A stretch of 27,121 nt of DNA from a virus (taxonomy: Duplodnaviria > Caudoviricetes), in IMG/VR virus record IMGVR_UViG_3300044606_000023, positions 1-27,121 of that record; one strand, written 5' to 3'. Both the position numbers and the translations under genes were made by a program. Below, piece after piece: positions 1 to 27,121 of this stretch (position 1 is the first letter of the stretch; each line of letters begins with the position of its first letter). The notes under the pieces were generated by a model, which saw nothing but the letters and a program-made list of their open reading frames with translations, was not told the DNA's origin and ran no database searches.

Positions 1-1009
1 CTCCTTCAGACTTAGTAAGTACTCCTGACACGGACAATGTAGCCCATACAGGCTTATTGGTAGCAGTATTACCGATAAGAACCATACCATCATCAGGATC
101 TGTACTATTGCATCTGAATGCAGCATCTTCCAGCTCAAGATATGATACGACCTTACCTCGTGTAGATTTAAACTCAGAGGCCAAAGACAATACTATAGTT
201 CCTGCAATAGTATCTGTATCTCCAAATGAACAGGATGTAAGTTCTACCGATGATGTACCATCAATAGCTGTGAGCCCTGTAGTATGTATAACACAATTCT
301 CTATACGGATCAGCCCTGTAGTTGTTGCTGTAATAGCTGTATCAGCACCAGAATTGATTTTAGAACTTGTTAATGTACTATCATTAGTACCTATGATAAC
401 AAGGGCACCTTCTATATAACTGGTATCAATAGATGAAGCACCCGATAATGTTATAGGTGCGTAGATCCTTGATCCAAATATGCGGGTAACTCCTGATGCT
501 ACCATAGAGTTAATACCAGCACCTATACTACTATTAAGTATCTCAACAGCAGAACCACCTGTATTATTAACGATACCGTTAGACGCAGATTGCTCTAAGC
601 AGTTATCGAAATGTAATGAACCTGTCCAGTTAAGACAATCTACAACAAAAACAGAAGTACCGAATGTACAATCCTGAAATGTAATATCAGTTGTACCAGC
701 AGCAGCAGATACTAATACTGATGTAGCAGATTGCAATGTAAGATTGGTCAATACAAGAGTGCCAGCAGCAGGTGGAGTATGCTCTCCAAGAACAATAACC
801 TGTCCTTCAGATGCACCAGTTATATTGATACCACTATATAATGTAAGGTCTTCTATATACGTGCCTGGACGAACCAAGATCGTAGTAGTCTCGCCAAGAG
901 CTTGAACATAATCTAAACAAGATTGTATCGTATGAAATGGTCCTGGCTCTGTAGAAGTAACAATGTACTTATACGAAGTATAGTTTGCAGTCTGTGAACT
1001 TATAGCCAT
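1..1009 (-). CDS. Tail spike/fibre protein with pectin-lyase-like beta-helix start (partial, runs off the left edge)
   Basis: Not in the ORF track. ATG at 1009 follows AGGAGAG. Translates MAISSQTANYTSYKYIVTSTEPGPFHTIQSCLDYVQALGETTTILVRPGTYIEDLTL, matching the F-x-TIQ...I-x-V-x-PGTY-x-E cap of beta-helix proteins. The same frame at the window edge reads VLIGNTATNKPVWATL, like a repeat in the 589-aa fibre. Confidence 0.75.
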   Translation of the reverse strand, partial: MAISSQTANYTSYKYIVTSTEPGPFHTIQSCLDYVQALGETTTILVRPGTYIEDLTLYSGINITGASEGQVIVLGEHTPPAAGTLVLTNLTLQSATSVLVSAAAGTTDITFQDCTFGTSVFVVDCLNWTGSLHFDNCLEQSASNGIVNNTGGSAVEILNSSIGAGINSMVASGVTRIFGSRIYAPITLSGASSIDTSYIEGALVIIGTNDSTLTSSKINSGADTAITATTTGLIRIENCVIHTTGLTAIDGTSSVELTSCSFGDTDTIAGTIVLSLASEFKSTRGKVVSYLELEDAAFRCNSTDPDDGMVLIGNTATNKPVWATLSVSGVLTKSEG

Positions 1010-1017
1010 AATCTCTC

Positions 1018-1611
1018 CTAAACAGCATAATTGGCAACAGCATTAATCGATACAACATCCCACTGAGTATTAGCTATTGTGCAGATAAGATGTACAACAA
1101 CAGATTCTTGCATACTATCAAGGACAGAGAACTTAGTTCCTGCTCCTATTCCTGTTATATCTCCTGCACCACGTATGCGTTGCCATGCACCTTGCGTCAC
1201 TTGGATACCTGCACCTGCTCCCGAAGCATCTTCTGTAGTTATCCATATCTCGTCACCAACAACAGAGGCAACAGGCAATACCAGTGTTATAGCTCCTGGA
1301 TTAGTAAGATAATATCCTGAGTTAACAGCCATATTAACGTTTGCAGCTGCTGTAGTAATCCATGCTATACCTGTAGCACCTGCTCCATTGTCTAACCGTG
1401 TCCATACAGCAGCACCAAAGTTACCGCCTGCTACTGTACCTACAGAGGTAAGCATATAAACTTCATTGGTTAACTTATTGATCCATATTTGCCCTAGTTC
1501 AGCACGATCTGCTGCTGTAGGATTGCGCCTAGATATTTTAGGCTCATTCGCAATATTGATAAGCGCAGGATATTGCCCGTAGGCTCTCTGCACTTGTGTT
1601 TGTTTGGACAT
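1018..1611 (-). CDS. Tail fibre-associated structural protein
   Basis: 197-aa Gly/Ala/Thr/Val-rich ORF with SD AAGGAAG. It has PTAAD...GQIWIN and GYY...ITLVLP...GDEIWI motifs typical of phage fibre/baseplate domains and lies among fibre genes. Confidence 0.6.
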   Translation of the reverse strand: MSKQTQVQRAYGQYPALINIANEPKISRRNPTAADRAELGQIWINKLTNEVYMLTSVGTVAGGNFGAAVWTRLDNGAGATGIAWITTAAANVNMAVNSGYYLTNPGAITLVLPVASVVGDEIWITTEDASGAGAGIQVTQGAWQRIRGAGDITGIGAGTKFSVLDSMQESVVVHLICTIANTQWDVVSINAVANYAV

Positions 1612-1635
1612 ACTCTTCCTTTTGTTAAAACATTA

Positions 1636-3405
1636 CTACGCTATTTTATAACCACATATATAACCACCTGATAAAACACAGCCAACTAATGTTTGCGTAG
1701 GACAGAAAAAGAATCTTACAATATTTCCTGCGCTTAATTGGACCATACCTTGCCACCATGGTACTCCAACATCGTTACCTAAGACCCAGGTATTATAACT
1801 TATGCCTCGTGTAACATTCTCTATACCAACATATGTTCTTAAATAGATCTTATTATATGCACCATCTCGTGGTTCACATCTCACTTCAAAATAATAGAGT
1901 CCTGTTGATGGTGCTGTATAATTGCATGGTGTCCCTGTTCCATTACCAAGATAGAAATTACCTCCCGTATTGAAACAATCTGTTCCTGTAATACTATAGG
2001 CAGCTTCTGCACCAAAATAATAACGAACATTAGCACCAAAAGAACGCGCAACAGCAGCAATAGGCCTTGCAAAGAATGATGATATAGTAGCAGGAGCAAC
2101 TCCAGATACTGCCCTCAGATTAATTCTAGAATCACCTGGATATGTAATAACTACTGAACCATCAGCAGATTCTAAATGATTCCATGAAGGGCTAGCTAAT
2201 CCTGAAGATATAAGTAACTGACCATTAGTTCCCGTAGGGTTACCATTAGTAGCAGATACAAGACCTGTTCCATCAGATTGTAATACACCATTATGTGTAG
2301 CTACATACAGATTATTAAGCGTCTCAAGATGATCTGTAGCAGTTACTGATTGAGCAATAACATTGCGTACTGCATTAACATCACGGCCCGCATTAACGTC
2401 ACGTGTTGCTGTTATATCTTGAGTAGAGTTAATAGCTGCACCTTGTATAGCACCTGTTGCTGTCAACGATGATGTAGCTATAGCATTAGTAACTTGAAGA
2501 TTGTTGCCTACATATGTATTAAGACCACGTAGATCAGCATTTGCTGTTATATTGGTTGCTATAACCGATGTAAGCACAATATTAGGATTGAGAGCTGCTG
2601 TTACCGTATTGCCTGCTCCCGATGTTGTTATATTGGCGCCGCCTACAATATTTATAATACCCAATGCAGGCAACGCATCGCCACCATCTGTGCGATAAGT
2701 AGATGCCAATGCCCCTGTAGCTTCAATAGTTATTGAATTTGCAGCATTAGTTATTGCTATTCCTGCACCTGCTGTAAGATTTGCCCATAGTGCAGGTCCT
2801 GTTGACGATCCTATGAGTAACTGCCCATTAGCACCTTCAGAAGTAAACAATGTATGCACAGCATTAACCTGTACAACACCTCTATTAAGACTCTGAAATA
2901 CAGAAGGACCTGTTACATCAATACCGTTAAACACAACAAGGTCTTGCCCTACAAGGCTATTGCCGGAAACGATATCTCCAAAGAGAGCATATATTGATCC
3001 CAATGTAGATGATATATCATTTACGACCATAAGTTCATTCCATACCGTTAAGGTTGATCCTACGTCAAGATTGTTCGCGATCTGAACATTTGCAGGAAGA
3101 CCTATCCGTATAGTATTACCGAACCCTAGAGTATTAACTTCATCTACGGTGCCTATAACATTGAGGACACCCGCCGCTGGTATAGCGTTACCTACATCAG
3201 TTGCATAGGTTCCTGCGACACCTGCTGATGTTATAGTAAGTGTATGTGTTAATGCGTCACCTGTTACGGTTATATCACCAGCACCTTGGATAATAACATC
3301 ACCGGCGCCATCGGGTCCTACATTGATTGCTCCATTATTACCTGTTATTGTCTGGATACCTACACCAGGGACTGCGCCACCTACATAGGAGGATACTTGT
3401 GACAT
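1636..3405 (-). CDS. Tail fibre protein with internal repeats and C-terminal C1q-like domain
   Basis: 589 aa, Gly/Thr/Asn-rich. Repeats include TYxTDxGxAxPAxGxxNxxG twice, NGQLLI twice and tandem RDVNA. The C-terminal YTAPSTGLYYF is a C1q-type signature. Confidence 0.75.
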   Translation of the reverse strand: MSQVSSYVGGAVPGVGIQTITGNNGAINVGPDGAGDVIIQGAGDITVTGDALTHTLTITSAGVAGTYATDVGNAIPAAGVLNVIGTVDEVNTLGFGNTIRIGLPANVQIANNLDVGSTLTVWNELMVVNDISSTLGSIYALFGDIVSGNSLVGQDLVVFNGIDVTGPSVFQSLNRGVVQVNAVHTLFTSEGANGQLLIGSSTGPALWANLTAGAGIAITNAANSITIEATGALASTYRTDGGDALPALGIINIVGGANITTSGAGNTVTAALNPNIVLTSVIATNITANADLRGLNTYVGNNLQVTNAIATSSLTATGAIQGAAINSTQDITATRDVNAGRDVNAVRNVIAQSVTATDHLETLNNLYVATHNGVLQSDGTGLVSATNGNPTGTNGQLLISSGLASPSWNHLESADGSVVITYPGDSRINLRAVSGVAPATISSFFARPIAAVARSFGANVRYYFGAEAAYSITGTDCFNTGGNFYLGNGTGTPCNYTAPSTGLYYFEVRCEPRDGAYNKIYLRTYVGIENVTRGISYNTWVLGNDVGVPWWQGMVQLSAGNIVRFFFCPTQTLVGCVLSGGYICGYKIA

Positions 3406-3406
3406 A

Positions 3407-3769
3407 TTAGTCCTCCGCTGCGTAGAATGATGTCAGATAGATAGAACCTGTTGTAGGCACTTCAAGTTGTGTAACATAAAATCTTGTTCCTTGGGCAATA
3501 CAATAAATACCACCCGTAGATGATCTATTAGTTGTTATATCAAGAATAATTGATGCACGTGATGCTATAGGGAAATCTTCATTGACACCGTCCATACTGA
3601 TCATAAGATCAGCATTGGTAAAATTCTGTAATAGAATCATACGTGCAGGATGATCCAATGCAGGGTTAGCAACACTTATTGAAGTATATACTCCAGCACC
3701 GGCAGCTGCTATAGTCGCAGCATCGACTGTACGTAGATGTTCAGGCATAAGTTTAATAGCTTTGTTCAT
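3407..3769 (-). CDS. Small virion protein, paralog 3 of tandem trio
   Basis: Start moved to ATG 3769 (ATGA overlap with the upstream stop, SD GGAG). Shares P..M..LQN.T..DLMIS.DG...D..I motif with its two neighbours. Confidence 0.65.
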   Translation of the reverse strand: MNKAIKLMPEHLRTVDAATIAAAGAGVYTSISVANPALDHPARMILLQNFTNADLMISMDGVNEDFPIASRASIILDITTNRSSTGGIYCIAQGTRFYVTQLEVPTTGSIYLTSFYAAED

Positions 3770-4122
3770 TCTTCTCTCCATTGTGTATATGCAGCAAGAA
3801 CAATAGATCCTAATGGCTTAAATGGGGCAATAACATCTTTAACATAGACAGTAAGCCCTTTAGGTTCTTGTGCTACATAAGCATTAGGCAATGCATTAGT
3901 TTGGTAGTTTATGGTTGTTGTATGTCCTGCAGGAATATAATCATGTTCAGTTACTCCGTCGTAACTTATCCATATATCTTCAGTAGATGCATTGATAATA
4001 CGCATCAAGAAACATGGTTCCTGCAAAGGATCAAGATTAAGAGGAAGATAATTAATTTCGGATATATCTGCTGCATTAAAGAATGATGCAGGAACTGCAT
4101 ATACTCTATTAGTTAGTTTCAT
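3766..4122 (-). CDS. Small virion protein, paralog 2 of tandem trio
   Basis: 118 aa; motif PCFLMRIINASTEDIWISYDGVTEHDYIPA...NYQTN. Confidence 0.65.
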   Translation of the reverse strand: MKLTNRVYAVPASFFNAADISEINYLPLNLDPLQEPCFLMRIINASTEDIWISYDGVTEHDYIPAGHTTTINYQTNALPNAYVAQEPKGLTVYVKDVIAPFKPLGSIVLAAYTQWREE

Positions 4123-4128
4123 AGGTAC

Positions 4129-4458
4129 TCACTCATAGGTTGTATATGTTGTACAGGCAATTAACCCTACGCCAGGATCTCCTTGCAGATACACAGTAGT
4201 ATTTTTGGCCATATTAGCTTGTTTGGCTCGTGGGATACTATTAGTCTGAAAGTTAAGCTCAAGAGTATCATGAGCTATAAGATAATCATGTACTGTTGTG
4301 CCATTATAACTTATAGCCACGGCAGTATTAGAGTTATTGATGATCTTGAGATAAAGTGCTGGGCTCTCTAAGGTCTTCAATGCTATAAATACTGCCGGGT
4401 TAAGAGTAGCAGCATCAACAGAAGTACATGCTAAAGGGACAACACGATTGATAATCAT
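4129..4458 (-). CDS. Small virion protein, paralog 1 of tandem trio
   Basis: 109 aa; motif PALYLKIINNSNTAVAISYNGTTVHDYLIA...NFQTN. Confidence 0.65.
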   Translation of the reverse strand: MIINRVVPLACTSVDAATLNPAVFIALKTLESPALYLKIINNSNTAVAISYNGTTVHDYLIAHDTLELNFQTNSIPRAKQANMAKNTTVYLQGDPGVGLIACTTYTTYE

Positions 4459-4459
4459 A

Positions 4460-4648
4460 TTATTCCTCAGATGGTTTCTTGGCTTTTTCTACCGCTTCAG
4501 AGGCTATAGAAGATATCTTCTGTAAACATTCCCAACAGGCCTCATAAGCATCACCGATCTTAGCACCTATAGGCATCACAAATGTAAAAGTCCTATCTTC
4601 TTTGGTTACTTCAAGAACGACATTGTTAATAACTTTAAGATTTTCCAT
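4460..4648 (-). CDS. Hypothetical small protein (possible tail assembly factor)
   Basis: 62-aa ORF with SD AAGGAAG; its stop is 1 nt from the next start. Confidence 0.65.
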   Translation of the reverse strand: MENLKVINNVVLEVTKEDRTFTFVMPIGAKIGDAYEACWECLQKISSIASEAVEKAKKPSEE

Positions 4649-4710
4649 GTACTTCCTTTTAGTTAAGTGTTGAACTGCTCTAAAATAAGTACAGTAAAGA
4701 CAAGATCCTG

Positions 4711-4738
4711 TTGCAAATATATATAAAGAAAGTACTAT
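4711..4738 (+). promoter_or_regulatory. Putative sigma70-type promoter for the RHH gene
   Basis: TTGCAA (4711-4716), 16 nt spacer, TACTAT (4733-4738), upstream of SD AAGGA and ATG 4769. Confidence 0.35.
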
Positions 4739-4768
4739 ATTCCTATATCATTTAGCATAAAGGATAGT

Positions 4769-4945
4769 ATGGATAAACAACGGAATACGCCCAATAGATT
4801 GGTTGTAGATGTTCCTAAAGAACTACACGCTGATATTAAAATAAGGGCTATAGCACAAGGTACCACATTACGTCGTTGGGTACTCAAGGCTATAGCCGCA
4901 CGTATCAAAGAAGAAGAGTCTTATAACAATAAAATGAAAGAATAA
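4769..4945 (+). CDS. Ribbon-helix-helix (Arc/CopG-like) DNA-binding protein, 58 aa
   Basis: Below the ORF-track cutoff. Translated by hand as MDKQRNTPNRLVVDVPKELHADIKIRAIAQGTTLRRWVLKAIAARIKEEESYNNKMKE, a classic strand-P-helix-G-T-helix RHH pattern, with SD AAGGA. Confidence 0.8.
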   Translation: MDKQRNTPNRLVVDVPKELHADIKIRAIAQGTTLRRWVLKAIAARIKEEESYNNKMKE

Positions 4946-4946
4946 T

Positions 4947-5027
4947 ATGTACCCATTAAGCGAAGCATTAAGCTTTAGTGCAATCGTAGCACTCTGTATA
5001 TTCCTTTTCGAGCTTATGAAAGAATAG
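4947..5027 (+). CDS. Putative 26-aa membrane peptide
   Basis: ATG lies 1 nt after the RHH stop. MYPLSEALSFSAIVALCIFLFELMKE has one hydrophobic span and fills the gap to the convergent gene. Confidence 0.4.
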   Translation: MYPLSEALSFSAIVALCIFLFELMKE

Positions 5028-5030
5028 TCG

Positions 5031-7022
5031 TTAATCTTCTTCCATATCATCATAAATATCTTGAACCTTATTACCAATAGAAGACATACGCAATGCCAAC
5101 CTTTGAGGTGTCAAACGAGTAGCGTCTTTAATAAGACCATATGTTTCATTCTTAATAGAGGGATATTTTTTGAAAACTTTTCGAGCATATTGGACTTCAT
5201 TATAAGCGTTTTTCGCTATAAAGCTGCCAAGTCCTCCAAATATGCCGCCAAGTGCTCCTAATTTTAAATATCCAAATAAGGCTCCAACAGCTCCAAGACC
5301 AGCTTTTATAGAATTCTCTCCGTATCCTTTAGGTTTTTCTATATGTTCTATAGGCTGCTTTGAAGCTTCAATGAAATTCCTCTCTAAAAGATGCTGTTTA
5401 TTCTCGCTACGAAGCAGTTGATCCCAGGTGACCGGACCTATCTTATTACGTGCTGTCCTATACTCACGCTCAACTTGAGCACGATTCTGCTTAGCTTTTT
5501 GATGCTGATCTTCTAAAGCATTTTTTCGTGTCTCAGAAAATTTCTCATTGTTTATTTTGTCAATTTGTTCTTTTTTAGCTTTAACAAATTTTTTCTTGTT
5601 CTTACTTTTCTCTGCTATTTCTCGTGTAAGATTTTCGCCTTTTTCCCAATATTCTGAATGCTCAGGGCTACCATTTTCTTTAATAAATTTATTTAATTGT
5701 TCAACGATAGGCATTACAGCTCGCTTAAAATTCTTGCTTACTGAATGCCTGCTACCTTCTTTAGTAGAAATATCAGGATACAGTTGCCCATTAATATTTT
5801 TCTGCAATTCAACAGCTTTATCAAGCGTCATAGTATCATTTACAATGCTTTCTTCTATACCCATAGCTATATTACGTACATCAGCCTTATCAGCAGAGCT
5901 TAAACCAGAAACTTTAACTGCGCGATTAGCTGCATCCATAACAGAAGTAGCATCTCCTTCTATAGCGCCATTTCTTACTTGTTTAGCATTTTCATAAGCT
6001 TCGTTTTGTTGTTTGACTAATTTTTCAAGGTTTTGATCATAAACGTCAATCTCATTCTTAGCTTGTTGAATTCTTTTTTCTTTATTTAGTCTGAAATCTT
6101 CCTGTTCTTTAACAAGCTGTTCTTTTGTTCTTGTTTCTTCTTGGCGAGCTTCTTCAACAGCAGGAAGATATACTTCATCAATTTTTTCTTTTTCTGTCGA
6201 TACGCGTTGTTGTTCTTCTTGTTCATAGGCTTTTTTTGCAGCTTCATATTTCTCTCGACCATGCTCTTCCTGCTGCCTATCAAAAGCCTCTTCTTCTGCC
6301 TCTACTCGAGGAGCGAGTGCGCCAGATCTACGTTGTAAAATAGTGTTAACACCTTTAGTTGCATAATGTCCTCCAGCCATGCCGCTCAATTGCGTAAGGA
6401 TATCTTGTATATCCTCATCTTTCGTCAGATAAGGGGCAACGGCTCCACCAGCTTCGCCACCAACATAACTACCCCCAATTCCTGCTAATGTCGATAGAAG
6501 TTTTGCAGCAGAATTAGGCCAATTCAAAGCAAATGCCGGAAGAGTATTCATTATAAATTCCATTGGAGCATCGCCACTACGTTCCTCAGACATTACTCTA
6601 GGAGATATAGCCTCAAATTCTTTTGCCGCAGTTTGCGCACTTACAAAGGGAATAGCAGCAGAAAGATCCATATCTTTAATGGGAAGATCATAATATGGGT
6701 TACGCCACTTTCTTTCACTAGGATCGGCAGGATCTGCTTTAACAACACCCCTATCAGGTATCATTAAACGAGCTAAGGGCTGCAAAATATTGCCAGTACC
6801 CAACCCTGTTCTGCCTGCCATATAAGCATATTTGGGCAGCTTGGCAAATATATTTCTTCCAAAATAAGAAGGCCAGCTTTCCTCTTCTTCATCATCTTGA
6901 TAATGTTGAGGAGAAGAGACTTTAACTGGTTTATCTTCATCTTCAAAGCCGCCATGCCTGAACTTTGATGCTGTACCCTTATTTATATCTTTTTCATACC
7001 CGCCATGCTTGAATCCACTCAT
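5031..7022 (-). CDS. Probable internal virion/DNA ejection protein (large, coiled-coil)
   Basis: Start at ATG 7022 (ATGA overlap) gives 663 aa. It has a charged helical core and Gly-rich hydrophobic segments, and is the third of three helical genes between nozzle and fibres, as in P22/T7-like podoviruses. Confidence 0.6.
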   Translation of the reverse strand: MSGFKHGGYEKDINKGTASKFRHGGFEDEDKPVKVSSPQHYQDDEEEESWPSYFGRNIFAKLPKYAYMAGRTGLGTGNILQPLARLMIPDRGVVKADPADPSERKWRNPYYDLPIKDMDLSAAIPFVSAQTAAKEFEAISPRVMSEERSGDAPMEFIMNTLPAFALNWPNSAAKLLSTLAGIGGSYVGGEAGGAVAPYLTKDEDIQDILTQLSGMAGGHYATKGVNTILQRRSGALAPRVEAEEEAFDRQQEEHGREKYEAAKKAYEQEEQQRVSTEKEKIDEVYLPAVEEARQEETRTKEQLVKEQEDFRLNKEKRIQQAKNEIDVYDQNLEKLVKQQNEAYENAKQVRNGAIEGDATSVMDAANRAVKVSGLSSADKADVRNIAMGIEESIVNDTMTLDKAVELQKNINGQLYPDISTKEGSRHSVSKNFKRAVMPIVEQLNKFIKENGSPEHSEYWEKGENLTREIAEKSKNKKKFVKAKKEQIDKINNEKFSETRKNALEDQHQKAKQNRAQVEREYRTARNKIGPVTWDQLLRSENKQHLLERNFIEASKQPIEHIEKPKGYGENSIKAGLGAVGALFGYLKLGALGGIFGGLGSFIAKNAYNEVQYARKVFKKYPSIKNETYGLIKDATRLTPQRLALRMSSIGNKVQDIYDDMEED

Positions 7023-8296
7023 GACACAGCCTTCCATTTTTTGATACCATTTGCCATTACTATGCGATGACTTTTCCCATCATTGTCTTCATATACTGTA
7101 TCAACTTTAAACCAATCAGGATTATCAAGAACTTCCCTATCTTCTAATTGGTCTAATGGCTTTGTCGGCTTAGACATACCATATTGTCTGTCTTCTTCTC
7201 GCATCTTTTTGTTCTCATAATCTTCTGAAAGGAAATATGCATCATCTCGAGCAGAAGGATATTTCTCGAAAAACTTTTTATGTCTTTTAGGATCTGCCAT
7301 GGCATTATCATATTCAGACATAATACTTTGTATATTCTCAGGGAATTGACCATCTTCTTTAAGATTATCTCGAAATGCTTGCCTGCGATCTCTAGCCTCA
7401 CCAACTTCTTTATATCTGCGCAACATTCTCATATTGGTTTTATAATCTGAAGATAAACCAGGCTTAATAGATTGAACCAACTTTATTTTATAATTAGTTG
7501 GTTGTCCTTTTAATGCGGATGCCTTAGCAAGAGCAAGCTCTCCTCCTATATTATAAAATTCTTTCAATGAAGGAGTAAGCCATCCCGCAGTAACATCTCC
7601 TACCCATCTTTTCGCCATTCCTGGATAATTCTTTCTTCCAATTTGTTCTAATGCCTTTATTCCTCTATCGGCAATATCAGCCATATCTTGTATATTATTA
7701 GTTACGGTATCTTCATTTTTAAGCCAGGGCTCTATATTTTTAGCAAATTTAACTGCCTGCTCTGACTTTGCTCTCTGCTCTCTTCGTTTATCTTTTTCAA
7801 GGTTTTCTTTACTGATAAAGGCTTCCCTTCTTTCTTCCAATTCACGAGCCTGTCTCAACTGTGGAGTCTCATATATCCCTCTACGTAATGCTTCTCCGAA
7901 ATCGCGCGTAGGAGTTGGAGTTTTTCTCTGTGTAAACATATTTTCTGAAGTGCCAACAGACTGCTCAGGATATTCTTCTGCAGGAACATCCTGAGCTTGT
8001 TGTGGCTCCCCAAAATTGAACCCTCCAAGAACAGCAGTTTGGACCATTTTACTTAACCCTTTAGGGTCAGACTTAGCTAATGCTCTAAACACTCCCTCAT
8101 AAGGAGTTCCTTCAACTTGTTGAAATAATGGCTCTAAAGATTTTTCTATGCGTGTTTGCTGTTGTCTCGCCAACATATCTTCCATATGGAGCTTCTGTAA
8201 TGCTTCAAGGCCTGAAGAGACACCTTTTTCAAGACCTTGAGAAAACCCTTGGCCAATATAAGCGCCAGGATTGAATTGTGGTACTACTATTGCCAT
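7019..8296 (-). CDS. Probable internal virion/DNA ejection protein
   Basis: 425 aa, helical and charged, with a Gly-rich N-terminus (GAYIGQGFSQGLEKG); function inferred from position. Confidence 0.55.
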   Translation of the reverse strand: MAIVVPQFNPGAYIGQGFSQGLEKGVSSGLEALQKLHMEDMLARQQQTRIEKSLEPLFQQVEGTPYEGVFRALAKSDPKGLSKMVQTAVLGGFNFGEPQQAQDVPAEEYPEQSVGTSENMFTQRKTPTPTRDFGEALRRGIYETPQLRQARELEERREAFISKENLEKDKRREQRAKSEQAVKFAKNIEPWLKNEDTVTNNIQDMADIADRGIKALEQIGRKNYPGMAKRWVGDVTAGWLTPSLKEFYNIGGELALAKASALKGQPTNYKIKLVQSIKPGLSSDYKTNMRMLRRYKEVGEARDRRQAFRDNLKEDGQFPENIQSIMSEYDNAMADPKRHKKFFEKYPSARDDAYFLSEDYENKKMREEDRQYGMSKPTKPLDQLEDREVLDNPDWFKVDTVYEDNDGKSHRIVMANGIKKWKAVS

Positions 8297-8305
8297 AACT
8301 GTTCC

Positions 8306-8914
8306 TTATATCCCTAAAAGAGGTAATAATTTAGCGATAACCTCAGGATTTTTAGCTAGTTCTCCCATCATCGCACTTCCACCGGCACCTGCAATCTGCC
8401 CACCAGTAGAGAATAAACCTCTTATAAGATCAGGAATAAACCCACTTGTAGCAGGATTAACTATATTCTCCCATTGAGGTCTTAGTCCCATACCAATAAG
8501 CTGCTGGAACATAGGTTGTCTTCGAAGATTATAATTTTCTTCTAATGCTGCAAGATTGCTCATAAGATCTGATCCTGATGCACCTAATGCTTGTTGAAAC
8601 CCTGAAGAATGACGTCCTCCCATAGAAGTAAACCGTTCAGAAAGTCCTGGTACTATCTGCTGTTGATATTGCCTTATAGCTTTGTCACGTATCGGTCCAA
8701 AATCAAACTGCTTAAGTCCTTCAAACCCGGTATTCATTAATCGACTCATCATCTGCTGTGCTTCAGGCGTATACTGCTGAGCCTGTTGTACCCGTTGAGG
8801 CGACCCAAAAAGTGCTTCCCAAAATCGTGTACCAAACCCCGGCTGCTGTGCTGTCTGTTGGCCCATAACTTGATTCATAGGCTGATATACTTGGTTATCA
8901 TATTGTGCTGGCAT
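8306..8914 (-). CDS. Probable DNA pilot/ejection protein
   Basis: 202 aa, Q/G/M-rich with a Gly-rich hydrophobic C-terminus; SD AGGAG. Confidence 0.55.
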   Translation of the reverse strand: MPAQYDNQVYQPMNQVMGQQTAQQPGFGTRFWEALFGSPQRVQQAQQYTPEAQQMMSRLMNTGFEGLKQFDFGPIRDKAIRQYQQQIVPGLSERFTSMGGRHSSGFQQALGASGSDLMSNLAALEENYNLRRQPMFQQLIGMGLRPQWENIVNPATSGFIPDLIRGLFSTGGQIAGAGGSAMMGELAKNPEVIAKLLPLLGI

Positions 8915-8998
8915 ACTATTTTCTCCTAATACTATTAAACTGTACCTATACCTAGAGTAGTATGAAATAAACTAAAAGTTATCTACAAGGAGAGTATA

Positions 8999-9538
8999 AT
9001 GCCATCTTCACAGAAAGATCCGGGACTCTATATAGAGAATACAAGTATCTACGATATACAATCTATATATAACTTAGATATCAATAGTAAACAGTTTAAA
9101 GAGTTTCTGGTACTCCTTACCCAGAGTATCAATAGACATGCCATGGCAATAAACAACAAAGATACAGGATTCTATCCACTTACAGAATTTATAAACGGCC
9201 AGTTATACTTTCCTGATCCTACAGGAAGTTCAACAAGTGCGCAGACCCCTACGCAACGTAACGTATTTAGAAAAGTATTCAATTGTGGCGCACTTTTAAA
9301 TAATGCCAATCTTGCTATTCCACATAATATAGATCTTACGTCTACGTTCAAATTCACACGTATATATGGGGTAGCTTCTGACCCTGTAGCGCTCAGTTAT
9401 ATTCCGTTACCTTATGCAGGGCCTACACCAGGATATATAGGGTTATCTGTAGATAATCTTAATATTAATATACGAACTACTGATAATAAGACTGCCTACA
9501 CCAATACATTTGTAGTACTCGAATATATTAAATATTAA
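8999..9538 (+). CDS. Hypothetical, probably structural protein in inverted orientation
   Basis: 179 aa with strong SD AAGGAG and a beta-rich C-terminal domain (IPHNI...FTRIYGVA...VVLEY). Confidence 0.7.
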   Translation: MPSSQKDPGLYIENTSIYDIQSIYNLDINSKQFKEFLVLLTQSINRHAMAINNKDTGFYPLTEFINGQLYFPDPTGSSTSAQTPTQRNVFRKVFNCGALLNNANLAIPHNIDLTSTFKFTRIYGVASDPVALSYIPLPYAGPTPGYIGLSVDNLNINIRTTDNKTAYTNTFVVLEYIKY

Positions 9539-9540
9539 CA

Positions 9541-9570
9541 ATGTCCCATACTGGTTAGAATATGGGACAT
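9541..9570. terminator. Hairpin between convergent genes (likely terminator)
   Basis: ATGTCCCATA-N10-TATGGGACAT perfect 10-bp inverted repeat; U-tracts are weak. Confidence 0.55.
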
Positions 9571-9578
9571 GAATAAAG

Positions 9579-11843
9579 CTAGTACAAACGTGATGCTGTA
9601 GGTCTTGTATGAATTAACATAGCATTAAGTTGGAAATCAGATAATACATAATCTATGACTCTCATCTGTTCTTCTGTCCATGTTATATGGAACTGAACAG
9701 ATGCACCTTCATTCTGGAAGTACACCGGGTGCCATAATTGTTCTTGCCATGCTTCAATAGGTACTGTTGGATAAGGTGACAATTCTAACATACCAGTGCC
9801 CAATAATGATCCTGTTATGGAACCACCATCAACCAAAGGGCACTCAGAATAAGTAGGATAACATTCTACAAATAATTGTGGATCAAGATGATTAGGCCCT
9901 TGAGGTTCACTATTAACTAAGAAATCTACTTTATTAACACAAGTACTCGAACCTTCTTTAAGATAAAAATTGAACTGCTTAGTGAGTATATCTATCTTGC
10001 TTATTCGTGTTACAGTTCCTCCGCCTGTATATACATCAGCACCAAGATCAGGCATATCTTCAAGCGTAAACGTATCTTTAGTAAGTACGGTAACACTATA
10101 TATATGACCATTCATCTGAGTTATGCCGAAACAGTTCTCTATAAGAACATAACTATTTACAGGTAGATTATGATCTATAACTGTAAAGATACCGCCAGGA
10201 TTGGTAATATTAGTTATCTGCAATGCAGGGGCATTGCGTTTTCTATTAACATCAATAAAGAAAGTAAACCCTTCCTGATTGCCTGCTATAATAAGCTTAG
10301 GTAGATCAGCAAGCGCTCCTGAACCCCATGTATCAGTAGTTTCTTCCCATGTAGAACCCATAGACGCCCATGTAGCAGCATCATCAGCATAATAATAACC
10401 AAATGCTGTAATACTATCATCATTAAATGCCCATGAAGAGTTTCTATAATTATATACTAATATCCTATTAGGAAACTTATAGGTATCAAGAACCTGATAT
10501 GTAGGTGTTGATATAGCCCAATAGACCATCTCACTATAATAATCCCGTATTCCATAAACACGTTCAGGACCATTATTATCATTGTTAATCTTAAATACTT
10601 CGTCAGGTATAGAACTGTCTATACGTTCTACTTGGGTACCGTTACATGCATGAATGCCTACATTACCGACGCCAAGAACAACCTTATCAAAAGGTACTTG
10701 CGACATGGTAGATTTAGCACCAAGCTCTGTATTGATCTGTTGCCATGTAAACGGCAATATCTGGTTACCTGTGTAGACAAACTCCCAGGTACTTGATGAA
10801 AAATATACAATAAGTCTGTCACGTAGAAACTGTGCAGTCTTAATAGGCTCTTTGCATGGACAATCGATCCAACCGCCACGACCTGGTATATCTTCACGCC
10901 ACGCTATAACTTCAAGAGGTGCACCATCTTGCTCTACAGGAGAACCATTCTGGCACCAACGTGCTCTATTGAAGTATGTTACCTCGGCACCATTAATAGA
11001 TTCTACAGTATTGAACGCTACAAGATGGTCCTTAAAAGGTAATATAATACGTGCAGTTTTAAGGTAATTAACAGTACCCGTCTTACTCGTATAAAAAGTC
11101 CACTGCGCTGCCGTATTTCTACGCCAGAACCCAACTACTTGGTCATACCATGTAATACCATCAGCAGCATTATAGTTCGTAGTAAATAATAACGTATCGT
11201 TGGGATTATCACCTTGCCAATTGGTACTCCAAAAGAACTGATTATCATTGCCTGACCAATCCATTCCTCCAAGACGGTTCCACCCTCCTGCAACGTATTG
11301 ATAGGCATACTTTGTATCAAATGCATATGTAGGATTATCTATAGATTGACTTATTTGGTATTCTGCAAAGCCCATAACAGGTAATGAAGGATAAAAATAT
11401 ATCTGTGTATTAGGTATAGAACCTGTAAATATATAATGCCCTGTAGTCGTATCAAACCGCGCTACATCGCCAGCACTTGATAACATAAGAACATCGCCAG
11501 GCCCAGGTTGATATACCGTATAGATCTGATCACCTACAGAGAACATAGCCCCAACATCAAATGCAACACCTGGAGCTATACCATTAGGTACAAACCCATC
11601 AGCAACACCCAGACCATCAGTAGTACCATCAGCAGTAGGTATAGCTATACGTAATCGTGACCTTAAAGGTTGTAATACAGGATCTACCGATTCGTCCATA
11701 AGCCTAGATCCAAATCGTTTACGTACCCTCCCGCGAAATACATATGCATTATCAAGTTGCGCAAATGCATTGTCAGGTATCATAAACGGCTTGATATCAA
11801 GTTCTAAACCATGATCATATGGAGCTATAAGAAACTTATCCAT
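9579..11843 (-). CDS. Tail nozzle / DNA stabilization protein (P22 gp10 / T7 gp12-like) with FCCH-like insertion
   Basis: 754 aa, beta-rich. The N-terminus AFAQLDNAYVFRGRVRKRFG and the RILVYNY...SWA motif are typical of podovirus nozzles. An internal ITNIT..DHNL...GITQMNG...DTFTL domain is present. Confidence 0.75.
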   Translation of the reverse strand: MDKFLIAPYDHGLELDIKPFMIPDNAFAQLDNAYVFRGRVRKRFGSRLMDESVDPVLQPLRSRLRIAIPTADGTTDGLGVADGFVPNGIAPGVAFDVGAMFSVGDQIYTVYQPGPGDVLMLSSAGDVARFDTTTGHYIFTGSIPNTQIYFYPSLPVMGFAEYQISQSIDNPTYAFDTKYAYQYVAGGWNRLGGMDWSGNDNQFFWSTNWQGDNPNDTLLFTTNYNAADGITWYDQVVGFWRRNTAAQWTFYTSKTGTVNYLKTARIILPFKDHLVAFNTVESINGAEVTYFNRARWCQNGSPVEQDGAPLEVIAWREDIPGRGGWIDCPCKEPIKTAQFLRDRLIVYFSSSTWEFVYTGNQILPFTWQQINTELGAKSTMSQVPFDKVVLGVGNVGIHACNGTQVERIDSSIPDEVFKINNDNNGPERVYGIRDYYSEMVYWAISTPTYQVLDTYKFPNRILVYNYRNSSWAFNDDSITAFGYYYADDAATWASMGSTWEETTDTWGSGALADLPKLIIAGNQEGFTFFIDVNRKRNAPALQITNITNPGGIFTVIDHNLPVNSYVLIENCFGITQMNGHIYSVTVLTKDTFTLEDMPDLGADVYTGGGTVTRISKIDILTKQFNFYLKEGSSTCVNKVDFLVNSEPQGPNHLDPQLFVECYPTYSECPLVDGGSITGSLLGTGMLELSPYPTVPIEAWQEQLWHPVYFQNEGASVQFHITWTEEQMRVIDYVLSDFQLNAMLIHTRPTASRLY

Positions 11844-11844
11844 A

Positions 11845-12405
11845 TTATGCTCCTATGAGCATAAAACTGAACCAAGAATCATCTCTAACTGTTCCTGCAT
11901 AATTATACGTACCAACATAAAATTGTTGGCCAGGAAGATCAGGCCTTGTATATATAGCACAATGTGCAGGCGCTCCTGGTCCATTAAGAGAAGTAACGAA
12001 AGTACCATATACAGCAGCTAATGGAGTAGGGAATTTTACTTCTGTATCACCAACAGCGCTTCCTTGACGGTTGCCAAAACATAAAATAATGCCGCTTGGT
12101 AACTTAATAAAACGATTTCCTGTTACTGCATTAAATCCTAATGTGCTTATATCTAGATCAACACCAGCAAGATTATGATAGAGCAATGCTCCAGCAAGAT
12201 TATAGAATCCTATCTCACCAGCAGCAAAAGCAGGTGCAGGTTGTTGTACAAGGGTTATTTTTTTATGCTTACCTACATCAACGCCAATATCATATCCTAT
12301 ATGATCTATAGAGAACCCTGTATTGATAGTAGTAAAGTTATTGCGTATTAAAGGCTGCGTAGCATTAATCCTATTAGCAGCCAACGGCGTATCATAATAT
12401 GGCAT
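11845..12405 (-). CDS. Tail fibre/needle-like protein with gp53-like domain
   Basis: FIKLPSGIILCFG...VKFPTP motif typical of phage fibre C-terminal domains; SD AAGGAG. Confidence 0.6.
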   Translation of the reverse strand: MPYYDTPLAANRINATQPLIRNNFTTINTGFSIDHIGYDIGVDVGKHKKITLVQQPAPAFAAGEIGFYNLAGALLYHNLAGVDLDISTLGFNAVTGNRFIKLPSGIILCFGNRQGSAVGDTEVKFPTPLAAVYGTFVTSLNGPGAPAHCAIYTRPDLPGQQFYVGTYNYAGTVRDDSWFSFMLIGA

Positions 12406-12414
12406 ATTCTCTCC

Positions 12415-13443
12415 TTAGTACGGTGAATTAAAAAAGCCCCATCCGCCGTACGGCCAATTTGCGGAACCTTCAGTGTATACTGTAGCAACACGTTGATTAG
12501 AAAGCTGCATATTAGTCTTGCGTAAACACAAAAGTTCTTGTTTATGATATTCAGGTTCTAATAATGCTACACTCTCCATATCAAGACGTTCTTGTAATAT
12601 CTTACGTGCTGCTCCATAAGCTATATATTGAAACCATTGGTTAATATCAGGATGCTGTGTTGTATCAGTAGATAACAACTCAGTAGGTACTACAAACACA
12701 TCAAACGTAATAGGATATACTTGGTCAGGTATAGGCCGCACAGTAAATGTATCGTTATAAAAAAGTACAACTTGTGGCATAGCAGCTTGATAAGGAACTA
12801 CCTGATAGTTTATAGGTTGTCCTGCAAGAGGAGCAGCAGAAAAGGTTATGTTATAAGCACCCGTCAGGTAATTGATAGTATTAACACCAGCACCTACATC
12901 TCCTGTCATAGTACCTATCTGAGCGTCAGCAGGCACATCATGTAATTCAAGACCATAATAAGCAGGTCCTATACTGTTAAACAGTACATGGTTCTGCATA
13001 ATAGGAACACCTGGTGTCGTAGCACCTGTAGGCAACGTACCTGTAAAGGTAACAGTAGCCCCATCACCAAATCGACCTGTCTGGCCTATCTGAGATATAT
13101 TAGGATAGATATTAAAGAACTGCTCTCTTGATTGAGACAGCATCCTCCTCATACCTGCAATATACAAAGGCTCATGAACTGATACATATTTATTTTTAAA
13201 CTCATATAAAGCTGATGTAGGATCTACAAGATCAGTTGTATAGTCGCCGATATAAGGCCTGGTATAAAAGGTAAACGTTCGTTTGAGGTCAAATATGCGT
13301 AGATGTTGCGGCATATCATACATGTAGAATCTGTTTATATAATCATTAAGATCATCGTTAGTTAACTGTGCATTAGATGGAGCACGGACCAATCTTCGTA
13401 TGATTGTGTAGATGTTCTGTAATGTTGTGTAAGGCGCTGGCAT
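12415..13443 (-). CDS. Head-to-tail adaptor protein
   Basis: Helical N-terminus (TLQNIYTIIRRL...LNDYIN), RPIPDQVY and YIAYGAA motifs, and position between capsid and nozzle; SD AAGGAG. Confidence 0.65.
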   Translation of the reverse strand: MPAPYTTLQNIYTIIRRLVRAPSNAQLTNDDLNDYINRFYMYDMPQHLRIFDLKRTFTFYTRPYIGDYTTDLVDPTSALYEFKNKYVSVHEPLYIAGMRRMLSQSREQFFNIYPNISQIGQTGRFGDGATVTFTGTLPTGATTPGVPIMQNHVLFNSIGPAYYGLELHDVPADAQIGTMTGDVGAGVNTINYLTGAYNITFSAAPLAGQPINYQVVPYQAAMPQVVLFYNDTFTVRPIPDQVYPITFDVFVVPTELLSTDTTQHPDINQWFQYIAYGAARKILQERLDMESVALLEPEYHKQELLCLRKTNMQLSNQRVATVYTEGSANWPYGGWGFFNSPY

Positions 13444-13452
13444 ATACTCTCC

Positions 13453-13800
13453 TTAGTATGGAAGAACATTACGTGTAGCTTGAAACAAAAGTAAACTGTC
13501 TTGACCTACAGGAATAACCTGTGGACTTTGTAAAGCACCAGCTGCTATAAATGGTGTATAAAGGGTAGCATCTACGTTTATAGCAAACTGTGTAGGTGTA
13601 AGTACTTCTATAGTGCCAATCCAACCGTTAAGTTGGTCCATACCATATTCTTTAGGGATATCCAAACGGACAATAAGTCCTGTATAATAAAGGTGGTCAA
13701 ATGATGTAGCTATAATAGTAGGTTCTGTATTGGTAATACCTGCTATTTCACGCATCGCAGGTTGAAACATGGGATATTGTACAGGTGCTATTGGGCACAT
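13453..13800 (-). CDS. Structural protein, single FCCH-like beta domain
   Basis: IAGITN..P..I.T..DH...TG..VRL..P..YGMDQLNG....I.V.....F.I pattern. Confidence 0.65.
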   Translation of the reverse strand: MCPIAPVQYPMFQPAMREIAGITNTEPTIIATSFDHLYYTGLIVRLDIPKEYGMDQLNGWIGTIEVLTPTQFAINVDATLYTPFIAAGALQSPQVIPVGQDSLLLFQATRNVLPY

Positions 13801-13801
13801 A

Positions 13802-14227
13802 TTATTCTGCCTTAGTTACTTCTACAATATCTCGTGTCTCACCAAGATCATCAATATCTAAGAATTCTAAACTCTGGAACCCATAACGACGTACTTTACG
13901 TGCGATCTGCATACGTGTTCCATCAGGTGAGAATGCCCCAACAAGTCCAGGTTCTCCTTTAACATATTGATATTCAGGATACCAACCTGATTTATTAAGA
14001 TGCTTAGCTACGCCTAATGGTATTGTATAAACCTGTCCATCTGTTAAATTAAACGTCTCGATAGGGTCTTCTTTATAAGCTCTATAGCAAAAGCTTAACG
14101 TGCCTAAAGGTGCTTCATAATACCTAAATAGTCCTTTAACAGGTTCTCTGTCTTTATCACGTAAATATTTAAGATTGGGTTTCTGTTTCTTTTCTGATTT
14201 AAGCTCTGTATTCAATTGTGCTGCCAT
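13802..14227 (-). CDS. Hypothetical phage protein (head completion region)
   Basis: 141-aa ORF with SD AAGGAG, tightly packed with its neighbours. Confidence 0.7.
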   Translation of the reverse strand: MAAQLNTELKSEKKQKPNLKYLRDKDREPVKGLFRYYEAPLGTLSFCYRAYKEDPIETFNLTDGQVYTIPLGVAKHLNKSGWYPEYQYVKGEPGLVGAFSPDGTRMQIARKVRRYGFQSLEFLDIDDLGETRDIVEVTKAE

Positions 14228-14249
14228 AATACTACTCCTTAAGATACAA

Positions 14250-14265
14250 GGGGGCCGAAGCCCCC
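14250..14265 (-). terminator. C(UUCG)G hairpin terminator after the capsid/decoration genes
   Basis: Minus strand GGGGGC-TTCG-GCCCCC followed by TTGTATCTT; identical to 19649-19664. Confidence 0.7.
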
Positions 14266-14269
14266 ATTA

Positions 14270-15304
14270 TTACATACCGTAACTTGTGCCTGCATACCAG
14301 AAGATCTTTTCATTAACAAGACCGGCAGGACTTTGAGCACCTGGGGCAAGAATAAGGCCACGATAGGCGGTATTCTGTGTAGCATCAGTTAAAATGTCGT
14401 ATGGTGGTATAACACTTAATGCCTCTGCTGTATCCATACCTACAGGTACAACCATTGCAGGACTGAACGGTACAGCACCTGTCAATGGGAATGCAAATGC
14501 TGTAAATGCATTAACATCAATATCAACAATAATAGTATTGGTAGAGTTAGTATCATTCTCATTAATACGAACGATAGTACCTTCAAGACCATTAAGTTGG
14601 GTCATACCATACTGTGCAGGTACTACAAACCGTACTGTTTGCCCTACCTGATAACCATGAGTTACTGTCAAAGTAATCTGTGCTTTGGTTACATCAGTAG
14701 GCCATGCACGTACTTTGGAAATATAACGATGTTTAGGATACCAATAAGAATCATATGGGATACGTACATAACGTGCAGCGGCACCTGGTGCAGCAGCTGC
14801 TACGATCTGTGCCATATGAGCCAATTGGAAGTCATTAGCATTAACAGTACCAACAGTAAAATCAATACCATCAATCTGTAAAGCTCCAAGAGTATTATAC
14901 ATACGTACAATATCACCCGCAGCAAGTCCTGCAGCAGCACAACCTACGTCAGATACTACAGGTATAGCAGCGCCACTAATTGCTGTAGGAGTACGTGTAA
15001 GATTAGGTGTCTGAATAATAGAGGTATCTACAAGACGAATACCATTAACACCAAGTCTTAATGCAGAACGTATATTAACAGCTGTTGTACCTCCATTATA
15101 AAATGTAACAGAACAATCATTATTGATCATCCCATTCTGCCAAAAGAACTCAAAACCACGATCATTAGTACCTGCTCCAGCAACAGCAGACGATACAGTC
15201 GCATTAACAATCTTGATCCAAGATACACCTTGAGTAAAAGGCAATATCTTTGCAGATCCGTCAGATATAAACCATCCAGAATCTAATAATGTTCCAAAAG
15301 CCAT
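14270..15304 (-). CDS. Capsid decoration/minor capsid protein with FCCH-like domains
   Basis: 344 aa directly after the capsid gene, SD AAGGAG. Contains THGYQVGQTVRFVVP..YGMTQLNG and GLAAGDIVRM...GALQIDG. Confidence 0.65.
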   Translation of the reverse strand: MAFGTLLDSGWFISDGSAKILPFTQGVSWIKIVNATVSSAVAGAGTNDRGFEFFWQNGMINNDCSVTFYNGGTTAVNIRSALRLGVNGIRLVDTSIIQTPNLTRTPTAISGAAIPVVSDVGCAAAGLAAGDIVRMYNTLGALQIDGIDFTVGTVNANDFQLAHMAQIVAAAAPGAAARYVRIPYDSYWYPKHRYISKVRAWPTDVTKAQITLTVTHGYQVGQTVRFVVPAQYGMTQLNGLEGTIVRINENDTNSTNTIIVDIDVNAFTAFAFPLTGAVPFSPAMVVPVGMDTAEALSVIPPYDILTDATQNTAYRGLILAPGAQSPAGLVNEKIFWYAGTSYGM

Positions 15305-15314
15305 GATCTTCTCC

Positions 15315-17063
15315 TTATGCTACGGTTGCACGTAAGTTAAATAACCAAAGATCATTCAATAACCTTGGACAGGCTCCGAATTTATATCCAACTGTGCAAT
15401 TGAGAGCCAAAGGTCCATCATAGATAGCAGGTCTATAAATAAACGTTGCTGACATATGATCTTGCTCGATATACGCATAGGCTTCCATACCTGTTACAAA
15501 GGTATTATAGACCCTTGCCCCAGCAGCAGAAGCAGCTTCGGTATAAGAACCTTCAGAGGTTACAAAGAATCTCAAATTGCCAATAGATCCCCATTCTGAA
15601 CGGGCATTATTGGATTGAGATGGATAGTTATTCTTATGAATAAATCCCTGTACGTTAGATAACTGTGAAGTCATATTAGTATGAGTAAACGCAATGTAAC
15701 TGTCCCTGACCGGAGCTGTTCCAAAGCGATTCTCCCCTTCTATGTTATCTAAGATCGTATAGGCATTGTTAGACAACAAAGTAGTTGTAACCGCTTCGAC
15801 ATCTGACAAGGTGATTTCAGTTGGATTATCTCCATTTACACCACCTACGCAGTTGATCTGACCTGCTGTAGCAGCTAACATATCTCTGGTAAGTCTATCT
15901 TCTGTTAAACGAAGAGAAACACCAAGCCTTATTGCAGCCTCATTCAAAGGTGCATCTTGTGCCTGTAAAGTTCAATCTGTTACTTTTGTGACCTATTTCT
16001 AGGCGGGGAGTCTTGTTATTCCTCCCTCTATATATTTCTATATAGTCCCGACTATCGCTTCACCAATATTGGTGTCCACTCGCCTTAGTCTGTCAGCCTG
16101 TACATTCAATTTCTTTATGTTATAATGTAAGTATACATTTAACATGGAAGGTACCATATGAAACGTCTTAGTTATATACGTAAAGAATATCCGATTACTG
16201 ACATCGCCTACATGGCAGGAATTATTGATGGAGAAGGAAGTATATATATTGGAAACTTTAGTTCCAACCAACGAACAGGAACGCCGTATTATCAAACAAA
16301 TATAGAAGTTACTAACACAAGCGAAGATTTGATAAAATGGCTTCAAAACACATGGAACGGCTGTTCGTCTAAATATACTAGAAAGCAATTGCCTCATAAT
16401 TCCAGGAAAGATGTCTATAGATGGATAGCCCATGGAGAACTTGTTACACATATTTGTGAACTTATTTATCCATATTCTCAATGTAAGAAAAGAGAAATTG
16501 AAATAATGCTCAAAATGCGTGAAACATACAAGCAAACTGGCATGAAAAAAGGTGAAGGAGCATGCCCTTCTATTCCACAAAACATTCTCGATATTAGATT
16601 GTCTTTGTTTAATGAATTGCGAAGTTTGCATTGTCGTAATTATCTCCCTAAGGACTCTTGAACACTTGGCCCTTGTTGTCTTCGGCTTTACCCGGTAAGA
16701 GTTCCAAGTCAATCAGAGCGGATTTAAAGCAGGCAACGTTACATACCTGCTCGTTGAGTTGTATATACGTCAGTTCAACTCAACTGCTACGGCACGTTTA
16801 CCGTAGAAACTTATCTTTGCATCGATATCAACAGCAGTTAAAGCTTGAGAAGGCGGAGTGACTCCCCCATTCCCTAATGGAACGAGCGCTGCGTTTAATT
16901 GATTATAACGCCGTTGTCTGAGCGTATTGCCCCCATTAGCGGGCATTTTACGCTTTAATGCAGCCAAATTATGAATGAAATTTGGCGTAGGAACACTCAA
17001 TAACTTCGCATTGAACGACTGTTGCACTGGCGAAGGCAGAGTGCTTGTAGTTGTCATAGGCAT
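15315..17063 (-). CDS. Major capsid protein, N4-gp56 family, split into three exons: join(17063..16800, 16770..16745, 15972..15315), 315 aa
   Basis: ATG 17063 with SD GAGG. Exon lengths 264+26+658=948 nt are in frame, giving ...AVDIDAKISFYG|TYIQLNEQV|TLQAQDAPLNEAAIRLG... Family motifs include MPANGGNTL..RRY, EWGSIGNLRF and DGPLA...TVGYK. Confidence 0.9.
16118..16126 (+). promoter_or_regulatory. Extended -10 promoter (TGnTATAAT) for the intron endonuclease
   Basis: TGTTATAAT is a perfect extended -10 consensus, about 30 nt upstream of ATG 16158, with SD GGAAGG. Confidence 0.65.
16158..16661 (+). CDS. LAGLIDADG homing endonuclease (single motif), antisense within the intron
   Basis: DIAYMAGIIDGEGSI motif, IEVTNTS..LIKWL, VYRW and KKRE, all typical of the family. 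Confidence 0.9.
   Translation: MKRLSYIRKEYPITDIAYMAGIIDGEGSIYIGNFSSNQRTGTPYYQTNIEVTNTSEDLIKWLQNTWNGCSSKYTRKQLPHNSRKDVYRWIAHGELVTHICELIYPYSQCKKREIEIMLKMRETYKQTGMKKGEGACPSIPQNILDIRLSLFNELRSLHCRNYLPKDS
16745..16770 (-). other. 26-nt micro-exon 2 of the major capsid protein (TYIQLNEQ plus first 2 nt of V)
   Basis: ACG TAT ATA CAA CTC AAC GAG CAG GT restores the frame between exon 1 and exon 3. Confidence 0.85.
16771..16799 (-). mobile_element. 29-nt coreless group I-like mini-intron (candidate)
   Basis: AAACGUGCCGUAGCAGUUGAGUUGAACUG follows exon U and ends in G. GCCGUAG pairs with exon CUACGGU (U.G at the junction), and loop ACGU can pair with exon-2 ACGU. Precise removal restores the capsid frame. 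Confidence 0.75.
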
Positions 17064-17088
17064 GATTGCCTCATTACTATAAAAACAT

Positions 17089-17247
17089 ACTGTAGGACTA
17101 AGATTGGCGAGATCTATACAGTTGCGCCGAATATGAGTATGACGAATACTCAATTGCGTCTATATTCCTACTACGCTAAAGCTTCGTAGGGCCGAATGGA
17201 TACGGTGAGCGAATCCGTATATGATGTGTAATACATCATTGCGCTCA
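17089..17247 (-). ncRNA. Structured capsid leader with three tandem pseudoknot-like units
   Basis: AGCG-CAA, GACG-CAA and GGCG-CAA are each followed by a hairpin whose loop carries the matching UCGCU, UCGUC or UCGCC. Confidence 0.6.
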
Positions 17248-17336
17248 TATTCAGTATTAGTTAAAAGAACACAAAAAAACAAGTATCTTGGTAACACTAC
17301 GTAGAGGAACCTGTTACACTTAAATCAAGGATCTAT

Positions 17337-17630
17337 ATGACAGAAGAACAGATTAGATCGTGTCTTAAGAAACAGTTTCCAAAAGAGATAGAAGAGTGTA
17401 AGTTTTGTCCAACTATAGTAGGTAAACTTATACTTATGGCATTTGATAGTGAGACACTCAACATTGTTAACCAAAAACAATGTAAAGATTTTGAAGATTA
17501 TGTGCGAGAAGTATGCAGAATACAACAACCAGATTGGCTTATAACAGCATCTTTATCTAAACTTATGCGTATTGATATGTCCAAACCCAAAAATAACCGT
17601 TTTAAGACCGATTTTCCCTATCCTTGGTGA
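17337..17630 (+). CDS. Hypothetical protein
   Basis: 97-aa ORF with SD AAGGA; no recognised motif. Confidence 0.6.
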   Translation: MTEEQIRSCLKKQFPKEIEECKFCPTIVGKLILMAFDSETLNIVNQKQCKDFEDYVREVCRIQQPDWLITASLSKLMRIDMSKPKNNRFKTDFPYPW

Positions 17631-17633
17631 TAT

Positions 17634-17993
17634 ATGAAGAAACAAACACAACAAATGACCATATTTGATACATTCATACTCAAAAAAGAACCTACAAAGG
17701 TAAGCAAAGTTAAAGAAAAACCCGTAGACAATGCACACATCAAACGTAATGAACGTATGCTCAACGAAATAGATGACATTATATGCCAATATAAGATGCC
17801 TTTTAACTACTGTTCTAAATGTAACTGCTTACATAGTAACTTTGTACATAACGACTATATGACCGGCAAATCACCTATGACCATAGAAAGACTTTTTTCA
17901 ATCTCAAGCGCTGATAGGATCTCATGTTTGGCAAGTTTCGACGAAATAACACGAGAGGATATAAACTATCGTATAATGGGTCTTTTTAGATAG
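17634..17993 (+). CDS. Hypothetical protein with CxxCxxxH motif
   Basis: 119 aa, 3 nt after the previous stop; CSKCNCLH. Confidence 0.6.
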   Translation: MKKQTQQMTIFDTFILKKEPTKVSKVKEKPVDNAHIKRNERMLNEIDDIICQYKMPFNYCSKCNCLHSNFVHNDYMTGKSPMTIERLFSISSADRISCLASFDEITREDINYRIMGLFR

Positions 17994-18054
17994 CAGTTGA
18001 AGAAATGCCATTTTCAGTTATATTATCAAAGCTTCATTACTACTCTCCTTTTTT

Positions 18055-18091
18055 TCCTGCTCTATTTGTAATTAAATAGAGCAGGATTTTT
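18055..18091 (+). terminator. Intrinsic terminator between convergent genes
   Basis: TCCTGCTCTATTT-N6-AAATAGAGCAGGA 13-bp stem followed by TTTTT on the + strand. Confidence 0.7.
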
Positions 18092-18096
18092 GATGC

Positions 18097-18783
18097 TTAA
18101 CGTGAAGCTGCGTCAAGCATCTCCTTATAGAGTTTATCCTTGAGATCTTGTGTAAGCCCGTTAGCAAACGCATTGGCATGTGTTAACGGGCTGTCGCCCT
18201 GGGCAGGTGATAGAGAAGCCAAAGGTTTAGGCTTTGCAGTATTTTTGGTGATAGTTTCCGCTTCAGTCGAATAATTTTGTGAGAGATTCAGTTTCTTAAT
18301 AGCTTGATAAGCGGCTTTTGCCTTACTGTGAAGGTTATTATTGTTAGCTATAGATTCGGCAAGCTCAGGATACTGATATTGTAGTGCTTGGACTGCATCT
18401 TTAGTCACTACTTTATCAAAATCAGGCATTTCGATACGGATCATAGCTTCAGCATTCATTGCCGCATTCTGTTGCGACTGTTGTTGCAATTTCTGTTCTA
18501 TTTTACGAAGTTTTTTCTCATAAGCTGACAGGTGTTTACCTTCCACAAGCTCATCAGGGTTAAGGCGAATTTCTTCATCCTCTTCCTGTTGTTGCTTAGG
18601 TTGTTGCATCTGTTGGACCATACGTGCATATTCATCACGTTCCCGTTCTATACGTTCCATTTTTAAACGCAATTCTCTAAAACTTTCTTGTGGTGTAGGC
18701 GCTGCTTGTTCTACAGGTGTTTGTTCCGGTTGTTCTACGTGTTGAGTCTCTACAGGCTCTTGGACTAATTCTTCATTTTCCAT
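18097..18783 (-). CDS. Capsid scaffolding protein (probable)
   Basis: Acidic E/Q-rich N-terminus, coiled coil, PDFDKVV motif and C-terminal helix; lies between portal and capsid. Confidence 0.7.
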   Translation of the reverse strand: MENEELVQEPVETQHVEQPEQTPVEQAAPTPQESFRELRLKMERIERERDEYARMVQQMQQPKQQQEEDEEIRLNPDELVEGKHLSAYEKKLRKIEQKLQQQSQQNAAMNAEAMIRIEMPDFDKVVTKDAVQALQYQYPELAESIANNNNLHSKAKAAYQAIKKLNLSQNYSTEAETITKNTAKPKPLASLSPAQGDSPLTHANAFANGLTQDLKDKLYKEMLDAASR

Positions 18784-19273
18784 GTGGCTCTCCTAATATA
18801 AGTTGCCCTGTATCTTCTGTTTCATGATTAAGTTTTTTACATAATGCCAACAAAGTGCCGTCATAAAAATCACGGACATATGGATATAGAGACGCATGTT
18901 CTTCAGGTACCGTTATAAGATCACGTAGATACTCACAATAGTCCTTACATGGAATAACCCACATGAATTTAGGTTCTGGCCAATCTTTATGGCATTGGTA
19001 AACACATTGGTCATAATCTGGCGTAGGACATGAATGGCGGGCAAAAAACATATGTCTTATAACATTGACTAATAATCTGTCACCACGAGTCAATACAACA
19101 ATGTAAAATATCCCCGTATAACGTGATTTTTGGGTATAAAAGCAATCATAAAGCTCTTTATCATAGTCGTTTAGCTGCTCATGCATCTGCTCTGATACTG
19201 TATGTTTATTATCTGCTTGCGATAGAAGATCAACGGAAAGTTTGCCCACCGTCTCAGGTTTAGCACGCTTCAT
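18773..19273 (-). CDS. Hypothetical phage protein
   Basis: 166 aa with SD AAGGGGAG; SCPTPDYDQ...WVIP motif. Confidence 0.75.
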   Translation of the reverse strand: MKRAKPETVGKLSVDLLSQADNKHTVSEQMHEQLNDYDKELYDCFYTQKSRYTGIFYIVVLTRGDRLLVNVIRHMFFARHSCPTPDYDQCVYQCHKDWPEPKFMWVIPCKDYCEYLRDLITVPEEHASLYPYVRDFYDGTLLALCKKLNHETEDTGQLILGEPHGK

Positions 19274-19366
19274 CTACTCCCCTTGATTAAGACATTACTA
19301 CTCTGTGCAGAACGATAACCAAAACAAAGCCTTTTTGCAATATGTTTTGGTTATCGTAAAGAGATA

Positions 19367-19636
19367 CTACTTTTTCTTGGAACGTTTAGACTCACTGATT
19401 GCTATTGCAATAGCTTGTTTACGTCCTTTTACCTTAGGTCCTTTTTTAGAACCTGAATGCAATTTTCCTTCTTTCCACTCGTGCATAATTTTTTCTACTT
19501 TTGCCCGTTTTTTCTTTGTGCGTTTGGGCATAGGTGTTTCACCTGCAGAAAGCAATGCATTCTTTATAGACTTATGCTCAGGTTCTTTAGCTTCCTGTAC
19601 CATAAGTTTTTTCAATGCTCCCAGACATCTTGGCAT
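19367..19636 (-). CDS. DUF6496-like small basic protein
   Basis: KVEKIMHEWKEGKLHSGSKKGPKVKGRKQAIAIAISE matches the DUF6496 pattern as I recall it. Start moved to ATG 19636 (SD AGGA, downstream of the hairpin). Confidence 0.75.
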   Translation of the reverse strand: MPRCLGALKKLMVQEAKEPEHKSIKNALLSAGETPMPKRTKKKRAKVEKIMHEWKEGKLHSGSKKGPKVKGRKQAIAIAISESKRSKKK

Positions 19637-19648
19637 AGTTATCCTAAA

Positions 19649-19664
19649 GGGGGCCGAAGCCCCC
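19649..19664 (-). terminator. C(UUCG)G hairpin (terminator or processing/stabilising hairpin)
   Basis: GGGGGC-TTCG-GCCCCC followed by TTTAG; identical to 14250-14265. Confidence 0.6.
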
Positions 19665-19667
19665 ATA

Positions 19668-19814
19668 TTATCTTAGACGTGATGATTCTTGGTTCTTAAG
19701 TTTACTGTTAACTTTAGCCATAACAGTAGATTGTTTCTCATTAAGCGCTGAAGGTTTGCCAATGATAGTATTAACTATCTTCTGATTCTTAGTAGAACGT
19801 ATCATTGCAGGCAT
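19668..19814 (-). CDS. Small basic hypothetical protein (48 aa)
   Basis: Likely start ATG 19814 with SD AGGGG (MPAMIRSTKNQK...), just after the upstream stop. Confidence 0.55.
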   Translation of the reverse strand: MPAMIRSTKNQKIVNTIIGKPSALNEKQSTVMAKVNSKLKNQESSRLR

Positions 19815-19821
19815 AATACCC

Positions 19822-20085
19822 CTAGAACTTTTTAGGATTCTTACCACGACGAATTTTGGCACCATCAAGGCTATTGATCTGTTGGTCAACACCTCTCAAA
19901 TTATCACCGTTAAGCTCATCAGATAAGAAATATTCACGCTTTGGATATTCACGAATAACTACATTCTGTGGAAGATTGGACATCTTGCTATAATCTTCAC
20001 TGATCATAGCTCCATCTGCTCTTTCTTGTGAATGTACATAGTCCATACCTTGTTGCTTGATGGAATTGTAGAACTTCTTTGCCAT
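19822..20085 (-). CDS. Hypothetical phage protein
   Basis: 87 aa with SD GAAAGG; MISED...SNLPQ.V...EYPK motif. Confidence 0.7.
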   Translation of the reverse strand: MAKKFYNSIKQQGMDYVHSQERADGAMISEDYSKMSNLPQNVVIREYPKREYFLSDELNGDNLRGVDQQINSLDGAKIRRGKNPKKF

Positions 20086-20148
20086 GGTTGGCCTTTCGTA
20101 GAACTGTCTGCATAACAGACAAGGGTTATTCCCTCTACTACAGAGGGC

Positions 20149-20376
20149 TTACTTTTCAACTTTTTTGAGTCTTGTGTAATAGTCTTTTTTCTCATTAAGA
20201 TGAGCCAATACTATCTTTGCAGTTTGTAACGGATCATCATGAGTTACATTGGTTTTCTTAGATCTGCTGCCATGCTCCGCTTCAACCTTCATTCCCTGAA
20301 GGAACTGTTTTTTGTCATACTTGTCCCATGATATTTTCAGATGCTTGGCGAGGCTGTCTAGACTGTACTTTTTCAC
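20149..20376 (-). CDS. DUF5661-like protein
   Basis: GMKVEAEH...TAKIVLAHLNE..DYYTRL signature; GTG start with SD AAGGA; overlaps the portal 3' end by 62 nt. Confidence 0.75.
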   Translation of the reverse strand: MKKYSLDSLAKHLKISWDKYDKKQFLQGMKVEAEHGSRSKKTNVTHDDPLQTAKIVLAHLNEKKDYYTRLKKVEK

Positions 20377-22402
20377 GTGATTTCCTTTGTTTTATAGGTT
20401 GTAAAGATTGTTGCATATCATTTTGCATCTCTTGAGCCTTTACCATGCCTTGCATAGTAAGTAACTTCTGTAACTGGTCAAGATCTGCTGTGTCGATCTC
20501 TTTAAGTGCTTTAACAAGATTGAGTAATGCCGCATCTTCATCGTGTATAGCCTTAGCCCTGCGCTCTTCAGCCAATGCTTGATTCTCTGCAATACGAGAC
20601 ATGCGCTCAATACCCATACCCTTATTAGCTTCAACTTGTGACTGTACAAGTTCATTCTGCATAGCCAATTGTTGCATCTCAAGTTGTTGTTGCTGTTGCG
20701 CCTGTTGTTGTTGTGCCTGTTGTTGTTGCTGTATACGTTGTACCAGATCATTTTTATTCTGTAGCGTGCAGGTCTCAAGTAGGACATCATCAGGTATAGG
20801 AACGCCAACTTCACGCAAATGCAACAGTTGTACAAACTCAAGTTGTCTTTGTGTCTGAGTGAGTACAGCTTCTTCAACACGTGCATTATAAATACCAAAT
20901 GCTTTATTATAAAACTGTGCTGTAGGTTCTTCACCACCTAAGATCTTCTTAATCTTGCCAGGCATATAGTTTGACGAGATAACATCTATCATCATCTTGC
21001 CTAAAAGACGTTGCGACCTATCAAGTTGATCAAATACAGGCTGCAACGTAACCAATGCTGCATTCTGACGAACAATGGAAAGTATACCCGCTTTATCATC
21101 CGTTGCTGTGCCTAAAAGTTCTTCTGACACTCCCGCTAATTCATTTATTTCTTGCCCTAGAATCTTCGATACTTCAAGTGTAGTAGGCGGTATAGGTGTA
21201 GCTGCTATCTGTTCAACGTCGGTCATCTGTGCCTCTTCTTTGAGGCATAATCCTTTACCTTGCCCTGACATAAACACATCTGCTGGATTAACAAGAGCAT
21301 TCTCCTTGTATTTCCAACCTGAGTTGATCTGACTTTCAAGCATATCAAGCTCAATAACCTTACGACGTGAATAGAGCCATTGAGCATCTCTAAGATTGCG
21401 TACTATACCTTGTATTCTAAAACTCATATAAGGTAATTCAGGCTGCCAATAAGTAAATACAGGAACAAAATTATAGGTATCAATTCCGATAGGATTAGGT
21501 CCATCATATAACGTCTTACCTTGAGCCAATATAGCGAGCTTTACCGTAGGAATAGTTTGTTTAACCATAGATACTTGAGGGTACGTCTGCAAGAATATCT
21601 TGAGGCGGTCTTCATCTTGGCCTTTCCACTCAAGTGTTTCACCTGTTTGCTTATCAATAAGCATTGTTTGCTCACGATAGTCACGATAATAAAACTCATC
21701 GTAGGTTAACAGGTTCTTCATAGCATAACCGTATGATTCAGGCATAAAGTTAAATTTGCCGTCTCTCATCTGTTCGCCATAAAGGTCAGCTATAATATCG
21801 ACTGAAGCAGGCATCAGTGATATGATCTCACGTTTAGTCAAAAATGAACGTTTCCATAGAAAGTTACAATCTGACATATCAGGATTTCTAAAGTACGGAT
21901 CTACAACAAACGAGTTGTAATCGCACTTAGATACTTTAATATCACCCGAAAGTGGATCATTGCGAAAATCTACCCATAACTGCAAGAAGCTTAGCCCTGT
22001 TATTAGTGAAGCTTCAAACGCTTCTGATATAGTCTCAAGAACGTTTTCACGGTCATGTATATACGATATTACCTTTGTAAACTGGTCTGCTGTCTCTTGG
22101 TCACCATTCTCTACAGGTACGACTACCGTTTGCTTACGGTTCTTGCGTTGGTTACCTGAAACCATATTAACAACACGTTTAATACGATTGAATGAAAATG
22201 TTCTCTTGGTAATACCTGGTACATTATTATATAAGGCACTATATACCGTCTGATCACCCGCATAAAAACGGCTATCAAGGTCGGCATCATTCCAAAAACT
22301 CATATTAGCCATAATAGCTTGCGTGTAACAAGCTTCCATACGGCCTTGTATATCACGATCAGTATCGTCAAGATACATGCTTGAAAGCTGCGGAAATATC
22401 AT
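20315..22402 (-). CDS. Portal protein, P22-like (about 695 aa)
   Basis: FYAGDQ, FNRIKRVVNMVSG.QR.NR, D.ETAD, VDP, GIVRNLRDAQ and a Q-rich C-terminal barrel helix. Likely start ATG 22402 after SD AAGGGG. Confidence 0.9.
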   Translation of the reverse strand: MIFPQLSSMYLDDTDRDIQGRMEACYTQAIMANMSFWNDADLDSRFYAGDQTVYSALYNNVPGITKRTFSFNRIKRVVNMVSGNQRKNRKQTVVVPVENGDQETADQFTKVISYIHDRENVLETISEAFEASLITGLSFLQLWVDFRNDPLSGDIKVSKCDYNSFVVDPYFRNPDMSDCNFLWKRSFLTKREIISLMPASVDIIADLYGEQMRDGKFNFMPESYGYAMKNLLTYDEFYYRDYREQTMLIDKQTGETLEWKGQDEDRLKIFLQTYPQVSMVKQTIPTVKLAILAQGKTLYDGPNPIGIDTYNFVPVFTYWQPELPYMSFRIQGIVRNLRDAQWLYSRRKVIELDMLESQINSGWKYKENALVNPADVFMSGQGKGLCLKEEAQMTDVEQIAATPIPPTTLEVSKILGQEINELAGVSEELLGTATDDKAGILSIVRQNAALVTLQPVFDQLDRSQRLLGKMMIDVISSNYMPGKIKKILGGEEPTAQFYNKAFGIYNARVEEAVLTQTQRQLEFVQLLHLREVGVPIPDDVLLETCTLQNKNDLVQRIQQQQQAQQQQAQQQQQLEMQQLAMQNELVQSQVEANKGMGIERMSRIAENQALAEERRAKAIHDEDAALLNLVKALKEIDTADLDQLQKLLTMQGMVKAQEMQNDMQQSLQPIKQRKSREKVQSRQPRQASENIMGQV

Positions 22403-22494
22403 TACTACCCCTTTGTTTATACAAGCCATAATAAAATGGCGTTCTGTATTCTGCAATGTTATTGTGATAATAACTAAAACAGAAAGGAAATAGT

Positions 22495-23049
22495 ATGAAA
22501 CGTTTATTATTATGCCTATTATGTACACTATCTATACACGCGATGGAAGAAGTTGTTGTTGTAGTAGAACCTCAAACATATACACAAGAAGAACTTACGC
22601 AAGTAGTAGACGACCTTATTCGTATGGCAACACTAATAACATTCAATACTATACCTGAAGATATCTACTATATACCGCACGTTAAACAAACACTTGGCAG
22701 AAGTATAACATCACCTGATACTCCTTCAGATGATGAAGAAACAGAAGAAGCACGTCGGTCCGTTATACGAAGATTTATAAGAACACGTAGACGTTCATTA
22801 GATGGTCTTGATTACAATGAATTAAGACGTTGGATGCTCAAAGAACTTGAATCATACAACAAGAGTACGAAAAAAGAACTTCAAACAATGCAAGAAACGA
22901 TAAAAACTAAAGAACAAGAAGCAGAAGACTCTAAAAGAAAAGCAAAATATGCTCTTATGAGCACCATTATCACAACAATAGGCGGTATCGCTACAGTTGT
23001 AACAACATTCTTGCTGACCTACTACCTCGATAACCAAGGTTCAGATTAG
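22495..23049 (+). CDS. Exported/membrane-anchored coiled-coil protein (accessory)
   Basis: Signal-peptide-like MKRLLLCLLCTLSIHA|MEE, a coiled coil and a C-terminal TM segment; SD AAGGA. Confidence 0.75.
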   Translation: MKRLLLCLLCTLSIHAMEEVVVVVEPQTYTQEELTQVVDDLIRMATLITFNTIPEDIYYIPHVKQTLGRSITSPDTPSDDEETEEARRSVIRRFIRTRRRSLDGLDYNELRRWMLKELESYNKSTKKELQTMQETIKTKEQEAEDSKRKAKYALMSTIITTIGGIATVVTTFLLTYYLDNQGSD

Positions 23050-23138
23050 TCACCAAGCACAGTAACCATATAAAAAAGCACTACAAGTGAAAAAATAGAG
23101 ACTGCAACAAAGACACAAGGCCACAATATGCTTGTCAT
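23046..23138 (-). CDS. Putative 30-aa membrane peptide
   Basis: ATGA overlap with the upstream stop; MTSILWPCVFVAVSIFSLVVLFYMVTVLGD. Confidence 0.45.
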   Translation of the reverse strand: MTSILWPCVFVAVSIFSLVVLFYMVTVLGD

Positions 23139-23422
23139 ATATTCTCCACATCAAGATCATAAAGATCTGCTATAAATAATAGCGCATCATCATAAGATAA
23201 ATGCTTATATTGAATAATAAAATCAATAACAGTGCCTGAGGCAAAACAATTGAAACAATAAAATCTTTGCAACTTGCAATGTATAACGAATGCTACATGA
23301 CCTTTCTTGCAAAAAGGACAATCACTATACCAGAACTTTTTAGAATGGTTGATCGTAATAAACTTTGATGCGCAATCTTCAAGCAATACATGGTCATATA
23401 TACATTGTTCAAGATCTTTCAT
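23135..23422 (-). CDS. Stand-alone CHC2-type (DnaG primase) zinc-finger protein
   Basis: CPFC...F.I....QRFYCFNC.ASG.VIDFI......SY.DAL..IA matches the primase Zn-binding domain; no TOPRIM domain follows. Confidence 0.8.
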   Translation of the reverse strand: MKDLEQCIYDHVLLEDCASKFITINHSKKFWYSDCPFCKKGHVAFVIHCKLQRFYCFNCFASGTVIDFIIQYKHLSYDDALLFIADLYDLDVENI

Positions 23423-23648
23423 TATGTACTCCCATGAAGGTTACTTTAAATTCATTCTCTTTATCGAAATATTCTTTGACACAGGACGAACACAACACAG
23501 CCTGCACTATATCTTTATCAATAGTATAAATAATCGTGTAACACTGCTTAAAACTACGTGCATTACAACGATCGCATGTATGTATAGCAGCGTCTTCTAT
23601 CTCACGTAATGACGACTTAACAGGTTTAGTACGCTTCATAATATCCAA
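23409..23648 (-). CDS. Small CxxC...CxxC zinc-finger protein
   Basis: CDRC...LCSSC; start uncertain (TTG 23648 or ATG 23639). Confidence 0.6.
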   Translation of the reverse strand: MDIMKRTKPVKSSLREIEDAAIHTCDRCNARSFKQCYTIIYTIDKDIVQAVLCSSCVKEYFDKENEFKVTFMGVHNERS

Positions 23649-23653
23649 TTTAG

Positions 23654-23726
23654 AGGCCTTGGATGGACTTGAACCACCGTCCTACCACAAGTTGTGCGGC
23701 CGCTCTACCTGCTGAGCTACAAGGCC
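23654..23726 (-). tRNA. tRNA-like gene (73 nt) with atypical anticodon loop; nominal anticodon AAC
   Basis: Acceptor GGCCUUG/CAAGGCC, UA, D arm GCUC-AGCAGGUA-GAGC, anticodon arm GCCGC-ACAACUU-GUGGU, variable AGGAC, T arm GGUGG-UUCAAGU-CCAUC, discriminator U, no encoded CCA. Confidence 0.8.
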
Positions 23727-23727
23727 A

Positions 23728-26175
23728 TTATGTATTTCTAAAAGGTTTAGGCATGTTAGCTTCTGTACCTTGTAGAATAGCGTTATAGTATCTTTGGTCA
23801 AGCTCTTCGGGTGTTAGAGTATCACGACAACGGGGCACAGATAATGCCAAATAGCGCATTGCATCGGCATAATGCGAACTCCAGTCATGCAATGGCCGCA
23901 AGTTATATACCTTACGTTTACTATCATACTCTTGGTGATACGATTCAAGGGCATGTATAAGATTAGAACACTTTTGGTCTATCCACACACGTGGTAACGT
24001 ACTGCGTACCAATTCGATACCGTCCATAAGATCAGATTTAGGCAACGGTACAAGCTTCAAACCTAACTGCTTAGCCTTCTCAATACGTGATATACCCGAA
24101 CCCCACTCTGTTACCTGTATGTCATGAGGGGCAAAGCATTTACCATAGGTGTACGGCTTAGACTTAATTACATTAACATAATGCTCGAGACCTTCTTTAG
24201 ACCTACTGTAACAATCAATAACATGTATAGTAGTGCCTATAACTTGAAACCATATTATTGTAGTATCATCGGAATAGCCTATGTCCATAGCTAGATGGAC
24301 TTTAAAGTTAGGCTCCCAAGGAACATCAGTTATCCTATTTTCAAGCTTCATCTTATCTAAGTACTTAGCGTAATATGACCCTTCTACACCAGCATCAAAT
24401 GAGCACCAATATTCCTGTTGGGCCATATCTTCAGACATTTCTCCCGATTCTATTTCTTTTTGAATATCTGCTATTGATATATGTTGGCAATCATCAACAG
24501 TAAGTTTACATGAGTACCAATCTTCAGGTGAATTGCGTGCTATCTCATAGAGATTGTAGAACCAGTTATGACCTCGTGGTGTCGATAAAAATACCGTTAC
24601 CCCTAAGTTAGCATTCATAATAGGTCGTACAAGCTGATATGCTCTTTCGTCTGAGAGAGCTGCTTCTGAAAATATAACCATGCGGGGGTTGGTACCTACT
24701 AGCGCAGTATCATAGCTATCAGAACCTATTAATTGGATAACTGAATTGTTATTGAGAGTTATTTTCATTTCACTAATGTTGATACTTCGCACGAGCTCCT
24801 TAGGCAAATAGTCCAGAAACCGTGTTCCGTCTATAGTTATACTGTCGAATATAACTAAACGGCATTGCTTAAAGGTAGGAAGACAATAGAAGTAGTTACC
24901 TACTTTGCGTATAGCTGCACGGATTATAAGATTCCAACCGCATACATCCTTTCCAGAATTATGGACAAGGTAGCCGTTAGCTACAAAGTTATGATTCTTA
25001 GTAGTCTCTATGTCATATAATGGCTCTATAGACCCTGTATATTCCTTCTTGGCTACGCAAGAACGGCAACACCCATTGGTTATATACCTAGGAAATGAAA
25101 AACTAACGAGAGACAGACATTGTTCTTGTTTTGCTTCTTTGCCATATACAGGACCATAAGACAAAAGTTGTTTAACTCCATGGCCTGTAACTTTTATTTT
25201 GTAGTTAGAACCACGTTCACATAATAATTTTTGCGGGACTATGCCGAGTTTACGAAATAGCCAGTACAAATCCCATGCGTATTGCTCACATGCACCGCAA
25301 CTGATAGTGAGCTCGCAACGCTCTTTAAGCAATGAAGTCCTATTGCGTTTTTTGTCATATATTGTTTTGGCTTTGTGGATATATAAAGAACCGTCACAGG
25401 ATATTAATGCTGCAAAGAACCTATATAAAGACTCGTTATCAAGCGTGTACAGTATAGGATGAACAGTTCTTCTCGATTTAGGTATATCAAGTTTATAGTC
25501 TCTGAATAGTTCTTTAACTTTGTTCGGCGTCTCTCCTCCACCTAAAGTATTATTGCTAAGTCCCAGATCGTAACCATTGCCTTTTGCACGTAATATAGGT
25601 TTAATATCGAATAATTTATCAGCAAGATAAGCTACTCTATCTAAAATGACCTTGTTGTTATTTGTAAATTTAGGTTGCTGGTACCCTGCACAATACCCAT
25701 CACTACACATATAGCCTATAAACTCAGCAAGATCAGGATTGTGCACACAGCCTTGAGGTCCATAAACATAGACTTGAAGTTGATTATGTGCTTGCAGATC
25801 TTCTGCTTTCTTCCATGTGACCGCTTCTGTGTTATAGGAATAAGCAAATAAATGATCTCTACTTGTTATAATATCAGGCATTGCATGAGCACTTATTTTA
25901 AGCGTCTCTTTAGGCTCTGTCTTCCATACATTCTTAACCCTATCGGTTTCGAACTCTGTACCGTTCCAAGAAAGTATTAAGTCACCTTCTTGTATATCTT
26001 TAAGAAGCTTAAAAGAACCATCGGCCATTATTATATGCGTATCACCATGTAAACACCGCCTGCACCATAGCGCCAATATCTTGCGATACTTACCAGATTC
26101 AACAGCATTGATGAGCGGTATCTGATATGGTCTAGGCTGAAACTTATCAAGCTTAACTCTTGTTTCCGTCATCAT
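23728..26175 (-). CDS. terL: Terminase large subunit, intein-containing (about 449 aa after splicing)
   Basis: PRPYQ adenine motif, Walker A RR|SGKD, Walker B-like VIFSE, STPRG.NWFY, nuclease MDIG.SD and SHYADAMRY. Confidence 0.95.
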   Translation of the reverse strand: MMTETRVKLDKFQPRPYQIPLINAVESGKYRKILALWCRRCLHGDTHIIMADGSFKLLKDIQEGDLILSWNGTEFETDRVKNVWKTEPKETLKISAHAMPDIITSRDHLFAYSYNTEAVTWKKAEDLQAHNQLQVYVYGPQGCVHNPDLAEFIGYMCSDGYCAGYQQPKFTNNNKVILDRVAYLADKLFDIKPILRAKGNGYDLGLSNNTLGGGETPNKVKELFRDYKLDIPKSRRTVHPILYTLDNESLYRFFAALISCDGSLYIHKAKTIYDKKRNRTSLLKERCELTISCGACEQYAWDLYWLFRKLGIVPQKLLCERGSNYKIKVTGHGVKQLLSYGPVYGKEAKQEQCLSLVSFSFPRYITNGCCRSCVAKKEYTGSIEPLYDIETTKNHNFVANGYLVHNSGKDVCGWNLIIRAAIRKVGNYFYCLPTFKQCRLVIFDSITIDGTRFLDYLPKELVRSINISEMKITLNNNSVIQLIGSDSYDTALVGTNPRMVIFSEAALSDERAYQLVRPIMNANLGVTVFLSTPRGHNWFYNLYEIARNSPEDWYSCKLTVDDCQHISIADIQKEIESGEMSEDMAQQEYWCSFDAGVEGSYYAKYLDKMKLENRITDVPWEPNFKVHLAMDIGYSDDTTIIWFQVIGTTIHVIDCYSRSKEGLEHYVNVIKSKPYTYGKCFAPHDIQVTEWGSGISRIEKAKQLGLKLVPLPKSDLMDGIELVRSTLPRVWIDQKCSNLIHALESYHQEYDSKRKVYNLRPLHDWSSHYADAMRYLALSVPRCRDTLTPEELDQRYYNAILQGTEANMPKPFRNT
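24958..26055 (-). mobile_element. Intein (366 aa) with LAGLIDADG endonuclease in the terminase P-loop
   Basis: Starts CLHGDTHI, block B TSRDHLF, LAGLIDADG-like FIGYMCSDG and FFAALISCDG, ends YDIET..NHNFVANGYLVHN followed by Ser+1. Confidence 0.95.
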
Positions 26176-26614
26176 AGCTAGGTATCTCTATCTTAAATAC
26201 GCCTGTACCAACACTGTTACTCTCTTTTTTAAGCTTGGCGTTCCATTCTTCTATGTCACGCCAACGCTGCAAGTACATAGGCAACGATTTAAGTACTACC
26301 TTGTCATTGAGTTGATTAGTAAGCGCTCCAGACTCTCTATTGTCGCCTATAATAATAAGTGCAGCATCATAAGCATTGCCTAGCACTTCGTATCTGTCTT
26401 TAAGCTTTACAAACGAACTCCAAGGCATCCCTTTAAGCTGTACGGCATACTTGGTAAGTGTTGCTGTAGGATCGTCTAAGCAATACTGTATAAGCTCCTT
26501 AGCCATCTCATCAAGTACATCGGTTGATATAAGCTCTTCCTTACCCGTTATGACACTTTTGTACGTCTCTAGCAGCTTGTATTTTGTTTGTTTCTTGAAC
26601 TTTTTTATCTTCAT
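26153..26614 (-). CDS. Terminase small subunit (probable)
   Basis: 153-aa helical protein immediately upstream of and overlapping terL; function inferred from position. Confidence 0.6.
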   Translation of the reverse strand: MKIKKFKKQTKYKLLETYKSVITGKEELISTDVLDEMAKELIQYCLDDPTATLTKYAVQLKGMPWSSFVKLKDRYEVLGNAYDAALIIIGDNRESGALTNQLNDKVVLKSLPMYLQRWRDIEEWNAKLKKESNSVGTGVFKIEIPSYDDGNKS

Positions 26615-26984
26615 TACGTAGCTCCCTTATTTCTAACACTATACCAGGCACATGGGCATACTTTCTTGAGCTGTTAAACTCTACTACTTGCGCCATGTCA
26701 TCAAACAGAAACTCTAAGCATGTCTCGCATATCATGCGGTCAAGCTCGAATAGTAACGGCCTTGATATACAATGCGTATCTAACATATATCTAGGCTGTT
26801 TAAGCTTTAACCTCATGTAATATACAACAGAAAGGGCCAACGGACCATTAAGCATGCCCATTGACCCATGTTGTTGAGTGATTGCTTGTTGTATAGATAA
26901 CTTACGCAGTAAATCTTCGTTAGCTATAGCCTTTTTATTACTATGCCTAAACGGTTTAGGCTCAACATCTATTATGTACCTCAT
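26541..26984 (-). CDS. RusA-like resolvase-fold protein, catalytic residues degenerate
   Basis: GPLALSVVYYM...RP...DD..QVV.....KY...P...LEI pattern of RusA; likely start ATG 26984 after SD GAGGAG. Confidence 0.65.
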   Translation of the reverse strand: MRYIIDVEPKPFRHSNKKAIANEDLLRKLSIQQAITQQHGSMGMLNGPLALSVVYYMRLKLKQPRYMLDTHCISRPLLFELDRMICETCLEFLFDDMAQVVEFNSSRKYAHVPGIVLEIRELRNEDKKVQETNKIQAARDVQKCHNG

Positions 26985-27121
26985 AGCATTACTCCTCAAA
27001 TACACCATACATCAACAAGGATGACTTGAGAAGCATGTTTTACTTACGGGCAATCGCATGCTTGGCCTAATCAGTTTAATGAGACTAGGATAGAATATTT
27101 TTAATACGTAGTAGCAAGATA

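Follow-up and report, generated by a model that had tools for sequence, protein, structure and literature searches.

The window analysed here is a stretch of 27,121 nucleotides from a virus of the class Caudoviricetes (IMG/VR record IMGVR_UViG_3300044606_000023), and the gene that concerns us lies on its minus strand, where it encodes a major capsid protein of the N4-gp56 family. The coding sequence is interrupted twice. Exon 1 (17063-16800) is 264 nt long and carries 88 codons, the last of which is the GGU of Gly88. It is followed by a coreless insert of 29 nt that ends in a G (16799-16771), by a second exon of 26 nt (16770-16745), by a putative group I intron of 772 nt whose terminal G is at 15973 (16744-15973), and finally by exon 3 (15972-15315). 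When both the insert and the large intron are excised, the exons join into 315 codons and one stop; when the insert is kept, translation ends at 97 amino acids. Recomputation therefore bears out an earlier note on this DNA, according to which the insert must leave besides the 772-nt intron, its retention giving a 97-aa product. That note had also proposed an alignment to intron-less homologs as a check, and here the joined 315-aa protein has neither a gap nor extra residues at the insert site, with 43 distinct full-length matches that are free of gaps. The family model TIGR04387 (N4-gp56 capsid) is matched by exon 1, by exon 3 and by an intron-less relative; against a curated cut-off of 60 bits, exon 3 alone scores 81.4 and the intron-less relative 146, while the match of exon 1 alone lies under the cut-off. 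The relatives come from metagenome bins labelled Babeliales, Simkaniaceae and others, and since these labels disagree we claim no host.

Several other features of the window and of related loci were recorded along the way. An open reading frame of 815 aa on the minus strand (23728-26175), probably the large subunit of the terminase, contains an intein with a LAGLIDADG-like domain, and directly after it on the same strand lies a tRNA gene (23654-23726). The related capsid genes (L001-L309) carry introns of at least 190 nt at more than 20 other codon positions, with up to six interruptions per gene. Just 5' of the terminal G, most of the full introns have a conserved AAGUAACAG motif, and the inserts are without it. 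Two of the loci, L283 and L305, belong to one 76-kb metagenome contig on which the same capsid locus occurs twice, about 38 kb apart; this is probably a doubled assembly of a circular genome.

The 772-nt intron, which we call the partner of the insert, looks by its predicted helices like a group I intron. On the minus strand it offers a P1 with a U.G pair (16752-16745/16734-16727), a P3 (16722-16716/16081-16075), a P4 (about 16709-16704/16669-16664), a P7 (16092-16086/16054-16049) and a P8 (16074-16061), in addition to the terminal G. The letters of P7 are identical to the consensus of Rfam RF00028, and the pairs of P3 vary in a compensatory manner among partners. A search of the window with RF00028 gave no match to the 772-nt intron, whose core is split by an open reading frame; among eight loci with compact introns the model matched one, the partner at L100, with an E-value of 4.7e-7 and 40.1 bits, under the gathering cut-off of 50. 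A strict rule that demands both P3 and P7 was passed by 48 of 64 distinct complete partners, as against 4 of 192 shuffled controls, and 11 of the 16 partners that failed have a full P7 with a looser P3. The reading frame that splits the core runs antisense within the intron, on the plus strand (16158-16661), and encodes a LAGLIDADG-type homing endonuclease of 167 aa by its match to Pfam PF00961 (23.9 bits; cut-off 23.1). The labels of this product conflict, because its PHROG match, 5046, is labelled HNH endonuclease. In 36 of the 44 distinct introns at site 96 (for example L025, L032, L041 and L095) the loop of P1 is long (35-71 nt) and holds a conserved CUUUGA, and these introns have a stretch complementary to exon 3, an extended P10 whose duplex mostly reaches -10 to -20 kcal/mol. 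The window's partner carries the short form of the P1 loop.

The core of a group I intron recognises a P1 helix that bears a U.G pair, binds the terminal G of the intron in P7, and aligns the 3' exon by means of P10. The 29-nt insert, read on the minus strand, presents each of these signals in miniature. Its P1' hairpin has seven base pairs, formed by the end of exon 1 (16806-16800) and a guide within the insert (16793-16787), with the U.G wobble at the 5' splice site; its P10' joins 16797-16794 to the first four bases of exon 2 (16770-16767); and its last base is a G. A further pairing, which the earlier note did not contain, is the anchor helix, in which the 3' half of the insert (16784-16776) pairs with exon 2 (16761-16753) flush with the P1 of the partner. 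The 26 bases of exon 2 hold the target of P10', the target of the anchor and the 5' strand of the partner's P1. Computational folding of a 96-nt region gave three adjoining hairpins, which are the P1' of the insert, the helix between insert and exon 2, and the P1 of the large intron, with a z-score of -4.5 and none of 200 shuffles equally stable. The seven-pair P1', the U.G at the junction, the P10' and the terminal G are all as the note had claimed, and so is its statement that the insert has no room for P3-P9, since P1', P10', the anchor and short linkers use every letter. Set beside a self-splicing group I intron, the insert has the U.G P1, the terminal G and the P10, and lacks the P3-P9 core with its P7 G-site; it would thus not qualify as a self-splicing intron, yet it appears group I-like at both splice sites, and we regard it as a putative non-autonomous, helper-tethered variant of the group I introns.

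The insert is not peculiar to this genome. A protein-to-DNA spliced aligner, run over 181 loci and the window, placed short inserts after codon 88 in 109 loci, and 74 of these are distinct when their flanks are included; most of the 74 were collected by a pattern that demands the guide motif. They measure 28-41 nt and fall into frame classes of 18, 28 and 28, and all 18 of the in-frame inserts contain a stop codon, which rules out retention of the insert in frame. A terminal G is present in 74/74, the aligner having demanded a U before the 5' junction and a G at the 3' end, and a P1' of 5-9 pairs is likewise present in 74/74, most of which had been chosen by the guide motif. A second scan demanded neither the guide nor the G, and all 27 of its inserts (28-30 nt), some of them from phages already counted, have the guide, the terminal G and a partner. 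The sequences counted throughout are those of related phages, so the permutation and Fisher values given here overstate independence. A P10' of at least three pairs occurs in 73 of the 74, and its mean of 4.73 pairs with the insert's own exon, against 3.82 with permuted exons, was reached in 0 of 2000 permutations. The guide base that faces position 3 of exon 2 makes a Watson-Crick pair in every insert, through four pair types (51, 9, 7 and 7 cases), and one capsid insert has no P10' pair at the first position. P1' is nearly invariant at site 88 because the exon codons are fixed. The covariation that the earlier note had asked to see is accordingly present in P10', whereas the P1' of site 88 varies little; compensatory versions of P1' occur nevertheless in L393, in full-length introns at site 88 and in a second family in the portal gene, both discussed below. 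Two longer inserts at site 88, of 75 nt in L393 (minus strand) and 52 nt in L231, have an extra hairpin in the P1' loop, and L393 combines its compensated P1' with a different start of exon 2. We conclude that the insert family is real, widespread and sharply structured.

Could the ribosome itself deal with such an insert? Programmed bypassing, in which ribosomes hop over a stretch of the message, has its examples in T4 gene 60 and the mitochondrial byps, and the size of the insert and the hairpin after its junction do resemble bypass elements. However, matched take-off and landing codons occur within 6 nt in only 1 of the 74 inserts, and hopping would leave both the terminal G and the covariation of P10' unexplained; we consider it highly improbable and have rejected it. 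Equally improbable is that the insert splices itself as a minimal ribozyme in the manner claimed for the 67-nt PaSSU intron of Phialophora. Introns of that type do have a P1, a P10 and a pairing called PM, which links the intron's central part to the 3' exon, that resembles the anchor (PMC3160393), but a P7-like motif pair was found in 0 of the 74 inserts by a simple motif test, a length of 28-29 nt leaves no unpaired room, and self-sufficiency would not predict the invariable partner described next.

For 73 of the 74 inserts, a full group I intron begins 26-86 nt downstream, 68 of these partners having been called by script and five by reading the sequence; the sole insert with no visible partner is in L112, whose contig ends at the expected partner splice site. 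In a set of loci chosen solely for the likeness of their protein (164 examined, 7 uninformative and 27 duplicates dropped, with L085 excluded for a garbled alignment), 130 distinct loci comprise 17 with insert and partner, none with the insert alone, 17 with the partner only and 96 with neither, for a Fisher p of 3e-12 uncorrected for kinship. The site-96 partner was found in 0 of 26 informative insert-free loci that have the same exon signature. The note had also wished to know whether the inserts always co-occur with a full intron, and in every informative case they do. The dependence appears to run one way, as would be expected if the insert needs its neighbour.

It is the anchor helix, however, that offers what we judge from sequence comparison to be the best evidence for the neighbouring core in particular as the catalyst. 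The exon bases that pair with the 3' half of the insert run right up to the first base of the partner's P1: in 56 of 68 cases a three-base linker follows a six-pair guide and the gap to the partner's P1 is zero, and in the remaining 12 the predicted anchor duplex runs 1 or 4 positions into P1. For the 50 inserts with a 26-nt exon, the anchor makes 8.38 of 9 possible pairs, against 6.38 when the partners are permuted (0 of 5000 permutations) and 2.7-4.3 in slid registers, and its third-codon positions show several pair types. The position of the partner varies among four capsid sites, its start lying 26, 48, 50 or 86 exon bases after the insert, and inserts of the four kinds (43, 12, 5 and 1) have 7.0-8.0 of 8 anchor pairs at their own partner's site as against 1.0-5.4 at the other three. 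Since the anchor pairs at the occupied site and poorly elsewhere, the insert is matched to the P1 of its neighbour and not to a fixed segment of the gene. Taken together, the co-occurrence and the covariation of the anchor establish a physical link to the neighbour's P1, which is not the same as proof that the neighbour performs the catalysis.

We think it likely that the coreless insert is removed from the capsid mRNA by the catalytic core of its neighbour, acting in cis. Sequence comparison shows where the insert begins and ends, which three pairings it makes, that its geometry is fixed and that the partner downstream is invariable, and from this we infer the chemistry. In the proposed model, stacking of the anchor on the partner's P1 would bring the base of P1' near the short linker that leads into the core at P3, where P1' would dock in place of the partner's own P1. 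Free guanosine would then cut after Gly88, the P7 site would take up the terminal G of the insert, and P10' would position exon 2 for ligation, with the anchor also keeping the 3' end of the insert near P10'. The partner would then splice itself, the mini-intron probably being removed first. The chemistry has a laboratory counterpart, in that a truncated Tetrahymena core is described as splicing P1/P10 pseudoknot substrates in trans with free guanosine, a reaction that needed 10-100 mM magnesium and 55-65 C (PMC2532722).

The main rival to removal in cis is that a group I core acts in trans, whether an excised intron or another intron of the phage, and that the anchor only folds the precursor, for instance to order events or to prevent skipping of exon 2. 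Cores do act in trans on P1/P10 substrates (PMC2532722, PMC4094466), many of these genes have several introns, and tandem group I introns are reported to undergo exon skipping (PMC10136302). Against this, no insert occurs without an immediate downstream partner, though other introns are common in the same genes, and the anchor lies flush at the partner's P1 at four capsid and three portal sites, a precision that would be needless in trans; we regard action in trans as unlikely. More unlikely still is removal by protein, either by a phage or host nuclease and ligase or by an intron-encoded maturase that replaces the core. The partner does often encode a LAGLIDADG protein, and degenerate group I introns of lichens are said to need host machinery (bioRxiv 10.1101/2021.05.01.442275), but inserts also occur beside partners of 195-260 nt, which are too short for a LAGLIDADG reading frame, and the 5' U.G, the terminal G and P10 are the signals that a group I core reads.

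A second family of inserts, reached through a scan for cores of the partner's intron type, lies in another gene, which is the portal gene by its match to PHROG 156. A direct scan of portal genes yielded seven loci with six distinct inserts of 31-55 nt, all ending in G. The portal insert lies at about 901-985 of L431-L437, and further cases are L313, L336 and L394. The P1' of these inserts is unlike that of the capsid inserts and has 6-8 pairs, with different guide letters, and the partner follows after 26, 36 or about 55 exon bases, at three sites. All six distinct portal inserts have the P1', the terminal G and a partner, and their folds put the anchor beside the partner's P1; P10' is short in two of them, with 2 consecutive pairs. 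Among 113 distinct insert-free portal alleles, 111 have no core within 200 bases (one of them cut short) and two have the partner only. A generic signature scan of 162 cores returned L394 as a true new lead, L110 in a shifted register and L091 as what is likely a chance match, and it missed L313, L336 and L393, which were found by eye, so its output is no census. That one design recurs at an unrelated site, where the guide letters differ, speaks for a general mechanism.

Where might a coreless insert come from? In L191, L192 and L248, whose capsids are divergent, site 88 is taken by full-length introns of 724-727 nt, and their P1 differs from the P1' of the insert by one compensated pair. Because these introns share the site, the insert is likely a remnant of such a full intron, from which the core was deleted; a pattern search for a full intron in which a core comes straight after the same guide returned 0 viral contigs. 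On a tree built from 130 capsid proteins, 16 changes are required to account for the 18 rows with the insert, no fewer than under shuffled labels (mean 17.1), and the well-supported branches force at least five changes of the insert by a quick tree method that leaves many branches open. On the strength of this tree we reject a single ancient origin followed by vertical descent.

The window itself points to a more mobile history. Compared with the insert-free L001, it shows 22 differences in 919 exon bases but 5 in the 26 bases of exon 2, and compared with the insert-bearing L004, it differs at 298 of 919 exon bases but at none of the 26 in exon 2; the region was chosen after inspection, so binomial values for this patch are indicative only. 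The pattern points to the recent transfer of a short patch made up of the insert, exon 2 and the 5' end of the partner, and the insert probably spreads in this way, as a DNA patch together with its partner. Over 16815-16690, set against L001, L003 and L004, the window reads as an L001-type gene with a short L004-type patch over the insert, exon 2 and the 5' end of the partner.

That near-identical phages exist without the insert (L001, L002 and runs X1 and X3) might suggest instead an assembly error or a lesion in a dead gene. However, L299, from a separate assembly, has an identical insert and 98.8% identity to the window over 1310 nt, and capsid genes that for the most part show no other damage hold 74 distinct structured versions; the chance of such an artefact is negligible, and we have rejected it. 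Contigs from runs X1 and X3 represent a strain that is about 32 bases shorter here, like the insert-free L001. In X8 the site falls into a gap, and the coverage of X13 is limited to 151 unspliced bases; contigs from these four runs, none of them recorded as RNA, contain no splice joints and have no bearing on splicing. A search for spliced copies, in which 166 exon sets without the insert were compared with 137 that have it, turned up no intron-free counterpart of near identity; the closest insert-free sets, those of L001 and L002 at 97%, keep the big intron and likewise have no bearing on splicing.

Known phage group I introns (RF00028) share with this system the U.G P1, the P10, the terminal G, insertion in a conserved gene and the homing endonuclease as cargo, and the partner would be such an intron. 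Tandem complete introns with a short exon between them, with exon skipping, are described in Twort and in Coxiella, and the orf142 gene of Twort has three introns and a 23-nt exon (PMC10136302). In these described cases each intron has its own core, whereas here one of the two is coreless and anchored to its neighbour's P1. The small degenerate introns of fungal SSU rRNA, such as the PaSSU introns of 63-75 nt and those of Porpidia and Arthonia, are the natural case nearest to the insert, being tiny and having P1, P10 and the PM pairing of the intron's middle with the 3' exon (PMC3160393). In the same source, as far as it is available, they have their own P7 and a terminal U, they are self-splicing and located in rRNA, and no helper intron is named. 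The phage inserts, by contrast, have 28-41 nt (with outliers to 75), a terminal G, no P7, a location in mRNA and an anchor that tracks the neighbour. In spite of the shared P1, P10 and mid-intron pairing, the lack of P7, the terminal G and the capsid mRNA suggest that the insert is not a member of the PaSSU type. Also close are trans excision-splicing (PMC2532722) and the spliceozymes (PMC4094466), in which a core removes a foreign segment by way of P1, P10 and the terminal G, as proposed here, and the shortened Tetrahymena core of Sargueil and Tanner 1993 (cited in PMC2532722), to which the substrate supplies its own P1 and P10. These engineered cores, as described, work in the laboratory and in trans, whereas the phage case is natural, predicted to act in cis and equipped with a built-in tether. 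A search of the literature, with few subscription journals covered, turned up no natural case in which a neighbouring ribozyme serves a coreless intron, and the nearest precedents are the fungal degenerate mini-introns and the engineered trans-splicing cores. We think it likely that the inserts form a natural class of "satellite" introns, coreless modules of P1, P10 and a terminal G that are anchored to the P1 of the next group I intron and turn that neighbour into a machine that splices two introns. Such satellites would have arisen at at least two unrelated sites (capsid and portal), would have had their anchor re-aimed for each helper site, would have spread with the helper, and would lock that helper into an essential gene.

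By definition, a group I intron is a unit that splices itself. If removal by the neighbour is true, the insert and its partner would represent, in a living system, a stage between self-splicing and the use of a separate splicing machine, and would provide a testable model for how degenerate group I remnants are removed elsewhere. With a compact partner, as in L004 (32-nt insert, 227-nt partner), the whole system takes about 300 bases and is thus within reach of test-tube assays. Its order of guide, three-base linker and anchor also suggests a simple design rule for having one ribozyme cut out, in cis, a short segment of choice. The inserts escape both gene callers and Rfam, and therefore capsid and portal genes of this kind are probably misread as broken. 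The arrangement would also explain how an essential gene could come to hold a selfish intron that can no longer be removed.
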